This document shows, one piece after another, positions 1 to 64,000 of a stretch of 64,000 bases of DNA; position 1 is the first letter of the stretch, and each line of letters starts with the position of its first letter. The position numbers were made by a program, and so were the translations under genes. The DNA is taken from assembly GCA_038046005.1 (NCBI GenBank), contig JBBSXB010000001.1, forward strand, positions 52,769 to 116,768, read 5' to 3'. The notes beneath the pieces were generated by a model. That model searched no databases. It worked only from the letters and a program-made list of their open reading frames with translations, and was not told the origin of the DNA. The stretch is from Nanobdellota archaeon (GTDB taxonomy: Archaea > Nanobdellota > Nanobdellia > Pacearchaeales > GW2011-AR1).

Positions 1-295
1 CTCCAATTTTTGGATTACTGCCCGCCCCAAGTCCTTGCGTTAACTCCCGGCCAATTAATATTTTTTGATCAGCGCTGGCATAAAGCAAATCTTGAGCATC
101 TGTATTAATAGCTATTAATTCTCCTCCCTTAATTCCAATTTCTTTCATTCTGCTTAGAGAATTATTTCCTCCACCTCCAACTCCCACAATTTTTGTTCTT
201 GCTGTTTGCTTTTTTATAAGCTCTGCTAACTCTTTATCAATTTCCCTAAGTTCTGGAGAAAGATCCGAATCATCTCCTTTAACCATATAACCCAT
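1..295 (-). CDS. ftsZ: Cell division GTPase FtsZ, N-terminal part (gene continues past window start)
   Basis: Reverse-strand translation from ATG at 293-295 gives MGYMVKGDD...KIVGVGGGGNNSLSRM...IAINTDAQDL...GLGAGSNPKIG, i.e. the FtsZ G-box/T1-T4 tubulin signature. ORF is open to position 1. Confidence 0.8.
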   Translation of the reverse strand, partial: MGYMVKGDDSDLSPELREIDKELAELIKKQTARTKIVGVGGGGNNSLSRMKEIGIKGGELIAINTDAQDLLYASADQKILIGRELTQGLGAGSNPKIG

Positions 296-326
296 TCACA
301 CAAAAAGAAATCTCAATTTATAAGTA

Positions 327-1007
327 TTATTGTGCTGTTTCTTCAACCTTAATCTCTTTCACTTCCTTAACTGCCAAAAGCTTTACTTCTAAATCAAGGT
401 CAAGTATTTCCCTGTATTTGTCTTTGAAAAGAACAATGAATTTTTCCAGTTCTGGCTCAACTTCTAAAGTTATCTTTTTTCCGTAGATGTCATATTTTAT
501 TTCTCTTCTAAACAAGAAGTCATTGAAAGCTTTTATTTTTTCGTTTAAATCTGTGACTTTCCTTAAAACCTTTACGTTGTAAACAACATGTTTTCCCGCT
601 AAAGGATTGTTAAAATCTACAATTACCCTCCCTCCTGAAGAAGTTATTACTTTTCCAACCCGATTATCAAAGTTAAAAACAGCTCCAGGCACAGGATTAA
701 GATTTTGTTGGATGAATATTTTTAAAGGAATAACTTGGACAAGTTTCGTGTCTCTAGGCCCAAAAGCATTTTCAGGGTCTAATGAGATTTCATACTTTCC
801 AATGTCTTTTCCAATTAAAAAATCCTCAACTCCCTTGAAAAACATTCCATGGCCTAACGCAAAAATGAACGGCTTTGCTTCAATTGGATTGTCATGGCCG
901 TGATGAAGCTTCTCAAGATCTTCTTTTATGTTGGAATCAAACACTCCTCCATCTCTTAATTTTCCCGTAAATTGCACTTCAATAAAGTCATTTTTTTGGA
1001 ATGGCAT
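327..1007 (-). CDS. FKBP-type peptidyl-prolyl cis-trans isomerase (long archaeal FKBP with IF-domain insert)
   Basis: 226 aa. N-terminal FKBP fold motifs (DGGVFDSN, FIFALGHGMFFKGVE) and a C-terminal extension, as in archaeal FKBP26/SlyD-like PPIases. Confidence 0.75.
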   Translation of the reverse strand: MPFQKNDFIEVQFTGKLRDGGVFDSNIKEDLEKLHHGHDNPIEAKPFIFALGHGMFFKGVEDFLIGKDIGKYEISLDPENAFGPRDTKLVQVIPLKIFIQQNLNPVPGAVFNFDNRVGKVITSSGGRVIVDFNNPLAGKHVVYNVKVLRKVTDLNEKIKAFNDFLFRREIKYDIYGKKITLEVEPELEKFIVLFKDKYREILDLDLEVKLLAVKEVKEIKVEETAQ

Positions 1008-1057
1008 GAAAATACCTGATTAAAAATCTTTATAAATGTATTTTTTTTAGGTAGATT

Positions 1058-1444
1058 ATGACTTTAAGAATAATCAATGCAATAGATGCCAAGACTGGAA
1101 CTAATATCATCATAGAAGGGATGGCCTATACCGTGAGAAAAATTGACATAAGCAAGACGGGAAAGCACGGAAGCTCCAAGTGCAGAATAGAAGCTGTCAG
1201 CATGATTAATGATCAAAAAAAAATAATTGCTGTTCCCGGGCATGAAAGATTTGATGTGCCGATGGTCAATAAAAACAAAGCACAAGTTCTTTCAATCGGA
1301 GACAAAGTAAGTGTCATGGATTTGGAAAATTTCGAGACTATAGAATTAGAGTGCCCTGAAGAATTAAGATCACAGATTGCAGAAAATGACAATGTTGAAT
1401 ATTGGGATATAAATGGGGAAAGAATAATAAAGAGGAAATTTTAA
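1058..1444 (+). CDS. eif5a: Translation initiation factor 5A (aIF5A) with hypusine-site motif
   Basis: 128 aa. STKTGKHGSSK matches the eIF5A hypusination loop (Lys in GKHG). OB-fold C-terminal half. Confidence 0.85.
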   Translation: MTLRIINAIDAKTGTNIIIEGMAYTVRKIDISKTGKHGSSKCRIEAVSMINDQKKIIAVPGHERFDVPMVNKNKAQVLSIGDKVSVMDLENFETIELECPEELRSQIAENDNVEYWDINGERIIKRKF

Positions 1445-1445
1445 A

Positions 1446-1733
1446 ATGATAAATCTATTAGACTTATTGAGCAGAAGAGAGGGTGATGAAAGACGAATAG
1501 AAAGAGCTAAAAGTGAAGATGGAAGCTATAATATTGTTGAGAATTATTTGCAAGAGGGAAGGTTACTAGGAATTATTCCAGTAGTTGTTGAAATTGAAAG
1601 AACATATTTTCCAGCAGGAAGAGTTTTTGCAGCAATAAATCTTGGACATAAAGAAAAAGTTAAAATTAAAACTAATTTTTCAAAAGAGTATAGGAAACAA
1701 TTAAATAAACTAAAAAGTGTAACTAATTATTAA
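1446..1733 (+). CDS. Hypothetical protein (95 aa), translationally coupled to aIF5A
   Basis: ATG 1 nt after the aIF5A stop codon. No recognisable motif. Confidence 0.4.
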   Translation: MINLLDLLSRREGDERRIERAKSEDGSYNIVENYLQEGRLLGIIPVVVEIERTYFPAGRVFAAINLGHKEKVKIKTNFSKEYRKQLNKLKSVTNY

Positions 1734-1736
1734 AAC

Positions 1737-1898
1737 ATGGCAAAAATACCTGAAGCTCAGAATAGAATGTTTAAGAATGTGTTTGTATGCAAAAGCTGCC
1801 ATACAAAAATTAGAGCGAACCCTCAAAAAATACTGAAAGGCAAAGTTAAATGCAGAAAATGTAAGAAGAGAGCATTTAGGCCTTTGAAAAGAAAGTAG
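1737..1898 (+). CDS. rpl40e: Ribosomal protein L40e
   Basis: 53 aa ORF below the track cutoff: MAKIPEAQNRMFKNVFVCKSCHTKIRANPQKILKGKVKCRKCKKRAFRPLKRK. Basic protein with a C-x2-C...C-x2-C zinc ribbon typical of archaeal L40e. Starts 3 nt after the previous stop. Confidence 0.7.
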   Translation: MAKIPEAQNRMFKNVFVCKSCHTKIRANPQKILKGKVKCRKCKKRAFRPLKRK

Positions 1899-1959
1899 CT
1901 AGATTAATAAACTTTCAATATTTGTTTTTATAAATTAGTTAAATAAAAAGAGGATAAAA

Positions 1960-3372
1960 ATGAGCTATATGATTTATGATCTTATTTTGTTGGGAATATT
2001 CATAATTGCAGTTGGAAGTTTTTTATACAGAAAAAGAGAAAATTTGAAGAAGGAAGGTTTGCTTTTTCTTTACAGAGCAGAGTGGGGAATAAAATTAATA
2101 AACAGCGTAGGGAACAAGTATAAAAAAACATTAAAATTTTTGAGTTACATTTCAGTGATATTAGGGTATCTGCTCACTGTAGGAATTCTTTATCTTACTT
2201 ACTCTATTGTTAAAATTTATATATTGCATCCTGAAGTTGTTAGTGCTATAAAAGTCCCGCCGATAACACCATTGATTCCCTACATTGACAAGGTTGTTCC
2301 TTTCTTGCCTCCTTTTTATTTCACATACTGGATAGTAATTTTAGCGATTGTCGCAATAAGCCACGAATTCGCACATGGAATTTTTGCAGTTTATAACAAA
2401 GTGAAGATAAAAAAAACAGGATTTGGATTTTTCCCATTTTTCTTGCCAGTATTTTTAGCCGCTTTTGTTGAGCTTGACGAAAAAGTTATGGTAAAAAAAT
2501 CAAATTTTGCGCAAAGAGCGATTCTTGCTGCAGGAACATTCGCTAATGTAGTTACTGCAGTTATATTCTTTATAGTTTTAGGATTATTTTTCATGGCAGC
2601 TTTTCAGCCAGCAGGAATTACTTTTGATGATTATTCTTATTCTGCTTTAAGTGTTTCATCAATACACTCAATTAATGGCGTCATAGTAGTCAACACTTCT
2701 GAAGAAGGTCTTCAAAAATTAATAAAAAATGCTTCTTTCAATGAGATTGAGGCAGGAGGGAAAAATTATGCCGGTATTAAAGGATTTTCAAGTGATGGGA
2801 AAACTATAGCTCTTTATGATGATTCTCCTGCAATAAAAGCAGGATTAAATGGTGCCATAACTGAAATTAACGGACAAAAGATAATGAGTGTAGATGCTTT
2901 GTCTCAGGAATTATCCAAACATAATCCAGGAGAAAGTGTAATCATAAAAACAGAGACAAGCAATGGAACCAAGAATTATAATATTACTTTGGGACGAAAT
3001 CCTGCTAATTCTGGGAAAGTTTGGTTGGGAGTTGGTTTTTTGACACAAGAAACGAAGGGATTTTTCAATAAGGTTTTTGCATCAATTTCTTCCTTTAAAA
3101 AACCTAATATATACTACAAGTCAGTAATCGGAGAATTTGGATGGTTCATATACCACTTGCTTTGGTGGCTCATACTAATAAGTTTCAGCGTCGCATTGGT
3201 TAACATGCTGCCAATAGGAATTTTCGATGGAGGAAGATTCTTTTATCTAACAATTTTAGCAGTTACTGGAAAAGAAGTTTGGGCCCGAAAAATCTTTAAG
3301 TGGGTAACTTGGCTTTTCATACTTCTGTTGATAGTTTTAATGGTTTTTTGGGCCTTTGCAGTTATATTCTAG
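1960..3372 (+). CDS. Site-2 protease family (M50) membrane zinc metalloprotease with PDZ domain(s)
   Basis: 470 aa polytopic membrane protein. HEFAHG zinc-binding HExxH in a TM helix. Central soluble region with PDZ-like sequence (GIKGFSSDGKTIALYDDSPAIKAGLNGAITEINGQKI). Second-TM LDG-like motif. Confidence 0.8.
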   Translation: MSYMIYDLILLGIFIIAVGSFLYRKRENLKKEGLLFLYRAEWGIKLINSVGNKYKKTLKFLSYISVILGYLLTVGILYLTYSIVKIYILHPEVVSAIKVPPITPLIPYIDKVVPFLPPFYFTYWIVILAIVAISHEFAHGIFAVYNKVKIKKTGFGFFPFFLPVFLAAFVELDEKVMVKKSNFAQRAILAAGTFANVVTAVIFFIVLGLFFMAAFQPAGITFDDYSYSALSVSSIHSINGVIVVNTSEEGLQKLIKNASFNEIEAGGKNYAGIKGFSSDGKTIALYDDSPAIKAGLNGAITEINGQKIMSVDALSQELSKHNPGESVIIKTETSNGTKNYNITLGRNPANSGKVWLGVGFLTQETKGFFNKVFASISSFKKPNIYYKSVIGEFGWFIYHLLWWLILISFSVALVNMLPIGIFDGGRFFYLTILAVTGKEVWARKIFKWVTWLFILLLIVLMVFWAFAVIF

Positions 3373-3425
3373 AAGGTTTTTTAAACTGCAAAGAATTGTT
3401 ACAACGATATAAAAAAGTGGTGAAA

Positions 3426-3737
3426 ATGGGAAAAATTTCAGAAAAACAATATACTTTTATGGTTGCAATTGTTGGGATTTTGATAGTTTTATCATTATTC
3501 TTAATCTTAAGTGACTTTATTGAATTTAGAACAGGAAACGTTGCAAAAGACGTTCAAGGAAAAAGGGAATGTTTTGTTGGGACCTGTAATACTTATTACA
3601 GATGCGGCGAAGCCGGAAGTTTACAAAAGAACACATGCACAGTAAATAAAGAAAGCGGGACTTGTGATCCCATAGAACCACCAAACACATGCCAATTTGT
3701 TGAAGAAGTTTGTAACACGAAGAAAGTTATTTGTTGA
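3426..3737 (+). CDS. Small membrane-anchored cysteine-rich protein (about 103 aa; start taken at internal Met)
   Basis: N-terminal hydrophobic anchor (FMVAIVGILIVLSLFLIL) followed by an ~65-aa domain with 10 Cys (CFVGTCNTYYRCGEAG...CTVNKESGTCDPIEPPNTCQFVEEVCNTKKVIC). The track ORF 3300.. starts within the preceding gene, so the start was moved to 3426. Confidence 0.4.
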   Translation: MGKISEKQYTFMVAIVGILIVLSLFLILSDFIEFRTGNVAKDVQGKRECFVGTCNTYYRCGEAGSLQKNTCTVNKESGTCDPIEPPNTCQFVEEVCNTKKVIC

Positions 3738-4049
3738 TTATCTAGAAGGAACATATTCTGCTTCCCAAAAAGAACCTTTACAGCCTTTCAAAGATAATAA
3801 TTTTAAGGCATTCATTAATTCAATTTGTTTTGTATTACCAAAAGTTAATTTTTCTAAACCTCTTTCTATATCTTTTATCCTGATAATTTTTCCAGAGTGA
3901 GTTTCGACATGAGGATCACGATTACTGTCTGGACCTAATGGAAAAACAGCAAAATACCCCTTTATTTCCAAGCCTATTATCAAACTTTCTCTTTCAGAAT
4001 CACTTAAATTTTGGTAAGTATCCCAATCAATTTTCATTTCACAAATCAA
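3738..4049 (-). CDS. Hypothetical protein (103 aa)
   Basis: ORF immediately downstream of two co-oriented small ORFs. No recognisable motif. Confidence 0.35.
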   Translation of the reverse strand: MICEMKIDWDTYQNLSDSERESLIIGLEIKGYFAVFPLGPDSNRDPHVETHSGKIIRIKDIERGLEKLTFGNTKQIELMNALKLLSLKGCKGSFWEAEYVPSR

Positions 4050-4095
4050 TAACTCCTTCTTCCGAAGTGTTTCACGGAGTAAACCTTCGCAGAAA

Positions 4096-4446
4096 TTATA
4101 AGTCTATGACACCCTCTTTTGTCAATGCAGCAAATCTAATTCCAACTGGAAAATTTATCAGCGCAGAAATCAAAGCCATGTGCTCTTTTCCTTCTCCAGA
4201 AGCTAAACTCAAAGCTACTTCCATGCCGCTAATTTTTCCCTTGAGTTTTTCTGAAAATTCATCTCTAAGCTCTTTTATTTTTTTGCTAAAATCTACCTTA
4301 ATAAATTCAAATGGTTTTTCATGCTTGAATTCTTTTGCAAAGTCATCTCCAAAAATAATTATCTTATCCCATTCTCCATACTTCATTAAACCAGAAACCT
4401 GCGCCCAGGTTCCCTTCCCAGTTGATAATAAAGCTACGAGTTCCAT
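4096..4446 (-). CDS. Hypothetical protein (116 aa)
   Basis: Start codon 1 nt after the stop of the upstream ORF 4448..4645 (coupled, or a frameshift-split gene). Confidence 0.4.
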   Translation of the reverse strand: MELVALLSTGKGTWAQVSGLMKYGEWDKIIIFGDDFAKEFKHEKPFEFIKVDFSKKIKELRDEFSEKLKGKISGMEVALSLASGEGKEHMALISALINFPVGIRFAALTKEGVIDL

Positions 4447-4447
4447 T

Positions 4448-4645
4448 TTAGTCTATTTTGGCTGTTTCTGTAATAAGTTTAATTAATCTAGACTGATCTG
4501 CTTCAACTTCACCTACTGTTTTTCCATCAGCTATTCTTTTTTGAGTTAGATGCGGTCTTGGATGGCCGTAATCTGGGTCGTTGCAGTATGCACAATTTGT
4601 TGGACAGGGAGTCCACTCTTGAGGATTATATTTTTGATTGTTCAT
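4448..4645 (-). CDS. Small protein with CxxxCxxC motif (65 aa)
   Basis: TPCPTNCAYCNDPDYGHP carries a C-x3-C-x2-C triad resembling a radical-SAM or Fe-S ligand spacing, but the protein is far too short for a radical-SAM fold. Confidence 0.35.
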   Translation of the reverse strand: MNNQKYNPQEWTPCPTNCAYCNDPDYGHPRPHLTQKRIADGKTVGEVEADQSRLIKLITETAKID

Positions 4646-4797
4646 TTTAAAAAGACAATAGTAGGATTTTTAAGCATTATTGTGATTTTTAAATTAGTAA
4701 TCTTTATAAACCGATTTTATCTCAAGATTTAGTCGTTTGAACCATATCGTCATGGGATATATTCTATGTTCATGGCGCATAATCTGGGAGACATACA

Positions 4798-5427
4798 ATG
4801 GAACTTGAAGAAGAACTAAAGAAAGCTCTGATAGAGCTAAGGAAAGGAAAAGAAAGAAAGTTTGATCAAACAGTTGACTTAATTGTAAATTTGCAAAAAT
4901 TCAACATAAAAAAAGATTCTGTAAATATTTTTGTTAACCTCCCCCACAAGATAAAAAATAAAAGAATAGCTGCTTTTTTAGAATCAAAGAATTCTGCCAT
5001 AGACACAATAACACAAGATGAGTTCAAAGGTTATAGTGATAAAAAATCTTTAAAAAAACTTGTGAAAAGATTTGATTTCTTTATTTCCCAAGCCAGTTTA
5101 ATGCCAAAAGTAGCCACTGTTTTTGGAAAAGTTTTGGGACCTGCTGGAAAAATGCCTTCCCCCCAACTTGGAATAATTATGAATGTTGATCAAAAAGCCC
5201 TAGAGGAATTAAAGGAAAAAATAAACAAAAGCGTAAGAATAAAGACAAAAGAAGCAAGTATAAAAATTTCAATAGGAAAACAAAGCATGGAAGATGAAAA
5301 GATAATTGATAATATAGTTACAATTTATAATTCTCTGATAAAAGCTCTTCCTAAACAAAAAGAAAACATAAAAAATGTAGAAGTTAAATTCACGATGACT
5401 AAACCCCAGAAAATAAGAATAAAATGA
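4798..5427 (+). CDS. rpl1: Ribosomal protein L1 (uL1)
   Basis: 209 aa. FDQTVDLIVNL and GPAGKMPSP motifs. GGGAGA SD-like sequence upstream. Overlaps the P0 start (ATGA). Confidence 0.9.
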   Translation: MELEEELKKALIELRKGKERKFDQTVDLIVNLQKFNIKKDSVNIFVNLPHKIKNKRIAAFLESKNSAIDTITQDEFKGYSDKKSLKKLVKRFDFFISQASLMPKVATVFGKVLGPAGKMPSPQLGIIMNVDQKALEELKEKINKSVRIKTKEASIKISIGKQSMEDEKIIDNIVTIYNSLIKALPKQKENIKNVEVKFTMTKPQKIRIK

Positions 5428-6251
5428 AATCTAAAGAAACAAAAAGAAAAATTCCAAAGAAAAAAATTGCTGAAGTTGAAAGTTTGAAAAACCTTATAAA
5501 AAGCAAGAAAACAATATTGATTGCATCTATAAAAAATATTCCCGCCTCGCAATTTCAAGAGATATCCAAAAGCCTGAGAGGAAAAGCTGTGGTTAAAGTC
5601 CCAAAAAAAAATCTAATAATAAGAGCCATAGATTCCTCTGACAAAAAAGAATTAGAAGAATTAAAAGAAAGCATAAAAGAAAATACTACAATACTATTTT
5701 CGGATCTTGATGCATTCGATCTCGCTGCTGAGCTGATAAAAAATAAGAGTTATGCTAAGGCTAAAGCCGGCCAAGAAGCGCCTGAAGACATAGAAGTCCA
5801 GGAAGGGCCGACAGAATTAATTCCCGGACCAGCTATAAGTGAACTTGGAGCTCTGGGAATACAAATCCAAATTGAAAAAGGAAAAATCCACATTAAACAA
5901 TCAAAAATTATTGCAAAAAAGGGCGAGAAGATTTCACAGCCAGCCGCTGAAGTAATGGCGAAGCTTGACATCAAACCATTTGTCATATCCTTAATCCCAC
6001 TAGCTGCTTTTGATAATACCGAAAACAAAGTTTACAAAGAGATAAATATTGACCCAGAAGGAACTTTGAATGGATTGAGAAACGCTTTCACAAGATCTTT
6101 GGCATTTGCAGTAAGTATTGCATACACTTGCCAGGGCACAATAAAATTACTTATAGCAAAAGCAGGGAGAAATGAAAAGGCTATTGAAAATTTGATGGTA
6201 AAAACTGATGTTCCGCAAGTAAATTCCGAGGAGGAAATTAAAAATGAGTAA
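5424..6251 (+). CDS. rplP0: Ribosomal stalk protein P0 (uL10). Short form lacking the conserved acidic C-terminal tail
   Basis: 275 aa. uL10 N-terminal domain (IASIKNIPASQFQEISKSLRGKAVVKVPKKNLIIRA). Ends ...VNSEEEIKNE without the EE-rich/GLSALFG tail seen in P1 downstream. Confidence 0.85.
   Translation: MKSKETKRKIPKKKIAEVESLKNLIKSKKTILIASIKNIPASQFQEISKSLRGKAVVKVPKKNLIIRAIDSSDKKELEELKESIKENTTILFSDLDAFDLAAELIKNKSYAKAKAGQEAPEDIEVQEGPTELIPGPAISELGALGIQIQIEKGKIHIKQSKIIAKKGEKISQPAAEVMAKLDIKPFVISLIPLAAFDNTENKVYKEINIDPEGTLNGLRNAFTRSLAFAVSIAYTCQGTIKLLIAKAGRNEKAIENLMVKTDVPQVNSEEEIKNE
6217..6234 (+). repeat. Direct repeat copy 1 (AAGTAAATTCCGAGGAGG) at the 3' end of P0
   Basis: Identical 18-mer recurs at 6578..6595 (3' end of the inserted ORF). 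Both copies encode VNSEE and supply the SD for the next gene. Confidence 0.7.
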
Positions 6252-6603
6252 ACAAGCGCTAGGAACATTTCCAGGATTTGATGAAGAGTTAGAAAGACTT
6301 AGAACCTTAGGACACGAAGCAATAATCTTGGGAAACAGAGAAGAAGTTCGTAGGATACTTAACGAAGATGTATATAATTTTTTATTCCAACAAGATCAAT
6401 ATCAAAGACAGCTTTATAGAACATTTAAAAACTTTGCCGAAGAGAATCCTGAACTAAAACCAATTGTAGGGGAATATTTATCAAAATTAGAACAAAGCAT
6501 CAGAAATAGGGCAGAAGCATTAAATTCTTGGAGTAATGATGTTAGGGGAAATCTAAAACTCTTTGAAGATTCAATAAAAGTAAATTCCGAGGAGGGAAAA
6601 TAA
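6244..6603 (+). CDS. Hypothetical protein (119 aa) inserted between P0 and P1
   Basis: Overlaps the P0 stop by 8 nt and the P1 start by 1 nt. Strong SD (GAGGAGG) 10 nt upstream. No recognisable family. Flanked by an 18-nt direct repeat. Confidence 0.5.
   Translation: MSKQALGTFPGFDEELERLRTLGHEAIILGNREEVRRILNEDVYNFLFQQDQYQRQLYRTFKNFAEENPELKPIVGEYLSKLEQSIRNRAEALNSWSNDVRGNLKLFEDSIKVNSEEGK
6578..6595 (+). repeat. Direct repeat copy 2 (AAGTAAATTCCGAGGAGG) at the 3' end of inserted ORF 6244..6603
   Basis: Exact 18-nt match to 6217..6234, 361 nt apart. Brackets the inserted ORF. Confidence 0.7.
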
Positions 6604-6893
6604 TGGAATATATATACGGAGCTTTATTGTTACACAAACTTGGAAAAGAAGTTAGTGAACACAATTTGAAAAGTGTTATTGCGGCTACAGGAGCGCATAC
6701 AGATGAGGGAAAAATAAAATCCCTTATTGCAAGTTTGAAGGGTGTTGACATAGATTTAGAATTAGCAAATGCTAGTTTAGTTTCGGCCGCACCTGCTCAA
6801 GGAAGTGCACCTGCACACGAAAAGCACGAAGAGAAAAAGCACGAAGAAAAGAAAGAAGCTGCTGCAGAAGGATTATCTGCTCTATTTGGTTAA
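6603..6893 (+). CDS. rpl12: Ribosomal stalk protein P1 (L12e/aP1)
   Basis: 96 aa. MEYIYGALLLH N-terminus, Ala/Glu/Lys-rich linker, C-terminal EGLSALFG tail. Confidence 0.9.
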   Translation: MEYIYGALLLHKLGKEVSEHNLKSVIAATGAHTDEGKIKSLIASLKGVDIDLELANASLVSAAPAQGSAPAHEKHEEKKHEEKKEAAAEGLSALFG

Positions 6894-6969
6894 TTTTTAT
6901 TTTAAGAGCAGGTAATCACAGACTTAGTTATAACACTATAGTAATTCTTAAAAAAGGTCGAAATTTATT

Positions 6970-7269
6970 TTGTGTATGGTTTTGATTTACAATTTGAGAT
7001 GTGGAGAGGATTTAGTCTTTAAACACGAAGGTAAAGTCACTCGATTATCTTTATTAGAGAAAAATGTTGATTGGGCCCTATTTTCACTTCAAAATGGAAG
7101 CAAGCCAGAACTTTTAGACATAGATTATAGAACTCACTACCAAATTGATGGACTTCCGCAAACCGATTTTTATCCTAAAGTAAGCCTAAAAACAAAAAAT
7201 AATAAAGTAGATATTTGGGTAAGTGTACCTCCATTTGTTCGTGTTCATGTTGAAAGAGATAGAAAATGA
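6970..7269 (+). CDS. Hypothetical protein (99 aa)
   Basis: ORF with ATGA overlap to a downstream 47-aa hydrophobic ORF. No motif. Confidence 0.3.
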   Translation: MCMVLIYNLRCGEDLVFKHEGKVTRLSLLEKNVDWALFSLQNGSKPELLDIDYRTHYQIDGLPQTDFYPKVSLKTKNNKVDIWVSVPPFVRVHVERDRK

Positions 7270-7409
7270 AAAAGCTAGATGTTTTCAAAGTCATGGCATT
7301 GCTATTTTTCATGTCAATATTGTTCACGCCTCAGCATTCTTTTGCCTGGCTTTATTTTGCAATTCCAGGATTAATATTCGGATTCTTGTGGTTTAAAAAA
7401 CTAGATTAA
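7266..7409 (+). CDS. Small hydrophobic protein (47 aa)
   Basis: MKKLDVFKVMALLFFMSILFTPQHSFAWLYFAIPGLIFGFLWFKKLD. Two predicted TM segments. ATGA-coupled to the upstream ORF. Below the track size cutoff. Confidence 0.25.
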   Translation: MKKLDVFKVMALLFFMSILFTPQHSFAWLYFAIPGLIFGFLWFKKLD

Positions 7410-7410
7410 G

Positions 7411-7420
7411 TTTATTAATA
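7411..7420 (+). promoter_or_regulatory. Putative archaeal TATA box (TTTATTAATA) for tRNA-Thr
   Basis: AT-rich TATA-like element centred about 27 nt upstream of the tRNA 5' end. Confidence 0.3.
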
Positions 7421-7442
7421 GTATTCTTTTTTGTTATTTTGT

Positions 7443-7515
7443 GCCTCTGTAGCTCAGTCAGAAGAGCAGTTGCTTCGTAAGCAAAAGGTCATGGGTGCAA
7501 ATCCCATCAGAGGCT
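7443..7515 (+). tRNA. tRNA-Thr (anticodon CGT)
   Basis: Hand-folded cloverleaf: acceptor GCCTCTG/CAGAGGC, D-stem GCTC/GAGC, anticodon loop TTCGTAA, T-arm ATGGG-TGCAAAT-CCCAT, discriminator T. One G-A mismatch at the top of the anticodon stem. Confidence 0.75.
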
Positions 7516-7521
7516 TCTAAA

Positions 7522-9465
7522 ATGTGGAGCTTATATAAAGGAGATAAATTTCTGGAACCTCTTCGTTTTTCTAATGGGAAATCTCAGGAAAATGTTGTTA
7601 GCGAAGTTCTGGAAGAGATAAAAAAAGGGACAAAGGTCATATTCATCAAAGGAGTCTGTGGAACTGGGAAAAGCGCCATAGCATTGAACATTGCTAGAAA
7701 AATTGGAAAAACTTCTATTGTTGTGCCTGGAAAAACTCTCCAAAGGCAATACAAAAAAGATTATGAAAATGAGAAATATGTTTTGAAAGATGATAAAACA
7801 AAATTAAAAATAAGTGTGATAACTGGGAGAAAGAACCATAAATGCAGATTTTTAATGGAAAACAAAGAGGCCATTCCTGTCGTAAAAAGAGAAATTAACT
7901 CTAAACTTCACGATATTTTTGCAGGGAAAAGAGAAGATATTGAAAATGAGATAAAAAAAGATGAGTCTGCAGATAATGATTCTTTGCCTTGTAAGATAGA
8001 GATAAAAGAAAGGAACTGGAACAAGTTGAAATCATATCTAAATCAAAACAAAGATGTTGACTCGAGTTCTTTCACAGAGTTAAGGGACGTAAAAAGAATT
8101 CCTGTAGCAAGTGTTTGTCCTTATTGGTCTCCGGTTTTGCCTGCAAGATTAGAACTTAAGGGAAAAATATTTGCTAACGCTAAAAAAAAGAAGTATATGG
8201 GCCTAGAAAATACTGAATTTATTTTCTATCAGAGAAAAGAAGGCTGTCCTTTTTACAGCCAGTTCAATTCTTTTATAGAGTCTGATGTTATAGTCTTTAA
8301 TTCAAGTAAATATAAAATAGAGTCTTCAATGAATAGAAAACCTTTGACAGAGGTAGAAATAATAGATGAGTGTGATGAATTCTTAGACAGTTTTTCAAAT
8401 CAAAAAAATCTTAATATAGAAAGGCTTCAAAATTCTTTGATTAATTATGTTAATGAAAATGAAAAAGATAAGAAGGAGATATCTGAGTTATTGGAAATAA
8501 TCCAGTATATTAAAAGAGATGCAAGAATAAATAATGCTATTGTTACAAAAGAAATAATCCCTCTAAAAGAAACGGGAGTTTATGATTTATTAAAAATTAT
8601 ATTAAAAAGTTCTGGAATTTTTGAAGAAGCTGATGATGAAAGCTATCTTTTTGATTGTGAGGAGATAGCAAAGACTTTCAAGGATTTTGTTAATGAAACT
8701 TACATCACTGCTGAAAAAAAAGACAAAAACATTATAATTAGTTTAGTTACGACAAATCTCGCAAAAAAGTTTAAAGAAATGGTTGATAAAAATAAAGCTA
8801 TAGTTTTAATGTCTGGAACTTTACATTCTAATCAAGTGTTAAAAGATATTTTTGGATTGGATAATTTTAAAGTTATTGAGGCTGAGGTTGAGAGCCAAGG
8901 AAGCATAATCGTGAAAAAAACAGGTTTTGAAAAAGATTTTAAATATTCTAATTTGTCCAATGGAAAACATTCAAGGGAAGAATATCTTAAAGCTTTGAAT
9001 AAATGTGTTGAGATTGCGAAAAGACCGACACTCATACATATCAATGCATTCATGGATTTGCCAAGCAATCAAGAAATTCAAGAATATGATCTGAAAAATT
9101 TGATAAGCAGAGATGAAATAAAAGATTCGCAGTCACAGAATAACGAAGTGGAGACTATAAACAAATTCAAAAATAAAGAAGTAGATGTTTTGTTCTCGAC
9201 TAAGGTTTCAAGAGGCATGGATTTTCCCGGAGATGAATGCAATAGTATTGTTTTTACAAAATACCCAAATCCAAACGTACAAGATCCTTTTTGGAAAATA
9301 TTAAACAGAACAAGACCTGAGCATTATTGGGAGTTTTACAGGGATAAAGCTAAAAGAGAATTGTGGCAGAAGATATACAGAGGCTTGAGATTTAAAGAAG
9401 ACAAAGTTGAAGTTTTAAGCCCTGATGTAAGAGTGTTGGATTTTTTTGAAAATAAAGGGAAATGA
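7522..9465 (+). CDS. Rad3/XPD-family Fe-S DNA helicase (superfamily 2)
   Basis: Walker A GVCGTGKS, DExD-like IIDECDEF, XPD-type SGTL motif (LMSGTLHS), four Cys spaced as in the XPD 4Fe-4S domain (KCRF, LPCKIE, SVCPYW, EGCPFY), C-terminal RGMDFPGDECNSIVFTKYPNP. The track ORF begins at a GTG inside the tRNA, so the start was moved to ATG 7522. Confidence 0.65.
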   Translation: MWSLYKGDKFLEPLRFSNGKSQENVVSEVLEEIKKGTKVIFIKGVCGTGKSAIALNIARKIGKTSIVVPGKTLQRQYKKDYENEKYVLKDDKTKLKISVITGRKNHKCRFLMENKEAIPVVKREINSKLHDIFAGKREDIENEIKKDESADNDSLPCKIEIKERNWNKLKSYLNQNKDVDSSSFTELRDVKRIPVASVCPYWSPVLPARLELKGKIFANAKKKKYMGLENTEFIFYQRKEGCPFYSQFNSFIESDVIVFNSSKYKIESSMNRKPLTEVEIIDECDEFLDSFSNQKNLNIERLQNSLINYVNENEKDKKEISELLEIIQYIKRDARINNAIVTKEIIPLKETGVYDLLKIILKSSGIFEEADDESYLFDCEEIAKTFKDFVNETYITAEKKDKNIIISLVTTNLAKKFKEMVDKNKAIVLMSGTLHSNQVLKDIFGLDNFKVIEAEVESQGSIIVKKTGFEKDFKYSNLSNGKHSREEYLKALNKCVEIAKRPTLIHINAFMDLPSNQEIQEYDLKNLISRDEIKDSQSQNNEVETINKFKNKEVDVLFSTKVSRGMDFPGDECNSIVFTKYPNPNVQDPFWKILNRTRPEHYWEFYRDKAKRELWQKIYRGLRFKEDKVEVLSPDVRVLDFFENKGK

Positions 9466-9759
9466 CCAGAGGAGTGTTTGTTTTTTCTTAAATTTGCAAT
9501 AGAGGAATATTATTATACTGGAAATTAAATATGAAATTAGCAAAGATAAAATTGATAAGATTAAAGGATTTACTTCTATTCTCCAAGGAGATTTACATCC
9601 ATATTTATAATATTCTTCAGGAGGAACAGTTTCATCTGGATCAACACACATAGTAGCTGTAAGCATAAATGAATAAAGAAATATTGTTATGAATAGAAAT
9701 AAAAATAAGACTACTTTTCCAACAGTTGGTTTGAAAAACTCTTTTAGTCTTTTACTCAT
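9415..9759 (-). CDS. Hypothetical small membrane protein
   Basis: Two hydrophobic segments. Overlaps the convergent helicase 3' end by about 50 nt, so possibly spurious. Confidence 0.25.
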   Translation of the reverse strand: MSKRLKEFFKPTVGKVVLFLFLFITIFLYSFMLTATMCVDPDETVPPEEYYKYGCKSPWRIEVNPLILSILSLLISYLISSIIIFLYCKFKKKQTLLWSFPFIFKKIQHSYIRA

Positions 9760-9898
9760 ACTTCTTATAATAAAAAGCAAATTTATAATCTTTACTAAAA
9801 ACCAGGTGTTTGTTTACTTTGAAGATTTCAAAGGAAAATATGTTATTTTTAATGGAGAGTAGATTATTTACTCTGATTTCATCCAAGAAAGAAGTAAA

Positions 9899-9997
9899 CG
9901 CCCCCGCCAGGAATCGAACCTGGAAGCCCAGAGGGCCTGGTTCTCTTGTCTAAATCTCAAACTCAAGACCAGTGCTCTACCATTGAGCGACGGAGGC
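9899..9997 (-). tRNA. tRNA-Ser (anticodon TGA) with 19-nt intron after position 37
   Basis: Sense strand reads GCCTCCG-TC-GCTC-AATGGTA-GAGC-A-CTGGT-CTTGAG[TTTGAGATTTAGACAAGAG]A-ACCAG, a long variable arm GCCCTCTGGGCTT, CCAGG-TTCGATT-CCTGG, CGGGGGC-G. Class II structure and G73 discriminator are consistent with Ser. Confidence 0.7.
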
Positions 9998-10019
9998 AAT
10001 ATAATTAAATTAACTGGTG

Positions 10020-10031
10020 AGTTTTAAAGGT
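10020..10031 (-). promoter_or_regulatory. Putative TATA box (CCTTTAAAAC on minus strand) for tRNA-Ser
   Basis: TTTAAAA element about 26-31 nt upstream of the tRNA-Ser 5' end. Confidence 0.35.
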
Positions 10032-10150
10032 TTTGTTATTTTGCACTTCGCTACACTCAGCGAATTGATAAAATATTAATAGAAAACAGCTAGGAATAAT
10101 CAATTATCAAAGTCCAACAAAAAATACATTAAATCTAAATTTTTAAAGAA

Positions 10151-10432
10151 TCAATCAAATCCGAGAAGTCTTCTCCACCAGGATGCTTTTACAGGCATAG
10201 AATGATCGTTTTCATCCATTATCTCATGGGTTATAACCGGCTTTTCTTTAAGAATGGGAGCCTCAGATGCAAGTTGTTTAGTGGCGTCCCTCATTGCCTC
10301 TTCTATGAATGTCCTTGAATATCCTTGATTTACCAAAGCCCACTTCAAAGATTCCATAGTGTAGCCTTTTTTCAGATTATTCTTAAAATATTCTGCAAGT
10401 CTTCTCTTTCTTTCGTTTTCTCTTTCACCCAT
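10151..10432 (-). CDS. Hypothetical protein (93 aa)
   Basis: Basic N-terminus. No recognised family. Confidence 0.35.
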   Translation of the reverse strand: MGERENERKRRLAEYFKNNLKKGYTMESLKWALVNQGYSRTFIEEAMRDATKQLASEAPILKEKPVITHEIMDENDHSMPVKASWWRRLLGFD

Positions 10433-10471
10433 AAAAAAATCATGAATTTAGAGTTTAAAAAGTTAGTTGTT

Positions 10472-11950
10472 CTAGACAATCTTTATTGGACTGTATTTTT
10501 TACAGAATCCTATTGCCTGCCTTAACCTTATTTTCGAATCAGAATAGATTGTTAGTATCTTATCTCCTTTTTTAACGCTCTCTTTAAGGTGATGGTAAAG
10601 GTATACTCCTGAAGATTTGTATGTCGGACAACCGACCGTCCTGGCAAGAGAATTTATTTTCTTATTGTCTATCTCCTTGATTCTTCCAGATTTGTATGAA
10701 AGCACATCGTGTTTGAATTTTCCAAGCTTAGGGTTTCTGACTTTTCCTTTTTGCGCTTTGATAATCTCCTTAAATTTATCGAATGCCCTTCCACAAACGA
10801 GAATCTCTTTGGCCATTGAAAAACCCTTGTCGGGTTTTGCTTTCCTGACCATTTCCAACAATTCACCGGCAAGAAATAAAGATTTATTCTCCAAGTCCAT
10901 TGGTCTGTCCTGATCCTGACGAAAAACTTTGAGTATGTCTGAGAGCTCCAACTCTGGACCTACACCATTGCCAATTGGCTGGCTACCATCAGTTAAAACA
11001 ACTTTTATTTTTTTATGGAAGTATTTTCCTATTTTTTCAAATTTTCTTTTGAGCCTTATTGCTGTTTTTTTGTCAACTTTAGCAGTTTTTCCATATGGAA
11101 TGTCTATCAAAATGTAACTGCTTCCACTGGCCAATTTTTTTGATATTATCGAAGCCAAAAGATGGGCCTCTGGGTCCAAGTTTAAAATTTTTTCAATCTG
11201 GATTATTTTTGAATCTGCAGGCACTATTCCCAAAGAGCCGCCCCAAATTATGAAGGCGTTAGTTTTTTTTATTATTTTTTTCAATTCTTTATTAGAAAAT
11301 TCAACTTTTGCAATTGTCTCTATCACATCTGCAGTTCCTGCTGCGCTTGTTATGGCCCTGGAAGAACTTTTTGGCATGATTAATCCTGCAGCGGCACAAA
11401 TTGAGACAACTAGGGGGGTTGTCCTGTTGGCAGGAATTCCACCTATGCAATGTTTATCAACAACAAGTTTGTTTCTTAAAGATAATTTTTCTCCAGTTTC
11501 TAAAATTGCTTTAATCAGATAAATTGTTTCCTTAAAGGTCATTCCTTGTTTGTATACGGCAGAAACAAAAAGTGCTAATTCCGGGCCAGACAGAGAGTTA
11601 TTAACAACATCTTCGATGATTTCTTTTATTTCTTTTTGTGACAGCCTTCCCCGATTAAGTTTTTTCTTTATTAAATCTAAACTGTCTGGGGGTTCTGAAA
11701 GTGAAACAATTATTTTTTGGCCCTTTTTTAGATTAAGCATCTTTGCTATTTCTGAAGAAACTCCAATTTCTCCCTCCCTAATGAATTTTGAAGCTATGTC
11801 AACAATTGCAGAAAGTTCTTTAGAAGTAGATGAAGACTTTAATGAAGCCCTTCCCCCTGGAGGCACACCTATTTTGTTCGCTGTTTTTTCATCAATAACC
11901 ACAACAGGAAATCCAGTAGACCAGTTTAATAACTTAACTTTTAGTTCCAT
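10472..11950 (-). CDS. deoA: AMP phosphorylase (thymidine phosphorylase/DeoA family, archaeal type)
   Basis: 492 aa, the length of archaeal AMP phosphorylases with their N-terminal extension. Pyrimidine-nucleoside phosphorylase motifs DKHCIGGIP, TSAAGTAD, and GxGxxD-like region. Confidence 0.8.
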   Translation of the reverse strand: MELKVKLLNWSTGFPVVVIDEKTANKIGVPPGGRASLKSSSTSKELSAIVDIASKFIREGEIGVSSEIAKMLNLKKGQKIIVSLSEPPDSLDLIKKKLNRGRLSQKEIKEIIEDVVNNSLSGPELALFVSAVYKQGMTFKETIYLIKAILETGEKLSLRNKLVVDKHCIGGIPANRTTPLVVSICAAAGLIMPKSSSRAITSAAGTADVIETIAKVEFSNKELKKIIKKTNAFIIWGGSLGIVPADSKIIQIEKILNLDPEAHLLASIISKKLASGSSYILIDIPYGKTAKVDKKTAIRLKRKFEKIGKYFHKKIKVVLTDGSQPIGNGVGPELELSDILKVFRQDQDRPMDLENKSLFLAGELLEMVRKAKPDKGFSMAKEILVCGRAFDKFKEIIKAQKGKVRNPKLGKFKHDVLSYKSGRIKEIDNKKINSLARTVGCPTYKSSGVYLYHHLKESVKKGDKILTIYSDSKIRLRQAIGFCKKYSPIKIV

Positions 11951-12004
11951 CTCTTTTAAAATAAGTAATTTAAATAAAAAAAGAATATTTGTTTTTATAT
12001 TTAT

Positions 12005-13042
12005 CTAATCTTTTTTTAGCAAGGTTGAATAAAAATTTTTATGGCCCCCTCTAAGCACTTCAAGAATTATGAGTAAATAAGAAAGTATCAAGGGGCCTAA
12101 CAAAAGCCCAAGGATGCCAAATACGAATATACCCCCAGTCATTCCAATTAAGATTATAGCAGAATGTATTTGTAATCTTCGTGAAACAAAAAATGATCTG
12201 TAAAAATGTTCAACATTTGAAGCAATTATTCCGAAAGCAAAAATTCCGAAAGCGTCAAAAGTACGATTGTTAATCAAGAGGTATATGACTACCGGAATCC
12301 AGACCAACATAGGTCCTAAGATAGGTAACACACCAACAACTATTGCCACTACACTTAATAACAAAGCATTAGGGACACCAAATAAGAACAAACCACTGGA
12401 CAGAACTACTCCTTGAATGAATCCTATAACAATCTGCCCGTAAAGAAGGGAGGCAGTCATGTCCTTCGAATATCTAAATATTTTTTCCTCAACTTCTTTT
12501 GAAAACGGGGAAAGACTCTTTACAAACTCAAAAATTTTGTCTTTGTCTCTAAGAGCAAAATAAAAAGTGAATAACACCACTAAGATGTGAAGCAATATAT
12601 TCGGCAGATTGAGAATAAAACTTGAAAAAGTATTTAATACGGAGTTTGCCACTTTGGGAATAAAAGATTGTATTGTGCCGGCAACCTCAGAAGAAAATTG
12701 CTCTGAAGCAAAAAAAGAAGGGGAGATTTGTCTGAGCAATCCAACAAAATCCATATTTTGAGCGGAAACATAAAATTTGAATGATTGATTTATAAGTATT
12801 GGGGTAAAAAGCCAAATTGGGATAACAATCAGCAAAAGCAAGATAATAGTGACTATCGACGCTGAAAGGTTTGGCATTTTAAAGTGTTTCAAAAGAAATT
12901 TGTATATTGGATAAAATATGAACGCAAGAATAAATCCGATTATTATATCCATGATAATTGGCCTTACAACTATAAAAGAAAGAATCAAAAGTACCACTAT
13001 AAGAATTATAGTTGAGGTTTTCCTAAATGAGTTATCTTCCAT
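12005..13042 (-). CDS. AI-2E family (UPF0118/PerM-like) membrane transporter
   Basis: About 345 aa, 7-8 TM helices. Conserved C-terminal pattern VVGVLPILGPMLVWIPVVIYLLI typical of the AI-2E family. Start taken at internal Met (MEDNSF...). Confidence 0.55.
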   Translation of the reverse strand: MEDNSFRKTSTIILIVVLLILSFIVVRPIIMDIIIGFILAFIFYPIYKFLLKHFKMPNLSASIVTIILLLLIVIPIWLFTPILINQSFKFYVSAQNMDFVGLLRQISPSFFASEQFSSEVAGTIQSFIPKVANSVLNTFSSFILNLPNILLHILVVLFTFYFALRDKDKIFEFVKSLSPFSKEVEEKIFRYSKDMTASLLYGQIVIGFIQGVVLSSGLFLFGVPNALLLSVVAIVVGVLPILGPMLVWIPVVIYLLINNRTFDAFGIFAFGIIASNVEHFYRSFFVSRRLQIHSAIILIGMTGGIFVFGILGLLLGPLILSYLLIILEVLRGGHKNFYSTLLKKD

Positions 13043-13104
13043 ATTATTATTACTAACTAGAAGTGCATGAAATTTATAAAGGTTTTTGAACAAAAATTTA
13101 GATA

Positions 13105-13812
13105 ATGAACTTCATAAAAAAGATATTTGATGGTAAAATTGATCAAAGTGTTCATCTTCAATTCCAGAAGTTTAGTAAAGGCGAGTTTAAGAGAAGAGCT
13201 TTAGTGAGAGTAAAAAATACCGGAGGAAAATTTAGCATTTCAACAAGCACAGAGTTTGCAAAAGAATTTATTAGAATATGTGCAGAAAAACTTGGGAACA
13301 ATAGAACTGGTATTACTGGAATAATTGTCTCAACCCTTGATCTTACCGGCCAACTAGAATTTAAAGATAAAAAGCAGTTTCAGGGCGTTAAAAAGTATAT
13401 TATAGACAACGAAATGTCTGGAAAAGAGATTATATCTTTATTAGAAAAGTTTCCAAAAGCTTTTTTTGCTTTAACTTTTAGCTTTGGGAATAATATTTTA
13501 AAAATAAAGCCGAAGCTTCCTAAATCTGGAAAACCTGGATCAAAAGGAGAAGATGAAATAAAACCAGATTTTTGCAAACTTGTCACAGATGATAAAGCTT
13601 TAGGGGAAAGTTTTGTTTTTGAAAGCTCCGGGTTTAAAGAAGCAGCCATAGCCCATGATTTTGTTATAACTGGCATAGTAATTTCGCCTGAATTGAAAAA
13701 GAGCAATGATTTTGCAAAAATTAGGGAAGAAGCGAAAAGAAAGGGCAAGATTGTAAGGAAAGGCAAAATTGATGGAAAAGAATTTATAAGTGAAAAAGAT
13801 TTTGAAGCTTAG
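13105..13812 (+). CDS. Hypothetical protein (235 aa)
   Basis: Two domains separated by a Lys/Pro/Gly-rich linker (KIKPKLPKSGKPGSKGEDE). No recognised family. Confidence 0.4.
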   Translation: MNFIKKIFDGKIDQSVHLQFQKFSKGEFKRRALVRVKNTGGKFSISTSTEFAKEFIRICAEKLGNNRTGITGIIVSTLDLTGQLEFKDKKQFQGVKKYIIDNEMSGKEIISLLEKFPKAFFALTFSFGNNILKIKPKLPKSGKPGSKGEDEIKPDFCKLVTDDKALGESFVFESSGFKEAAIAHDFVITGIVISPELKKSNDFAKIREEAKRKGKIVRKGKIDGKEFISEKDFEA

Positions 13813-14270
13813 TGCCCCGTTGGTTTTCTGGAACTACTACCTCTCCCATTACCTCTTTTGTGGCCGTTAGAGTAATCTATTCTCGTTGTTAATCCATTAG
13901 AACGCCCTTCTGTTTCTGAAATTATTCCATAATCGCAAAGAACTTCCTCTAACCTCTTAGGGGAAAAACCGAGAATTTTGGCCGCCATTTTTTTATTTTG
14001 GCTAACCAAACTATAAATTTTCTTAACTGTATCTTTCGGAGGTATTGAGAAACCTTTTCTGGTTGAATAATTATTTTCACTTCTTGCCAATCTAGCAAAA
14101 AAATCCTGAGGGATATATTCTTTATGTAAATGTTCATAAAGCCTGCTAGCTATCATAGGACTATTACCTGCAGCTAATAAAACAGCACGCATAGATGGTG
14201 AGTCGTATTTTGTTGAAACCATTAAAAGTCCCATGAAATTTAGTTTAAAAATGTTATCCCCCTTCATCAT
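13809..14270 (-). CDS. Hypothetical protein with probable HTH and Arg/Gly-rich C-terminal tail
   Basis: AAKILGFSPKRLEEVLCDYGI resembles a helix-turn-helix. C-terminus GHKRGNGRGSSSRKPTGH. True start uncertain (several in-frame Met). Confidence 0.3.
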   Translation of the reverse strand: MMKGDNIFKLNFMGLLMVSTKYDSPSMRAVLLAAGNSPMIASRLYEHLHKEYIPQDFFARLARSENNYSTRKGFSIPPKDTVKKIYSLVSQNKKMAAKILGFSPKRLEEVLCDYGIISETEGRSNGLTTRIDYSNGHKRGNGRGSSSRKPTGH

Positions 14271-14352
14271 AAAAAGCTTTATAAATCAACTTTTTCTCAG
14301 TAATTTATCCAGGGTAGAATTAAAATGATTTCCGCATCAACAATAGTAAGAA

Positions 14353-15300
14353 ATGCCTACAAGAAAATCACCGAGAAAGGGAAGTTTACAATATTGGCCA
14401 AGAAAAAGGGCCAGTAAGTTTTTGCCTAGTGTCAACTGGAATTCTATAAGCACTGAATCTAAAGGCCTTAAGGGAATTATAGCTTACAAAGCTGGAATGA
14501 TGTCTGCCCATGTAAAAGACAAGACCCCCGACTCCATGACTAAGGGAAAAAAGATTGCTATTCCAGTGACAATTCTTGAATGCCCAAACAACAAAATATT
14601 TTCAGTAAGGTTTTACAAAAATGGGATAGTTGTGAAAGAAGTCCTGGCCGAGAATCTTGATAAAGAATTGTCTAAAAAAATAAAACTTCCCCATAAAAAG
14701 TCTGAGAAATTAGAAGATGTTAAGGAAAATGAATATGACGACATTAGAGTTATAATTTATTCTGAGGCTAAAAAAACTGAGATAAAAAAAATTCCAGATT
14801 TAAGTGAGATTGGACTTTCTGGAGATGTGAAAGAAAAATTTGAATTTGTTAAAAACCATCTTGGAAAAGATATTTCTGTCGACGATGTTTTCAAAGCCGG
14901 AGAATTAATTGATGTTAGAGGTTTAACAAAGGGTAAAGGTCTTCAAGGGGCTGTGAGAAGATTTGGGATACAGCTTAAATCACATAAATCAGAAAAAGGA
15001 AGAAGAAGGGCTGGAAGCCTTGGACCTTGGCATCCCGCAAGAGTAACTTTTAGAGTTCCACAAGCAGGACAATTGGGAATGTTTACAAGAGTCACATACA
15101 ACAACAAAATTGTGAGTATCAAAAAAATGCAAGACAGCCCCATCAGAAATATTAAAAACTATGGAGATATAAAAACAAATTACATAGTTGTTTGTGGATC
15201 TATTCAAGGGCCATCAAAAAGACAGTTAATAATTACAAAGCCTTTAAGACCAACCAGAAAACAAGTAAAAAAAGATTATGAGCTTATGGAGCTGTTATGA
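14353..15300 (+). CDS. rpl3: Ribosomal protein L3 (uL3)
   Basis: 315 aa. N-terminal PRKGSLQYWPRKRA. Conserved uL3 core. Confidence 0.9.
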   Translation: MPTRKSPRKGSLQYWPRKRASKFLPSVNWNSISTESKGLKGIIAYKAGMMSAHVKDKTPDSMTKGKKIAIPVTILECPNNKIFSVRFYKNGIVVKEVLAENLDKELSKKIKLPHKKSEKLEDVKENEYDDIRVIIYSEAKKTEIKKIPDLSEIGLSGDVKEKFEFVKNHLGKDISVDDVFKAGELIDVRGLTKGKGLQGAVRRFGIQLKSHKSEKGRRRAGSLGPWHPARVTFRVPQAGQLGMFTRVTYNNKIVSIKKMQDSPIRNIKNYGDIKTNYIVVCGSIQGPSKRQLIITKPLRPTRKQVKKDYELMELL

Positions 15301-16127
15301 AATCAAACATTTTAGATATTGAGGGAAAGAAAGTAAAAGAAATAAACTTACCTAGTATTTTTTCTGCTCCAATAAGAGAAGACATTGTTGTTAAGGTATT
15401 AGAAGCAAAAAAGAGAAAACAGCCTTATGCTCCGTCACTTACGGGGGGAAAACATCACTCTGCCAGCGGAAAAATGAGGCATAGGAGACATGTTTGGCAA
15501 ACTCATTACGGAAAAGGAATTTCCAGAATTCCTAGAAAGGTTATGTCGCGTAGGGGAACGCAATTCAACTGGGTAGGTGCTGAAGTTGCTTCTACAAGAG
15601 GAGGAAGAAGAGCTCACCCTCCAAAAGTCATATCCATGTTCAGTATAAATAAAATAAACAAGAAAGAACTAAGGATTGCATTAATCTCGGCTTTAAGTGC
15701 TACTGCAAAAGCAGAAATTGTTGCATCAAAGTACAAAAGATTAGAAGAAAATAAAATATCACATCTTCCGTTTATTGTCGAGGGAAAAATTGCTTCCCTT
15801 AAGACAAAAGAGCTTATTTCTTCTGTTAAAAAAATACTTGGAGATGATTTATTTGAAGTTGCATTAAAAATTAAAACTCAAAGAGCAGGGATAGGAAAAA
15901 TGAGAGGAAGAAGGTACAAGAGCAATGCTGGTTTGTTGATTATTGTAGGAAATAATGAAGAGTTAAAAGCTAATGTTTTTGAAATAAAAAATTTAAACAG
16001 CTTAAGTGTGAATGATCTTGCTAAAGGGGGATTGGGCAGACTTACGCTCTACACCGAACAAGCAATTAAAGAGATTGATAATAAATTGTCTAGTAAACAA
16101 AACATCCAATCACAGGAGAATAAATGA
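15297..16127 (+). CDS. rpl4: Ribosomal protein L4 (uL4)
   Basis: 276 aa. Overlaps the L3 stop by 4 nt. Confidence 0.9.
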   Translation: MKSNILDIEGKKVKEINLPSIFSAPIREDIVVKVLEAKKRKQPYAPSLTGGKHHSASGKMRHRRHVWQTHYGKGISRIPRKVMSRRGTQFNWVGAEVASTRGGRRAHPPKVISMFSINKINKKELRIALISALSATAKAEIVASKYKRLEENKISHLPFIVEGKIASLKTKELISSVKKILGDDLFEVALKIKTQRAGIGKMRGRRYKSNAGLLIIVGNNEELKANVFEIKNLNSLSVNDLAKGGLGRLTLYTEQAIKEIDNKLSSKQNIQSQENK

Positions 16128-16399
16128 AACACGAACTAGTAGAAGATAAGGACATTATACAATTAAAACCAATAGTCACGGAAAAGGCAGTTATGTTGAT
16201 TGAATCACAAAACGTGCTAACATTTAAGGTAGACAAAAGAAAAACAAAAAAGGACATATCAAAAGAGATTGAAGAAGTTTTAGAAGTTGAGGTGGAAAAA
16301 ATAAGAACGCATATAAAGAGAAACCACAAGTATGCTTATGTCAAATTAAAACCAAAATTCCTAGCTATAGATGTAGCAACGAAGCTGGGGTTGATATAA
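16124..16399 (+). CDS. rpl23: Ribosomal protein L23 (uL23)
   Basis: 91 aa. ATGA overlap with L4. Confidence 0.9.
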   Translation: MKHELVEDKDIIQLKPIVTEKAVMLIESQNVLTFKVDKRKTKKDISKEIEEVLEVEVEKIRTHIKRNHKYAYVKLKPKFLAIDVATKLGLI

Positions 16400-16400
16400 T

Positions 16401-17096
16401 ATGGGAAAAAGAATAATTGTTCAAGCAAGAGGACATGGAAGTAATAGTTATAGAGTTAGAAGAAACGCTTTCAAATATAGAATAAAATATCCTAAAAAGT
16501 TGGAAGGAGAAGGAGTTATAATAAAATTAGTAAATTCAACTGGTCACATGGCCCCATTGGCAAAAATTAAATCTAAGGATGAAATTTTTTTCATGCCGGC
16601 ATTTAAAGGAATGATCGAAAATCAAAGTATCAAATTTGGGGGAAATGAAGTTAAAATTGGAAATGTAATGACGCTGAGGAATATTCCCGTAAAAACACAA
16701 ATTTATAATATAGAATCAAGGCCTGGAGATGGGGGAGTTTTCATAAGAACAGCAGGAACATCGGCTGAAATCAGCAAAGTTGTTGGAGAAAATATTTTTG
16801 TTGTAATGCCTTCAAAAAAAGAACGTGTATTCCATGGAAATTGCAGAGCAACAATTGGATCAATCGCCGGTTCTGGAAGACTTGAAAAACCAATTGTAAA
16901 AGCTGGGAAGAATTTTTATATTCGAAAGTCAAGAAATAAATTGTGGCCTAGAACTTCTGCAGTCAAGATGAACGTCATAGATCATCCTTTCGGTTCTGGT
17001 AGAGGGAAAAGAATCAAAAGTAAGATTGCAAAGAGAAATGCCCCGCCTGGTGCAAAGGTTGGGTTAATAAGGCCTAGAAGAACAGGTAAGCCTTAA
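16401..17096 (+). CDS. rpl2: Ribosomal protein L2 (uL2)
   Basis: 231 aa. GRNAxGxxxxxHxGGG-like C-terminal region (KMNVIDHPFGSGRGKR). Confidence 0.9.
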   Translation: MGKRIIVQARGHGSNSYRVRRNAFKYRIKYPKKLEGEGVIIKLVNSTGHMAPLAKIKSKDEIFFMPAFKGMIENQSIKFGGNEVKIGNVMTLRNIPVKTQIYNIESRPGDGGVFIRTAGTSAEISKVVGENIFVVMPSKKERVFHGNCRATIGSIAGSGRLEKPIVKAGKNFYIRKSRNKLWPRTSAVKMNVIDHPFGSGRGKRIKSKIAKRNAPPGAKVGLIRPRRTGKP

Positions 17097-17103
17097 AATT
17101 AAA

Positions 17104-17487
17104 ATGAAAAATAAAGTAGAAAATAAAATCAAACGAATTGTATCAAGAAGAGACATAGCAACTTTAACAGAAGGAGGTATTGTTTCAGTAAAATTAAAAC
17201 ACTTTTATCCAAGTGTTAGCATTTATACAACAACAGAAGAAGGATTATTTATGGTTGCGGGGAATTACATGACAACTACAAAATTAATAGCCCCTTTAAG
17301 AAATAGTTTGTTCAATCCAGAAGGGAGAATAATGGAACTCGTCGGTTTTACTAGAAATATGGAGTTTGAAAATGGGGCTTTGATTTTATATGATAAGGCT
17401 ATAGGAAAAAAATGTTTGCTCCCAGAGAGTGGAACTCCTTACAATTATTATAAAGACAGATTATCAGTAGAGGGATTAATAAATTAA
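17104..17487 (+). CDS. Hypothetical protein (127 aa) inserted between L2 and S19
   Basis: Starts 8 nt after the L2 stop. S19 starts 2 nt after its stop. No recognisable family. Not a known ribosomal protein at this conserved junction. Confidence 0.5.
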   Translation: MKNKVENKIKRIVSRRDIATLTEGGIVSVKLKHFYPSVSIYTTTEEGLFMVAGNYMTTTKLIAPLRNSLFNPEGRIMELVGFTRNMEFENGALILYDKAIGKKCLLPESGTPYNYYKDRLSVEGLIN

Positions 17488-17488
17488 A

Positions 17489-17881
17489 ATGGACAAGAAA
17501 AAAGATTTCACATACAGGGGAAAAAATATTGAAGAATTAAAAAAGCTTGAAGTTAGAGAATTTGCAAAATATATTAAATCAAGAGCAAGAAGGGCTGTAT
17601 TGAGAAATTTCCAGAGTATTGAAAAATTCCTAATTCGAGCAAAAGAAAAAATTGAAAAAAATAAGCAGATTAAAACTCACTTAAGAGATTTAGTTATTGT
17701 TCCAGAGATGATTGGAATGAAAATTAATGTGTACAATGGCCATAGTTTTATTCCTGTGGAAATAAGTGGAGAAATGCTTGGCCATAGGATGGGTGAATTT
17801 GCGCTTACTAGAGGAAAAGTAAAGCATGGTAGTGCTGGAATAGGTGCCACAAAAGGAAGTAAACACAAAGCTAAAAAGTAA
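17489..17881 (+). CDS. rps19: Ribosomal protein S19 (uS19)
   Basis: 130 aa. THLRDLVIVPEMIG...YNGHSFIPVEI...GHRMGEFALTRGKVKHG. Confidence 0.9.
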   Translation: MDKKKDFTYRGKNIEELKKLEVREFAKYIKSRARRAVLRNFQSIEKFLIRAKEKIEKNKQIKTHLRDLVIVPEMIGMKINVYNGHSFIPVEISGEMLGHRMGEFALTRGKVKHGSAGIGATKGSKHKAKK

Positions 17882-17883
17882 AC

Positions 17884-18459
17884 ATGACAGAAAATAAAAA
17901 ACAGACTAAAGAAGAAAAAGTAGATAACAAAGAATTAGAAAGCACCCCTAGTGAAAAACCCATCTCTAATGAAAGTGAAGTTAAGGAAGAGAAAAAAGAG
18001 ATTAAAGAAAAACCAAAAAAGGAAATAAAAAAGAAAACAAGTGCCGTTGTTAATGGAATTAATCTTCACATGTCAACAAAACAAGCCGCTGCAATTTGCA
18101 GGTTCATTAAATGGAAAGAAATAAAAAAAGCTGTTCAAGAATTAAAGGAAGTTTCTCAATTGAGGAGGGCGATACCTATGAAAGGCGAAATACCACATAG
18201 GAAAAATATTGGTCCTGGAAGATATCCTCAAAAAGCGTCTAAGGCGTTTGTTGAATTGTTAAACACTCTTTCGGCAAACGCTGAAACTAATGGATTAGAA
18301 AATCCAATAATAGCTAAAGCTGTTGCTAACATTGCATCAAGGCCTTATGGGAAATTTGGGGCTGTTAGGAAAAAAAGAAGTCATGTTGAAATAACTGCTA
18401 TTGATAAAAAAGAAAAAACACATTCAGACAAAAAAGCAATGGAGGGTAAAAAAAACTGA
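17884..18459 (+). CDS. rpl22: Ribosomal protein L22 (uL22) with ~55-aa Lys/Glu-rich N-terminal extension
   Basis: 191 aa. uL22 core from about residue 56. Low-complexity K/E-rich N-terminus. Confidence 0.85.
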   Translation: MTENKKQTKEEKVDNKELESTPSEKPISNESEVKEEKKEIKEKPKKEIKKKTSAVVNGINLHMSTKQAAAICRFIKWKEIKKAVQELKEVSQLRRAIPMKGEIPHRKNIGPGRYPQKASKAFVELLNTLSANAETNGLENPIIAKAVANIASRPYGKFGAVRKKRSHVEITAIDKKEKTHSDKKAMEGKKN

Positions 18460-18512
18460 AATTCTTTTAGGATTTCATCAAATCCGTTCATCAACGGAGG
18501 TTAAAACATATA

Positions 18513-19181
18513 ATGGAAGAAAAAAAGATTATTGATTTGAAAAAAGCAGAATTTGTTTTAAGAGAGTACATCAAAACTTCTCTAGGAAAAGGAAAAGTAA
18601 GCCGGGTAAAAATAGAGTATACTCCTGTTGGCGAAAAAATAATTATTTCAACAAATAAACCAGGATTAATAATCGGGAAGAGAGGAGAAAGAATTGATGA
18701 GTTGACCAGAACTGTAAAAACTAGATTCAAATTAGAAAATCCACAGATAGAAATAGATGAAATAATGGACCCAGAGTTTGATGCACAAATTGTCGCTGAT
18801 GAAATAGCTTTGGGTTTAGAAAGATTTGGCCCAATTAAGTTTAAAGTGATAGCATATAAATCACTTCAGAGAATAATGAACGCTGGGGCTCTTGGAACAG
18901 AAATAAGATTAAGTGGAAAACTCCCAGGTGCCAGAGCAAAAACTTGGAGATTTGCACAAGGATATCTCAAAAAAACAGGAGACAGTGCAAAGGTTGTAGA
19001 CCGAGCCCAATCAAGAGCCGAACCTAAAACAGGCACAATTGGAATAAAAGTCAGCATTCTTTCACCATATGTTTTATTGAAAGACAGGATAAACGTCAAT
19101 GAAGAACTTTTAAATAAATTAAGGGTGAATGATGGTTTAATAGAAAGCAACAGCGGAGGAAAGAAAGTTAAGAAAAAATAA
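18513..19181 (+). CDS. rps3: Ribosomal protein S3 (uS3)
   Basis: 222 aa. KH domain (GLIIGKRGERIDEL) and uS3 C-domain. Confidence 0.9.
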   Translation: MEEKKIIDLKKAEFVLREYIKTSLGKGKVSRVKIEYTPVGEKIIISTNKPGLIIGKRGERIDELTRTVKTRFKLENPQIEIDEIMDPEFDAQIVADEIALGLERFGPIKFKVIAYKSLQRIMNAGALGTEIRLSGKLPGARAKTWRFAQGYLKKTGDSAKVVDRAQSRAEPKTGTIGIKVSILSPYVLLKDRINVNEELLNKLRVNDGLIESNSGGKKVKKK

Positions 19182-19182
19182 A

Positions 19183-19386
19183 ATGGCAATATTAAAATCA
19201 AAAGAAATAGCAAAAATGAAAAATGAAGAATTGAATAAAAAACTTAAAGAGCTTAAGTTGGAATTAATAAAAGCGAAGGCTGGGGCTTCTAAGGCTGGCA
19301 CATCAAAGATTAAAGAAATTAAAAAGACTATGTCTAGGATATTAACAATCAACAAATCCAATGAGGAGGCGTTGAAACACAAATAA
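19183..19386 (+). CDS. rpl29: Ribosomal protein L29 (uL29)
   Basis: 67 aa coiled-coil protein in the canonical position after S3. Confidence 0.85.
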   Translation: MAILKSKEIAKMKNEELNKKLKELKLELIKAKAGASKAGTSKIKEIKKTMSRILTINKSNEEALKHK

Positions 19387-19388
19387 CT

Positions 19389-19685
19389 ATGGAAATATGT
19401 CCAAAGTGTGGATTACCCAAAGAAGCCTGTGTATGTGAACAGATAGCAAAAATTTCACAAAAGATAACTGTAACGACAGACAAGAAAACATACGGAAAGA
19501 TAGTAACTGTCGTCACAGGGTTCGGCGATGGAGTGGATGTGAAAAAAACCGCAAAAGCTCTAAAAAACGAACTGGCTTGTGGAGGCACCTACAAAGATCG
19601 TATGATCGAGCTTCAAGGAGATCATACCAAAAGAATAAAAGGTGTCTTGGTCAAGTTGGGTTTTGATGAAGAATCCATAAATTAG
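19389..19685 (+). CDS. sui1: Translation initiation factor 1 (aSUI1/eIF1) with N-terminal zinc ribbon
   Basis: 98 aa. CPKCG...CVC followed by the SUI1 domain (KITVTTDKKTYGKIVTVVTGF...LACGGT). Confidence 0.85.
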   Translation: MEICPKCGLPKEACVCEQIAKISQKITVTTDKKTYGKIVTVVTGFGDGVDVKKTAKALKNELACGGTYKDRMIELQGDHTKRIKGVLVKLGFDEESIN

Positions 19686-19698
19686 AAATACGCGAAAA

Positions 19699-20091
19699 AT
19701 GACAAAGAAGGAAACCAAAGTAAAAGAAGAAGGAATGCTAAAAATAGCTGGTGCTTTATGCAGTGATAGGAACTGCCATGTCCATGGCGGATTAAAGACA
19801 AGAGGAAGAATCTTTGATGGATTGGTCATAAAAAAATTCCCGAAAAGAGTCGCAATAGAATTTGACAGGATGACATATGTAAAAAAATATGAAAGGTATA
19901 AAAAATCAAACACAAAGATTCATGCCAGGCTTCCTGACTGCATGAGTGACAAAATCAATGTTGGAGACTACATTAGGGTGCAGGAATGCAGACCTTTAAG
20001 TAAGATAATACACTTCGCGGTTTTAAACAAAATCAAAAATAAAGAAGAAGCAACAAAGATTTTGAACAAACAGGAGACTAACTTAAAATGA
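19699..20091 (+). CDS. rps17: Ribosomal protein S17 (uS17)
   Basis: 130 aa. CSDRNCHVHGGLKTRGRIF...VGDYIRVQECRPLSK. Confidence 0.85.
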   Translation: MTKKETKVKEEGMLKIAGALCSDRNCHVHGGLKTRGRIFDGLVIKKFPKRVAIEFDRMTYVKKYERYKKSNTKIHARLPDCMSDKINVGDYIRVQECRPLSKIIHFAVLNKIKNKEEATKILNKQETNLK

Positions 20092-20432
20092 AAAGAGCAA
20101 TTATTTTAACAGGAAGAGAAGGAAACTCTGAGTTTTACAGTTTATTATTAGAACTAAATTCTAATGCTGTTTTTTACACTCATCGGTTTAAAGAAGGAAA
20201 TCATCAAGCTTTTTTAGACGAAGTTGCTTCAGATTTTGCAGAAAAAATTGCTGAATATAATAAATCTGGAATTTTAGAAGTAGGAAGATTAAATGGTTAT
20301 AATATAATAGATGGAAAACCTATTGAGGTAGATAAAATAGACACAACTTCGTTTGAAAGAAGATTAGAAAAATTGTTAAAAAATTTAAAGGGAGTAACTG
20401 CAGTAGAAAATATTGCAAGTTTAAACAACTAA
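20088..20432 (+). CDS. Hypothetical protein (114 aa) inserted between S17 and L14
   Basis: ATGA overlap with the S17 stop. L14 starts 2 nt after. AGGAG 14 nt upstream. No recognisable family. Confidence 0.5.
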   Translation: MKRAIILTGREGNSEFYSLLLELNSNAVFYTHRFKEGNHQAFLDEVASDFAEKIAEYNKSGILEVGRLNGYNIIDGKPIEVDKIDTTSFERRLEKLLKNLKGVTAVENIASLNN

Positions 20433-20433
20433 A

Positions 20434-20835
20434 ATGAAAGCAATAAGTGCACGAGGAACAGAAGGAATGAATTTAGGAGCCTATGCCGTGGCTGCTGATA
20501 ATAGCGGTGCTAAAATTGTAAAAATCGTCGGTGTTAAAGGAAGCAAGGCAAAAAAAGGAAAACAAACAGCTGCAAAAATAGCAGATTGGGTTAAGGTCAG
20601 CGTAAGAAAAGGTTTGCCAGATATGAGGGGAAAAGTATTTGATGCTGTTGTTGTAAGACAAAAAAAACCATATAGAAGGCTTAGCGGGGAAAGAATTGCT
20701 TTCGAAGATAATGCAGTCGCTATACTAAAAGATGAAAAAGGAAATCCAAAAGGGACACAAATTAAAGGTCCAGTAGCAAGGGAGGTTATGGAGAGATGGC
20801 AGCAAGTTGCTAAAATCGCTTCACTAGTCTATTAA
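20434..20835 (+). CDS. rpl14: Ribosomal protein L14 (uL14)
   Basis: 133 aa. Canonical uL14 sequence. Confidence 0.9.
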   Translation: MKAISARGTEGMNLGAYAVAADNSGAKIVKIVGVKGSKAKKGKQTAAKIADWVKVSVRKGLPDMRGKVFDAVVVRQKKPYRRLSGERIAFEDNAVAILKDEKGNPKGTQIKGPVAREVMERWQQVAKIASLVY

Positions 20836-20836
20836 A

Positions 20837-21262
20837 ATGAAAAATAAATTTTATAAAAATTGGAAAGCATCAAAGAATCCAAAAAAGCAGAGAAAATATT
20901 CAGCTAATGCTCCAATCCATTTAATAAAAAAAATGATAAGTGTAAATCTTTCAAAGGAATTAAGGAAAAAGTATGGAAAAAGAAATGTTCCAATTAGAAA
21001 AGGCGATACTGTAAGAATCATGGTAGGGAAATTAAGAAATAAAGAAGGGAAAGTAAGCAAGGTAAAGAGAAATGACTTGAAGGTTTATATTGAAGGTGTG
21101 CAGGTAAAAAAAAGAGATGGGTCTAAAGCAGATATTCCCACCAGGCCTTCAAATTTAAAAATAATTGAGTTGATTTTGGATGATAAAAAAAGAATAAAGT
21201 CTATTGAAAGAAAAGCAAACATTCACAAAGAAGAAAGTAAAAACAATAAGGAGAAAAAATAA
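20837..21262 (+). CDS. rpl24: Ribosomal protein L24 (uL24)
   Basis: 141 aa. KOW motif (IRKGDTVRIMVGKLRNKEGKV). Confidence 0.85.
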   Translation: MKNKFYKNWKASKNPKKQRKYSANAPIHLIKKMISVNLSKELRKKYGKRNVPIRKGDTVRIMVGKLRNKEGKVSKVKRNDLKVYIEGVQVKKRDGSKADIPTRPSNLKIIELILDDKKRIKSIERKANIHKEESKNNKEKK

Positions 21263-21263
21263 A

Positions 21264-21911
21264 ATGCATTTGAAAAGACATAAGTCGCCAAAAAAATGGC
21301 CAATAAAGAGAAAGGGAACAAAGTATATAGTTAAACCAAACTTTAGCACTAACCAAGGGGTTCCAGTATTAATTGCATTAAGAGACATGTTAGAGCTTGC
21401 AAAAAACAGAAAAGAAGTAAAAAAAGCTATTCGTGAAAAACAGGTTTTGCTCAATGATAGAAAAATAAAAGACGAAAAAAATAATGTCTTACTCTTTGAT
21501 GTTATATCAATAGTTCCGACAAACAAAAATTATAAGTTGCAATTATCAAATTTCGGAAAGTTTATGTTTGAAGAAGTTAAAGACGCAAAGTGGCAGCAAA
21601 AAATAGTCAAAGTAGTAGATAAAAAAATCCTTAATGGTAAAAAAGTGCAGATTAATTTAAACGATGGCCATAATTTCTTATATAATGGCCAATTAAATAT
21701 TAATGATTCTGTTGTTTTCGGCTTCAAAGAAAAAAAGATAATAAAAGTCCTTCAATTAAAAGAGAAAGCAAAAGCTATTGTTTACGCTGGAAAACACGCA
21801 GGTAAAGAAGGAGTTATTGAATCACTAGACAATAATAAAAAAATGATTGAATTAGATGTGGGTGGCAGCAAAATTAATGTTTTAATTAAACAGATTATGG
21901 TGGTAGAATAA
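21264..21911 (+). CDS. rps4e: Ribosomal protein S4e
   Basis: MHLKRHKSPKKWPIKRKGTKYIVKP N-terminus typical of S4e. Start placed at the ATG about 60 nt downstream of the TTG-initiated track ORF 21204. Confidence 0.85.
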   Translation: MHLKRHKSPKKWPIKRKGTKYIVKPNFSTNQGVPVLIALRDMLELAKNRKEVKKAIREKQVLLNDRKIKDEKNNVLLFDVISIVPTNKNYKLQLSNFGKFMFEEVKDAKWQQKIVKVVDKKILNGKKVQINLNDGHNFLYNGQLNINDSVVFGFKEKKIIKVLQLKEKAKAIVYAGKHAGKEGVIESLDNNKKMIELDVGGSKINVLIKQIMVVE

Positions 21912-21912
21912 A

Positions 21913-22422
21913 ATGACTAATAAAAAAGAAAATATTATGAGAGAAATAAAAATAGAAAAAGTTGTCTTTAATGTCGGAGGAATGGGAGAAACCTTAGAAA
22001 AGGGTTTTAGGTTATTAAAATTCCTAACAGAAAAAAATCCTGCCAGGATGAAATCAAATAAAAGAATTCCAACTTGGGATATAAGGCCTAATTTGGCTGT
22101 TGGGGCAGTAGTAACTGTAAGAAAAGACTTGGATAAAATTTTGAAAAGAATGCTTACTACAATTGATAACACCTTAAAAAGAAAGCAGATTAGCGAGAAT
22201 AATTTTTCTTTTGGAATAAAAGAATATATCGAAATTCCAGGAGTGGAATATCAAAGAGATATTGGGATTATGGGATTGGACGTCACTGTTGTTTTTAAAA
22301 GAGCTGGTAGAAGAGTTGGGATAAAAAAAATCAAAAAAGGAAAAATTCCGAAAAAACAAACCATATCTAAAGAGGAAATAATTAAATTTATGGAAGAAAA
22401 ATTCCAGACACAATTTATTTAA
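21913..22422 (+). CDS. rpl5: Ribosomal protein L5 (uL5)
   Basis: 169 aa. Canonical uL5. Confidence 0.9.
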   Translation: MTNKKENIMREIKIEKVVFNVGGMGETLEKGFRLLKFLTEKNPARMKSNKRIPTWDIRPNLAVGAVVTVRKDLDKILKRMLTTIDNTLKRKQISENNFSFGIKEYIEIPGVEYQRDIGIMGLDVTVVFKRAGRRVGIKKIKKGKIPKKQTISKEEIIKFMEEKFQTQFI

Positions 22423-22475
22423 AATGAAGTTAAATACAAAATTTTTAATCAAAGTAAATAAGGAGATAAATTTAA

Positions 22476-22706
22476 ATGACAGCAAGTGATTGGAAAAAAA
22501 TACTCAAACAATTAAAAAATAAGCCAGCAGTAATGGAGAAATTTATTAAGCACTGCAAACCTAAAGAAAGAAAAACGGGTATAGCTTCAAGAAAGTGTGA
22601 GAGATGTGGAAGGTTTGGAGCACATATAGGTTCTTACGGTTTGAATTTGTGCAGACATTGCTTCAGAGAAATTGCTCAAGAAATAGGCTTTACAAAATAT
22701 TCATAG
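22476..22706 (+). CDS. rps14: Ribosomal protein S14 (uS14, zinc-binding type)
   Basis: 76 aa. CERCGR...CRHCFRE zinc ribbon. GGAG SD 8 nt upstream. Confidence 0.85.
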   Translation: MTASDWKKILKQLKNKPAVMEKFIKHCKPKERKTGIASRKCERCGRFGAHIGSYGLNLCRHCFREIAQEIGFTKYS

Positions 22707-22713
22707 GAGAAAA

Positions 22714-23094
22714 ATGAGTCACGATATTGTTGCAGATGCACTAAACATGATAAATAATTCCCATAAGGCGGGAAAAGAAAATGTAAAGGTAAAGATAATT
22801 TCAAATCTTTTAATCGAAGTTCTAAAGATAATGAAGAAGAAAGGAGCTATAAAGAAATACAAAATCGAAAGTAAAGAAAAGTCTCTAGAAGTTTCTATAG
22901 GTGATTTAACAGAATGCAAAGCAGTAAAACCAAGATTTACCGTTAACAGAGATCAATTAGAAAAATACAGAAGAAGATACCTCCCATCAAGAGATATGGG
23001 GACATTAATAGTCTCAACTAATAAAGGCCTTATGACGCACGAAGAGGCTGAAGAAGAGAAAATAGGAGGTTGCATAATAGCATTCTTTTATTAA
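22714..23094 (+). CDS. rps8: Ribosomal protein S8 (uS8)
   Basis: 126 aa. Canonical uS8. Confidence 0.9.
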   Translation: MSHDIVADALNMINNSHKAGKENVKVKIISNLLIEVLKIMKKKGAIKKYKIESKEKSLEVSIGDLTECKAVKPRFTVNRDQLEKYRRRYLPSRDMGTLIVSTNKGLMTHEEAEEEKIGGCIIAFFY

Positions 23095-23095
23095 A

Positions 23096-23638
23096 ATGAA
23101 AAAAGAAATATTCAAAGAAATGGTTATTCCTGAGGGAGTTAATGCAAAGGTAGATGGAAATGTACTAAATATCAGTGGTAAAAATGGAGAGATTACAAGA
23201 AAAATGAATTTAAATAAATTAGAGTTCAAAATTTTTGATGGAAAAATTATTATTGGAAGAAAAAAGGCAACAAAAAACGAGAAGAAAATAATTAATACAA
23301 TGGCAGCACATATAAAAAATATGATTGATGGAGTGCAGAAAAAATTTGAGTATCAATTGAAAATATGCTTTAGTCACTTTCCATTCACTGTAGAAACAAA
23401 AGGTAATGAAGTGTTAATAAAGAACTTTCTTGGAGAAAAAGTCCCTAGAAAAGTAAATATGCTAAAAGATGTTGAAATAAAAATAGACAAACAGAATATT
23501 ACAATAAAGTCTGCAGATAAGGAATTAGCGGGACAAGCAGCAGCTAACCTTGAAGAGGTTACAAAGGTTAAAAACAGAGACAGAAGAGTGTTTCAAGATG
23601 GCATTTATATAACAAGCAAAGCTGGGAGAGAAATATAA
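23096..23638 (+). CDS. rpl6: Ribosomal protein L6 (uL6)
   Basis: 180 aa. Two-domain uL6. Confidence 0.9.
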   Translation: MKKEIFKEMVIPEGVNAKVDGNVLNISGKNGEITRKMNLNKLEFKIFDGKIIIGRKKATKNEKKIINTMAAHIKNMIDGVQKKFEYQLKICFSHFPFTVETKGNEVLIKNFLGEKVPRKVNMLKDVEIKIDKQNITIKSADKELAGQAAANLEEVTKVKNRDRRVFQDGIYITSKAGREI

Positions 23639-24012
23639 TGACAAAATTTTTAAGAAGAAATTCTGATAAGTTTTCAAAGCTAGGATTAAGGAAAAAGAAA
23701 AAGCAAGTGTGGAGAAGCCCTAAGGGAAGACATAACAAAATGAGGAAAAAAAGGAAAGGGTATCCTGCAGTTGTTAGTATTGGCTACGCAACAAATAGAA
23801 AAACAAGAGGAAAGATTGATAACAAAAATCAAATTGAGGTTAATAATATCAAAGAATTGGCCGGATTAAAAAATAATGATATTGTCTTGATTGGAAAAAT
23901 TGGAAAAAGGAAAAAGATAGAAATAGTAAAAAAGCTTAAAGAAATGAAAATTTCTGTTTCCAACCTCAATATAAACAAATTCCTAAAGAAGAATATGGGG
24001 GAGAAAAAATGA
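23638..24012 (+). CDS. rpl32e: Ribosomal protein L32e
   Basis: 124 aa. WRSPKGRHNKMRKKRKG motif. Confidence 0.85.
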   Translation: MTKFLRRNSDKFSKLGLRKKKKQVWRSPKGRHNKMRKKRKGYPAVVSIGYATNRKTRGKIDNKNQIEVNNIKELAGLKNNDIVLIGKIGKRKKIEIVKKLKEMKISVSNLNINKFLKKNMGEKK

Positions 24013-24413
24013 ACTTAAAAAAGAAAAAAGCATTGGCTGCAAAAACTCTTGGAGTTGGAAAGGGAAGAATCGTTTTCTTAGTGCCAAGATTAGATGAAAT
24101 AAAGGAAGCAATAACAAAACAAGATATGAGAGATCTTCATAAAGAGGGAGCAATACTAATAAAAACAATAAAAGGAAGAAAAACAAAAAAGAAAAGCGGA
24201 AGAAGAGGTTATGGGAAAGTGAAAATAATTGTTAACACAAGGAAAAAAGATTATATTGTACTAACTAGAAAATTCAGAGGAATGGTTAAAGATCTCTTGA
24301 ATAAAGGAATAATTTCAAAAGAAAACTCTTTAGAATTGAGGAAAAAAATAAAGAATAAGCAGTTTAAAAGTAAATCGCATTTTAATGAACAATTAAAAGT
24401 AAAGGAGTATTAA
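24009..24413 (+). CDS. rpl19e: Ribosomal protein L19e
   Basis: 134 aa. LKKKKALAAKTLGVGKGRI N-terminus. Confidence 0.85.
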   Translation: MNLKKKKALAAKTLGVGKGRIVFLVPRLDEIKEAITKQDMRDLHKEGAILIKTIKGRKTKKKSGRRGYGKVKIIVNTRKKDYIVLTRKFRGMVKDLLNKGIISKENSLELRKKIKNKQFKSKSHFNEQLKVKEY

Positions 24414-24887
24414 ATGGAAAAAGAAAAAGCACTAAAAGATTTTGAAGAAGGGTTCGGCAGATTAAAGCAAGAACTTAAGTTTAAAACTAATTTGGATGAA
24501 ATTGATGAAATTTTCTTTATTAGAGATGTTATACTTCAAGATGGATTTGTAAGCAAAAATTTATTCAGGCAAATGGCCTACAGGATTGCAGAATTTTATC
24601 TAAGATGGAATGATTATTTGCATGGTTTAATAATGCCAAACCCTCAAAATATTTTAAGTTTAAGCGAAAGTAAGATTTTTAACCAAGAAGAGAAAAAGAT
24701 TATAACAAACATGATAAAAAAGATAATGGAATTGAACAGCAAGAATATTCTTATAACTTTGACTAGGGATAAAGCAGAAGAAGGGAAGTTTATTGATTAC
24801 AGTGTTAATATGTGGAAAAGTGAATTACAACCAGAGATAATAAAATTAATTAAAAAAATAAATAAAGAATGGGGAGAAAACAAATGA
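24414..24887 (+). CDS. Hypothetical protein (157 aa) inserted between L19e and L18
   Basis: Starts 1 nt after the L19e stop (AGGAG 7 nt upstream). Its stop overlaps the L18 ATG (ATGA). No recognisable family. Confidence 0.5.
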   Translation: MEKEKALKDFEEGFGRLKQELKFKTNLDEIDEIFFIRDVILQDGFVSKNLFRQMAYRIAEFYLRWNDYLHGLIMPNPQNILSLSESKIFNQEEKKIITNMIKKIMELNSKNILITLTRDKAEEGKFIDYSVNMWKSELQPEIIKLIKKINKEWGENK

Positions 24888-25369
24888 GAATCCAGAAGAA
24901 AAGAAGAAAAGAATTCAAAACAAACTATTTGAAAAGACTAGAAATGCTCAAAAGCGGAATACCAAGAGTTGTCTTTAGAAAAACAAACAGATATTTGATT
25001 TCACAATATGTTGAAAGTAAAGAAGCACAAGACAAAATAATATTTGGAATTGATTCAAGAAAAATTTTAAATTACGGCTGGCCAAAAAATCTAGAAGGAA
25101 GTTTAAAGGGCGTTACTGCTGCTTATTTTTTAGGATTATTGACTGGAAAAAAGATTATCAAAGACAAACTTAAAACACCAATAATTGATTTTGGGCTTTA
25201 TAGAGTATTACCTAAGACCAAACTGCATTCTTTTGTTAAGGGAATGATTGATGCTGGAGTTAAGATTAAAGACAAAAAAGAAAATTTTCCGGAGGAAGAT
25301 AGGGAAAAGGGGAAACATATAACAAGTCTTAAATTTGAAGAGATTAAATCAAAAATAGAAAAATCGTAA
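24884..25369 (+). CDS. rpl18: Ribosomal protein L18 (uL18)
   Basis: Start placed at ATG 24884 (GGGGAG upstream, ATGA overlap with the preceding ORF). The track ORF starts 15 nt earlier. Canonical uL18. Confidence 0.85.
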   Translation: MRIQKKRRKEFKTNYLKRLEMLKSGIPRVVFRKTNRYLISQYVESKEAQDKIIFGIDSRKILNYGWPKNLEGSLKGVTAAYFLGLLTGKKIIKDKLKTPIIDFGLYRVLPKTKLHSFVKGMIDAGVKIKDKKENFPEEDREKGKHITSLKFEEIKSKIEKS

Positions 25370-25370
25370 G

Positions 25371-26219
25371 ATGAAAAAAACAGATAAAAAACAAGTATTT
25401 GAAGATGTAAAGAAAACTGTAGAGGCCTATGGGGCATTTTCAGAAGAAGAAGCAATCAAGAGTGCAAAAAATCCAGAGGAGATTACTGTAAAGTTGATTG
25501 ATGAAGACATCAAGGATAAAAAAGTTGAAGAGATAATTGAAGAGACAGAAAAAAAGGTTATTGGAGAAAAGATTAGAGAAGAAATTGCTGGATGGAGACC
25601 AAAGACAAAGCTTGGAAGAGAAACAAGAGAGGGAAAAATAAAAAATATAGACGAAATATTAGAAAATAATAGAAAAATATTGGAAGAAGAAATTGTTGAT
25701 TATCTGCTTGGTTTAAAGTCCGACTTAATTTCTATTGGACAATCAAAGGGAAAGTTTGGTGGAGGAAAAAGAAGGGCTTGGAGACAAACACAAAGAAAGA
25801 CCGAAGAAGGTAATGTGCCAACTTTTTCCACAATGGCTGTTGTTGGAGACGAAAATGGGCATGTTGGAGTTGGAATGGGGGAAGCAAAAGAAACTCTTCC
25901 TGCAAGAGACAAAGCAATAAGAAAGGCTAAGCTTAACATCATGAAAGTCGGGAGAGGGTGCTCGGCATTTGACTGTAATTGCAACGAACTCCACACTATT
26001 CCATTTAAAGTTGAGGGAAAAACTGGAAGTGTGAGAATTATTTTAATTCCGGCTCCACAGGGCACTGGTTTAGTTGTGGGAAAAGAAATAAAGAAGGTTT
26101 TAAAATTAGCTGGAATTAAAGACGTTTATAGCAAAACTTTTGGACAAAAAAGAACCTCATTCAATCTTGTCAAAGCGTGTGTTAATGCTCTTGAAAAAAC
26201 AATGGTGAAGAAAAAATGA
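25371..26219 (+). CDS. rps5: Ribosomal protein S5 (uS5) with ~80-aa acidic N-terminal extension
   Basis: 282 aa. dsRBD-like and uS5 C-domain (GKTGSVRIILIPAPQGTGLV). Glu/Lys-rich N-terminus. Confidence 0.9.
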   Translation: MKKTDKKQVFEDVKKTVEAYGAFSEEEAIKSAKNPEEITVKLIDEDIKDKKVEEIIEETEKKVIGEKIREEIAGWRPKTKLGRETREGKIKNIDEILENNRKILEEEIVDYLLGLKSDLISIGQSKGKFGGGKRRAWRQTQRKTEEGNVPTFSTMAVVGDENGHVGVGMGEAKETLPARDKAIRKAKLNIMKVGRGCSAFDCNCNELHTIPFKVEGKTGSVRIILIPAPQGTGLVVGKEIKKVLKLAGIKDVYSKTFGQKRTSFNLVKACVNALEKTMVKKK

Positions 26220-26268
26220 AAGCAAATCAAAGATTTTCATTCATTCGAAATTATAGGAGATTATTCAA

Positions 26269-26691
26269 ATGATTGTAGCAATAAGAATCAAAGGAGATGT
26301 AAACATAGACCCTAGAATAAAGGAAACACTTTACAGAATCAGGCTTAGAAGAAAATATTCTTGTGTGGTCATTAAACCAGATCCCGTTAGCCTAGGGGTC
26401 ATAAAAAAACTAACAAGTTTTATTGCATATGGAGAGATAAATGAAGAAACTTTGCACAATTTAATTGAAAAGCGAGGAAAACCGATTGACAAAAAAAAGA
26501 AAATAGATGTAAAAAAAGTTGTTGAAGAAATTAAAAAAGGGAAAAAATTTGAAGATTTAAACTTGAAACCATTTTTCAGGCTTCATCCTCCAAGAGGAGG
26601 AATAGACAGTGGAAAACACTTTGGAGTCAAAAAAGGAGTTTTGGGAAATAACAGAGAACATATTAATAAATTAATAGAGAGAATGTTGTAA
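26269..26691 (+). CDS. rpl30: Ribosomal protein L30 (uL30)
   Basis: 140 aa. Canonical position after S5. Confidence 0.85.
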   Translation: MIVAIRIKGDVNIDPRIKETLYRIRLRRKYSCVVIKPDPVSLGVIKKLTSFIAYGEINEETLHNLIEKRGKPIDKKKKIDVKKVVEEIKKGKKFEDLNLKPFFRLHPPRGGIDSGKHFGVKKGVLGNNREHINKLIERML

Positions 26692-26692
26692 T

Positions 26693-27157
26693 ATGAAAAC
26701 AAAAAAACGTAAAAAGTCGTCAAGAATGCACGGCAGAGGAATGGGCAGCAATGGAAGAGGATTTAGAAAGAAAGGAAAGGGTAAGGGTCATCGAGGAGGA
26801 AAAGGGATGGCTGGAACAGGAAAAAGAGCTGACCAAAAAAAAACTCTCGTACAAAAGCTTTATGGTCACGAATATTTCGGAAAACAAGGAATAACGAGCA
26901 GAGGAACAAGAAGAGATAAAAGAAAGAAAATAAATTTGAGGGACATATCAAATAACCTGAATAAATATGGGAAGAAAAGCGGAGATAAATGGGAGATAAA
27001 TTTAAGCGAATACAAAATACTTGGTGAAGGGGAAGTCACTCACAAACTTGTAATCAAGGCAAAAGAAGCTTCACAATCTGCAATTGAAAAAGTTGAAAAT
27101 GCTGGCGGTTCTATAATCCTTTCCGGAAAAAAAGAAAAGATTGAAAAAGAAGGGTGA
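26693..27157 (+). CDS. rpl15: Ribosomal protein L15 (uL15)
   Basis: 154 aa. Gly/Arg/Lys-rich N-terminal region. Confidence 0.85.
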   Translation: MKTKKRKKSSRMHGRGMGSNGRGFRKKGKGKGHRGGKGMAGTGKRADQKKTLVQKLYGHEYFGKQGITSRGTRRDKRKKINLRDISNNLNKYGKKSGDKWEINLSEYKILGEGEVTHKLVIKAKEASQSAIEKVENAGGSIILSGKKEKIEKEG

Positions 27158-27175
27158 ATTTAAGAGTGGATTAAA

Positions 27176-28609
27176 ATGAACTTTAAGCAGATATTTAATT
27201 ACATACCTGAGGTGAAAAAACCTGAGGAAAAAAAGCTCAGCTTTAATGTGAAGCTTAAGTGGACTCTTATTATTCTTGCAGCTTTTTTCGTTTTGGCAAA
27301 TATTTCTCTTTTTGGATTAAGCCAAAATTCACTTTCCAGGTTTGAATATCTTGCAATAATTCTTGGAACAGATTTTGGAAGCATAATATCGTTAGGAATA
27401 GGTCCGATAGTTATGGCTTCGATTATTTTGCAATTATTAGCTGGGTCGGGAATTTTGAATATTGACCAGACTACAGAAGAAGGGAAAAAATTTTTCCAAG
27501 GAATACAAACACTTATGGTGTTTTTCTTCATAATATTCGAGGCATTAATATACGTAATAATGCAAGGTCTTCAGGCGGCGCCAGGACTGACGGAAGTCGT
27601 TATATTTCAACTGATTCTTGGAGGATTAGCTATATTCTATATGGATCAGGTGACCACAAAATGGGGATTTGGAAGCGGAGTTAGTTTGTTTATTGCTGCA
27701 GGAGTCTCATGGAGGCTTATGACTGGAGGATTTCAGTTCATAAATCAGCAAGGAAGAAATTGTCTTTTAGATTTCAACAACACTCCTTGTGCGGGAAAAG
27801 TTCTTGTTTTACTCCAATCAATTGTAAATAGAGCCCCTATTGAGTTGACATCTGCTTTATCTGCAATACTTGCTACTATAGCAATAACATTGCTTGTTGT
27901 CTGGGCTCAATCTCTTAAAGTTGAAATTCCACTCTCGTTTGGCAGAATAAGAGGATATACTGTAAAATGGCCTCTTGCATTCTTTTACGCATCAAATATT
28001 CCAGTAATTCTTACAGCTGCCTTGGTTGCAAATATGCAGCTCTTTGGGGGGTTAATTGAAAACGCTGCTACAAGCTGTGCTCAAGGAACTTGTTCTGCGT
28101 TAGCAGGTTTTGCGTCACATTTAACATTTTTAGGAACTTTCATTAATGGACAACCGGTGTCAGGATTAGCATTTTGGGTCGGCTCAAATAATATTTTAGA
28201 CTTAATAATCAGAGGCGGACTTTTACCTAGATACTTGCTTCAAGGACTTACACATATAGTGTTTTTTATGGGTTTATCAATGATATTCTCTGTTTTTTGG
28301 GTTAAAACATCTGGGATGGACGCAAAGGCCCAAGCACATAAAATTTCTGCTTCAGGATTACAAGTTTCTGGTTTCAGACAGGATGAAAGAATTCTTGAAT
28401 CTATATTGTCTAGGTATATAATGCCTTTAACTGTGATGGGGGGAGCTGCTGTCGGACTCTTAGCTGCAACAACAGATTTGCTTGGGGCTTTAGTTTCAGG
28501 AACAGCAATATTATTAGTCGTAATGATAATGTTCCAGTTCTATCAGAGCATTGCGCAGCAACATCAGACAGACATGAATCCTGCAATAAGAAAATTCATG
28601 GGTAGCTAA
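27176..28609 (+). CDS. secY: Preprotein translocase subunit SecY
   Basis: 477 aa, 10 TM. Canonical position at the end of the spc-like operon. Confidence 0.9.
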   Translation: MNFKQIFNYIPEVKKPEEKKLSFNVKLKWTLIILAAFFVLANISLFGLSQNSLSRFEYLAIILGTDFGSIISLGIGPIVMASIILQLLAGSGILNIDQTTEEGKKFFQGIQTLMVFFFIIFEALIYVIMQGLQAAPGLTEVVIFQLILGGLAIFYMDQVTTKWGFGSGVSLFIAAGVSWRLMTGGFQFINQQGRNCLLDFNNTPCAGKVLVLLQSIVNRAPIELTSALSAILATIAITLLVVWAQSLKVEIPLSFGRIRGYTVKWPLAFFYASNIPVILTAALVANMQLFGGLIENAATSCAQGTCSALAGFASHLTFLGTFINGQPVSGLAFWVGSNNILDLIIRGGLLPRYLLQGLTHIVFFMGLSMIFSVFWVKTSGMDAKAQAHKISASGLQVSGFRQDERILESILSRYIMPLTVMGGAAVGLLAATTDLLGALVSGTAILLVVMIMFQFYQSIAQQHQTDMNPAIRKFMGS

Positions 28610-28683
28610 GCTTTAAAAAAGAGATTCTCTTAACACTAAAATGAACAAAATAAAAAAGGGAGTAAATTCCTTTTCTAAATAAA

Positions 28684-29220
28684 ATGAATAAAGAAGGAAG
28701 TTTCAAACCTGTAGTCATAGTATTGGTGATTTCTATGCTCATCGCTTTTTTTTGGAATAGTTTGACTTTTCTTAAAGATGGAGTGCATGCAGTCTTAAAC
28801 CCCACTCTTGGTGCTTTGATAAATTGGAATGTTAACATTGGAATGTCAATTGTAGTTTTGTTGATAACTGTTGTCACAACTGTGGTTCAAAAGTATACAA
28901 CAGATCAAGAAGCCTTAAAAGATTTGAAAAAGCAGCAAAAAGAAATGAATGAAAAGGCCAAACAGCACAGAAGCGACCCGCAAAAAATGCTCGAGATACA
29001 GAAAGAAATGGCTCCTTTAAGCATAAAGATGATGAAGCTTAGCATGAGGGCATTTGTATTTACCGCAATTCCTTTGCTTTTGTTCATCAGATGGTTTGTG
29101 GACTTCTTCACAAGCATAGGAAATCCAAAGATATTCGGATTTTTCAGCTGGCTTTGGTTTTACATATTGTTCAGCCTTATTGTAAGTGCAATCCTTAGAA
29201 AGATTATGAAAATTGTCTAA
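28684..29220 (+). CDS. DUF106 family membrane protein (archaeal YidC/Oxa1/EMC3-like insertase)
   Basis: 178 aa: TM, coiled-coil (KDLKKQQKEMNEKAKQ...MLEIQKEMAP), then two TM segments. Matches the architecture of archaeal DUF106 proteins, which commonly follow secY. Confidence 0.55.
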   Translation: MNKEGSFKPVVIVLVISMLIAFFWNSLTFLKDGVHAVLNPTLGALINWNVNIGMSIVVLLITVVTTVVQKYTTDQEALKDLKKQQKEMNEKAKQHRSDPQKMLEIQKEMAPLSIKMMKLSMRAFVFTAIPLLLFIRWFVDFFTSIGNPKIFGFFSWLWFYILFSLIVSAILRKIMKIV

Positions 29221-29248
29221 GGGACTTTGTTTACAAAGTGATTTCTGT

Positions 29249-30019
29249 TTAAAAAGTTGCTAGATAATTTTCATATTGGATTTTTATTAATTTGTAACCA
29301 TACTTTTTAAAAAATTGAATTACTTCTTTATAACAATTGTCATTTATCTCAATAATCACATTTTTTATTCTTTTTTTTGAGAAAAGATTTATTCCACCCT
29401 TTAAAATATTAAATTCTGAACCATCAACATCTATTTTAATCAAATCAATTTCCTTATTCTTAAAAAGATTATCCAATGTGTCTGTTTTAACTATTTCGAA
29501 TCCCTCACGTAGCCAATTATTAAACTTCTCTCTGCCTTTTCTGTTGCTTAATCCTACCCTAATTGGATAAACATTCTTGAGATTATTTAGGGATATGTTT
29601 TTATTCAATGTAATAAAATTCTTCTTATCAACTTCTATCGGAAACACCTCTGCATTAGGATTAACTTTACTAGCAAGAATAGTATATTTTCCTATATGTG
29701 CCCCCACATCTACAATAACTTTACTTTTCTTTGCAATTTTTTCAAAAACTTTTCCAGTTTCAAACTCATAAGAACCTGAAACAATATGCAGGTCAAGGCA
29801 TTTCTCCTTGCATAAAAATAAACCATAACCATTGTCTATTATTGTGGGTTTCATTAAAGTGTCTCCCATTGAAAATCTATCTTTCTTAAGAATCAACTTT
29901 TCAATTAGCCTACAAAACAAATATTTTAACTTTTCTTTTTGAACCGAAACATTATCTAAGAAACTGTTGCCCTTTAATTTAATAAATGATTGTAATTTGT
30001 TCATCTTTTCTATATGCAT
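29249..30019 (-). CDS. FkbM-family SAM-dependent methyltransferase
   Basis: 256 aa. DVGAHIGKYT and the IEVDKKNF...L.NV-like FkbM signature. Confidence 0.7.
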   Translation of the reverse strand: MHIEKMNKLQSFIKLKGNSFLDNVSVQKEKLKYLFCRLIEKLILKKDRFSMGDTLMKPTIIDNGYGLFLCKEKCLDLHIVSGSYEFETGKVFEKIAKKSKVIVDVGAHIGKYTILASKVNPNAEVFPIEVDKKNFITLNKNISLNNLKNVYPIRVGLSNRKGREKFNNWLREGFEIVKTDTLDNLFKNKEIDLIKIDVDGSEFNILKGGINLFSKKRIKNVIIEINDNCYKEVIQFFKKYGYKLIKIQYENYLATF

Positions 30020-30064
30020 AATTGTGCAGAAGTGATATTTAAAATTATCGGTATAATTAAACCT

Positions 30065-30283
30065 ATGTCAAGAGATAGTATTTTGGACATTACGGAAAAA
30101 ATATTAAAAAGGCTCTCTAACAAGAAAGAGCATACAATAAACAATATTTCAAATGAATTAAAGATTCAATGGAGAACTTCTGTTAAAGTTTTGGAATTTC
30201 TTGAAAGGATAGGTTTAGCTAAAGAAAGAAGGGGTAAAATAACTTACAAACAAGAGAGGTTGTTTAGTATTAGGAAGAAATAG
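30065..30283 (+). CDS. Small winged-helix DNA-binding protein (putative regulator)
   Basis: About 72 aa from the internal Met. ILKRLSNKKEHTINNISNELKIQWRTSVKVLEFLERIGLAKERRGKITY resembles wHTH. Divergent from the FkbM gene. Confidence 0.35.
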   Translation: MSRDSILDITEKILKRLSNKKEHTINNISNELKIQWRTSVKVLEFLERIGLAKERRGKITYKQERLFSIRKK

Positions 30284-30384
30284 TTTTTATATAAATTCTT
30301 AGACATTTCTGTTTAATAAACCAAGCTTTTAAATAAAATCTTGTCTAAGGAAAGTTTTATAATCTCTTATTTCTCTTTTCGATT

Positions 30385-30780
30385 ATGGAAAACCCCGAAC
30401 AGGAATTAATGTTCAAATTAAGTTACTTTGAACAGCAGATTAAGCTATTGCAGAATCAACTGGAGGCTGTTGAGCAAGCCTTGTTTGAGCTGTCCAATCT
30501 GAGCGACGGGCTGAATGAAATGAAAAATGGAAAGGACAGAGAAATTTTAGCGAGTGTTGGAAGAGGCATATTCGCAAAAGCAAAACTTTTATCTGACGAG
30601 CTTATTGTAGATGTTGGCGGAAAGAATTTTGTGAAGAAAAGCATTCCAGATACACAGAATATTATTGAAGCTCAATCTGAAAAATTAGAAATGATAAGGA
30701 AAGAGCTGGAAGATAATTTGGAAAAGGTTAATGAAGAAGTCACCAAAACTTTTGAAGAGGCTCAGAATAAGAGTGGATAA
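30385..30780 (+). CDS. pfdA: Prefoldin alpha subunit
   Basis: 131 aa. Coiled coil, two beta-hairpins (ILASVGRGIFAKAKLLSDELIVDVGGKNFVKKSI), coiled coil. Confidence 0.7.
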   Translation: MENPEQELMFKLSYFEQQIKLLQNQLEAVEQALFELSNLSDGLNEMKNGKDREILASVGRGIFAKAKLLSDELIVDVGGKNFVKKSIPDTQNIIEAQSEKLEMIRKELEDNLEKVNEEVTKTFEEAQNKSG

Positions 30781-30787
30781 AAAAAGG

Positions 30788-31603
30788 CTACTTAGCTTTT
30801 CTCACAAACTCACTATAGCTTAATATTCCAAGCTCACTAATTATCTTTGTTATATATTTTTTAGGCACAAATTCAAATGCAGGATTTTTTATCTTTACAT
30901 TTCTTGGCACTTTATCCCAAACTTCATTCAAAGATCTTTGTTCAATTGGAATCTTGTTTTTTGAGAACTTCCAAGAATCAGCGATGATATAAACAGGGAC
31001 TTTATGGTCATATGCTATTTCTGCAAACATCCCACTTCCAATTTTGTTTATTATTCCATTTTTTAATAATGCGTCTGCCCCAAGAAATACTTTATCAACT
31101 TGAGTGTTTCCCTTTCCTCTGATGATAGCAATTCTTGCCCCAGAGTCAGCATATTGTGTAACTTTTATCCCAGCTTTTGCAAGTTCTTTAGCGGTTTTTC
31201 TACCTTGATACAAAGGACGAGTTTCAGTATTATAAACCTCAAAATTTTTTCCTTTCTTTTTTGTATAAATCAAAGAATTGACTACGTTAGTTGAATGGCA
31301 ATGTGTAAAAATTTTGTCCTTGTTTTTTATAATTTTCAGAACATTGTTATTAATTTCATTTTGTGCCTTATCAAAGTGGAGAACAATTTCATCGTAAGAT
31401 GATTTTTTGGATAAATCAAGAACCTTAGACAGCATTGGTTCTGTTGGTCTTGCTAAAAGAAGTTTTTTCTTTGAATTTAAGTTTGGAAGTAAAGAATAAG
31501 CTTTCAAAGCAGCTTTTGCAATGTTTCGGGCTCCTTGAATTTTGACTGATTTTATATCATTTATGATTTTATTAAGAAATCTCTTTTTTGTTAGCAAATC
31601 CAT
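30788..31603 (-). CDS. eIF-2B alpha/beta/delta (e2b2) family protein, putative ribose-1,5-bisphosphate isomerase
   Basis: 271 aa. THCHS (catalytic-Cys position) and GADALLKNG (catalytic-Asp position) as in isomerases of this family. Confidence 0.6.
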   Translation of the reverse strand: MDLLTKKRFLNKIINDIKSVKIQGARNIAKAALKAYSLLPNLNSKKKLLLARPTEPMLSKVLDLSKKSSYDEIVLHFDKAQNEINNNVLKIIKNKDKIFTHCHSTNVVNSLIYTKKKGKNFEVYNTETRPLYQGRKTAKELAKAGIKVTQYADSGARIAIIRGKGNTQVDKVFLGADALLKNGIINKIGSGMFAEIAYDHKVPVYIIADSWKFSKNKIPIEQRSLNEVWDKVPRNVKIKNPAFEFVPKKYITKIISELGILSYSEFVRKAK

Positions 31604-31663
31604 TTTTTAATAATGCAAAAAGAATATAAAAAGGTTTTTAAAAGTAATCAATGTCAAGTTTAA

Positions 31664-32443
31664 ATGCACTATAAAGAGATAATGCTCCATAGACTTAGAG
31701 ACTTAGACTCAATTTTAAGAGCTAAAAAGAAAACTAAACTGTTTTTGTATGTATTTCTAAGACAAGTTTTTAAGTTAATTGGAATAAATGAAGAAAGAAT
31801 AAAATCTTTGATTGAAAAAAACGAGTCTAAAGTTTTTGGAAATATTTTTTATGTTAGAGAAAAAACTTTAGACTTTCTGTTTGTATCAAAGTATTACGAA
31901 CCAGAAACAACTAATTTTATAAGAAAAACAAAAGGCGATGTTTTTATTGATGTTGGAGCGCACATTGGAAGATATGCTGTTTTGAGTTCTGAAAGTTATA
32001 AAAAAGTTTATGCCATAGAACCTCATCCAGGGAATTTTAAATCTCTTAATAAAAATGTAAAACGCAATAATTTGAAAAACGTTTTTTGTTTAAATTTTGC
32101 TGCTTCTAATTTTGAAAAAACACTTTTTTTGGAAGATTTAAACATAAATACTGGAACAGTGAAAATTGATCCAGATGGTAAAATTAAGGTTAAGGCGAAA
32201 AAACTAGACAACTTGATTAAAAAAAATTCTATAAACGTCAGAGATTTGGGTTTGGTGCTCATTGACGTAGAGGGTCATGAGATTGAGGTCTTAAATGGTG
32301 CAAAGAACATGTTAAAGATAGGCAAGGCAAAACTTATAGTAGAAACTTTTGACTTAGAAAAATTGACCAGATTTCTTGAAAAGTATGGTTACAAAAAAAG
32401 AAGAATTTTCGATTACTACAATTATTTATTCGTAAAAGAATAA
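31664..32443 (+). CDS. FkbM-family SAM-dependent methyltransferase (second copy)
   Basis: 259 aa. DVGAHIGRYAV and the FkbM core. Paralogous to 29249..30019. Confidence 0.7.
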   Translation: MHYKEIMLHRLRDLDSILRAKKKTKLFLYVFLRQVFKLIGINEERIKSLIEKNESKVFGNIFYVREKTLDFLFVSKYYEPETTNFIRKTKGDVFIDVGAHIGRYAVLSSESYKKVYAIEPHPGNFKSLNKNVKRNNLKNVFCLNFAASNFEKTLFLEDLNINTGTVKIDPDGKIKVKAKKLDNLIKKNSINVRDLGLVLIDVEGHEIEVLNGAKNMLKIGKAKLIVETFDLEKLTRFLEKYGYKKRRIFDYYNYLFVKE

Positions 32444-32481
32444 TTACGAAACTTTAAAAATTCTTCCTGCGTGCTAGAGAA

Positions 32482-33342
32482 ATGCTTGAGTCTATTATAA
32501 ATCCAAAGAATGTTGAAAAGGGATCGTGGAAAATGCTTTTTATAGGTTTAATATACGGTTCTCTTTCATTATTGTTGGTTAAATGGTTTTTTGGAGGAGA
32601 TGTCGTCCTTTCAAAATTTTCAGGAATGATAACTGTGACTTTTTGTGTCATGTTTTCTCTGCCATTTATGTATTACCTAATAAAACAAGAAGAGGAAGAA
32701 GATGAGGAGATTGAAGGATTTTTTAGTGTATGGAAAATGCACAAAAATGCAGTGTACTCATTCATGTGGCTTTTTTTGGGATTTATAATCTCTTTCGCAT
32801 TGTGGTATATGATTTTGCATGACTCTAATTTGTTCAATGCTCAGGTAGAAACATATTGTTTGATAAATAGCCCGGGAAACATAGAAGGGTGTGTCGCGAG
32901 GTATAATATAGAGAATACTGTTTCGACGACAGGAGCCGCAACTAAAGAGCTAAGACTTCTTTCAATTATAGAGAATAATGTCTATGTTATGATATTCACC
33001 CTTATCTTCTCTCTTATTTTTGGTGCTGGAGCAATATTTGTTTTGGCTTGGAATGCAAGCGTCATATCTGCTGCAATTGGAATCTTTACAAATTATAAGA
33101 TTAGTGAGATTCCATTTGGACTTCTGAGATATATGATTCATGGGTTCCCTGAAATAACTGCTTATTTTATAACTGCTTTGGCTGGGGGAATATTTGGTGT
33201 TGGGATAATAAGGAATGGGGTAAAAAGCCCCAAATTTTTAAGAATAGTTGAAAATGTAGTTGTTTTACTTTTTATAGCAATACTTATCTTAATTGTTGCA
33301 GGAATTATTGAAGTGTATTTCACCCCCATACTCTTTAATTGA
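32482..33342 (+). CDS. SpoIIM/DUF95-like integral membrane protein
   Basis: 286 aa, about 6 TM. HGFPEITAYFITALAGGIFG resembles the DUF95 HGxxElxA motif. Confidence 0.5.
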   Translation: MLESIINPKNVEKGSWKMLFIGLIYGSLSLLLVKWFFGGDVVLSKFSGMITVTFCVMFSLPFMYYLIKQEEEEDEEIEGFFSVWKMHKNAVYSFMWLFLGFIISFALWYMILHDSNLFNAQVETYCLINSPGNIEGCVARYNIENTVSTTGAATKELRLLSIIENNVYVMIFTLIFSLIFGAGAIFVLAWNASVISAAIGIFTNYKISEIPFGLLRYMIHGFPEITAYFITALAGGIFGVGIIRNGVKSPKFLRIVENVVVLLFIAILILIVAGIIEVYFTPILFN

Positions 33343-33389
33343 TAGGACAAATAAGTAATCTTTAAAAATAATCTTTTAATTTTATATTA

Positions 33390-34388
33390 ATGGAGATGCT
33401 TTTGATTCTTACAATTTTTATAAGTTTTAGTGTTACGTTTCTGATAATCCCGTACTGGATAAGAAAAGCTAGAGAAAATGGAATGGTTGCAAGAGACATG
33501 CACAAAAATGGAAAAGATGGTGTTGCAGAACATGGAGGAATTCCTGTTTTGTTTGGGTTGACAATCGGAATTTTGTCTTATATTGCTTTGAAAACATTTT
33601 ATTTCAAATCAGATGGTGAAACGATTTTTATTTTTGCATTGCTAAGTTCTGTTTTGATTAGTTCTATTGTTGGCCTTATGGACGATCTTCTCGGTTGGAA
33701 AAAAGGATTATCTAAAAAAATAAGACTTATTGCCATAGCTTTTGCAGCAATACCACTAATGGTAGTAAATGCGGGAGTAGATTCAGTTAGTTTACCTATT
33801 ATTGGAGGGGTTAACTTTGGATTATTATTCCCTCTAGTGATTATACCTTTAGGGATTGTTGGAGCTACAACAACTTTTAATTTTTTAGCAGGTTATAATG
33901 GATTGGAATCGAGCCAAGGAATTTTAATTCTAGGGGCTTTAGCTCTGGCAACATACATTACTGGAAGCAGTTGGGTGACTATTATTTGTTTATGTGGTGT
34001 AGCCTCACTTAGTGCCTTTTACATATTTAACAAACATCCTGCAGACATATTTCCAGGAAATATTTTAACTTATCTCACTGGAACTATGATTGCAGCAGTA
34101 GCGATTATAGGTAATGTAGAAAAAATAGCAATAATTTTCTTTATCCCTTACATTATTCAGACTGTATTGAAAGTAAGAGGAGGATTAAAAAAAGAGAGTT
34201 TTGCTGGTTTAAACAAAGATGGAAGTTTAGAAATGCCATATGACAAAGTATATGGATTAGAACATATAGCAATAGTAGTGTTAAAAAAAATAAGACCAAG
34301 CAAAAAAGTTTATGAAAAAGACGTTGTTTATTTGATAAACATTTTCCAGATTATATTTATTGCAATTGGATTTTTGACAATCTTATGA
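33390..34388 (+). CDS. aglH: Dolichyl-phosphate (UDP-)HexNAc-1-phosphate transferase (AglH/MraY/WecA family, GT4-like)
   Basis: 332 aa, about 10 TM. MDDLLG and NFLAGYNGLE motifs (the NxxxGxDGL of the MraY/WecA family). Confidence 0.8.
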   Translation: MEMLLILTIFISFSVTFLIIPYWIRKARENGMVARDMHKNGKDGVAEHGGIPVLFGLTIGILSYIALKTFYFKSDGETIFIFALLSSVLISSIVGLMDDLLGWKKGLSKKIRLIAIAFAAIPLMVVNAGVDSVSLPIIGGVNFGLLFPLVIIPLGIVGATTTFNFLAGYNGLESSQGILILGALALATYITGSSWVTIICLCGVASLSAFYIFNKHPADIFPGNILTYLTGTMIAAVAIIGNVEKIAIIFFIPYIIQTVLKVRGGLKKESFAGLNKDGSLEMPYDKVYGLEHIAIVVLKKIRPSKKVYEKDVVYLINIFQIIFIAIGFLTIL

Positions 34389-34456
34389 TTATTGTTCTGT
34401 GAATTATACCTTACAAAATCCATAAACCTTTAAAATGCCTTATTCTTAATGTCTAA

Positions 34457-37420
34457 ATGACCGACGAAGAAAATAATGTTGGAAAAGAAAGCGAGAAAAA
34501 AGAATTTAATGAACATGTTCACCACAAAAAAAGCAGTGATGAAATTGATTTTTCCAAGTTTGTTAATGTGGTAAATAAAAATAATTATGTTTTAGTTTTT
34601 TCTATGCTTTCTCTTTTAGCACTAATAGTCAGCATTTTAAGTCTTGCAAAAGCAAATGTTGGAATCAGCGTTGTTAACAATCTGATTAATTTATTTCCTA
34701 CTTGGATTTTTTTGTTTCTTTTTGCAATGCTGATTTTATCATCTATATGTGCTTACTTTGAAAAATATGCAATAATGTTTTTGCCATTGTTGATATGGAT
34801 TATGTTTACAACTGCTTATGTAAGAACATCAAATTTAAGCCAGCTCAAAGATATAACTACTGGAGGCTATACTCTTGGACCAGATTTAGATCCATTCTTA
34901 TACTTAAGAAATGCTCAAGAAATTCTGAGAGGAACTCTCCAAAATCCTGACCCCATGAGATATGTCCCGCTTGGTTCACAAAACTACGCATTTGGTAATT
35001 TAATGCCTTGGGCACTTGTTTTTGTGTTTAAGATATTTTCTATATTTAGCAAAGTATCTCTAGAATATGCGGCAAACGTAACGCCCGTAATTTTCTTTTT
35101 AATATCGATGGTTGGGTTTTTTCTATTTAATAGAAGCATTTTTTCAATAAAATTTTCAAAAAACTTCGCAACAGCCGTAGCTATATTAGCTAGCGCCATT
35201 TATGCATTTTTGCCACAAATGCTCCATAGAACAACTGGTGGAATCCCTGAAATTGAAAGTTTAGGAATGGTTTGGTTTTGGTTTGCGTTGCTATTTTTTA
35301 CACTTGCTTGGAAAAATAAAGATAAGAAAAACTGGATAATTTACGGTGCTATAGCCGGAATCTTCACAGGATTAATGTCTTGGACTTGGGGAGGGTATAG
35401 ATATTTGTATATGGCCATAAGTGCAACTTCGTTTGTGTTCTTTTTATTTGAAAAAAATAGAAAAAAGAATTTTTACATATTCTTATCATGGGCAATTCCT
35501 GCCTTAATTCTAGAATTTTTAAGACTTAAAAGTTTATCAGCAATGATAATTAAAGTGAGTGATACTGGCTCGGCTATATTTATACTGTCCATATTCCTTG
35601 TTGATGTTTTAGTTGTAAAGACAAAACTAAAAGAAAGATTCTTCAAAAAGATACCTTTAAATGGAAGTCTGTTAAGTATAGCTATAGATGTTTTGCTCAT
35701 AATAATATTCTTATTAGTGCTTAATCCTAGTTTCTTGATAAATTCTACTTCAGGATTGATCCAAGGATTACTTTATCCATTTGGAAGAGGAAGAGTGGGA
35801 GTGACTGTTGCAGAAAACAAAGTCCCATATTTTTCAGAGATATTGGGCAATTTTGGAAACTTATTTTGGATTTTCCTCTTAGGAAATTTAGTAATATTTT
35901 GGGAATCTGCAAAAGAACTGAATAAAAAGAAAAGAATAACTCTCACAGCATTCTTTGTGTTATTACTTGCAGGATTATCTTTTTCTAGAATTTCGACAAG
36001 CAATTTATTGAATGGAAATAATCTCTTTTCAGATGTTTTTTACTTAAGTGGAATTATTTTATTTGGTGGTGCCATGGTTTATACTTGTTATAAAGCAAAA
36101 AGATTGAATGATGAGAGCACTTTGGATGGGTTAAAAAAAATAGGAGTTGCTGAAGTTTTAATTTTAGCACTTTCATTTTTTGCATTAGTCTCTACACGTG
36201 GGGCGATTAGATTATTTTTTATAATAGCCCCATTAATTACAATAGTTGTTGCATACATTCCTGTTAGGATAACCAAATCAATAAAAGACAACAGAGAAAA
36301 AGGGAAAAAGAATAATCTTGTTCTTTGGATTTTGTTTTTCGTATCAATACTAGCAATCCTAGGAGTTGGTATAAATAATGCAAACAGCACTTATGCCGAA
36401 GCAAGGTCTACAGTTCCAGGCATTTATGAACAATACTGGCAAAACGCAATGGCTTGGGTTAGAGAAAATACTACTGAAGGAAGTGTATTTGTTCATTGGT
36501 GGGACTATGGGTATTGGGTGCAAACTATTGGAGAACGACCGACAGTAACAGATGGGGGGCACTACATTGATTATTGGGATCATTTAATTGGAAGATATGT
36601 TTTAACTACTCCTTACCCAGAAACAGCACTTAGTTTCATGAAAACACATAATGTATCTTATTTGTTGATAGATGAGACTGATTTGGGAAAATACTCTGCA
36701 TACTCTAGCATAGGAAATGATCAAGACAATAATGACAGAATGTCCTGGATCTCGATGATGTTGCTAGACCAAAAACAAACTCAAGAAACTAGCAATTCCA
36801 CAATAATGGTTTATGCTGGAGGAAGCGCACTTGATGAAGACTTAATCTACAACCAAGGGGATAAAGAAATTTTTCTTCCTGAAGGAAAAGCAGGTTTAGC
36901 CGCGGTGATAATTGAAAACAAAAAATCAAATGAAAGCAGCCAGATTGGACAGCCAGTAGGAATTTTTGTGTATAATGGGCAACAGTTCAGAATTCCGATA
37001 AAAAGAATTTTCTTGAACAATAAGCTGATTAATTTTGATGAAGGAATAAATGCCACTGTCTTTTTGATTCCAACACTAGAGAACGCTCAAAATGGGGGTT
37101 TAAGAATAAACAATCTTGGGGGAATTATTTATTTGTCTAGAAAGGTGCAAGATGGTCTTTTTGCACAGCTTTATCTTATGGATGACCCTTCAAAAGAGTA
37201 TCCAACTCTAAGCTTAGCCCATGTTGAACCAGATCCATTAATAGGCAACATTAAGTCACGTGGAGCGGCAGATTTAGGGGATTTTATATATTACCAAGGA
37301 TTTAGGGGTCCAATGAAAATCTGGAAAGTCAGTTACCCAGATAGCATAATTAGCCGAGAGGAATTCTTGAGAACTGATGGATTATTTGGAGAATTTGATA
37401 ACCTGACTTTTACAAAATAA
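34457..37420 (+). CDS. aglB: Archaeal oligosaccharyltransferase AglB (STT3 family)
   Basis: 987 aa. N-terminal 13-TM region and WWDYGYW motif (VFVHWWDYGYWVQTIG) diagnostic for STT3/AglB. C-terminal periplasmic domain. Confidence 0.85.
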   Translation: MTDEENNVGKESEKKEFNEHVHHKKSSDEIDFSKFVNVVNKNNYVLVFSMLSLLALIVSILSLAKANVGISVVNNLINLFPTWIFLFLFAMLILSSICAYFEKYAIMFLPLLIWIMFTTAYVRTSNLSQLKDITTGGYTLGPDLDPFLYLRNAQEILRGTLQNPDPMRYVPLGSQNYAFGNLMPWALVFVFKIFSIFSKVSLEYAANVTPVIFFLISMVGFFLFNRSIFSIKFSKNFATAVAILASAIYAFLPQMLHRTTGGIPEIESLGMVWFWFALLFFTLAWKNKDKKNWIIYGAIAGIFTGLMSWTWGGYRYLYMAISATSFVFFLFEKNRKKNFYIFLSWAIPALILEFLRLKSLSAMIIKVSDTGSAIFILSIFLVDVLVVKTKLKERFFKKIPLNGSLLSIAIDVLLIIIFLLVLNPSFLINSTSGLIQGLLYPFGRGRVGVTVAENKVPYFSEILGNFGNLFWIFLLGNLVIFWESAKELNKKKRITLTAFFVLLLAGLSFSRISTSNLLNGNNLFSDVFYLSGIILFGGAMVYTCYKAKRLNDESTLDGLKKIGVAEVLILALSFFALVSTRGAIRLFFIIAPLITIVVAYIPVRITKSIKDNREKGKKNNLVLWILFFVSILAILGVGINNANSTYAEARSTVPGIYEQYWQNAMAWVRENTTEGSVFVHWWDYGYWVQTIGERPTVTDGGHYIDYWDHLIGRYVLTTPYPETALSFMKTHNVSYLLIDETDLGKYSAYSSIGNDQDNNDRMSWISMMLLDQKQTQETSNSTIMVYAGGSALDEDLIYNQGDKEIFLPEGKAGLAAVIIENKKSNESSQIGQPVGIFVYNGQQFRIPIKRIFLNNKLINFDEGINATVFLIPTLENAQNGGLRINNLGGIIYLSRKVQDGLFAQLYLMDDPSKEYPTLSLAHVEPDPLIGNIKSRGAADLGDFIYYQGFRGPMKIWKVSYPDSIISREEFLRTDGLFGEFDNLTFTK

Positions 37421-37468
37421 CTTTCTTAGATACATAAAGCTTTAAAATGAGTTTAGTTAAATTTTAAT

Positions 37469-38581
37469 ATGCAAACGAATCATTCTAGAATAGCTGTTGT
37501 AATTGGCACAAAAGCTGAGTTGATTAAATGTATGCCCATAATGGTAGAACTGCAAAAGCAAAAGAAGGATTACTTTTTTATACATACTGGCCAACATCCA
37601 CTAGGCAAGATATGCAAAGACTTTGGAATAAAAAAACCAGATTTTGTATTGAGTCCCGAGCCCAAAATAAGCACAAAATTTTGGTCAAAAATTAACAGAA
37701 TTTCTTTTTTGTGGTTTTTTTCAATGATTTTCAAGATTAAAGAGGTTATAAAAAAGATAAATCCAAAATATGTTGTTTACCATGGCGACACTATGAGCAC
37801 TGCTGCAGCTGCAATAGGGTCCAGTAAAATTATTAATCCTTTAAAAAAATGGACAAACGTACATCTGGAAGCTGGCTTAAGATCAGGCTCATTGTTTGAG
37901 CCTTTTCCTGAGGAAATATCAAGAAGAATTTCAGACTCTTTTTCTGATATCCTCTTAGCAGTATCAGATCTTACAGAAGATAACCTAAGAAAAAGCTATG
38001 GGAATAAAAAAATAATCTTAAAGACTGGCAATACTATTATTGATTCATCTTTGTATACTTACAAAAAAATAGAAAAAAAATTTAAAAAAGAAAAAGAAGG
38101 GTATGTGTTGATCAATATTCACAGACATGAACATCTAAGAAATAAAGAGAATTTAAGAAAAATTGTAGAGGTCATTAACTCTATAAAAACAAAGGGAATC
38201 TGGCCGCTTCATGATAATACAGAATATTATCTTAAAAAGTATGGTCTTTTTGAAAAAATTAATAGAAAAAAAATTTTGATAACACCTTTAAAGACTTATG
38301 AAGAGTTTATTTTTCTTCTTGCAAATTGCAAATATCTCATTGCTGATGGTGGCTCAATCCAAGAAGAAAGCCTTGTTTTTAAAAAACCTTGTTTAGTTCT
38401 AAGAAATAGAACTGAAAGACAAGAAGGACTTAAAACGGGAATTAATTTTCTCACAATGGATGTAAAAAAAGCAAAGGAAATAATAAAAAGTTTAGACAAC
38501 AACAAGATAAAGATTAAACCTTTCAAAAATCCGTACGGAGAACCGGGCTTAAGTAAAAAAATAATTGAAATACTAAGATGA
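37469..38581 (+). CDS. wecB: UDP-N-acetylglucosamine 2-epimerase (non-hydrolysing, WecB family)
   Basis: 370 aa. N-terminal IAVVIGTKAELIKCMPI...HTGQH signature. Confidence 0.8.
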   Translation: MQTNHSRIAVVIGTKAELIKCMPIMVELQKQKKDYFFIHTGQHPLGKICKDFGIKKPDFVLSPEPKISTKFWSKINRISFLWFFSMIFKIKEVIKKINPKYVVYHGDTMSTAAAAIGSSKIINPLKKWTNVHLEAGLRSGSLFEPFPEEISRRISDSFSDILLAVSDLTEDNLRKSYGNKKIILKTGNTIIDSSLYTYKKIEKKFKKEKEGYVLINIHRHEHLRNKENLRKIVEVINSIKTKGIWPLHDNTEYYLKKYGLFEKINRKKILITPLKTYEEFIFLLANCKYLIADGGSIQEESLVFKKPCLVLRNRTERQEGLKTGINFLTMDVKKAKEIIKSLDNNKIKIKPFKNPYGEPGLSKKIIEILR

Positions 38582-39678
38582 AAAAAATTAAGGTATACCT
38601 CCAATTTCCATGGAATATTTCTGATTCACAATATTACAAAAGTTTGATAGAAAATCCCCCAGAAGGAGTAGAATACAAAAACACCACATCAAGAATTGGC
38701 ATGATATCTTCGGGGAAAAAATTAGCCTGGTTTAATTTTTTGAAAAGACAAATAAGAAGCTGGACCAAAAAATTTGGAATGGTTATTGTTAATTCCCACC
38801 TCACAAAAACAAATGGAGATTTTGATTTAATACATTGTGCTCATTGTCTTAGTAAAAATTTAGACAAACCTTGGGTGGCAGATTTTGAATCATGGTGGCA
38901 AATGTGGATTTCTGGGAGAGACAGCATAAGAGGAAGAGACAAAGTTTTAGAAATTTTAAAGAGAAAAGAATGTAAAAAGATACTAACCTGGACTCCGGCT
39001 GCAAAAGTCGAGATAGAAAAAAAATTTCCAGAAATTAAAAATAAGTTAGAAGTGGTAACTTTTGCTATGCCTTTTAGAAAAATAAAAAAGAAAAATAAAA
39101 AAGAAAAAGTTCTTTTATTTGTGTCAAGGTATTTCTTCCATAAGGGAGGATTGCATGCACTAGAGGTTTTTGATAGAATAACCAAACAAGAAAAAAATGT
39201 TAGGGCTATATTGGTCTCAGATGTCCCAGAAAACATAAAAGAAAAATATTCGCTCAATAAAAAAATACAGATACATGGACTAATGTCTAGTTCTAAGATA
39301 ATAAAAGAAATTTTTCCTATGGCAGACATATTTGTTTATCCGGGTTATAGTGACACATTTGGGTTTGTTTTTGTAGAAGCATTATCTTTTGGCTTGCCAA
39401 TTGTGACCGTGGAAGGTTTTTCTAGAAATTTTATTGTCAAAGATGGTGAAACAGGATTTATAATAAAAAAAGACGCAGAGATTGAAATAGAGGCTTTAGG
39501 GAAAAAAGAAGAAATTATTGTTCAGAGGATGGTTGAAAAAACATTAACAATATTAAAAGATGAAAAACTGAGAAGGAAAATGTCACAAAATTGTATAGAA
39601 GAAGTTAAAAATGGTAAATTCTCTATAAAAGAAAGAAATAGTAAGCTGAAAAAAATTTATGAGGGAGCTATAATATAG
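38578..39678 (+). CDS. Glycosyltransferase family 1/4
   Basis: 366 aa. C-terminal E-x7-E-type motif (FVEALSFGLPIV). Confidence 0.75.
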   Translation: MKKIKVYLQFPWNISDSQYYKSLIENPPEGVEYKNTTSRIGMISSGKKLAWFNFLKRQIRSWTKKFGMVIVNSHLTKTNGDFDLIHCAHCLSKNLDKPWVADFESWWQMWISGRDSIRGRDKVLEILKRKECKKILTWTPAAKVEIEKKFPEIKNKLEVVTFAMPFRKIKKKNKKEKVLLFVSRYFFHKGGLHALEVFDRITKQEKNVRAILVSDVPENIKEKYSLNKKIQIHGLMSSSKIIKEIFPMADIFVYPGYSDTFGFVFVEALSFGLPIVTVEGFSRNFIVKDGETGFIIKKDAEIEIEALGKKEEIIVQRMVEKTLTILKDEKLRRKMSQNCIEEVKNGKFSIKERNSKLKKIYEGAII

Positions 39679-39682
39679 CAAA

Positions 39683-40942
39683 ATGGACAATACAATTGAA
39701 GCTGTTAAAAATTGCAGAGCTTGTGGAGCAAATAATTTTGTGCCGATACTATCTTTAGGAAATCAATTTATTACTAACTTTGTTTCGTCAGAAAAGGAAC
39801 AAGGAGAAAAAGTCCCATTGGATTTGATTTTGTGCAATGATTGTAAAGTTATGCAGCTGAGACATAGTGCTCCTCCAGAAGCCATGTGGGGGGATCAATA
39901 TTGGTATAAATCTGGAATTAGCAGCACTATAAAAGCAGATTTAAAAGATATTGCTGAAAAAGCCCAACAATTGGCCAAGTTAAATAATAATGATATTGTT
40001 ATTGACATTGGATGCAATGACGGAACTATGCTAGATTTTTACAAGGGGAAAAATCTTAGTTTAGTAGGATTTGAGCCGTCTAAAAATGTTGCAAGAGAAG
40101 CTTCAGCAAAGGGACATAAAGTTATAAATGATTTTTTTAACGCTGAGAGTTTTAAAAAGGAGTTTGGCAATAAAAAAGCAAAAATAATAACAGCTATCTC
40201 CATGTTTTATGATCTTGAAGATCCAAACAAATTTTTAAAAGACATAGTATCTGTGATGGACAAAGAGGGGATATTTATAATACAACAAAATTATTTGCTT
40301 ACCATGTTAGAACAAAACGCTTTTGATAATATTTGCCATGAACACAGAGAGTATTATTCTGTTTACTCACTAAAGAAACTCTTGAATAAACACAACTTAG
40401 AGATATTTGATGCCGAACAGAATAGCATAAATGGTGGAAGTGTAAGAACCTACATAAGACTGAAAAATAATAAAAATGTTAATGGATTTTCTGGAGCAGA
40501 AGAAAGGTTAAAAAAAATAGAAGAAGCTGAAATGAAAGCTAAATTAGACTCTGAACTCCCATACAGAAAATTTGCATCTAGGGTTGATGGTATAAAAAAT
40601 AAGTTAATGGATTTTTTAAAAGAGGAAAAGAAAAAAGGGAAAAAGATATGGATCTACGGGGCTTCCACAAGAGGAAATGTTATACTACAATACTTTGGCC
40701 TTGGACCAAACCTAATTGATTGCATAGCCGACATGAACCCAGACAAATGGGGTAAAAAAACCGTTGGCTCTTTAATCCCAATTGATTCTCCAAAAAAAAT
40801 GAGAGAAGCAAATCCAGATTTTTTAGTAGTGAACACTTGGCATTTTTTGGATGAGATAGTTAATCAAGAAAAAGAATATTTTAACAAAGGGGGTAAATTT
40901 GTCGTCGCTCTCCCAGATTTCAAGACCATTGATAAGACTTAG
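39683..40942 (+). CDS. SAM-dependent methyltransferase with N-terminal zinc ribbon and C-terminal C-methyltransferase-like domain (NDP-hexose C-methyltransferase-like)
   Basis: 419 aa. CRACG...CNDCKVMQL Cys4 ribbon, class I MTase core (VIDIGCNDGTML), long C-terminal domain. Architecture matches TylCIII-type sugar C-methyltransferases. Confidence 0.55.
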   Translation: MDNTIEAVKNCRACGANNFVPILSLGNQFITNFVSSEKEQGEKVPLDLILCNDCKVMQLRHSAPPEAMWGDQYWYKSGISSTIKADLKDIAEKAQQLAKLNNNDIVIDIGCNDGTMLDFYKGKNLSLVGFEPSKNVAREASAKGHKVINDFFNAESFKKEFGNKKAKIITAISMFYDLEDPNKFLKDIVSVMDKEGIFIIQQNYLLTMLEQNAFDNICHEHREYYSVYSLKKLLNKHNLEIFDAEQNSINGGSVRTYIRLKNNKNVNGFSGAEERLKKIEEAEMKAKLDSELPYRKFASRVDGIKNKLMDFLKEEKKKGKKIWIYGASTRGNVILQYFGLGPNLIDCIADMNPDKWGKKTVGSLIPIDSPKKMREANPDFLVVNTWHFLDEIVNQEKEYFNKGGKFVVALPDFKTIDKT

Positions 40943-41784
40943 TTCTCAATCAATCTTTTCTTAATCACACTTAATCCCTTTTCGAAAGTAGTAAACTTTA
41001 TTCCTAGACCATTCATCTTAGCAGTGTTTAAAGTTGCATTTTCCGGAATCTTTATCGCAACTGGCTGTGATTTATTTATTTTTATTAAAGAATTTTCTCT
41101 AACAATTGACTCAAGATTTCCTAGCAACTCAATTATTTCCATTTTATCCGGACCTGCTAAATGGAAAATCCCTTTTTTATTTCTTTTTACCAGTTCCATC
41201 ATTAATCTCGGAACATCATCCACAAAAATAGGTTGCCTGAGTTGATGAGGTTCCCGTAATTCTATAAAATTACCAGACAAAACTGTATCAAAAACCCCAT
41301 TTTTTTTATCTTTTCCATTATACCCATACATAATATCTACTCTAAGGATAATTCCTTTTGGGTTTTTCAAGATTTCTTTTTCGGCCATAATTTTTGTTCT
41401 TGCATACTCATTTATTGGGCTGGTTTTATCATCTTCATTATAATTGCCAGTTTTCCCATCGAATAAATAAGAAGAAGACATAAAAACCATCCAGGCTCCA
41501 ATTTCATTAGCGACCTCTGAGATATTCTTGGCCGTTTTATAGTTTAGGTCTTCGGCGAGGCGAGGATTATTCTCGCACTTAGTTGAGCTCGTCAAGGCAA
41601 CTGTGTCTAAAATGACTTCTGGTTTATACTTTAATAGGAATTTTCTTACCTCAGAAATGTTCAAAACATCCAATTTATTTTCTGAAGAATTTTTTCCAGC
41701 TTTCACCACTTCATTGTTTTTTGATAAAATTTCTGCTGCTTTCGTTCCCAAAAAGCCATCTGCGCCGATTATGGCTACTTTCAT
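40939..41784 (-). CDS. rmlD: dTDP-4-dehydrorhamnose reductase-like NAD(P)-dependent reductase (RmlD family)
   Basis: 281 aa. VAIIGADGFLG Rossmann motif and YARTK (YxxxK). Confidence 0.7.
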   Translation of the reverse strand: MKVAIIGADGFLGTKAAEILSKNNEVVKAGKNSSENKLDVLNISEVRKFLLKYKPEVILDTVALTSSTKCENNPRLAEDLNYKTAKNISEVANEIGAWMVFMSSSYLFDGKTGNYNEDDKTSPINEYARTKIMAEKEILKNPKGIILRVDIMYGYNGKDKKNGVFDTVLSGNFIELREPHQLRQPIFVDDVPRLMMELVKRNKKGIFHLAGPDKMEIIELLGNLESIVRENSLIKINKSQPVAIKIPENATLNTAKMNGLGIKFTTFEKGLSVIKKRLIEN

Positions 41785-42878
41785 TTTAAAGCGTGATAAA
41801 TTTTTTTGTATTTTCTGGCAATTGCAGACAATCCATTTTCCTTAAGGTAGTTAACACATTCTTGTTCCATTCTTTTAAGGTTTCGTGGTTTTATTGAATC
41901 TTTTATAACTCTTGGATAATCTTCGTCATCTTTAGCTATAGCAATTCCCTTAAAATGTCTTGACGCCTCATTAAAGAATTTTATATTGCTTACAATTATT
42001 GGCCTCTTTGCAGCTATTGAATGTGCAAAGATTCCACTCCCAATTCCCCCCCTATATGGAAGAAGAACTAAATCTGCTGCTGCAAAATATTTCCACCATA
42101 AAGGGTTCTTATCAGTTATGTCAAAAATATCAAAACGCACAAACTTTTCTAATTTTTTTTGTTTAACAATCTGTTTATTTTCCTCAATATAATCTCTTAC
42201 TCGGTCCGTATTTCTATCATTTACAGAACCTGGATTTGCAACAACAAGGGTTGTTCCACCTATTTTATCAGCTTGGTTGATGATAATATCATGGCCGTGA
42301 TCAGGCACCATACTCCCCATGAATAAATAAACTGGGCCAGATAATTTTAATTCCTTTTTTGTTTTTAATTTGTCATAAGAAGGCACATTCTCTATTATTC
42401 CTTGTGGAAGAACAGCTATTTTTGAAGGAGAAAAATTATACTCCTTGACTAATATATCCTTAAAAAACTCTGCATGAACAACAACCATATCTGAACACCA
42501 ATTTATAACTCTATTTTGAGTGAAATACAGAAATTTTCTAAAAAACGTCTTTAGTTTGCTACCTTTAAATTTTTCTTTTTTGGATAAAACTGTATGCATT
42601 GTCGTAATAACCCTACATTTACAAAAAGAAAACAAGAAATAAAGGGCAAAAAATGGAAGGCCATAACCTCCGAGCAAGTTATATTCGTGTTGTATATGAA
42701 CAACATCATATTTTTTTATTTCCTTAAATTTTTTGAATATATTGAATGGAGAACCGGCAGTATAATTTATGTTACTAATATCTTCTCCCTGTTGTTTAAT
42801 ACTATCAACAAGAGTTACAGAATAACCTGAAATCGCTTTTTCAGATTCTCTCGTTGGAAAAACCATTGCTATTTTCAT
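41781..42878 (-). CDS. Glycosyltransferase family 1/4
   Basis: 365 aa. GT-B fold. Overlaps the rmlD-like gene by 4 nt. Confidence 0.7.
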   Translation of the reverse strand: MKIAMVFPTRESEKAISGYSVTLVDSIKQQGEDISNINYTAGSPFNIFKKFKEIKKYDVVHIQHEYNLLGGYGLPFFALYFLFSFCKCRVITTMHTVLSKKEKFKGSKLKTFFRKFLYFTQNRVINWCSDMVVVHAEFFKDILVKEYNFSPSKIAVLPQGIIENVPSYDKLKTKKELKLSGPVYLFMGSMVPDHGHDIIINQADKIGGTTLVVANPGSVNDRNTDRVRDYIEENKQIVKQKKLEKFVRFDIFDITDKNPLWWKYFAAADLVLLPYRGGIGSGIFAHSIAAKRPIIVSNIKFFNEASRHFKGIAIAKDDEDYPRVIKDSIKPRNLKRMEQECVNYLKENGLSAIARKYKKIYHALK

Positions 42879-42901
42879 TTTGTTATTAGAGTTAATATCG
42901 T

Positions 42902-43888
42902 TTAATGAATATTACTTTTTGAGTGTTGAATTTTTATTTTCCAGTAATCAATTGTTTTTTTTAATCCTTCCTCTGGTGAGACTGTCTGTTCCCAATGCAG
43001 GATTTTTTTTGCTTGCGTACTATCCAGAACTAAATAAGGCTGGTCTGACGCCAATGGTCTATTTGGGTATCCTGGAGGGAATTCCCTCAAGTGCAATTTG
43101 CTTTCAGGAAATCCTATAAGTTTAGCAATTTTCAGCGCCCACTCTTTATTTGTAATTCCTTTTCCCCCAGAGATATTAAACGCGCTTCCTTGAATGTTTT
43201 TGGTTTTCATGGCTAAAAGGTAAGAATTAACATGATCCTCAACATACATGTAGTCTCTTATGGAATCTGGAGCACCTATGTAGATATCTTTTCCTTTGAT
43301 CATCTCTGTTATGAGGTACTCGGTAAAAAAACCCGGATCGTATTTTCTTCCAAACGTGTTGCTATTTCTTAAAATGACCACATTGAAATTATAAACTTTA
43401 TTTAGCATCCTCATGTAAATATCCATTGCTGCTTTGCTTACAGCGTATGGACTTGAGGCTTCTAATGACATATCTTCTGTGAAAGGAGTAAACTCTTTTA
43501 TCCCATAAACTTCTGCTGTTGAGGCTACTACTAGCCTAACTTTTTCAGGGCCATAAAGCTCAAGAATAGCCTCAGCCATATTCACTGACCCGAGATAATT
43601 TACTTTCTGGTATGCAATAGGATGTTCAAAGCTTAATCTTACTGGGGATAAGGCTGCAAGATGAAAAACAACATCAGGATTAACTTTTTGAAGAGAGTTT
43701 TTTATGGAGGTATAATCTACAATGTCGCATACGATTATTTTTATTTTGTCTTTAATGTCTTCTATGCTTTCTAAATTTCTTCCGATTACATGCCTAACAA
43801 TTCCGAAAACTTCATGGCCTTCATTCACTAATTTATGGGCCAATTCGCTTCCTATAAAACCAGTGATTCCAGTAATCATAACTCTCAT
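42902..43888 (-). CDS. NAD-dependent NDP-sugar 4,6-dehydratase/epimerase (GDP-mannose 4,6-dehydratase-like)
   Basis: 328 aa. ITGITGFIGSELAHKLVNEGHEVFGIVR closely resembles the GMD N-terminus. YAVSKAA catalytic YxxxK. Confidence 0.65.
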   Translation of the reverse strand: MRVMITGITGFIGSELAHKLVNEGHEVFGIVRHVIGRNLESIEDIKDKIKIIVCDIVDYTSIKNSLQKVNPDVVFHLAALSPVRLSFEHPIAYQKVNYLGSVNMAEAILELYGPEKVRLVVASTAEVYGIKEFTPFTEDMSLEASSPYAVSKAAMDIYMRMLNKVYNFNVVILRNSNTFGRKYDPGFFTEYLITEMIKGKDIYIGAPDSIRDYMYVEDHVNSYLLAMKTKNIQGSAFNISGGKGITNKEWALKIAKLIGFPESKLHLREFPPGYPNRPLASDQPYLVLDSTQAKKILHWEQTVSPEEGLKKTIDYWKIKIQHSKSNIH

Positions 43889-43928
43889 GAGATTGAGTAA
43901 GACTTATGATTTATAAGCTTTATTGACA

Positions 43929-44408
43929 TCAAGTAATGTTTAACCTAGACAGCAAATTATCAAGATATTTTTTTGATCCTTCTATGTCAGATTCTAATGG
44001 GGCCCACGGGGCGAATTCTTTGTAGATTTTAGGGTCGTATGGGCCTTGGGTTATTTCCAAAATCACTGCAGGATTATCAATAACAACTAATGAGTGGAAA
44101 TTTTTTTCCGGGATGTAGACTAAAGATGATACATCCCTAGAAGATTCCGAGACAATTTCGTAGTTTTTTATATCTCCTTCGTCTGTGAAATAGATCGGAG
44201 CAAGCTTACCTCTGAGAACTAACCAGTATTCATCTAATCTTTCACCATGCCTATGGGGCCTGACGTAAGTTCCTGGAAGCATTGCATTTAGTAAAGGTCT
44301 TACTCCCGTGTAATCTGCTGGTTTCAAAGCTTTAGCCTTCCTTAACCGAGGGTCTTTTCTAGCTTCTTCTAACAAATCATCAATAATTTTTTGGTTGACT
44401 GATTCCAT
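43929..44408 (-). CDS. Cupin-fold protein, WbuC-like (found in O-antigen/LPS clusters)
   Basis: 159 aa. RPHRHG metal-binding-like motif in a small beta-barrel sized protein. Assignment tentative. Confidence 0.45.
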   Translation of the reverse strand: MESVNQKIIDDLLEEARKDPRLRKAKALKPADYTGVRPLLNAMLPGTYVRPHRHGERLDEYWLVLRGKLAPIYFTDEGDIKNYEIVSESSRDVSSLVYIPEKNFHSLVVIDNPAVILEITQGPYDPKIYKEFAPWAPLESDIEGSKKYLDNLLSRLNIT

Positions 44409-44504
44409 AAAAAGTCCTACAAAAATGAGTTTTTAAAGATTTGGACTTCTAAGAGTATATTCTAATTACACAATCTTTTTAAAGAATTATTAGTAAGGTA
44501 ATTT

Positions 44505-45215
44505 ATGATATTTAAAACAGCAGTGATTATTGCTGGGGGGAAAGGAGAAAGACTGGGAGATATTGGAGAAGGACTACCAAAACCACTTGTAAAAGTTGAA
44601 GGAAAACCAATTTTAGAAAGAATAATCTTGTGGTTGAAAAAGAATGGTGTGGAAAAAATTGTGATAGGGGTTGCCTACAAAAAAGAAATGATTAAAGATT
44701 ATTTTGGTAATGGTAATAGACTTGGTGTAAAAATAATTTACACAGAACATGATGAGAATGGGGGAACTGAAGACGCTTTTAGGACTGCAATAGAAAAGTC
44801 TAAGATTGATGATGAAAATTTTTACGCATTGAATGGTGATCAAATCACAGATCTTCAACTTGAAGGGGTTACAAATAAACATTTAGTTTCACACGCAACA
44901 GTAACCATGATTACCACTAATCTAAGGACCAACTTTGGAATTGTGCAGATTGATGACAAGAATAGAATTGCTAACCTAAAAGAGAAGGGAGAAGTGAAAG
45001 GATTGCTCATCAATACCGGAATTTATGTTTTCAATAAAAAAATAAAAAATTATTTGGTCGGGGGAAACATAGAAGAAAAGGCTTTTAGAAAGCTGATAGA
45101 GGAAAAAAACATGATTTCATTTTACTATGACGGGCTGTGGACCAGCTTTAATGACAAAAAAGAACTCGCAGTAGCTGAAAAAGCAATTAGGGAATTTAGC
45201 GGACTGATTGATTAA
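44505..45215 (+). CDS. Sugar-1-phosphate nucleotidyltransferase
   Basis: 236 aa. N-terminal AVIIAGGKGERLGD...GLPKPLV signature of NTP-transferase (RmlA/GlmU-N-like). Confidence 0.8.
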   Translation: MIFKTAVIIAGGKGERLGDIGEGLPKPLVKVEGKPILERIILWLKKNGVEKIVIGVAYKKEMIKDYFGNGNRLGVKIIYTEHDENGGTEDAFRTAIEKSKIDDENFYALNGDQITDLQLEGVTNKHLVSHATVTMITTNLRTNFGIVQIDDKNRIANLKEKGEVKGLLINTGIYVFNKKIKNYLVGGNIEEKAFRKLIEEKNMISFYYDGLWTSFNDKKELAVAEKAIREFSGLID

Positions 45216-46332
45216 AATGAAAATCGGAATTGTGGCAGACGGCCCAAAAATATCGGGAAGCATGAAGTATATATTACAGCTTTATTCTAGAATTAGAAAA
45301 AAAGAAAAAACTTCACTTTTACATTTGGCATATGAGGGCAGATTAGATTTAAAAGGCTTAGACGTTGAAGAATTAAAACCTATAAAACTACCTTTTTTTA
45401 GTTATTTTTTTAACTTTGGAATTTATTATCCGATAAAAACTTGCTTTAAGTCACTGTCAAATTCTTTTGATATTATTCACTTTTCAAGGCACTATCCATT
45501 TTTTATCCTTTGGCATAAAATTCTAACAAAAAAAAAGATAGTTATTACATCGCATGATCTTTGGAAGTTAAACCATAGATATTTATTATTTTTAACAAAA
45601 ATTCTTAAAAGAGTGGACAAAATAATTACTGTCTCCAATGCAACAAAAAAAGAGCTGGTAGATTTGGGGCTAAATGAAGAAAATATTGAAGTAATTTATC
45701 ATGGGGTTGATAAAACAATTTTTAAGCCAATAGGTAGAGATAAAGCATTTAATCTTTTAACTAAAACAAAACTTCATGACAAGGTAAAAATTTTAAAAAA
45801 TGCAAGTAAAATATTTTTAAGTGTGAGTAATGATACTGAAAGAAAAAATACATCTAGGGTGTACGAAGCATTTTCAAAATACCTCAAGAAGGATGATAAA
45901 GCATTACTAGTAAGAGTGGTCTCGGCCACTAACAAGAAAATTATAGAATCTCAGACTAAAAGATTCAGCAGTAATGTATTATTTTTGCAGGGATTGTCTG
46001 AGGAAGAAATTAGTTTGATGTACAATATTTCGGATTTGTTCGTTTTTCCATCAATTTGTGAAGGGTTCGGTATGCCTTTACTGGAAAGTATAAGCTGTGG
46101 AACCCCTTGTGTTACATCAAACTTCCAGCCGATGACCGAAGTTGTCGGTGAATCTGGGATTTTAGTGGATCCTTACGATGTTGATTCCATTTATCAAGGT
46201 CTAATTTTGTGCCTAAAGAACAGAGATGTTCTTTCAAAAAAATCTTTAAAAAGGGCAGAACTATTTTCATTAGATAAAACTTTTCTTAAAACGTACGAGG
46301 TTTACAAAGATTTACAACAGGCCACAAAATAA
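45208..46332 (+). CDS. Glycosyltransferase family 1/4
   Basis: 374 aa. FVFPSICEGFGMPLLESISCGTPCV E-x7-E region. Confidence 0.75.
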   Translation: MIKMKIGIVADGPKISGSMKYILQLYSRIRKKEKTSLLHLAYEGRLDLKGLDVEELKPIKLPFFSYFFNFGIYYPIKTCFKSLSNSFDIIHFSRHYPFFILWHKILTKKKIVITSHDLWKLNHRYLLFLTKILKRVDKIITVSNATKKELVDLGLNEENIEVIYHGVDKTIFKPIGRDKAFNLLTKTKLHDKVKILKNASKIFLSVSNDTERKNTSRVYEAFSKYLKKDDKALLVRVVSATNKKIIESQTKRFSSNVLFLQGLSEEEISLMYNISDLFVFPSICEGFGMPLLESISCGTPCVTSNFQPMTEVVGESGILVDPYDVDSIYQGLILCLKNRDVLSKKSLKRAELFSLDKTFLKTYEVYKDLQQATK

Positions 46333-46333
46333 A

Positions 46334-47389
46334 ATGAAAATTCTTATGATTGCTACATATTACTTGCCCCGAGTTGGGGGTGGAGAGGATACTATAAAAA
46401 ATTATTGCAGGATTTTTAAGAAAAAAGGGCATTATGTAGAGGTAATAACAAAAAAATATGATATGTCGCTTAAAGACACTGAAATAATTGAAGGTGTCAA
46501 GATTCATAGAGTCCCTTACCACAGAAGTAACAAGCTAGGATTGGTTAAATTTTGGAGATGGATGTGGAAAAATAGAGCGAAGTTTAAGGATTTTGATGTA
46601 GTCATGTACAATGATTTTTCAACTTTTTATTGGTATTTACCACTTAAATTTTATTTTAAAAAACCAGATGTTATTTTGTACTACGGGTATGAGGGTTTTC
46701 CGATAAAAATAAAACACAAAATATTAAGAAGAATTGCAAAAGAGTTTACAAAGAAAAGCATTAATGGAGGAAGATATCTTGATAAGTATTACGGATTTAA
46801 AACTGATGATTATATTTATGAAGGTGTAGGGGATATAGAAAAAGTTCCAGTTAGTAAGAAAAAAAATAAGGCGGTTTTTATAGGCGGTCTTAGAAAAGAC
46901 ACATCTATATTGGAATATTTGAAATTCTTGAAGATTTTGAAGCAAAATCATGGCATTAACCTTGGCTTAGATGTCTATGGTGGAGGAGATTTGGATAAAC
47001 TGGCAAAAACATATGCCAAAAATAATAAATTAAATGTTATTTTTCATGGAGTTGTTCCAAATGCAAAGAGGTTCATTCCAATGTATAAATACGGATTTGC
47101 AACTCAATGGGGTTCAATAATGGACTGCATGAGGTCTAGAACATTGATCTTTGCGCTTTGTAAACTTCCAATTACATTAGACTATGACAGAGAGATTCTT
47201 GATGAAGGGCGATATGGAATAATCAGTACAGATCCTGGGGAAATGGTTGATAAGTTTATTAAGTGTTACAAAAATGAAAAACTGTTTAAAGACATAACAG
47301 CTCAAGCTTATGACCACTCAAAAACAAGAACATGGAATAAAATAGCTGGAAAGATACTAACCATATTGGAGCAAGCCATCAAGAGTTAA
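46334..47389 (+). CDS. Glycosyltransferase-like protein (GT4 N-domain, divergent C-domain)
   Basis: 351 aa. N-terminal MKILMIATYYLPRVGGGEDTIKNY resembles the Glyco_trans_4 N-terminus. Confidence 0.45.
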   Translation: MKILMIATYYLPRVGGGEDTIKNYCRIFKKKGHYVEVITKKYDMSLKDTEIIEGVKIHRVPYHRSNKLGLVKFWRWMWKNRAKFKDFDVVMYNDFSTFYWYLPLKFYFKKPDVILYYGYEGFPIKIKHKILRRIAKEFTKKSINGGRYLDKYYGFKTDDYIYEGVGDIEKVPVSKKKNKAVFIGGLRKDTSILEYLKFLKILKQNHGINLGLDVYGGGDLDKLAKTYAKNNKLNVIFHGVVPNAKRFIPMYKYGFATQWGSIMDCMRSRTLIFALCKLPITLDYDREILDEGRYGIISTDPGEMVDKFIKCYKNEKLFKDITAQAYDHSKTRTWNKIAGKILTILEQAIKS

Positions 47390-47420
47390 TTTAAAACATT
47401 TTTAAGCGTTAAGATTTTAA

Positions 47421-48527
47421 TCAATCAGTTTTGTTAAAAAAATCATCCAAACAACCACACACTCTTTTCTGATCATCCAGAGTTAACTCACCATGAAGAG
47501 GTAGAGAAAGAAGATTGTTGAATAGTAAGCTAGAATTTGTTAGCCCCCCCATATTTTTCAGATTTGCAAACGCTGGTTGAGTATGAAGCGCAAACGTTCC
47601 TATTTGGGATTCTATACCCTCACTGTGCAGATAGGAAATCACAGAGTCTCGTATTCCGTTTTCTTTTAGGAGCACAGTATAGGATTGAAAATTATGTTTA
47701 TTCCCTTCTGAAACATATGGTATTGTAAGGTAGCCTTTTTCCTTTAAAAGTTGGTTATATGAAAACGCTTTTTCTATTCTTCCGGTCACAATTTTTTCTA
47801 ATTTTTTTAATTGTTCCAAACCTATTGCTCCAAGGATGTTGCTAAACTTATAATTTGATCCCAAGGTTACAAATCGACCTTCTTCCATCCCAAAATGTTT
47901 GAAAGAATGCATTTTATTGTAAAGAATCAAATTGTCGGTGGTTATCATCCCCCCTTCACCAGTAGTAATTACCTTCCTGGGATGAAGACTAAAACAGGTA
48001 AGATCAGCAAGCGAACCCACCTTACACCCATCCAATTCTGACCCAAGGCTACATGCAGCATCTTCAATCAAAGGGATCCCAGCATTTTTTGCAAAGTCAT
48101 AGATTTCTTTGTCTAAAGGATTTCCCCCCCATGATACTGGCATAATTGCTTTTATTTTTGGAGTAATAGCTTCCTTTATTGCTTCGAGGGTTACGTTTCG
48201 TGATTTGACATCAACGTCAACAAGAATTGAATCGGCTCCAACAAGCATTACAGCTTCTGCTGTTGCAGGGTAGGTAAAATCTGGCATTACTACTTCATCT
48301 CCAGGGCCAATATTAAGAACTCTTAATGCTAGTTCAAGAGCAATGGTACAATTTGGAACCGCCACAGCATATTTTGCACCGACACTTTTTGCAAATTCTT
48401 CTTCAAATTTTTTAGTCACAACACCTTCAGTCAAAAATTTAGAGTCAAAAACTGCCTTTACTGCATTCAACTCTTCATCCCCCATTGTGGGTCTTGATAA
48501 GTGTATGTATTTTTGATTCTGTCCCAT
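47421..48527 (-). CDS. DegT/DnrJ/EryC1/StrS-family PLP-dependent sugar aminotransferase
   Basis: 368 aa. Characteristic family sequence, including the SxHxxK-like Lys region. Confidence 0.85.
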   Translation of the reverse strand: MGQNQKYIHLSRPTMGDEELNAVKAVFDSKFLTEGVVTKKFEEEFAKSVGAKYAVAVPNCTIALELALRVLNIGPGDEVVMPDFTYPATAEAVMLVGADSILVDVDVKSRNVTLEAIKEAITPKIKAIMPVSWGGNPLDKEIYDFAKNAGIPLIEDAACSLGSELDGCKVGSLADLTCFSLHPRKVITTGEGGMITTDNLILYNKMHSFKHFGMEEGRFVTLGSNYKFSNILGAIGLEQLKKLEKIVTGRIEKAFSYNQLLKEKGYLTIPYVSEGNKHNFQSYTVLLKENGIRDSVISYLHSEGIESQIGTFALHTQPAFANLKNMGGLTNSSLLFNNLLSLPLHGELTLDDQKRVCGCLDDFFNKTD

Positions 48528-48589
48528 TGGTTCTTTAAAAGACTACTATTTAAAAGGATATCTGTTTTGAGGACACAAATGTTTAAAAT

Positions 48590-49366
48590 ATGTATAATCT
48601 ACAAAAAATAATGAAGAATAACCCTTCAAATCTCAAGCAGGTATGGGAAGAATATTACGAAGAGGAAAGTGACACTGCAATAAAAGATAAGCCTTTTTTC
48701 TTGCTGGAAACAGAAACGATAGAAAAAGAAGTTGGAAAAATTGCAGAGAATAAAAAAAAGTTGAGTATCTTGGAGTTAGGATGTGGAACTGGCTTTTTAG
48801 CAAAAAGATTGATAAAAACTGTCTTCAAAAATCAAGAGTACACTTACACTGGAGTAGACATATCAAATAAGGCAATTGATAAAGCAAAAAAAAGAAAAAT
48901 ACCCAAGACTTTTTTCATGGAAGCTGATTTTTTTAATTTTTTTGAGAAAAGCACAAAAAAATATGATTTAATAATCTCCCAGAGATCCATAATGGCATTA
49001 TTAAAAAAGGAAGAGCAACTAAAACTTTTAGGTTTAATTAACTCTAGGCTGACAGATAAGGGCATCGGACTGTTTACAGAGTGTCTACATGAAGCTTCTG
49101 AAGAAATAAATGATTATCGAAAACAATTAGGGATTGAGCCATTTAAAAAAGTTTGGCACAGTAGATACCTGAGAATTGACGAAATAAAACAAATTTTTGA
49201 AAAATACAAGATTGTTGACTTTTGCTCTACTTACTGGCTAATAACAAGAATTATCTACCCTTATTTTAAAGAACCAAAACATAACACCCGTTTGTCTAAA
49301 GTTGTAGCAGAGTTCCCAGAGTCGGGAAAATATGGGCTGGTTAAACTAATAATTGTTCAAAAATGA
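48590..49366 (+). CDS. Class I SAM-dependent methyltransferase
   Basis: 258 aa. LELGCGTGFLAKRL motif I. Confidence 0.7.
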   Translation: MYNLQKIMKNNPSNLKQVWEEYYEEESDTAIKDKPFFLLETETIEKEVGKIAENKKKLSILELGCGTGFLAKRLIKTVFKNQEYTYTGVDISNKAIDKAKKRKIPKTFFMEADFFNFFEKSTKKYDLIISQRSIMALLKKEEQLKLLGLINSRLTDKGIGLFTECLHEASEEINDYRKQLGIEPFKKVWHSRYLRIDEIKQIFEKYKIVDFCSTYWLITRIIYPYFKEPKHNTRLSKVVAEFPESGKYGLVKLIIVQK

Positions 49367-50244
49367 AATCTATTTTGATAACTGGCGGAAGCGGTTTAGT
49401 TGGAAGTAATGTTGCTAAATTTTTTAATAATAAAGGTTATAAAATTTTTACGGTTGATTTGAAAGAAAGTTCATTTAACAACCATATTGTGTGTGACTTG
49501 AGCAAAAAAGAAAATTTAGTAAAGCTGCCAGAGAAAGTTGATTATGTTTTTCATTTTGCGGCGCATGTGGATGAGAAAGATGAAAATAAGGAGTATTTAC
49601 TAAGAAATAACGTACTTTCTACATTAAATGTATTAGAATATGCTCTTAAAAATAAGGTTGAAAAAGTTGTTTATTCCTCAAGCAGTGCAGTCTATGGAAA
49701 GACTGAAGAGTACCCAATAAAAGAAGATTTCTCAAAAAAGCCCCAGTCAATTTACGGAATATCAAAATATTTTGGAGAAGAACTTTGTAATCTCTATCGG
49801 AAAAGAGGGTTGCAAATAATATCATTCAGATTAGGTTATGTTTTGGCTCCAGTAATCCCAGAAAGGTATTTTATTTACAGAATTATGAAAAAACTAAACA
49901 ATAATGAGTGTATCACAATCACAAATGGAGTCAAGAATAGCATGTCATTTGTTGATGTGGAAGACATAGGGGCTTTTTGTGAGGAAGGGTTGAATAAAGA
50001 CCTAACTGGGAATTTTAATCTGACAGGCCAAAGAGAAGTGAATTCAAAAGAGGTCATAGATCTTCTAGTTAAAATGTTTAAAGAATATTCTGGAGAAATT
50101 AAAGAGGAAGAAAATAATTCAATCATGAGAAATTGTTTTTCCAATGAGAGACTTTACTCGACGTTTAATCAGAGGTATAGGCTCGGTATTGAGGATTCTT
50201 TAAACAGAATAGTCGCTAGTTTTAAAGACGGTCTAACGGAGTAA
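49363..50244 (+). CDS. NAD-dependent epimerase/dehydratase family protein
   Basis: 293 aa. ITGGSGLVGSNV and YGISKYFGE (YxxxK). Confidence 0.75.
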   Translation: MKSILITGGSGLVGSNVAKFFNNKGYKIFTVDLKESSFNNHIVCDLSKKENLVKLPEKVDYVFHFAAHVDEKDENKEYLLRNNVLSTLNVLEYALKNKVEKVVYSSSSAVYGKTEEYPIKEDFSKKPQSIYGISKYFGEELCNLYRKRGLQIISFRLGYVLAPVIPERYFIYRIMKKLNNNECITITNGVKNSMSFVDVEDIGAFCEEGLNKDLTGNFNLTGQREVNSKEVIDLLVKMFKEYSGEIKEEENNSIMRNCFSNERLYSTFNQRYRLGIEDSLNRIVASFKDGLTE

Positions 50245-51277
50245 ATCTTGCTTTTAAAGGAACCATATATTTCATGAATATAACTTCTGCAGGAGTTTTC
50301 ATCTTTGTATAGAGTTTGTCTGTAAGTGAAAAATGGGTGACTCTGTTCCCAAACTTAACACTACTTGCATTTGCTACAGTGATCAAAAGAACATCTGAAG
50401 AAGAGCCTTCGATATTTGAGATTACAGTTTTTGGATCTTGTGTTAATAAGATTTTGAATTGATAGTCTCTTGTGGACAGAACATCTTCCCTCGAAGAAGC
50501 ATCTTGTCTTGTGTCAATAGTATAACCACTGTATTTATTAAGATCACGACCAAATTCTCCTAAAAAGTTGGACATCAAGTTTAATTTTTCTTGTATATCC
50601 AGATTTTTATAAGAAGAAAAACCTTCAACCACTTTTGCAGGATTACCTCTAGCAAGCGAGTTTGGGAGGACATCTTTTGTCACATTACTCTGGAAAAGAA
50701 CAATTGCCCTATCTCCGATGGTTACTCCAGGAGAAACATAAACCGAACCTGTAAGCCAAACATCATTTCCTATAGTGACGGGCGCAATAGAATTAACAAC
50801 GCATCCTTCCAATAGTTCTCCATGGTATCCATGAGAGTATATCTCTGAGCGAGCCCCAATACCAACATTATTACCAATTGTTAACCCTCCAGATGAATTA
50901 AGAATAGCATCGCTACCTACCCAGAAATTATGGCCTATTGAAAGAGGTAAGTGACCTTGAAATCTAACTCCGTCCTGGACTGTCGCATAATCACCAATAG
51001 ATAATTTAGGAAGGTAAATCTTACAATTTTCCCACACATCACAAAAATCCCCAAGACTCAATGATTCAAGGTTAATTTTTCTAGAAGAAACAACATTAAC
51101 TCCTCTCCTGATTCTGGTCCCATCACCAACATAAATTTTCTCTCCAGCTAGTGAAACTCCATCTTCAATTATGACATCTTTTCCAATGTATAAATTGGCT
51201 GCTTCAATGTAAGCTCGCTTAGACACTTTTGCAGAATTATCAACGTATGAATTCGTTGCCTTTATATTTTGGGGCAT
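50222..51277 (-). CDS. Left-handed beta-helix (hexapeptide-repeat) acyl/acetyltransferase with ~120-aa C-terminal extension of unknown function
   Basis: 351 aa. Many [LIV]-G-x4 hexapeptide repeats in residues about 20-230. C-terminus has no recognisable motif. Confidence 0.6.
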   Translation of the reverse strand: MPQNIKATNSYVDNSAKVSKRAYIEAANLYIGKDVIIEDGVSLAGEKIYVGDGTRIRRGVNVVSSRKINLESLSLGDFCDVWENCKIYLPKLSIGDYATVQDGVRFQGHLPLSIGHNFWVGSDAILNSSGGLTIGNNVGIGARSEIYSHGYHGELLEGCVVNSIAPVTIGNDVWLTGSVYVSPGVTIGDRAIVLFQSNVTKDVLPNSLARGNPAKVVEGFSSYKNLDIQEKLNLMSNFLGEFGRDLNKYSGYTIDTRQDASSREDVLSTRDYQFKILLTQDPKTVISNIEGSSSDVLLITVANASSVKFGNRVTHFSLTDKLYTKMKTPAEVIFMKYMVPLKARFTPLDRL

Positions 51278-51331
51278 AGATTAAAAGGAGTAACGGCATT
51301 TAAAAAATTATGTGTTTTTAAAAATGGTTAA

Positions 51332-52330
51332 TTAAGAATTTTTCGATTCATCTCTCCATTGAATTAATTTTGTTAAACCATAAGGTAAACTGTATACTGG
51401 TTTGAACCCCAACATTTCTTCAGTTTTTTTAGTACTACCAATCCTGTTTTTCACAAGAAGTCTTGCGTCACCTTCACTATAGGGGTTAAATTTAACAGTC
51501 AAATCTGAATTCTTCAATTTAAGTATTAGGTTGCATAATTCTCTAATTGTTGTTTGAACACCCGTACCAACATTAAAAAATTCATCGGATAAAGGTGATT
51601 TAAGCGCAACAATATTGTACCTGGCAACATCTTCAACATAAACAAAATCGTAAGCCTGGGTGCCATCTCCATTTATAATTGGTTGTTCATTTGCATCTAT
51701 TTTGTTAAGCATTATAGGCACAACTCCAGAATAAACCGAGTCTTGATTTTGTCCTGGGCCATAAACATTCATGTACCTTAACCCAACATAATCTAAACCA
51801 AACCTATCATGAAAAGCTCTGCACATTGCTTCACCAGAAATTTTAGTAGCCCCATAAAAATTCCTATTGTTGAAAGGATGATTTTCACTCATTGGAATTT
51901 CAACTGCATCACCATAAACAGAAGCGGAAGAAGAGTAAATAAGTTTACTTATCTTATTTTTTACACAAGATTCAAGAACATTAAACGTTCCTTCTGTATT
52001 TACCTTAAAGGCAGTTCGCGGAAAATCTTTGCAGTGAAGAAGCCACATAGCCGCCAAATGAAAAACATAGTCTACCCCTATCATTGCATCATCGAGGGTG
52101 TCTAGATCATTTATGTTGCCACCATTAGGGTATATAACGCAACGTGAATCCAACAATAATTTTTCTAGATTTTCCATTTTGCCTCTAGAAAAATTATCAT
52201 AGACTACTACTTTGCCAACATTCTCTTTAAGAAGTTCAGAAACAACATGTGAACCAATGAAACCAGCACCACCAGTGACCAAGATTTTTGCCCCATTCAG
52301 ATTGTTTTCCATTTTAGTGAGATTAAACAC
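51332..52330 (-). CDS. UDP-sugar 4-epimerase-like NAD-dependent epimerase (GalE/WbpP family)
   Basis: 332 aa. VTGGAGFIGSHV and YGATKISGE (YxxxK). The alternative start at Met7 (52312) is also plausible. Confidence 0.8.
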   Translation of the reverse strand: MFNLTKMENNLNGAKILVTGGAGFIGSHVVSELLKENVGKVVVYDNFSRGKMENLEKLLLDSRCVIYPNGGNINDLDTLDDAMIGVDYVFHLAAMWLLHCKDFPRTAFKVNTEGTFNVLESCVKNKISKLIYSSSASVYGDAVEIPMSENHPFNNRNFYGATKISGEAMCRAFHDRFGLDYVGLRYMNVYGPGQNQDSVYSGVVPIMLNKIDANEQPIINGDGTQAYDFVYVEDVARYNIVALKSPLSDEFFNVGTGVQTTIRELCNLILKLKNSDLTVKFNPYSEGDARLLVKNRIGSTKKTEEMLGFKPVYSLPYGLTKLIQWRDESKNS

Positions 52331-52388
52331 TTTGCCTAGTAAAAAAAGAATGTTTAAAAGATTTTCGGTATAAAAACGAATGTATTAG

Positions 52389-54278
52389 CTAAATGTTAGT
52401 TGTAGAAACATTCATCTCTTTATACACTCCATTATCAATATAAAGATTATGCCAAACTTCAAAACAGAGCATGTTCCAAATGAGGTTGTATTTTCTTGTT
52501 AATTTTGGAGAAGGTGGAGAAGAAAGTATTTTTTTTATGTAATCTTGATTGATCATTCCCTTTTTAACTAAAACTCCATCAATCAATTTTTGTTGTGCTA
52601 AATCCCTCACTTCACTTATATAAGTTTCAAAATTAGTTGGACCAAAACCTTGTTTAGGTCGATTGATGGAATTTAACCCGATTTTTTCCCGCATAACTTT
52701 TTTTAGAAGATATTTTCCCACACCTCCATTGATTTTTAATGAATGGGGAATCGAAAAAGCAAAATTTATTAAAGTTTTGTTTAAAAAAGGTACTCTGGAT
52801 TCTAGAGAATTAGCCATAGATGTAACATCGTCAACGAATAGGAAATCATCAACCATCTTGACCTTAAAGTCTGCTTTTAACATTTGAGTTAAAACATCAT
52901 TATTGCCCTTGAAAAATTGCTGGTATTTTGATGTTAAATTACTCCATGTAAAATTTTTAAGGGTTTTTCCATATATATCTGAGTATTCTTCTGGAAAGAT
53001 TTTGTCTAGCGACTTTGAAAGCAAGTAGAAATCCGCCTTTTTATTTTGTTTGAGTAGAGAAGACAAAACTTGGCCCAATTCTGCAAAAGAAAGATCATCG
53101 GAACTATTTTTTATTTTGGAAATAAGCAGATCAAATTGCTCTTTAGAAAGAATAACCTTTTGGTCGTTGTTCAAAGCATATAAATACTTGTGATAGTATC
53201 CTGCAAAAAGTTCGTCAGAACCAAGTCCACTCAATACAACTTTAACATGCTTAGATGCTTCCTTTGCAATATAATAAGGATATAAGTTTCTTTTAGGAGT
53301 ATCAGCATACCAAATAAGCTTAGGAAGTTCTTCCAAAAAATTGTCTGAGATTATTATGTTTCGATGATCCACATTTAACTTTGACGCCATTTCTTGTGCA
53401 TGCTTAAATTCATCATTATCTTCGTTGAAACCCATACAAAAAGTTTTTATTTTGTGGGATGAAAATTTAGAAGCATAATAAGTTATTGTACTACTATCTA
53501 TCCCACCAGAAAGGTAGACACCAATTGGTACGTCACTTATTAAATGGGATCTTACTGATTCTTCTAAAAGTTTGGACATATTTTTTTCATAATAAGAAAA
53601 ATCGTAGTTTGTTTCCTTAACTTTTAAATCCCAATATTTAACTATTTTTACCCCATTCTCGGAAATTTTTATAAAGTGGCCCGGAAGTAATTTTTTTATT
53701 CCTTTAAAAAGTGTTCCCTCGAAGGGGATAAATCTGAAGTTCAAAAATTCGTGTGCCGCATTAAGGTCCACTTCCCTTTTTATTTCATCATTTTGTAATA
53801 TTGCTTTAATTTCTGAAGCAAAAAATAACTTGTTATTTTGCAGGATATAGAACAGAGGTTTGATCCCAACAGGATCTCTTACTAGGTATAAATTTTTTTT
53901 GCTGGTGTCCCATAATGCAATAGCAAACATTCCTTCAAAAAGATCAAAGCAGTTCTCCCCATATTGCTCATAAGCATGCACTATTGTTTCCGTATCGGAA
54001 TGAGTTTTGAAAATATGGCCTTTCTTTTCCAATTCCCATTTTAATTTCAAAAAATTATAAATTTCTCCATTATACACTACCCAGATTGTACCATTCTCAT
54101 TAGAGATGGGTTGTTTTCCATTAGAAAGATCGATAATACTCAATCTTCTGTTACCCAGTCCAACAATTTTATCAGAATAATATCCGTAATCATCTGGCCC
54201 CCTGTGAACTAGGGAGTTGGTCATTTTTTTAAGAAGAGGCATATCTTCTGTCCCATAAAAACCAGCAATTCCGCACAT
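52389..54278 (-). CDS. asnB: Asparagine synthase (glutamine-hydrolysing) family amidotransferase
   Basis: 629 aa. N-terminal MCGIAGF Ntn-Cys and SGGIDSS PP-loop motif. Confidence 0.85.
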   Translation of the reverse strand: MCGIAGFYGTEDMPLLKKMTNSLVHRGPDDYGYYSDKIVGLGNRRLSIIDLSNGKQPISNENGTIWVVYNGEIYNFLKLKWELEKKGHIFKTHSDTETIVHAYEQYGENCFDLFEGMFAIALWDTSKKNLYLVRDPVGIKPLFYILQNNKLFFASEIKAILQNDEIKREVDLNAAHEFLNFRFIPFEGTLFKGIKKLLPGHFIKISENGVKIVKYWDLKVKETNYDFSYYEKNMSKLLEESVRSHLISDVPIGVYLSGGIDSSTITYYASKFSSHKIKTFCMGFNEDNDEFKHAQEMASKLNVDHRNIIISDNFLEELPKLIWYADTPKRNLYPYYIAKEASKHVKVVLSGLGSDELFAGYYHKYLYALNNDQKVILSKEQFDLLISKIKNSSDDLSFAELGQVLSSLLKQNKKADFYLLSKSLDKIFPEEYSDIYGKTLKNFTWSNLTSKYQQFFKGNNDVLTQMLKADFKVKMVDDFLFVDDVTSMANSLESRVPFLNKTLINFAFSIPHSLKINGGVGKYLLKKVMREKIGLNSINRPKQGFGPTNFETYISEVRDLAQQKLIDGVLVKKGMINQDYIKKILSSPPSPKLTRKYNLIWNMLCFEVWHNLYIDNGVYKEMNVSTTNI

Positions 54279-54329
54279 TGAAATGAGAATCCTAAAGGCT
54301 TTTTAAAGTATGTTATTACTAAACGCCAC

Positions 54330-55691
54330 CTAATTAAAAGGCAGCTGATATTTTTTAAACCGCGACCATAGAACTAACATTCCCAAATAAAAAAGATTGC
54401 TGATTACTGTAGAGACAGTAACTCCATACACTTTGGCTAGGCTTCCAGAAGAAGCTAAAAGAAAAATAGCTGCTATGTTTAGTAAGATATTTAAGATTAT
54501 TGAAAAGACTAGTGAAAAAATAACTTTTCGCAGTTTTCCCTGTGAAATGTAAAGAGAAGAATAAAGTGAGATTATCGGGGATATCAACAGCACGACAGAG
54601 AATATTCTAAGAATGTTTGCTGATGAAATGTATTCTTCGCCAAAAATGATTTTTACTAAAAGAGGAGAAAAAACTAAAGTGAATAAAAATGCGAATATTC
54701 CAAGCAAAATGGTAATATTACGAGCTTTTTGAAACCCTTTATATAATCTTTTGCCTTTCAATTTTATAAATAGGGGAAAAAGAACACTTGAGAATGTTAA
54801 CAGAGGGATAGCAGAAGTAATCAAACTCAAAGCTGCCCTGTAGTAGGCAATAAATTCTGCGTCAACGAATCTCCCGAGAATTATTATGTCTATATAACCA
54901 AACAAAAGCCCAGAGAGAGTTAAAGCAGATAAAGATATGATAAATTTGTTAACAATACTCTTTTCATTTTTTTTCAATCCATCATTTCTTTTTTTTAGAA
55001 AGTTAATTTCTTTTTTGGCACTAAAAAAAATATACAAAAACACAGTCAAATAGGAAAAAGAAAGTCCAAGGATTACTGAGGCTATCAAAATATCCGAAGA
55101 AAGACGTGATATAAAAAGTAGTATTAGTAATGGCACTATGATAAGACGTAAAACTTGAAAAATAATTTCTTGGAAAAGACCTTTTTTAAAATTGTTTAAA
55201 GCCGGAAAAAGGCTTGCAAAAAGAGAATTCAGAGAATTAAAAGCGATATAAAAGCTTCCAGCAATTAAAGCATAAAATATGGGTTTTTCATAGTAATAAT
55301 TTGCTATAAAATATGATAATAAGATCATAATGAGGATTAATGAGGAGGTTAGAATAACTTTAGTTTTTAATAAGTAAGAAAAATATGCTTTAGACTTTTT
55401 TTCAGCCCTTGATGAAACGACGAATTTTATTAAAGTTTGCCCAATACCGAGATCAGAAAATAATGCAAAAAGAGATATTGTTGAAAGTGCTAAAGAATAC
55501 AACCCAAAAAGTTCAGGCATTAACAATCTTGCAGTAATTATCGTAAATATCAGAGAGCCTATTTTAGAAACTAAAATTGTTGCGGTGGTCCAGCCTGAAT
55601 TTTTAATTGCCTGGCCGGTATTGCCAGAAAAATTTCGCTTCTTTATCCTTATCAACACATCTTGCAAAAAAAAAGGTGTTTTTTTTAACAT
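54330..55691 (-). CDS. Polysaccharide/oligosaccharide flippase (MOP superfamily, Wzx-like)
   Basis: 453 aa, about 12-14 TM, no soluble domains. Confidence 0.6.
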   Translation of the reverse strand: MLKKTPFFLQDVLIRIKKRNFSGNTGQAIKNSGWTTATILVSKIGSLIFTIITARLLMPELFGLYSLALSTISLFALFSDLGIGQTLIKFVVSSRAEKKSKAYFSYLLKTKVILTSSLILIMILLSYFIANYYYEKPIFYALIAGSFYIAFNSLNSLFASLFPALNNFKKGLFQEIIFQVLRLIIVPLLILLFISRLSSDILIASVILGLSFSYLTVFLYIFFSAKKEINFLKKRNDGLKKNEKSIVNKFIISLSALTLSGLLFGYIDIIILGRFVDAEFIAYYRAALSLITSAIPLLTFSSVLFPLFIKLKGKRLYKGFQKARNITILLGIFAFLFTLVFSPLLVKIIFGEEYISSANILRIFSVVLLISPIISLYSSLYISQGKLRKVIFSLVFSIILNILLNIAAIFLLASSGSLAKVYGVTVSTVISNLFYLGMLVLWSRFKKYQLPFN

Positions 55692-55756
55692 AATTTAAAC
55701 AAAAGCTTAACACTTTAAAAAATGATCTTATTATAAATAATGTTTTTTTCTATATT

Positions 55757-56551
55757 TCACTCTTCAATTTTTCTTATAAGGTCTGTAAATGCAGGTCTTG
55801 TGATTAAGACACCTGCGGTGATTCCTATTAATGTTGTAACTGCAAAACCTTTAAGCAAGCCTGCTCCAGCCCACAATAAAGGCAACAATGAAACAAAAAC
55901 AGTGAAATAAGAACCGAGTATAATTGCAAATGCTCTCTTCATTTTTTCTTTAAGACTAAGGACCTTTCCATGTTTAGCCTCATCTATGACCACAATTTGC
56001 TGATCGACTCCAGTACCAATAGTTGCAAGTATTCCTGCAATTCCGGGAAGGTCAATATTCCATTTTATCAAAGCAGCAATTCCCAGAATTATTATCACTT
56101 CAGAAAAGCTTGTCAACAACAATGCAAGAGAAGTTTTGATTTTTTTGTATCTTACAAAGATTATTATAGAGACTGCCAAGAAAGAGGCGATGCCTGTAAT
56201 AAAAATGGCCCGTGTAAAATCCTTTCCATCATTATCTCCTTGGTACATACATCCGCTGCCAAGATGAACAAAGTAAATTCTTCTTAGTGCACATTCTGTG
56301 GATAAGTTTATCGCAGCGCTTACATTTGACTGTAGAGTTTCCTCTTTATGTTTTTCACACCAGTCAATGTTGGGTTTACCAGTTTTGCCAATAGCATTTA
56401 TAACAACTGATGGTTTTGTTTCATCTAAGAAAGAGGCTAGATCTTTAATATTCGTTGGATCGACAATTTCTCGGTCAACTATTTCATAACCTAAACTGCT
56501 AGAAATTCTCGTACCCAAAAATCCTTTGCCAAAAACAATTTGTTCATCCAT
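55757..56551 (-). pseudogene. Chimeric ORF: N-terminal ~110 aa of an RmlD-type reductase fused in frame to a diverged copy of the last ~150 aa of SecD
   Basis: Residues 1-110 align with the RmlD N-terminus (IVFGKGFLG...PSVVINA...). Residues about 113-264 are about 60% identical to the SecD C-terminus encoded at 57654..58150. The junction lies at GK(D/E)FT, shared by both parents. Confidence 0.6.
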
Positions 56552-57573
56552 CTTTCAAAGGTCTCCACCAAGATTCATTTTCTCTATACCATTCCACTAA
56601 ATTTTTTAAACCTGTGTTAAAATCTGAATGTTTTGGCTCAAAACCTAGCCCTCTAAATTTTGAATCATCTATAGAATATCTAAAATCATGACCCTTTCTG
56701 TGATCTACTCTTTGCACCATTTCTTCACCAACCCCAAATATATCGAGAAGTGTTTTAGTAACGTCAGTATTTGTTCTCTCATTTCTTCCCGCAATGTTAT
56801 AAATTTCTCCAGGTTTTCCTTTTTGGGATAGATGTCATATTGCTCTACAGTTATCCTTTACATCCAGCCAATCTCTAACATTTAATCCAGGATTTTCTAG
56901 AGACCACATCAAGGGAACTTTCTTTCCATCAATAAGATGTGTTATAAACAAAGGTAAAAATTTTTCAGGAAATTGAAAAGGGCCGTAGTTGTTTGCACTT
57001 CTTGTCACAATTACTGGAAGGCCATGAGTATAAAAATAAGATCTTGCAAGATGCTCCGCTGCTGCCTTTGTTGCAGAATAAGGGCTTCTAAGGTTTAGCA
57101 CATCACCTTCTTTTGAAGATGGGCTAAACTCATCTAGACTTCCATACACTTCGTCTGTTGAAACTTGTAAAAAAAGACTAACATTACTTTTCAAAGAAGC
57201 TTCTAATAGATTACGCGTACCCCTAACATTTGTTTCAACAAAAGAAGAAGAATCACCAATACATCTGTCAACATGAGTTTCTGCCGCAAAATGAAAAACT
57301 ATATTAGGTTTATATTCATTAAAAATTTCAGACACTTCTGGTGAACAAATGTCTACTTGCTTGAATTTATATCTTGATCGCTTCCCAGTCCCAAGGCCTA
57401 ATATGCATGCACTCTAAATTTCTTCCCTGCCCCGCGTATGTTAGATTATCAACATTGCAAACTTGGTTTTCTTCTTTAAATTCTGGGTCGTGAAGTAAAT
57501 ACTCAATAAAGTTGCTCCCTATAAACCCGCTTCCGCCTGTGACTAGAATTCTTGGCATTTTAAAAGCCAACAA
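56544..57573 (-). pseudogene. rmlB: dTDP-glucose 4,6-dehydratase (rmlB) disrupted by one frameshift and one in-frame TGA
   Basis: N-terminal piece (ILVTGGSGFIGSNF...NVDNLTYAG) at 57367..57573. Central piece (HFAAETHVDR...STDEVYG...YSATKAA...NNYGP) at 56835..57335. In-frame TGA at 56835..56837, after which the C-terminus (KPGEIYNIAGRNE...DHRKGHDFRYSID...WW) continues in the same frame to 56544. A +1 shift sits in a G-run near 57384..57394. Confidence 0.7.
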
Positions 57574-57653
57574 AAAAAACTATTTAAAGTATTATGTAGC
57601 AGGAATATATATTATTCACTTCTAGATTTTATTCTACAAAATCAGCTATTTTT

Positions 57654-59174
57654 CTATTCGTGTATCCTTCTAACAATATCTGCAAATGCGGGCCTCGTGA
57701 TCAATATTCCAACAGTAACACTTAGTATAGTTGTTAAAGCAAATCCTTTTAACATTCCTGCCCCTGCCCAAAATAAAGGGAGCATTGCTGCTATAATTGT
57801 GAAGAAAGCTCCAAAAATAATGAACAGGGCCCTTTTTATCCTTTCTTTTGCACTTAAATGTTTATTAGAAGTAGCTTCATCTAGTATAACAATTTGGTCG
57901 TTTACCCCCGTTCCCATTCCAGCTATTATTCCCGCGATACTTGGAGCGTCTAAATTCCAGCCTATTAAAGCAGCAATTCCCAAAGTTATGAATGCTTCTG
58001 AGAACATTGTTAAGATTACAGAAAGGGTTAATTTTATTTTCCTGTATCTAACAAATAAAATAATTGAGATTATTACAAATACTAAAATTCCCAAAAAGAT
58101 TATGTTCTTGGTAAACTCTTTCCCAAGATTAGGAGATAAAGTGTCCAGCTTGACAATTTCCAGTTTATAAGGAAGACTCCCAGTTATCAGTATAGTTTGA
58201 AGATTATGCATTGATTCTTCAGCAGCAGTATAAGCATCTTCTTCTGTTGCACCAGAGCCAGAACCAGAAATAGATATTTGTGTTGTGACTCTTCCCTTAA
58301 GGCTGTCCCCAATTAAAAGAGTGTCAACAAGATTGTCATCTAGATAAAGGTCTAAATTTTTAGACAAATAACTTCCCTGCGCAGTTAAGTTTACGCTAAG
58401 ATTTTTTGTTAAGTCAGCATGTCTTTGTGCTGCTTGTTCACTTAGATAAACTGAAAATCTGAAACTACAGAAAAATCCTCCAGATTGCGAGGGAAAACAG
58501 CTTTCCACTCCTGCACAAGTTGCATCATTTCTGCAAACAGAGGTTATGTCTTTGTCTCCGCCTACAAAAGCGGTGTCGTTCCCTATTTTAGCTTCAAATT
58601 TCCCTTGTTGGGAAATAAGAGTTTCCAAATCTTTAGGTGTTGCACCAGCTATTTCAATTAATACAAAATTATTTCCGCTCAAATCTGAAACTGGAGCAAT
58701 AACCACATCCGCAATTCCATAAACATTAAACCTATTACTGATTACATCCACAAGATCTGTCATTTCTGAAGAAGTAAGATCTTTCTCCTTGGCTTTTATC
58801 AAAGCCCTAGACCCTCCAGAGAGATCAAGTCCCGTCTTGATATTTGTTTTAGGGATAGAAGAGACTGTTAAACCCAAAGATTGATTAGAGTAAACAATAA
58901 ACTCTCCCTCATTTGTTGTTATTATTGTTTTTAAATATTGATTTGAATAATTTTTAGCGCCGACAATTTTGGAAAAATCTTCTACACTAGAAATTTTTTC
59001 ACCATCAATAAAAGTAATAACCTGGCCCTGCCTAAGCCCCTCCGATAATTCTGTGGAATTTCTTTCAACACTTGTTATCACAACCCCCTTTTCTAAAGAC
59101 TTCCAAGGAGCGATTATTAAAAAGGCCAAAAGTAAAACAGTTAGCAAAATCCAAATCCTAAGCCCTAATTTCAT
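57654..59174 (-). CDS. secD: Protein-export membrane protein SecD
   Basis: 506 aa. N-terminal TM, large periplasmic domain, C-terminal 5-TM region with GTGVNDQIVILDE-type motif. Confidence 0.85.
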   Translation of the reverse strand: MKLGLRIWILLTVLLLAFLIIAPWKSLEKGVVITSVERNSTELSEGLRQGQVITFIDGEKISSVEDFSKIVGAKNYSNQYLKTIITTNEGEFIVYSNQSLGLTVSSIPKTNIKTGLDLSGGSRALIKAKEKDLTSSEMTDLVDVISNRFNVYGIADVVIAPVSDLSGNNFVLIEIAGATPKDLETLISQQGKFEAKIGNDTAFVGGDKDITSVCRNDATCAGVESCFPSQSGGFFCSFRFSVYLSEQAAQRHADLTKNLSVNLTAQGSYLSKNLDLYLDDNLVDTLLIGDSLKGRVTTQISISGSGSGATEEDAYTAAEESMHNLQTILITGSLPYKLEIVKLDTLSPNLGKEFTKNIIFLGILVFVIISIILFVRYRKIKLTLSVILTMFSEAFITLGIAALIGWNLDAPSIAGIIAGMGTGVNDQIVILDEATSNKHLSAKERIKRALFIIFGAFFTIIAAMLPLFWAGAGMLKGFALTTILSVTVGILITRPAFADIVRRIHE

Positions 59175-60124
59175 TTTATTCCTCTTTTGTCACAGTACCA
59201 TTTAATTATACTGGCGTTTGTGAGCCATGTGTTGAAGATATCTGCGCATAAACCGATAGCCAGTATTAAAAAAATCTGCCTAAATGAATCTGGAAGACCG
59301 GTGACTAGGAAAAAAGCAGGAAGTACGGCTGCCAAGGCAGTTAAAGTCATTAATATACCTGTTTTGAATGCACCGTAAATTCTTTTGTTCAAAGAATCTT
59401 CATGAGATTTTAATGCCCTAGATGTTAGCAATATGTCTGTATCAACAGAATAACCTATAAGCATTAAGAAAGCTGCAATTCCTGCGGCAGATATTTTTAC
59501 CTCGAAAAAGTTTAATACTGCTAAAGGCATAACTATGTCTGCAAAGACTGCAAATATGACTGCAATGCTTGGAATAAATGTTCTAAAAAGAAATAATATA
59601 ACAAAAGACATTAAGATAAATGATATTATAAGAGCCATTATTAATTGCTTGTAAAAACCTTGACTCAAAGTTGATCCGGTAAACTCTATTGTAGAATTTG
59701 CATCTGTTAATTCATAACCAAGTACTTTTTCAATTTCTAGTTTTAATGTTTGTGGTTCTGCCGAGCTTTCAATTATTAGTGCAATTTGTTTTTGGGATGT
59801 AATATCACTAAGACTTGTGAATGATACATCTGGAAATTTTGTTTTTAGTCCTGTTTCTAAGACTTCCCTGTTTATGTTTCCTTGCAATGTTATGGATGAC
59901 CCACCTGAGAGAGAAACATCTTTGTAAATGAAATCGCCATGATTTTGATAGAATATAACTAAATAGACCAGACATAAAGCCAGGACAATTAGAGGAATTA
60001 AAAGCAGAGTCTTATGGTGTTTGTCATACCAATGTTTATGTTCTTTGAATGTTTTATGTTTTTGCTCTTGCGCATGCTCTTTTTTTTCTTCTGTTTTTTC
60101 CGCGTGTTGCTCGCTGTTTTCCAT
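59171..60124 (-). CDS. secF: Protein-export membrane protein SecF
   Basis: 317 aa. ATGA-overlapped with secD (archaeal secF-secD order). Confidence 0.85.
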   Translation of the reverse strand: MENSEQHAEKTEEKKEHAQEQKHKTFKEHKHWYDKHHKTLLLIPLIVLALCLVYLVIFYQNHGDFIYKDVSLSGGSSITLQGNINREVLETGLKTKFPDVSFTSLSDITSQKQIALIIESSAEPQTLKLEIEKVLGYELTDANSTIEFTGSTLSQGFYKQLIMALIISFILMSFVILFLFRTFIPSIAVIFAVFADIVMPLAVLNFFEVKISAAGIAAFLMLIGYSVDTDILLTSRALKSHEDSLNKRIYGAFKTGILMTLTALAAVLPAFFLVTGLPDSFRQIFLILAIGLCADIFNTWLTNASIIKWYCDKRGIK

Positions 60125-60152
60125 TTTTTAATATAATAAATTGCCTTATTAA

Positions 60153-60223
60153 ATGCGCCGGCCGGGAGTCGAACCCGGGCAATTTGCTTGGAAGGCAAAT
60201 GTCATACCGTTAGACCACCAGCG
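60153..60223 (-). tRNA. tRNA-Gly (anticodon TCC)
   Basis: Cloverleaf folded by hand: acceptor GCGCTGG/CCGGCGC, anticodon arm TTTGC-CTTCCAA-GCAAA, T-arm CCGGG-TTCGACT-CCCGG, discriminator A. Confidence 0.85.
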
Positions 60224-60278
60224 CGAGTAAATTACAAATATAGCAGCGAAAAACAAGTTTTAAAGGTTTTCTGTAAAG

Positions 60279-60707
60279 TTAAAGAATATTGTGCTTCTTG
60301 AGAAATTCCAGATGAGTGGGAATTATATTATTTATTTCATTTTTTGTAAGAATTAACTCGCTCGCCTCATCATTAAGGAAAATTTTTCCGGGTTTTAATC
60401 CACAAAGAAAAACCAGTGAAATTGCATGCTGACCGCCCCTTTTCCAATCATCAAATTCCATAAATCCTAAAAATTTTTTAACATCTAAACCAATTCCTAA
60501 CTCTCTGCCTGAAATTCTTTGAATTGATTCTTGGACAATTTCACCAAACAAGACAGTTCCTCCAGGAAGATGCCATTTTCCTAAGTAGGGAGGGATTGAC
60601 CTTTTAGTTAGTAAAATTCCTTCTTTGCTTTTTATAATTAGATCAACACAAAGTCTGGGAACCTTTGAGTAAATTTCCTTAAATTCTTCAGGCGAAAGTT
60701 TTTTCAT
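60279..60707 (-). CDS. NUDIX hydrolase
   Basis: 142 aa. Nudix box GGTVLFGEIVQESIQRISGRELGI (Gx5Ex7REUxEExGU). Confidence 0.8.
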   Translation of the reverse strand: MKKLSPEEFKEIYSKVPRLCVDLIIKSKEGILLTKRSIPPYLGKWHLPGGTVLFGEIVQESIQRISGRELGIGLDVKKFLGFMEFDDWKRGGQHAISLVFLCGLKPGKIFLNDEASELILTKNEINNIIPTHLEFLKKHNIL

Positions 60708-60740
60708 TCTACGAAGATGAAAATTTATTTTAAATAATTA

Positions 60741-60815
60741 TGCCCGAGACAGGAGTTGAACCTGCGACCCCAAGGTTAGGAACCTTGTGCTCTATCCAGG
60801 CTGAGCTACCCGGGC
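60741..60815 (-). tRNA. tRNA-Arg (anticodon CCT)
   Basis: Acceptor GCCCGGG/CTCGGGC, D-arm GCTC-AGCCTGGAT-AGAGC, anticodon arm CAAGG-TTCCTAA-CCTTG, T-arm GCAGG-TTCAACT-CCTGT. Confidence 0.85.
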
Positions 60816-60825
60816 TTAAACTAAA

Positions 60826-60909
60826 TGCGGAGTACAGGATTTGAACCTGCGCAGGCACTAAGCCAATGGAGCCTTAATCCATCCCATTTGACCACTCTGG
60901 CAACTCCGC
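60826..60909 (-). tRNA. tRNA-Leu, class II (anticodon loop reads TTAAGGC, so anticodon AAG as folded)
   Basis: 84 nt. Acceptor GCGGAGT/ACTCCGC, 3-bp D-stem, anticodon arm ATGGA-TTAAGGC-TCCAT, 15-nt variable arm, T-arm GCAGG-TTCAAAT-CCTGT, discriminator A. Confidence 0.7.
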
Positions 60910-60940
60910 GTAAAAACCTACGGTTTTTTATCCCTCAAGC

Positions 60941-60970
60941 AACTTCCTCTCTTTGCCTCCAAAGGAAGTT
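60941..60970. other. Perfect 7-bp inverted repeat (AACTTCC-N16-GGAAGTT) between the divergent tRNA-Leu and 5S rRNA genes
   Basis: Seen directly: AACTTCCtctctttgcctccaaaGGAAGTT. Could be a hairpin or regulatory element in the shared promoter region. Confidence 0.4.
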
Positions 60971-61004
60971 TTAACAAAATTATCAAATATTAGCTGTATA
61001 AAAA

Positions 61005-61016
61005 GCTTTATAAATG
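61005..61016 (+). promoter_or_regulatory. Putative TATA box (TTTATAAAT) for 5S rRNA
   Basis: Located about 21-30 nt upstream of the predicted 5S 5' end. Confidence 0.35.
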
Positions 61017-61035
61017 CTATAAATCATAAACTTTT

Positions 61036-61150
61036 GGAGACGGCCATAGTAGATTGGAAACACCTGGTCTCTTTCCGAACCCAGAAGTTAAGCTTTCTAC
61101 GCCGTTGGTGTTAGTGGCCGAAAAGCTGCGAAGCTTCGGTGCTGTCTCTC
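61036..61150 (+). rRNA. rrf: 5S ribosomal RNA (unlinked to 16S/23S in this window)
   Basis: GGAGACGGCCATAG...CCTGGTCTC.TTCCGAACCCAGAAGTTAAGC...GCTGTCTC matches the conserved 5S helix I/loop A/helix II-III pattern. The 5' and 3' ends pair as helix I. Confidence 0.8.
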
Positions 61151-61205
61151 ATTTTTTTTCTTAAGTTTTCGCAAAGAATATAAAATAGTTTTAATTGATA
61201 TAATA

Positions 61206-61517
61206 ATGAAGAAAAAAATAACAAAAAAAGAAGCTGAGAAACAAGTAGAAGAATTCTTCCATAATATTCATGAAAAAAGTTCTAAGGATGTCAAAAAAAT
61301 AAAAAGACTTGCAATGTCATACAATATAAAACTTGGAGAAAAAAGAAAATTATTCTGCAAAGAGTGCTTTACCCCTTACAAAGAACCAAGTGTTAGAATC
61401 AAAAATGATTTTATAACAATAACCTGCGACAAGTGTGAGCATAAAAACAGATGGAAATTTGAAGGGGAATTAGACCTTAGCTCAATGACTCATGAAGAAG
61501 ATGAATGTGAGTGTTGA
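61206..61517 (+). CDS. rnp4: RNase P protein component 4 (Rpp21/RNP4)
   Basis: 103 aa. FCKECFTPYKEPSVRIKNDFITITCDKCEHKNRWKF zinc ribbon with the conserved R and spacing of archaeal Rpp21. Confidence 0.7.
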   Translation: MKKKITKKEAEKQVEEFFHNIHEKSSKDVKKIKRLAMSYNIKLGEKRKLFCKECFTPYKEPSVRIKNDFITITCDKCEHKNRWKFEGELDLSSMTHEEDECEC

Positions 61518-61718
61518 CTAACTCTTCTTGAATTTTCCAATCAATTCTATGTAATCAGCTTGTCCTAGCAACATTGATCTGCAGCAATATCTTTCAATTC
61601 CGAGTTCTTCGAAAACTTTTTGAGCAGACTCTCCGTTTTCATTAACTCTTTTCTTGAATTCTTCCCATAAATGTCCTATGGGTTTACCGCATGAAAAGCA
61701 TCTGACTGGAACTATCAT
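61518..61718 (-). CDS. rpoN: DNA-directed RNA polymerase subunit N (RpoN/Rpb10)
   Basis: 66 aa. MIVPVRCFSCGKPIG...YCCRSMLL metal-binding motif. Confidence 0.85.
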   Translation of the reverse strand: MIVPVRCFSCGKPIGHLWEEFKKRVNENGESAQKVFEELGIERYCCRSMLLGQADYIELIGKFKKS

Positions 61719-61792
61719 AATAATAAACCTGGATGTTGGTTTTTAAAGTTTACTATAGATAACTTTAAATAAAATGAGTGAAAAATAATATC

Positions 61793-62535
61793 ATGACTCC
61801 AGACAAGTTAATAGAACTAAAAAATGTTGCAAAGTATTATGAGATGGGCTAGGCGACAGTCAAGGCTCTTGACTCCATTAATTTAGTAATAGAAAAGGGG
61901 ATTTTGTCGCAATTATGGGGCCCAGCGGATCTGGAAAAAGCACAGCAATGAATCTAACAGGAAGTCTTGATTTGGCGACGAAAGGAGATATTTTTCTTTC
62001 CAATGAAAACATTGAAGATATGACTGAATCTGAACTGGCACAGCTGCGCGGGAAAAAAATAGGATTGATTTTTCAGCAATTTAACCTTATCCCAAATTTA
62101 ACTGCGAAAGAAAATATAATGCTGCCAATGTTATTCCAGGGCATTAGCAAAGACGAAAGAGAAAGAAAAGCTAAAGAACTTTTGAAGCTTGTAGAATTGA
62201 CCGACAGAGAAGAACATTACCCAAACCAGCTTTCCGGAGGGCAGCAACAAAGAGTGGCGATTGCTCGTTCTTTGGCTAATGATCCAGAGATAATTTTAGC
62301 AGATGAGCCCACGGGAAATTTAGACAGCAAGACCGGTAAAAAAGTCATGGAATTTCTAAAAAAACTTAATGAAAAAGATAGAACAATAATAATTGTGACG
62401 CACGATCCAAATTTAGCTAGAGAGTATGCAAAAACAATTTATTCTCTAAGAGATGGAGTAATTGAGTCAGTTGAGAGAAAAACAAAAAATTCTTGGAAAA
62501 AAATAAGGGAAGAGAAAAACAAAAAAGGGGGATAA
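61793..62535 (+). pseudogene. ABC transporter ATP-binding protein (MacB/LolD-like) disrupted by an in-frame TAG and a -1 frameshift
   Basis: MTPDKLIELKNVAKYYEMG-TAG(61850..61852)-ATVKALDSINLVIEKG, then a 4-G run (61897..61900) where 5 Gs would be needed to stay in frame. The intact remainder begins at MGPSGSGKST (61915). Walker A/B, signature LSGGQQQR and H-loop are present. Confidence 0.7.
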
Positions 62536-62570
62536 ACTGTCAAAATTGATTCTGGCTTTTAATTTTTACA

Positions 62571-63789
62571 ATGATTAAAGATTATTTTACACTTGCTTTT
62601 GGGAGTGTCAGGCATAGGGGGTTAAGAAGTTGGCTCACGATGCTTGGGGTTTTTATTGGAATCGCTGCAGTTGTTTCATTAATCTCCATGGGCCAAGGAT
62701 TGAAAACAGCCGTTACTGGCCAATTTGGAGCTTTATCAGTTGACAAATTAACTATCCAGAACAAAGGAACAGCATTTGGGCCTCCTGGAAGCACTGTTGT
62801 TGAAAAATTAAATGACGGGGATGTAAGAATAATAACAGAGGCTAGGGGGGTTGATAAAGTGGTCACGAGGCTGATAAGAGTTGTAAATTTAGAGTATAAT
62901 AAAGTTGCAGAGTTTACGTATATGGGAGACATTCCCAATACTCAAGAAGGAGCAAATTTGGTTTATACAAGTCTTAATGTTGGCGCAAAAGAAGGCAGAC
63001 TTTTAAAACCTGATGACAGTGGAAAAGTCTTATTGGGAAATAATTTTGAAAACAACCAAAATTTTGGGAAGAAAGTTCAAGTTGGGAAAACAATAAAATT
63101 AAACGGAAAAGATTTTGAGATTGTTGGAATTCTTGAGAAAAGCAGCAGTTTACAAATTAATGGAGTAGCTTTAACCACAACTAAAGATTTGGAAGATTTG
63201 CTCAATATAAAAAATGAGTATGATTTGATTATTGCACAGGTAACAGATCAAAATGAGATAGAAAGTGTTGCAGCAGATATTGAGAACAGACTAAGAAAAG
63301 CTCGGAATGAAAAAGTTGGGGAAGAAAGTTTTAGTGTACAAACGCCCATTGAGGCATTGGGTTCTGTCACAACTATACTAGATATTGTCAACATAGTGGT
63401 TGTGGGTATTGCAATGATTTCATTGCTCGTCGGAGGAATTGGAATTGCAAACACAATGTACACAAGTGTAATTGAGAGGAGAAAACAAATAGGCGTAATG
63501 AAAGCTGTTGGAGCAAGAAATAAAGATATTTTACATATTTTTGATTGAGTCTGGGCTTTTGGGTTTCACTGGAGCAGCTATGGGGGTTTTATTGGGATTT
63601 TTAGCGAGCAAAATGATAGAGTACATTGCAATTAATATGTTAAAAACAAATTTGCTTCAAGTTGCCGCGCCAGTTTACCTTATTTTAGGGTGTTTAACTT
63701 TTGGTTTTTTAATTGGGGCTATATCTGGGACTTTCCCAGCAATAAGAGCGTCAAAAGTTAACATTGTTGATGCTTTGCGTTACGAATAA
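62571..63789 (+). pseudogene. ABC transporter permease (FtsX/MacB-type) interrupted by a +1 frameshift in a T5 run
   Basis: Track ORFs 62571..63548 and 63508..63789 are consecutive parts of one FtsX-domain permease (ends PAIRASKVNIVDALRYE). The frame changes at the T-run 63538..63542. One fewer T would restore ...KDILHILIESGLLGF... Confidence 0.65.
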
Positions 63790-63876
63790 TTAAAAAATAT
63801 TAACAAACAGTGAACACAAATCTTTATAAATAGGATTTTACTTTGAAAGACTAATAAAAAGAAGTTGGAAAATAAA

Positions 63877-64000
63877 ATGAAAAAGTGTATTTATTGCAGT
63901 GCCGAAATTCCTTCTGAGAGTGTAATTGATTTCTGCCACAGATGTGGTGTTGGTGTTTGGGGAGAAAAAATGTTCAAAGCAATACTTCAAAATATGGAGG
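63877..64000 (+). CDS. Partial ORF, putative zinc-ribbon protein (runs off the window end)
   Basis: [33 protein letters not shown]... with C-x2-C...C-x2-C. Incomplete. Confidence 0.25.

Follow-up and report, generated by a model that had tools for sequence, protein, structure and literature searches.

A small gene between L2 and S19 in a DPANN ribosomal-protein operon and its probable relatives at other operon junctions

Introduction

No stretch of synteny in prokaryotic genomes is regarded as more stable than the ribosomal-protein (r-protein) operon, on which the binning and phylogenomics of uncultured archaea are built. In the stretch of DNA analysed here (64,000 nucleotides from a Nanobdellota archaeon, referred to as the window), an open reading frame of 127 codons, ORF127, is placed between the genes for L2 and S19. 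The locus raises the question of whether ORF127 is a gene at all and, if it is, whether its product should be regarded as part of the ribosome or as a passenger of the operon. Ribosomal proteins are written below as L2, S19 and so on, and three-digit numbers (L006, L013) denote the related operon loci that were compared.

The gene and its operon

The window contains an archaeal r-protein cluster of the S10/spc type on the + strand, with the order L3, L4, L23, L2, ORF127, S19, L22, S3, L29, SUI1, S17, ORF114, L14, L24, S4e, L5 and onward. The features needed for the argument are as follows.

16401–17096, + strand: complete gene for ribosomal protein L2, upstream of ORF127 (Pfam Ribosomal_L2_C, E 7e-36)
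17104–17487, + strand: ORF127, a protein-coding gene for 127 amino acids (aa), from ATG to TAA (NCBI MAG hypothetical protein AABW51_00535)
17489–17881, + strand: complete gene for ribosomal protein S19, downstream of ORF127 (Pfam Ribosomal_S19, E 7e-26)
19389–19685: SUI1 gene of the same operon (Pfam SUI1, E 8e-20)
20088–20432, + strand: ORF114, a second orphan insert of the operon, between S17 and L14

When both strands are considered, ORF127 is the sole ORF of at least 40 aa that overlaps 17104–17487. The flanking genes align with their orthologues from end to end (L2 over residues 1–231, S19 over residues 1–130), and ORF127 is therefore not a fragment of either. Rfam gave no RNA family within the interval, and no paralogue of ORF127 was found in the 64-kb window. 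The sequence-only reading of this locus had described a tightly packed ORF here; the ORF and its packing are confirmed, although the spacers are 7 nt from the L2 stop and 1 nt to the S19 start rather than 8 and 2. The same reading's view of a tightly packed, undescribed gene is also supported; the gene must be co-transcribed with L2 and S19 and is probably co-translated with them. Two further orphan ORFs, ORF114 and ORF157, accompany ORF127 in the operon.

Coding status and database searches

ORF127 is a real protein-coding gene. Given the local base composition, the chance of an open frame of 127 codons is approximately 5e-6, and none of 200,000 shuffled sequences stayed open. The codon-usage log-odds score is above zero in the annotated frame only, at +0.23, where the neighbouring r-protein genes score 0.15–0.41; the GC content (0.307) and GC3 (0.219) are both typical of the operon. 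Atypical codon usage had been named beforehand as an observation that would count against the gene, and the usage proves to be host-like. The predicted product is moderately basic (pI 9.35). Other sequencing runs also yielded the gene, on five independent contigs that match the window at 100% identity along as much as 16 kb; because of this identity they sample one population and provide no variation for a test of selection on ORF127 itself.

Searches with ORF127 as the query return almost nothing. There was no match in Pfam or NCBIfam at E values up to 1, nor in profile searches of PADLOC and PDB sequences. A word-indexed search of 5.8 billion protein clusters retrieved only ORF127 itself (P0001, AABW51_00535, Nanoarchaeota archaeon), as did a full phmmer search of 1.84 billion cluster representatives, and scans of GTDB genomes and viral contigs revealed no relative. 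The claim that ORF127 resembles no ribosomal protein accordingly stands as far as Pfam and NCBIfam are concerned, and it is borne out by the family comparisons described below. A database match to a known mobile or unrelated gene, which would likewise have counted against the original idea, was not found in Pfam, NCBIfam, PADLOC, PHROGs, phage records or viral contigs.

Several weak resemblances were considered and rejected. A phage origin was suggested by a PHROGs match to phrog_32681 (E 0.004), but this arises from ORF127 alone and not from the family profile. With tblastn, ORF127 matches the jumbo phages 121Q and PBECO4 at E 0.4, and 121Q gp381, which is likely to be the phrog_32681 representative, scores −0.7 bits against the family profile and was rejected as a relative. 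The likeness of the N-terminal motif to a LexA winged helix (E 0.8) is not significant. Identity with Rpp29/Pop4, the customary non-r-protein occupant of this operon, was also discarded, there being no match to Pfam (UPF0086) or NCBIfam for either ORF127 or ORF114; a blastp comparison with the Rpp29-like ORF of the outgroup locus L015 gave E 0.32 in a set of 23 sequences.

The same junction in related operons

Related operons were assembled from 12 archaeal loci (GTDB genomes, fetched by their S19) and 80 metagenomic loci, with one bacterial match set aside, and the r-protein genes were placed in each locus by tblastn. The L2–S19 junction had been taken to be invariant across archaea, which fails in this clade: an ORF of at least 50 aa occupies it in 12 of the 82 loci that have both genes. 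In these 12 cases the gap exceeds 200 nt and holds a tightly packed ORF of 72–298 aa on the + strand. Inserts are also present at L3–L4 (8/42), L4–L23 (9/59), L23–L2 (11/65), S19–L22 (4/80), L22–S3 (5/66), S3–L29 (5/48), S17–L14 (9/43) and L14–L24 (10/37). Two junctions are nearly free of them, L29–SUI1 (0/46) and SUI1–S17 (1/46), and the others from L3 to L24 are occupied in 5–27% of loci.

The occupants are of mixed kinds. Some are enzymes, namely an RNase T-type DEDD exonuclease at L4–L23 in several loci, a metallophosphoesterase at L2–S19 in locus L071, and a HAD hydrolase and an M23 peptidase at L14–L24. The majority are small proteins of no known family, and the median pI is 6.1 (n = 78 insert ORFs). 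It was considered whether the spacer in locus L012 could be a decayed copy of the insert in locus L013, but this was rejected: the 73-nt spacer is a copy of a widespread structured intergenic element of 55 nt. A full-text literature search found no paper that describes such variable inserts in the r-protein operons of DPANN archaea.

The closest relatives of the window are loci L006, L019 and L020, in which L2 is 91–92%, S19 93% and the other r-proteins 81–98% identical to those of the window. In all three, the S19 start follows directly after the L2 stop (TAA-A-ATG), the junction reading CCTTAAAATGG, and there is no trace of ORF127; the empty site of these sister genomes is CCT-TAA-A-ATG-G. 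In the synteny comparison that had been proposed as a check, other related operons do have inserts at L2–S19, but the closest three are without ORF127. The window lineage forms a long branch, with approximately 92% identity to the three sisters and at most 73% to all others, and it is because of this branch that gain in the window lineage and loss in the sisters are indistinguishable.

A family of small proteins at operon junctions

Several of the inserts have features in common that can be seen by eye: an N-terminal 'KIQxLExxEDLxxLxxGDxV', a middle part rich in beta structure that closes on an invariant Gly ('xNGxLI') and, at the C-terminus, a helix 'YxxxxxxLxExG[LI]', the end of which is often ExG[LI]. 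Relationships were examined in a local database of 2,323 distinct ORFs, each 50 aa or longer, taken from both strands of the window and of all the related loci. It should be noted that this database is drawn from r-protein operon loci; the link between family and operon, and with it the hitch-hiker reading proposed below, could be an artefact of sampling, in one direction or the other.

A search of this set with ORF127 ranks two inserts highest after ORF127 itself: the L2–S19 insert of locus L014 (E 0.026) and the L22–S3 insert of locus L016 (E 0.08). A seed profile built from three other L2–S19 inserts (L013, L014 and L027), with ORF127 excluded, finds ORF127 at E 0.007, and its iteration converges on nine sequences (alignment A3). 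Profiles made from the other eight or the other ten members score ORF127 at 20.1 and 20.9 bits, with E values of 7.9e-5 and 3.9e-5 among the 2,323 ORFs; a score of approximately 21 bits is significant only in such a context-restricted local set and would not be so in a search of 5.8 billion proteins. ORF127 is the best match outside these leave-one-out profiles, the next having E 0.03–0.04. Of 5,000 shuffled versions of ORF127, none reaches its score and the best has 13.2 bits; reversal of the sequence lowers the score to 3.0 bits. The HMM alignment is collinear over ORF127 residues 1–114, with one insertion of 18 residues in ORF127, and hhalign gives a probability of 69.5% for the match of ORF127 to the family.

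The family alignment, searched against the set of 5.8 billion, recovered six of the nine query sequences and added two new ones, P0008 and P0009, whose genes lie immediately upstream of L29, as does that of their relative in locus L032. The members are distributed over the junctions as follows.

L23–L2: loci L007/L021, L011 and L071
L2–S19: the window (ORF127) and loci L013, L014 and L027
L22–S3: locus L016
S3–L29: loci L032/L093, P0008 and P0009

They are single, tightly packed genes for 82–127 aa, and ORF127 fits by both its length and its site. Every member detected sits between L23 and L29, in a sample that consists of r-protein loci. Three of the 12 inserts found at L2–S19 in the relatives belong to the family. 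On these profile comparisons we consider ORF127 a probable, although distant, member of a family of small junction-insert proteins. The family is undescribed in the libraries searched: comparison of the nine A3 members with Pfam gave nothing relevant, PADLOC gave no match and PHROGs gave only weak matches of single members. An absence of conservation in any relative, which had been put forward as grounds for dismissing the gene, is not what was found; distant relatives appear to be present in related genomes. Like other ORFans of DPANN and CPR genomes, ORF127 is small, has an AT-rich, host-like composition and has no homologue by standard searches. Unlike a generic ORFan, it can be tied, by a context-guided profile search, to a family that recurs at the junctions of the r-protein operon.

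Other inserts can be compared with the family in the same way. A group at S17–L14 (loci L074 and L079) gives hhalign probabilities of 19–26% with it, a relation that is unproven. ORF114 was rejected as a member (hhalign probability 0.3%); it has no homologue in the local ORF set, no match in Pfam or NCBIfam and no counterpart in locus L006, the only sister checked for it. ORF114 is an instance of the same phenomenon as ORF127, but it is not detectably of the same family.

Properties and selection

Nine of the 11 members are acidic, with pI 4.9–6.3; the exceptions are ORF127 (9.35) and P0008 (9.34). The only invariant columns of the alignment are Leu21 and Gly91, and it contains no conserved Cys/His pattern or catalytic-type polar residue. 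Nuclease domains of the GIY-YIG, HNH, LAGLIDADG and PD-(D/E)xK types were sought with Pfam and PHROG, and none was found in any member. Against 21 proteins of the cluster (20 r-proteins and SUI1), the family profile reaches hhalign probabilities of at most 3%. An origin by duplication of a KOW-domain or other r-protein was suggested by sub-threshold HMM matches to S4e and L24 (E 0.16–1.4) and was rejected, as hhalign gives 0.4% for S4e and 0.5% for L24.

Selection can be estimated in the subfamily at S3–L29, where pairwise dN/dS is 0.40–0.55. Between loci L099 and L100, the insert has dN 0.256 compared with 0.047 for the adjacent L29, and 57% amino acid identity compared with 90%. Judged by these substitution rates, the subfamily is under relaxed purifying selection, and the insert is constrained yet evolving approximately five times faster than its L29 neighbour. 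When the loci are ordered by a neighbour-joining tree of L2 and S19, those that bear the family are scattered and mostly stand beside insert-free loci.

One explanation of such a gene is that it is a young or decaying ORF with no function, either a remnant or a frame arisen de novo, which is tolerated since it preserves the coupling to S19 and is translated to no useful end. This would fit the failure to find homologues, by ordinary thresholds, among 1.84 billion representatives or 5.8 billion clusters, structure predictions of low confidence, the dispensability of the ORF in close relatives and the presence of the two other orphans in the operon. It is opposed by the improbability of so long a frame arising by chance, by the frame-specific, host-like codon usage, and by the full-length collinear match to a family of which one subfamily has dN/dS below 1. 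The identity of the gene in five independent assemblies also speaks against it, though these sample one population. We regard the functionless reading as the least probable of those discussed here.

A second explanation is the one originally proposed, that ORF127 is a lineage-specific ribosomal or ribosome-associated protein. It could bind the ribosome or an r-protein encoded nearby, for instance as an escort or chaperone of a basic r-protein or as a modulator of translation, and be kept in the operon for stoichiometric co-expression. Evidence for this includes the operon position and tight packing, the location of all detected members among r-protein genes in the L23–L29 stretch, the basic character of ORF127 and the purifying selection on one subfamily. 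Dedicated chaperones of r-proteins are known in eukaryotes, and by analogy the acidity of most members would suit the escort of basic r-proteins. However, charge varies across the family, the profile shows no relation to the r-proteins tested, and the non-synonymous rate is some five times that of L29. The closest relatives have a clean junction in place of the gene, the family is confined to a minority of the related genomes and differs among them in its junction, and unrelated enzymes occupy the same junctions.

The archaeal proteins aL45–aL47 and aS21 are reportedly lineage-specific ribosomal proteins recognized by ribosome proteomics and cryo-EM. ORF127 resembles these in being small and in having no homologues outside a narrow archaeal group, a class among which a new r-protein might go unnoticed. 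Lineage-specific r-proteins of archaea are conserved within their lineage and are found in purified ribosomes. In contrast, ORF127 is missing from genomes whose r-proteins are approximately 90% identical, and most of its family is acidic. The candidacy of ORF127 as a lineage-specific ribosomal protein is thus not supported, and we consider a ribosomal or ribosome-associated role unlikely, although it is the alternative to which we attach most weight.

Insertion boundaries and a putative downstream signal

The ends of ORF127 carry three sequence features that bear on how it might have arrived and how S19 is expressed.

17096–17106, + strand: left copy of the 11-nt direct repeat AAATTAAAATG, running from the final base of the L2 stop codon across the 7-nt spacer and through the start codon of ORF127
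17481–17491, + strand: right copy of AAATTAAAATG, which includes the stop codon of ORF127, a single A and the start codon of S19
17470–17474, + strand: GAGGG, a Shine-Dalgarno-like motif that lies within the 3' end of ORF127, where it encodes ..EG.., and 14 nt ahead of the ATG of S19

The window has three copies of AAATTAAAATG, where 0.93 would be expected in 64 kb, and two of them flank ORF127 exactly. Such a repeat is what recombination at the junction sequence, whether for insertion or for excision, could be expected to show. It is treated as suggestive only, because TAAAATG is the commonest ordinary stop/start junction of the operon, occurring at no fewer than 10 junctions in the window. 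TAAAATG was also considered as a specific boundary of a cassette. It is found at 20 of 70 left boundaries of inserts, 21 of 70 right boundaries and six of 70 at both, compared with 35 of 69 L2 starts in the relatives; insert ends show no excess of it over ordinary gene starts, and the proposal was rejected.

These boundaries bear on a third explanation, that ORF127 is a self-mobile cassette of a single gene, which moves among junctions and genomes by way of TAAAATG and its flanks and persists selfishly in an operon that is both essential and highly expressed. The occurrence of one family at four junctions in different lineages, the clean empty sites, the exact flanking by the direct repeat and the prevalence of TAAAATG in the operon are all consistent with such a cassette. 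Against this, neither the 127-aa product nor its surroundings show a detectable recombinase, nuclease or other means of movement, the only invariant residues of the family are Leu and Gly, and there is no relative in viral contigs or phage records. Translational coupling, moreover, accounts for TAAAATG, whose frequency at the boundaries of inserts does not exceed that at ordinary starts of r-protein genes. Self-mobility therefore seems to us improbable, if slightly less so than the absence of function.

The GAGGG motif has counterparts in the family. Among the 3' ends of 11 family genes, most have GAGG or GGAGG at the same distance before the next start. We infer that GAGGG acts as the Shine-Dalgarno sequence of S19. 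Since GAGG or GGAGG is present there in most family genes, part of the conservation of the C-terminal 'ExG[LI]' may reflect a nucleotide-level requirement of the downstream gene for a Shine-Dalgarno sequence.

A proposed explanation

ORF127 looks like a dispensable, accessory gene and not like one for a core ribosomal protein, judging from its distribution and sequence. The explanation towards which we lean, by a little more than an even balance, is that it is an accessory hitch-hiker ('moron-like') that uses the operon as a site of strong constitutive expression and is not a part of the ribosome. An accessory passenger is proposed because of the distribution of the gene, its evolutionary rate, the variable charge of the family and the mixture of other genes at the same junctions.

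According to this accessory-passenger scheme, accessory genes would be wedged singly into the stop/start junctions of the S10-like operon in DPANN archaea of the Pace- and Woesearchaeota types. ORF127 would have been gained in the window lineage, or precisely lost in its sisters, through recombination at a short AT-rich stop/start sequence. The operon promoter would drive its transcription, and its translation would depend on termination-reinitiation coupling, first from L2 across the 7-nt spacer and then through TAA-A-ATG into S19; the GAGGG in its 3' end would supply an SD-like motif, so that the expression of S19 would be undisturbed. The product would be a small, soluble, non-enzymatic binding protein made in amounts similar to those of r-proteins, and the passenger would be taking advantage of the strong, constitutive expression of its operon within a genome that has little capacity for regulation.

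Precedents for parts of this scheme can be found in two directions. SUI1/aIF1, Rpp29 (of RNase P), SecY and adenylate kinase are likewise encoded by non-r-protein genes that lie closely packed among r-protein genes, share their strand and are presumably transcribed together with them. Their positions are conserved across archaea and they belong to well-defined families, whereas the closest relatives of ORF127's genome lack the gene, its family is found at different junctions and it matches neither Pfam nor NCBIfam models, that of Rpp29 included. There is also a likeness to phage morons and the free-standing genes for homing endonucleases, which, as with ORF127, are single genes placed precisely between conserved ones, patchy in distribution, fast-evolving and associated with clean empty sites. 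ORF127 differs from these in residing in the r-protein operon of a cellular DPANN genome and not in a phage, and no nuclease motif or family was detected in it.

A bolder extension is that the S10-like operon of Pace- and Woesearchaeota-type DPANN archaea is a cassette platform, in which small genes would be inserted into junctions, moved between them and precisely excised, mediated by the shared AT-rich coupling sequence. We think this distinctly doubtful, more so than a role at the ribosome, although not quite as improbable as the self-mobile cassette. As a side observation, the conserved 55-nt structured spacer modules of the relatives could possibly be involved in such a platform too. If the platform were real, the family would be either a new mobile gene that parasitizes operons or a set of variable accessory translation factors that customize the ribosomes of symbionts.

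Implications

The main surprise is less ORF127 itself than the leakiness of an operon held to be 'invariant', the junctions of which are often interrupted in this DPANN clade. Standard homology searches overlook these inserts, which are small genes that evolve quickly and of which at least one family recurs at four junctions. For annotation, this means that such ORFs should be treated as real genes, but should not be named 'novel ribosomal proteins' on the strength of their position alone. Should any of the insert proteins bind the ribosome, they would be tractable candidates for lineage-variable translation factors. More generally, genome-reduced symbionts may express a changing set of accessory proteins from their strongest constitutive operon.

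Additional ORFs within the ribosomal protein cluster

Besides ORF127, the 127-aa insert between L2 and S19, the ribosomal protein cluster of the window carries two further ORFs without a family, and a third gene of interest lies upstream of L3.

13105-13812, + strand: gene for a 235-aa protein, upstream of L3
20088-20432, + strand: ORF114, another orphan insert, located at the S17-L14 junction
24414-24887, + strand: ORF157, a third ORF without a family, between L19e and L18

The start of ORF114 overlaps the S17 stop (ATGA), and its codon signal is strong and frame-specific, with a very low GC3 (0.12). The predicted product is acidic (pI 5.7); it matched nothing in Pfam or NCBIfam, and no homologue was found in the local set of ORFs from the window and the related loci. 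ORF114 shows no relation to the ORF127 family (hhalign probability 0.3%). In L006, the closest relative, a spacer of roughly 55 nt is found between S17 and L14 in place of ORF114. ORF157 likewise has no match in Pfam, and the fetched loci, only a few of which reach that far, contain no homologue of it.

In the local set, the 235-aa protein is strongly conserved among those relatives whose loci extend to this point (E values between 1e-82 and 1e-133). It is a conserved protein at the head of the operon that was assigned to no family by Pfam or NCBIfam. An ORF on the opposite strand (13809-14270) separates its gene from L3 in the window.

Two other features of the window should be recorded.

9899-9997, - strand: tRNA call of 99 nt (Rfam, 48.7 bits)
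17884-18459, + strand: L22 gene, with the Pfam L22 domain at residues 60-171

ARAGORN reported no tRNA at 9899-9997, and the Rfam call may represent an archaeal tRNA that contains an intron or is atypical in some other way. The L22 protein has a Lys/Glu-rich N-terminal extension of ~55 residues ahead of the Pfam domain; because the alignment of relatives to it begins only at about residue 50, this extension is variable in the clade.

Genes carried at junctions in relatives

The RNase P subunit Rpp29 is usually encoded between SUI1 and S17. This junction contains no gene in the window, where the spacer is 13 nt (19685-19699), and is gene-free in nearly all relatives of the clade, an insert being present in one of 46 loci. 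The two distant outgroup loci do have an ORF there (L015, 5499-5822; L017, 3858-4106), and these look Rpp29-like, as judged by eye only.

Enzyme genes are also found as junction cargo. A subset of relatives has, between L4 and L23, a gene for an RNase T/DnaQ-type DEDD exonuclease of 197-218 aa (Pfam RNase_T, E 2e-12); the window has no such gene, and L4 and L23 overlap there.

L007 1225-1845, L009 2137-2730, L010 987-1643, L016 2381-3037; also L029, L041, L071, L075 and L096: DEDD exonuclease gene, L4-L23
L071 4088-4984: Metallophos
L041 7991-8656: HAD
L085 3986-4558: Peptidase_M23

Repeated intergenic elements

A conserved structured element of 53-56 nt recurs between genes at many different ribosomal protein junctions in the related loci (alignment A5, model R1). 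The following are examples, and further copies occur in other loci.

L012 3918-3973
L023 4008-4063
L032 5991-6043, 7039-7091
L093 5961-6013, 8301-8353
L095 4927-4982, 5388-5443, 6131-6183

The element starts with ATGACAGAA, ends in the ATG of the following gene, and contains two hairpins; an SD-like GGAG or GGGG falls within or next to the loop of the second hairpin. RNAalifold gave compensatory double changes in seven of 12 pairs and almost no broken pairs; Rfam gave no match. Across 491 kb of related loci, the covariance model detects 44 copies, with no more than five per locus, together with a few variants of ~100 nt. No convincing copy was found in the window.

A different spacer, ATGAAAGCAAATCAAAGATTTTCATTCATTCGAAATTATAGGAGATTATTCAAATG, lies between S5 and L30 in the window (26216-26271) and is closely similar to the S17-L14 spacer of L006 (about 6517-6572). 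Single-sequence folding gave no convincing structure. The two look like copies of a second repeated module, a putative 'mini-ORF plus GGAG' spacer whose junction differs by genome.

Follow-up and report, generated by a model that had tools for sequence, protein, structure and literature searches.

The locus analysed here raises the question of what kind of gene can lodge between uS17 and uL14, which adjoin one another in archaeal ribosomal protein clusters as published, where RNP1, S4e, L32e and L19e are the only extras (PMC10833476). In the 64,000-nt stretch of DNA that we analysed as a whole (the window), the plus-strand cluster is an archaeal S10-spc-type ribosomal protein operon with the gene order L3-L4-L23-L2-(ORF127)-S19-L22-S3-L29-SUI1-S17-(ORF114)-L14-L24-S4e-L5, continuing after L5 with S14-S8-L6-L32e-L19e-(ORF157)-L18-S5-L30-L15-SecY; the reading frames in parentheses have no family assignment. 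The first-pass annotation had described ORF114 as an unrecognisable gene embedded in a conserved operon, and the lack of any match to a curated family supports this description. The features discussed below are collected in the table.

Table. Features of the ORF114 locus and of the other intercalated genes (positions refer to the window)
Feature	Position	Strand	Remarks
ORF114	20088..20432	+	114-aa soluble near-neutral protein, uncharacterised family, predicted RNase H-like fold
ATGA overlap, ORF114 start and uS17 TGA stop	20088..20091	+	putative termination-reinitiation site, read from sequence
AGGAG, Shine-Dalgarno-like, within S17 3' end	20072..20076	+	11 nt before ORF114 ATG
TAA-A-ATG junction, ORF114 stop and uL14 start	20430..20436	+	no separate Shine-Dalgarno motif for L14
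uS17, upstream flank	19699..20091	+	full length; Pfam Ribosomal_S17 8.1e-16; TIGR03630 uS17_arch 3.5e-28
uL14, downstream flank	20434..20835	+	full length; Pfam Ribosomal_L14 2e-33; PRK08571 1e-48, positions 1-131 of 132
ORF127, L2-S19 slot	17104..17487	+	no Pfam, NCBIfam or PADLOC match
ORF157, L19e-L18 slot	24414..24887	+	no family match; 3' end overlaps annotated L18 start by 19 nt
SUI1/aIF1	19389..19685	+	Pfam SUI1 7.7e-20; NF002096 1.6e-35

Both ends of ORF114 are fitted closely to the neighbouring genes. Its ATG (20088-20090) overlaps the uS17 TGA (20089-20091) exactly as the first-pass annotation had read it, and in relatives an ATGA likewise links S17 with L14 or with another insert. 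The distance to L14, given there as 2 nt, is in fact 1 nt: the ORF114 TAA (20430-20432) is followed by a single A at 20433 and the uL14 ATG begins at 20434, an arrangement (AAY-TAA-A-ATG) that is kept among the family members occupying the S17-L14 slot. The upstream AGGAG is present as noted, but it is the usual Shine-Dalgarno sequence within the S17 3' end and serves L14 in insert-free relatives; most relatives have GGAG in the final S17 codons, there directly preceding L14. No Rfam match to a cis-regulatory RNA was obtained throughout the operon, the spacer of ~50 nt present in some relatives contains no conserved structure, and neither repeats nor RNA structures were found at the junction. 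We also considered a target-site duplication, as TAAAATGAAA flanks ORF114 on both sides, and rejected it because this sequence is the operon's general junction motif.

ORF114 is a genuine protein-coding gene. At the composition of the window, 114 codons without a stop are expected with a probability of ~5e-4, and 1.65 ORFs at least as long as ORF114 are expected per shuffled 64 kb in six frames. NCBI lists the exact protein under the name "hypothetical protein AABW51_00570 [Nanoarchaeota archaeon]", and the contigs of six or more independent sequencing runs are identical in the ORF114 DNA and in gene order; samples that carry the organism include SRR32696707 and SRR32696709. Two findings had been named beforehand that would overturn the assignment, namely that ORF114 is a frameshifted fragment of a neighbouring ribosomal protein gene or that it is absent from all relatives. 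Neither holds: both flanks are full length and independent assemblies give the same DNA, so ORF114 is no piece of either S17 or L14, and some relatives do carry members of the family.

Searches with ORF114 gave no match in Pfam or NCBIfam at E <= 1 and none in PADLOC or PHROGs, and a word-indexed homology search returned only the self-match. An exhaustive phmmer search over 1.84 billion cluster representatives revealed 20 homologues (clusters at 50% identity) of 109-121 aa, with 31-43% identity to ORF114 and E-values from 5e-8 to 4e-4; they are unnamed or hypothetical wherever labelled, and originate from Pacearchaeota or from metagenomes. The family is so far known only from Pacearchaeota/Woesearchaeota-type DPANN archaea. 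The alignment has a core of G9, [RK]10, E11, E15, Y17, L19, Y30, F42, F50-A51, G66, N69-G70, P108 and a C-terminal N, with a conserved hydrophobic core and basic residues at positions 72, 80 and 83. No Pfam family recurs consistently among the 24 members, and comparison of the family profile with PDB sequences yielded only noise (E > 0.3).

AlphaFold2 run on the 24-sequence alignment produced a model of ORF114 with pLDDT 85.2 and pTM 0.78 (the single-sequence model, pLDDT 45.7, was left out). The order of elements is beta-beta-beta-alpha-beta-(beta-hairpin)-alpha-beta, and the predicted model shows the three-layer alpha/beta/alpha architecture of the RNase H-like superfamily with its five-stranded mixed sheet (beta1-beta2-beta3-alpha-beta4-alpha-beta5). 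Structure comparison gave the following scores: Cas12f RuvC 9.7, aRF1 central domain 9.4, Cas12k 9.0, Pelota 8.8, Balon 8.5, RuvX 8.4, RuvC 8.1, terminase nuclease 8.1 and uS11m 7.7. Foldseek searches of the PDB and of viral models concur with the RNase H-like assignment, and TM-scores against single-domain RNase H proteins are modest (0.4-0.55). "RNase H-like fold" is the safe wording, because no single family stands out. On this modelled structure, ORF114 (13 kDa, soluble, alpha/beta, pI 5.7) adds a new and so far uncharacterised small family to a known fold.

The predicted active site is degenerate, although polar residues are conserved at its classical positions (E11, N69 and a C-terminal Asn). 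E11, at the end of strand 1, is acidic in 22/24 family sequences; position 69, where strand 4 ends, has N in 19/24 and D in three; E64 is present in 17/24; and across the 24-member alignment the terminal helix carries no conserved acidic residue. The catalytic carboxylates of RuvC, RNase HI and RuvX (DEDD/DEDH) are not conserved in this alignment, and none of the 24 members matched Pfam RuvC, RNase_H, RuvX or OrfB_IS605. As the canonical carboxylates are not conserved, the modelled product is more likely an RNase H-like nucleic-acid- or protein-binding module, or a pseudo-nuclease, than an active RNase H/RuvC enzyme, while the conserved E11, E15 and N69 leave room for possible non-canonical catalysis.

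The proteins that resemble the model in structure differ from ORF114 in other respects. RNase H-like nucleases (RuvC, RuvX/YqgF, RNase HI, the RuvC domains of Cas12f/TnpB, terminase nuclease) share no sequence or profile similarity with it; they possess the DEDD/DEDH set, whereas the ORF114 family has an Asn at strand 4 and no carboxylate in the terminal helix, and most of them are much larger, and the ORF114 model adds a beta-hairpin after strand 4. In comparison with the central domains of aRF1/eRF1 and Pelota, and with Balon, uS11 and uL18, ORF114 lacks GGQ or any other family motif, is neither basic nor universal, and has no Pfam or NCBIfam match; unlike an aRF1/Pelota central domain, it is a single 114-aa domain and does not match Pfam eRF1_2. 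Among the genes usually embedded in archaeal ribosomal clusters, Rpp29/RNP1 is an Sm-like beta-barrel protein encoded between L29/SUI1 and S17. ORF114 was rejected as an RNase P Rpp29/RNP1 candidate on the grounds of its alpha/beta RNase H-like model, the absence of a Pfam match and its position downstream of S17. A homing endonuclease of the LAGLIDADG, GIY-YIG, HNH or PD-(D/E)xK type was likewise discarded (no Pfam match, different fold), as was a known defence or phage family (PADLOC, PHROGs and tblastn against phages and plasmids were all negative).

The window holds further genes of this kind, and the first-pass annotation had counted ORF114 as the third of four intercalations. Three family-less ORFs are indeed present (ORF114, ORF127 and ORF157), but the probable fourth, the only further non-ribosomal gene among them, is SUI1, which occupies the same position in nearly all relatives and belongs canonically to the archaeal cluster, so that it does not count as a novel insert. 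The suggestion that the inserted proteins might prove related to each other in profile-profile comparison was not borne out, as ORF114, ORF127 and ORF157 show no mutual similarity (BLASTP E > 0.2; hhalign probability < 1%). When 102 inserts (the window's three and 99 of relatives) were searched with a local iterative HMM, neither ORF127 nor ORF157 proved to have a homologue there, and the L19e-L18 slot that ORF157 occupies is empty in 39/39 relatives in which both flanks were seen.

The distribution of the ORF114 family was followed in 79 species-level genome loci retrieved via L14 (L14 identity 75-87%) and in a second, independent set made up of 74 metagenome loci with both S17 and L14. Family members occur in 2/79 of the former and 3/74 of the latter (~3-4%). 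In most relatives S17 and L14 overlap directly, and others hold unrelated ORFs there. On a neighbour-joining tree of six flanking ribosomal proteins, in which the internal branches are short, the carriers are scattered, and their nearest neighbours have either the direct S17/L14 overlap or a different ORF (the window versus locus L012, locus L098 versus L072, locus L037 versus L050 and L035). We asked whether the other occupants of this slot could be decayed ORF114 homologues; the idea was rejected, since hmmsearch in three frames of every gap revealed no remnant of the family. ORF114 is therefore an accessory gene and not a fixed gene of the lineage.

Its sequence properties set the family apart from its neighbours. 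In the sister genomes L087 and L089 the family member is 53% identical, as against 79-95% for the ribosomal proteins. Family divergence does not clearly follow host divergence in a Mantel test (rho 0.16, p 0.24), a result compatible with either horizontal transfer or saturation, and dN/dS estimates (0.3-0.9) carry little information, given the highly divergent pairs and AT-biased third positions. The pI of ORF114 is 5.7, within a family range of 4.7-9.6 (median 7.8), while the 22 ribosomal proteins of the window span 9.4-11.2. The GC3 of ORF114 (0.12) is the lowest in the operon: in 561 windows of 114 codons from the window's long genes GC3 is 0.27 +/- 0.05, and 0/561 are as low. Likewise, GC3 falls below the flank mean in 11/11 ORF114 homologues. 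The family is not near-universal in its lineage and ORF114 is not strongly basic; judged from composition and distribution, it would not be a stoichiometric ribosomal protein. It is co-directional with the operon, apparently coupled at both ends, patchy and replaceable by unrelated genes, as expected of an accessory cassette.

Positions were examined for 17 distinct members of the family. Thirteen are in S17-L14 (the window and loci L023, L037, L087, L088, L089, L097, L098, L100, L107, L110, L123 and L095, the last included although its contig breaks off there, with L14 directly downstream), one is in S3-L29 and three are outside ribosomal operons. The locus with the S3-L29 member (L099) has an unrelated 98-aa ORF in its S17-L14 slot. 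Outside the operon, one member immediately precedes the gene for a 697-aa HerA/FtsK-like ATPase, after which small membrane proteins are encoded; another lies downstream of a TrmB-family regulator, and the third shares its region with VapBC and PemK toxin-antitoxin genes. Neither ORF114, nor P0024, nor the neighbouring HerA-like ATPase has a match in phages, plasmids or IMG/VR (tblastn in the case of ORF114 against phages and plasmids). That 13 of the 14 in-operon members share one slot could, as a counterpoint to the accessory reading, indicate a functional tie to S17, L14 or the ribosome.

Occupied junctions turned out to be common across the Pacearchaeota/Woesearchaeota-type clade examined. 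With a gap of >=150 nt between adjacent ribosomal genes taken as the criterion for an insert, 121/1263 junctions in 86 loci are occupied; the longest ORF is co-directional in 117 of these 121 gaps, and the median gap is 99% filled. At least one insert is present in 53/86 loci, and one locus has nine. The independent metagenome set gives 65/612 occupied junctions. S17-L14 is one among a number of hot slots, which in the genome set include S17-L14 (20/79), L14-L24 (20/80), S8-L6 (15/70), S14-S8 (11/71) and L2-S19 (9/64), and in the metagenome set S17-L14 (18/74) and L14-L24 (19/78). Some ORF, drawn from at least 15 unrelated families, is found in S17-L14 in about 24% of relatives. Thus, about 10% of adjacent ribosomal-gene junctions in the clade hold a co-directional and almost always unannotatable ORF. 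The claim that intercalation reflects a lineage trait rather than chance stands for the practice as such, which is common in both sets; it does not extend to ORF114 itself, which is not fixed (2/79 and 3/74) and shares its slot with varying content.

The inserts are extremely diverse. BLASTP sorts all 102 into 92 clusters, of which 85 are singletons, and a Pfam domain was detected in only 3 of the 99 relatives' inserts (Nudix, HD and TrmB-type HTH). One group spans several slots (L2-S19 in locus L011, S17-L14 in L015 and L086, S14-S8 in L075), and the S17-L14 insert of locus L007 matches the L24-S4e insert of L049; L007 also carries a pair of paralogues in separate slots of its operon. Canonical embedded genes (SUI1, Rpp29/RNP1, S4e, L32e and L19e, with adk and secY at the end) resemble ORF114 in being co-directional and tightly packed in the cluster; however, they are fixed across Archaea, whereas ORF114 and the remaining inserts occur patchily, are hypervariable and differ from one sister lineage to another. 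A literature search found no published account of such peppering with inserts, and the hypervariable-slot organisation of a ribosomal operon is apparently both unusual and undescribed.

A further analogy may be sought outside the ribosomal clusters. Phage "morons", free-standing homing endonuclease genes and integron cassettes are small, diverse genes that occupy fixed positions, use an outside promoter and are patchily distributed. What the inserts share with them, by analogy, is that small genes, mostly of unknown function, are found at fixed positions between conserved genes. Unlike in phage or integron settings, the ORF114 inserts reside in a cellular ribosomal protein operon, and no integrase, attC-like repeat or terminator was seen.

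On balance, we regard it as probable, with some reserve, that ORF114 is a fast-evolving accessory "hitchhiker" cassette in a recurrently used slot of the S10-spc operon, translationally coupled to its neighbours and encoding an RNase H-like product. Such a cassette would have no promoter of its own and would be translated off the operon mRNA. Ribosomes that end S17 at the UGA may reinitiate at the overlapping AUG, aided by the AGGAG in the S17 3' end, and ribosomes that end ORF114 at the UAA may reinitiate at the L14 AUG one base further on. Reinitiation at both ends would leave expression of the essential downstream genes undisturbed, and L14 would depend on this coupling because cassettes of the ORF114 family end without a new Shine-Dalgarno motif. 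Only co-directional, terminator-free and tightly coupled inserts could be expected to survive in front of essential genes, which would explain their uniform architecture. Most plausibly, S17-L14 cassettes would be gained, lost and replaced when the highly conserved S17 and L14 on either side undergo homologous recombination; this route is favoured because random deletion would hardly restore the precise ATGA overlap seen in non-carriers. For the modelled product, we favour a non-catalytic role in binding nucleic acid or protein.

The position and predicted fold of ORF114 could also be taken to mean that it is a lineage-specific ribosomal or ribosome-associated protein (e.g. an assembly or hibernation factor), stoichiometric with S17 and L14 and binding rRNA via the RNase H-like fold. 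There is a precedent, in that unknown ORFs of the Methanococcus spc operon later turned out to be S4e, L32e and L19e, and the RNase H-like folds of uS11, uL18 and the aRF1/Pelota central domains bind the ribosome. We nevertheless consider this explanation improbable. While 13/17 members are located exactly between S17 and L14, putatively coupled at both ends, others lie outside ribosomal operons, and only ~3-4% of close relatives carry the family, their sisters being empty or occupied by unrelated ORFs. While the fold is common to uS11, uL18 and the central domains of aRF1, Pelota and Balon, neither the GGQ motif nor a Pfam ribosomal protein signature was found, the pI of 5.7 (family median 7.8) contrasts with 9.4-11.2 for ribosomal proteins, codon usage is unlike that of the adjoining ribosomal protein genes, and identity of 53% as against 79-95% for the flanks indicates far faster evolution.

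Patchy occurrence of a rapidly evolving family in one precise slot between highly conserved genes, with one member in another junction (S3-L29), would also fit a selfish homing-type nuclease of the RuvC/RNase H-like kind that cuts empty S17-L14 junctions and is copied in by repair. This is very improbable, given that the carboxylates are degenerate (only E11 is canonical, position 69 is Asn in 19/24 and the last helix lacks an acidic residue), that 114 aa are too few to accommodate a DNA-recognition domain, that no known homing-endonuclease motif or Pfam match was found, and that there is no target-site duplication, TAAAATGAAA being a general junction motif. Moreover, a nuclease is not needed for the slot to be filled, because its other occupants are helical, membrane, Nudix and similar proteins. 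It is scarcely credible that ORF114 is a decaying remnant, or a fragment of a neighbouring gene generated by a frameshift or assembly error. The lowest GC3 of the operon (0.12) and the absence of annotation everywhere would agree with this, but neither S17 nor L14 is truncated, six or more independent sequencing runs yielded contigs with identical DNA, chance is unlikely to leave 114 codons in frame without a stop, and at least 20 homologous clusters of the same length share a conserved core and a confident fold prediction.

The hitchhiker cassette can be placed in a broader picture, which we offer tentatively and consider rather doubtful: the operon may serve as a capture-and-display platform for a large pool of promoterless small-gene cassettes that turn over rapidly and move by flank recombination, and ORF114 may be a degenerate RNase H-like module of conflict or symbiosis, targeting virus, host or ribosome, and not a housekeeping gene. 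This draws on the ~10% occupancy of junctions, on the >90% of inserts that are ORFans, and on some families, that of ORF114 included, being found at more than one junction and away from the operon.

Few gene arrangements of prokaryotes are as conserved as the S10-spc cluster, which is also a routine marker in phylogenetics and binning. A practical warning follows from our analysis, as length variation and foreign genes in ribosomal clusters can upset marker-gene pipelines for these lineages. The new small RNase H-like family, with its predicted degenerate active site, is a candidate for structural and biochemical study, and the locus raises the question of how an essential operon can take up and release cassettes without polar effects. 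In a large group of ultra-small symbiotic archaea, the gene boundaries of this cluster are peppered with diverse, fast-evolving and unannotated small genes that are presumably co-expressed with the ribosome. They represent a defined genomic address at which accessory "dark matter" proteins of DPANN archaea collect, and where these proteins can therefore be easily harvested and compared.

The three inserts of the window, ORF114 (a 114-aa uncharacterised protein gene at S17–L14, window positions 20088-20432, with a predicted RNase H-like fold), ORF127 and ORF157, are mutually unrelated. ORF114 has a third-position GC content (GC3) of 0.12, which is the minimum of the operon and lies under all 114-codon windows sampled from the window's long genes; the other two have normal values (0.22 and 0.27). 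The junction that holds ORF157 carries no insert in any of the relatives examined (39 of 39), and the end of ORF157 overlaps the called start of L18 by 19 nt.

Many inserts that appear as singletons in BLAST searches have two motifs in common, as judged by eye: "..L..L..GD(I/V)I" at the N-terminus and either "Y...L..AG(I)" or "F.RL..LL.EA" at the C-terminus. Examples are ORF127 in the window and, among the loci of relatives, the inserts at S17–L14 of L007, L24–S4e of L049, L2–S19 of L011 and L045, S14–S8 of L012 and L23–L2 of L031. Judging from these sequence motifs, such inserts may constitute a single fast-evolving superfamily spread across several slots; iterative HMM searching connected only part of them to each other. 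Some relatives have an operon that is peppered with inserts to an extreme degree (L007 over the whole locus, but also L099, L037, L035 and L066). L007 has nine ribosomal protein junctions in a row that each contain an insert, those at L14–L24 and S4e–L5 being mutual paralogues, and the L099 operon includes six unknown ORFs.

The S17–L14 junction is occupied by a conserved spacer of ~50 nt in eight loci (L008, L010, L022, L030, L032, L058, L063 and L071), and in L062 this spacer is present as two tandem copies. Its 5' end comprises an ATGA-coupled mini-ORF of 17–19 codons (e.g. MKANQIFPIMQNLYGGNLA and MKANQRFSCIKIYGGKFK) and its 3' end a GGAGG Shine-Dalgarno motif that serves L14, while RNAalifold revealed no conserved RNA structure in it. 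Even close sisters differ at this position: L010 possesses the spacer, whereas in L011 S17 and L14 overlap directly.

One member of the ORF114 family, P0024, is located outside ribosomal operons, and directly 3' of it lies a gene for a 697-aa HerA/FtsK-like P-loop ATPase, which matches DUF87 (8e-7) and PADLOC mad8 (6e-12) and, weakly, a terminase-like Walker A, and which is followed by small membrane proteins. This neighbourhood looks like a mobile element; searches of phages, plasmids and IMG/VR yielded no viral matches for P0024 or the adjoining ATPase.

In the canonical archaeal cluster the gene for the RNase P protein Rpp29 (RNP1) is located between SUI1 and S17 (PMC10833476). It is absent from this position in the window, where the gap is just 13 nt, and likewise in nearly all relatives. 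The L22 protein of the window bears an N-terminal Lys/Glu-rich extension of ~55 residues ahead of the Pfam L22 domain, the match to which begins at residue 60. A 99-nt tRNA found with Rfam is missing from the ARAGORN output and probably contains an intron.

Coordinates of the features discussed (window positions unless a locus is named)
Feature	Position	Strand	Slot	Match
tRNA	9899-9997	-		Rfam, 48.7 bits
ORF127	17104-17487	+	L2–S19	no family match
L22 gene	17884-18459
SUI1–S17 gap	19686-19698
ORF157	24414-24887	+	L19e–L18	no family match
HD-domain insert (195-aa ORF)	L085 859-1446		S19–L22 (by sequence)	Pfam, 1.8e-07
Nudix hydrolase	L085 3627-4004		S17–L14	Pfam, 4.4e-22
697-aa ATPase	L091 381-2474, with L092

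A few inserts do have recognisable domains: besides the Nudix hydrolase and the HD-domain protein, both from L085, a TrmB/HTH-domain protein is one more annotatable case among the 99 inserts of relatives. Thus, the slots between ribosomal protein genes can also hold annotatable enzymes and regulators.

Follow-up and report, generated by a model that had tools for sequence, protein, structure and literature searches.

The stretch of DNA analysed here (the window, 64,000 nucleotides long) has on its + strand a complete S10-spc cluster of archaeal ribosomal-protein genes, running from the gene for L3 (14353) to that for SecY (28609) and joined by an EMC3/TMCO1-like gene. Between the genes for the ribosomal proteins (r-proteins) L19e and L18 lies an ORF of 157 amino acids, hereafter ORF X (its product is protein X, or simply X), at a site with about 31% GC in this AT-rich window. 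The features of the site are the following:

24009-24413, + strand: gene for ribosomal protein L19e (PF01280, E = 3.6e-13), directly upstream of ORF X, with its TAA stop codon at 24411-24413
24403-24407, + strand: AGGAG, a Shine-Dalgarno-like motif within the end of the L19e gene, its last G at -7, 6 nt ahead of the ATG of ORF X
24414-24887, + strand: ORF X, 157 aa, from ATG to TGA, between L19e and L18
24884-24887, + strand: ATGA, in which the TGA of ORF X (24885-24887) overlaps the likely ATG of L18 (24884-24886)
24884-25369, + strand: gene for ribosomal protein L18 (uL18; L18/L5e; PF17144, E = 6e-12), directly downstream of ORF X

The L19e gene also matches PF25476 in Pfam (E = 2.3e-05), with a score of 24.9 bits that just misses the cut-off of 25 bits. 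The initial annotation of this DNA had placed an ORF at 24414-24887 between L19e and L18, starting right after the L19e stop codon with AGGAG at -7 and ending in an overlap with the ATG of L18, and each of these points is confirmed by the list of ORFs, the Pfam matches of both neighbours and the sequence itself. There is no spacer between the TAA of L19e and the ATG of ORF X (a junction of 0 nt), and the junction between ORF X and L18 is -4 nt. Two in-frame ATGs could start L18, one at 24884 within the ATGA and the other at 24869; the former is favoured because L18 begins at the ATGA in two related loci (L001 and L005), which gives an L18 of 161 aa. The same 4-nt ATGA overlap is present in L001, L005, L019, L020 and other loci. 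Across the whole operon most junctions fall between -4 and +2 nt, and a GGAG-type motif precedes about half of the genes, so that ORF X, which is present in one copy in the window, resembles any other member of the operon in its spacing and in its motif. From this gene anatomy we infer that ORF X is co-transcribed with L19e and L18, and it is most likely also translationally coupled to its neighbours, as the ATGA overlap would fit.

In the canonical archaeal gene order (...L32e-L19e-L18-S5...) nothing stands between L19e and L18, and this includes the DPANN genome AR10 (PMC10833476); our literature searches for a gene between L19e and L18 found no description of one. The S10-spc superoperon has several non-ribosomal residents, such as aIF1/SUI1, the RNase P protein Rpp29, SecY, the EMC3/TMCO1-like protein and others, and ORF X belongs with them as an accessory gene: it does not encode a known r-protein, it is co-oriented and tightly packed, and its position between r-protein genes is conserved across many genomes. 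However, those residents have known functions and occur throughout the Archaea, whereas X occurs in a single DPANN radiation only, where it uses the canonically unoccupied L19e|L18 junction and, in other sublineages, other junctions.

ORF X had at first been grouped with three further ORFs intercalated in the same cluster, and the four together had been taken to encode about 520 aa of unknown protein. The other three are the following:

17104-17487: 127-aa ORF (X127), between L2 and S19, with no family match
19389-19685: 98-aa ORF, SUI1/aIF1 (PF01253, E = 7.7e-20), a normal resident of the cluster
20088-20432: 114-aa ORF (X114), between S17 and L14, with no family match

This description holds for X and for the 127-aa and 114-aa ORFs, all of which are without a family, but not for the 98-aa ORF, which is aIF1. 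The grouping itself is misleading: conservation belongs to the 157-aa X, and the 127-aa and 114-aa ORFs are orphans. Homologues of these two were found in none of the 112 related loci, and in the closest relative (L006) L2 and S19 are directly adjacent, as are S17 and L14. In other words, the two ORFs are genome-specific inserts, not to be pooled with the conserved X.

A word-indexed search of 5.8 billion proteins found 25 homologues of protein X at 45-100% identity, with lengths of 140-168 aa, mostly 154-168 aa. When a profile was searched with HMMER against 1.84 billion cluster representatives (one per 50%-identity cluster), 632 matches were obtained at E <= 1e-3, of which 248 reach E <= 1e-10. 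Single-domain proteins of 150-175 aa predominate among the matches, and the shorter entries look incomplete; the members of the family are stand-alone proteins of about 155 aa. Every named homologue, cluster labels included, is called a "hypothetical protein", and a further profile search seeded with distant members (alignment A4) brought in almost no additional members. Relative to L006, whose protein X is 87% identical, dN/dS is 0.039 for X, 0.049 for L19e, 0.040 for L18 and 0.044 for S5, ratios that are approximate with synonymous sites near saturation. Compared with the window proteins, those of 36 syntenic loci have median identities of 52.7% for X, 56.9% for L19e, 54.6% for L18 and 53.2% for L32e. 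Among 25 non-identical syntenic loci, the pairwise distances of X correlate with those of the r-proteins at r = 0.56-0.74, the highest value being that with L18, and the r-proteins correlate with one another at 0.64-0.76. Because both the identities and the distance correlations resemble those of the r-proteins, X has been inherited vertically with the operon and evolves at r-protein rates.

These data show ORF X to be a genuine, vertically inherited housekeeping gene. A lack of conservation, which the initial annotation had named as an outcome that would count against its proposal, was not found, X being conserved about as strongly as the neighbouring r-proteins. That ORF X is no gene, but either a frame open by chance or a mis-read continuation of L19e or of L18, has a negligible probability: nothing speaks for it beyond the missing annotation, and it would have to account for 157 codons kept open in 31%-GC DNA, for hundreds of homologues that share its length, for a dN/dS of 0.04 and for a confidently predicted AlphaFold2 fold. 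The conservation data refute it.

The protein had been described as having no recognisable domain, and in agreement with this protein X of the window has no significant match in Pfam, NCBIfam, PHROGs or the PDB sequences. Pfam searches with 25 close and 26 distant members of the family returned scattered chance-level matches and nothing consistent, and PDB profile searches with alignments A1 and A2 found no significant match, the best being a designed repeat protein (E = 0.014). Two candidates were rejected. A match to telomerase p65, a K/E-rich helical one (E = 0.0032 in the single-protein PDB search), was gone when profiles were used; a phmmer match to the GatB chain 3al0_B (E = 0.2), which pointed to GatB/YqeY, was likewise gone in the profile searches, and GatB_Yqey (PF02637) is absent from the Pfam matches. 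The AlphaFold2 model, built on an alignment of 25 sequences, has a mean pLDDT of 92.7 and a pTM of 0.86 and contains seven helices (residues 2-21, 27-34, 36-43, 50-73, 80-86, 91-117 and 120-155), so that X is predicted to be an all-alpha helical bundle. Foldseek searches of this model against PDB and BFVD gave nothing below E = 0.5, and no RNA-binding or factor-like fold was found among the matches. Remote homology and structure prediction, which were among the checks proposed for X, give a confident helical model with no family or specific fold match. A known, unrelated family that X clearly matches, the other outcome that would have counted against the proposal, did not turn up in Pfam, NCBIfam, PHROGs, the PDB sequences or the PDB and BFVD folds.

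The close relatives of X share 14 invariant positions and a hallmark motif, W65-x2-Y-L-H70-x-L-I-M-P75-N-P-Q-N...E85-S-K. Across 123 diverse members, only W65, P75, E85 and W153 are conserved at 90% or more; H70 is kept in 79% (otherwise N or Q), R52 in 67% and R57 in 72%, and no invariant set of catalytic residues is seen. With its aromatic and proline positions and a single acidic residue, this pattern is more what one would expect of a structural or binding module than of an enzyme. The family is acidic to neutral, with a median pI of 5.97 in 145 full-length members (7.8 for X of the window), and the neighbouring r-proteins L32e, L19e, L18, L6 and S5 have pI values of 9.4-11.1.

The taxon-labelled matches of X come from Nanoarchaeota, Woesearchaeota, Pacearchaeota, Parvarchaeum and two Aenigmatarchaeota, that is, from DPANN archaea, barring a few contigs labelled "uncultured Methanosarcinales" or "Omnitrophota", which probably carry wrong labels. 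From genomes and metagenomes we gathered 116 X loci and classified the neighbours for the first 112; collapsing the loci at >=95% sequence identity left 81 non-redundant loci, which are distributed as follows:

L19e-X-L18: 34 of 81
L3-X-L4: 2 of 81 (L021 and L034; L3 and L4 Pfam-confirmed)
L15-X-SecY: 1 of 81 (L045)
LeuRS (Pfam-confirmed) immediately upstream of X on the same strand: 8 of 81
other contexts, mostly housekeeping: 36 of 81

The related genomes, to which the initial annotation had looked for a check, thus keep the L19e-X-L18 position in 34 non-redundant loci, where most junctions measure from -19 to +9 nt. The family also reaches beyond this position, and its distant members are found elsewhere, often near other translation genes. 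In five of the loci of the LeuRS region (L099, L103, L105, L106 and L110), the next gene downstream encodes a protein of 83-84 aa that resembles EF-Tu domain 2; all four sequences scanned match PF03144 (EF-Tu domain 2; best E = 1.2e-6, below the curated cut-off), and the top PDB profile matches are aEF1A and eIF5B. AlaRS lies two to three genes from X in six loci. In Woesearchaeota, a 24%-identical member (P0173) stands in the order EF1A-S10-X and overlaps S10 by 8 nt, and of two other distant members one is near MetRS and a tRNA-binding protein and one near PheRS alpha and beta. SRP54 is downstream of X in L032, and in one lineage X is found in the V-ATPase operon between subunits I and c (L044 and L100). 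Other neighbours are genes for a metallophosphoesterase, a methyltransferase, Lrp/AsnC regulators, EndoIII, BioY, glutamate dehydrogenase and G6PD; apart from LeuRS and the EF-Tu-domain-2-like protein, no single conserved neighbour was found outside the operon.

In a rough neighbour-joining tree of X, most L19e-X-L18 loci fall into one large clade, with the L3-X-L4 pair near its base, and a second small L19e-X-L18 group is interleaved with LeuRS-linked members, another LeuRS-linked clade lying deeper. By this layout the L19e|L18 position is a derived one, with a single origin or a few at most. The link of X to translation genes, unlike this derived position, recurs at several independent places.

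Among the four top DPANN-specific "dark-matter" families listed by Makarova et al. in 2019 is cls.004340 (NEQ484), an alpha-helical, DPANN-restricted family in housekeeping neighbourhoods that was called "enigmatic" (PMC6393860). The X family may be this one, when compared by the published description: it too is DPANN-restricted and uncharacterised, predicted to be all-alpha, and found in housekeeping contexts, namely r-protein operons, aminoacyl-tRNA synthetase genes, the V-ATPase operon and SRP54. On the other hand, Nanoarchaeum is not among the X matches, which come from Pace-, Woese- and Nanoarchaeota, Parvarchaeum and two Aenigmatarchaeota, and the positions in r-protein operons and the link to LeuRS that are seen for X do not occur in the published note. 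It should be mentioned, as a correction on the point of novelty, that the literature may already list the family, as a DPANN-specific cluster without a name (PMC6393860).

What, then, might X do? From its genomic context, we propose that X assists the translation apparatus as a non-enzymatic accessory protein, a proposal that we regard as evenly poised between right and wrong. At least five distinct arrangements beside r-proteins, LeuRS or EF1A-S10, and 45 of the 81 non-redundant loci, speak for such a role, and a non-enzymatic adaptor is favoured because the protein is an acidic helical bundle with no conserved catalytic residues. X would then be a helical adaptor that binds protein or RNA; among the options, it could act as a ribosome-associated or ribosome-assembly factor, or as an escort for basic r-proteins or translation factors, whereas a structural, rRNA-binding r-protein is unlikely. 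Eukaryotes have dedicated chaperones for single r-proteins, Acl4 for uL4 and Syo1 for uL18/uL5. As a possible analogy of mechanism only, small, non-enzymatic, helical and acidic proteins could shield the very basic r-proteins, and X is a neighbour of uL18 at the L19e|L18 junction and of uL3 and uL4 at L3|L4; however, it has no sequence or specific fold similarity to Acl4 or Syo1, and its adjacent r-protein varies. The partner gene of X differs between arrangements, and for this reason no specific client can be named. Two observations run counter to a role in translation. The 36 remaining loci are in contexts without a translation link, and the insertion of X in the V-ATPase operon means that selection may be for constitutive co-expression instead of such a role. 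In addition, the L19e-X-L18 loci come mainly from one clade and therefore represent few independent events.

Some members of the family carry a charged C-terminal extension of 10-18 aa that ends in a hydrophobic residue, an aromatic residue and Gly (MFG, FFG, YFG, MYG, TFG or YSG). Such tails are found in about 12% of the family (33 pattern matches, of which about 32 are convincing, in 273 sequences). Protein X of the window ends in ...NKEWGENK and has no tail of this kind; P0025 is the one tail-bearing sequence in the alignment of close homologues (A1), the rest of the L19e|L18 clade being without it. In archaea, the stalk protein aP1 has ...LSALFG at its C-terminus. Its Leu106, Phe107 and the carboxylate of Gly108 bind aEF1A, this binding requiring both the Phe and the carboxylate, and Leu103, Leu106 and Phe107 also bind aEF2 (PMC4267659). 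The tails of some X members resemble the terminal Leu106-Phe107-Gly108 of aP1, whereas its upstream amphipathic helix (Leu100, Leu103) is not evident in them; this analogy, at the level of the motif only, suggests that the tail-bearing branches may recruit translation factors. We also consider, tentatively, a more specific possibility, which we would not call probable: X would be a DPANN-specific component of the translation system, a helical adaptor of ribosomes or factors conserved like an r-protein, that has repeatedly been drawn into r-protein operons, at L3|L4, L19e|L18, L15|SecY and after S10, and beside LeuRS and that bears a stalk-like tail in some branches. The ...Phe-Gly tail of those branches could in that case recruit aEF1A, aEF2 or aIF5B, and the reduced translation machinery of DPANN archaea would have gained a lineage-specific core part.

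A different explanation for the same gene neighbourhoods would make X an abundant protein of general use in the cell, chaperone-like or structural and helical, without a specific role in translation, which DPANN genomes with few promoters have repeatedly captured in constitutive operons for suitable expression. This is possible, but we find it rather doubtful. It would explain why X sits between subunits I and c of the V-ATPase operon and why 36 of the 81 loci have mixed housekeeping and metabolic contexts, and in related spc operons the junctions of r-protein genes hold many further small ORFs that are non-homologous, from which it follows that these operons accept insertions easily. Makarova et al. 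(2019) likewise place a DPANN alpha-helical family "typically in house-keeping context", and not in translation specifically (PMC6393860). Against this explanation, translation genes are over-represented beside X (in at least five arrangements), X evolves at the rate of the r-proteins, and its distances show their best correlation with L18. Even as a hitchhiker only, X would still illustrate the insertion of genes into r-protein operons by reduced genomes. The opposite extreme, a lineage-specific structural r-protein integral to the large subunit of DPANN ribosomes, would agree with the place of X between L19e and L18, the overlap of the coupling type and the r-protein-like conservation and dN/dS, and archaea-specific r-proteins such as L45a and L47a were indeed left as hypothetical for years (PMC6393860). 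We nevertheless think it improbable, as the family lacks a strongly basic composition (its median pI of 5.97 stands against 9.4-11.1 for the neighbours), the predicted bundle of helices is compact and bears no basic extensions, most distant members are encoded outside r-protein operons, and no r-protein family is matched (by 25 close and 26 distant members in Pfam, and by the window protein in NCBIfam). The sole r-protein name in the Pfam output is a chance-level match of one distant member to Ribosomal_L12_N (E = 0.023), and a divergent known r-protein is rejected on the pI of X and the absent family match.

Far less probable still, in our judgement, is a selfish or defence insert, that is, a HEPN-like toxin or RNase, or a mobile ORF, in an essential operon. 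The thought arises from weak Foldseek matches to 1wwp_A (E = 0.5), which we take to be a HEPN-fold protein, to the HepT toxin chain 6m6w_H (rank 21) and to a Csx1 chain (rank 44), from the R64-x5-H70 of X in the window, and from the orphan inserts X127 and X114 in the same operon. However, only the two closest relatives of the window protein share its R64, other sequences having G, S or D there, and an R-x4-6-H motif is not conserved across the family (alignment A2); no structural match to HEPN folds is significant, and a partner antitoxin gene is absent. Against a selfish element also stand the single copy in the window, the vertical inheritance of X under r-protein-like purifying selection and the lack of any PHROG or BFVD match. 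A HEPN identity for X is rejected on motif and fold, and the reading as an insert of this kind is largely refuted.

Returning to an accessory of translation, X belongs to a family with no family model and no characterised relative, which in this lineage lies within the spc operon and probably has a translation-linked role. The initial proposal of a novel ORF without a known domain, expressed together with r-proteins, is supported. Its evolution as slow as that of the r-proteins, its overlapping start and stop codons and the recurrence of its relatives beside translation genes make ORF X a strong candidate for a part of the DPANN machinery for translation or ribosome biogenesis that is lineage-specific and has been missing so far. 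DPANN archaea, which account for much of archaeal diversity, have very small genomes and an unusually high share of unannotated genes, and a model of the X family, which is absent from Pfam and NCBIfam, would improve the annotation of hundreds of metagenome-assembled genomes. The position of X (L19e|L18, L3|L4, after S10, or LeuRS-linked) may also serve as a synteny marker for Pace- and Woesearchaeota.

The ribosomal protein genes of the spc operon in related Pacearchaeota and Woesearchaeota are accompanied by many small ORFs of 55-145 aa, which lie at the junctions between ribosomal protein genes (S17|L14, L24|S4e, S14|S8, L30|L15, and L15|SecY; loci L002, L007, L009, L010, L019, L020, and L046, all of which carry members of family X, the conserved, predicted all-helical, DPANN-restricted family whose copy in the window is 157 aa long). 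The majority of these ORFs fall into separate BLAST clusters, and one of the clusters, c34, with ORFs of about 115-125 aa, turns up repeatedly, in L010, L015, and L046. The spc operons of this set seem to be unusually open to small inserts. In the window, two further inserted ORFs and two extended ribosomal proteins were recorded:

17104-17487, + strand, 127-aa ORF between L2 and S19 (junction lengths 7 and 1 nt)
17884-18459, L22, 191 aa, of which about 59 aa form a K/E-rich N-terminal extension
20088-20432, + strand, 114-aa ORF between S17 and L14
25371-26219, S5, 282 aa, of which about 135 aa form a K/E-rich N-terminal extension ahead of the S5 domain

The 127-aa ORF matched nothing in Pfam or the PDB, its sole PHROG match was weak (E=0.004), and no homologue turned up among the 112 related loci whose neighbours were classified. 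In L006, the closest relative, L2 directly adjoins S19. The 127-aa ORF is an insert specific to one genome. The start of the 114-aa ORF overlaps the S17 stop codon as ATGA, and a single nucleotide separates the ORF from L14; family and PDB searches gave no match, and it likewise has a homologue in 0 of the 112 loci. Small ORFs also occupy the S17|L14 junction in several related operons (L007, L010, and L012); these ORFs are different and non-homologous. The Pfam match of the window S5 begins at residue 138, and the S5 proteins of related loci (251-299 aa) carry the N-terminal extension as well. At 19389-20091, S17 lies directly 3' of SUI1/aIF1. The canonical archaeal gene order has Rpp29 (RNP1), an RNase P protein, ahead of S17 (PMC10833476); it is missing from this position in the window cluster and in the related loci examined.

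Family X also occurs in other gene contexts. The gene order LeuRS, X, and a protein of 83 or 84 aa is conserved in five loci, with LeuRS seen upstream of X in L103, L105, L106, and L099, and the L110 sequence ending short on that side. The genes for the small protein are as follows:

L103, 6558-6809
L105, 5760-6011
L106, 6217-6471
L099, 1203-1454
L110, 728-979

The small protein is a stand-alone EF-Tu-domain-2-like beta-barrel. All four members that were scanned matched PF03144, with a best E of 1.2e-6 that falls below the curated cut-off, and domain 2 of aEF1A was the best PDB profile match. In L044 (5799-6404) and L100, a 194-aa member of the family lies between V-ATPase subunits I and c, in an A/V-ATPase operon with the order H?-I-X-c-E-C-F-A-B, so placing the family inside a conserved housekeeping operon of another kind.

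About 12% of the family members carry a C-terminal extension that is 10-18 aa long and K/E/Q-rich (L064, L072, and L094; proteins P0025, P0042, P0054, P0055, P0075, P0181-P0183, and others), which ends in a hydrophobic-aromatic-Gly motif (MFG, FFG, YFG, MYG, TFG, YSG) or in Y/F-x-G-[VIL]-x. The C-terminus of the aP1 stalk protein (...LFG) binds aEF1A, and aEF2 is bound via the same residues (PMC4267659); the tails resemble it at the level of the motif.

Some contigs that encode family members are filed in public records under non-DPANN taxa, namely L025-L029 and L040 as “uncultured Methanosarcinales” and P0183 as “Candidatus Omnitrophota bacterium”; these labels are probably errors of binning or labelling.
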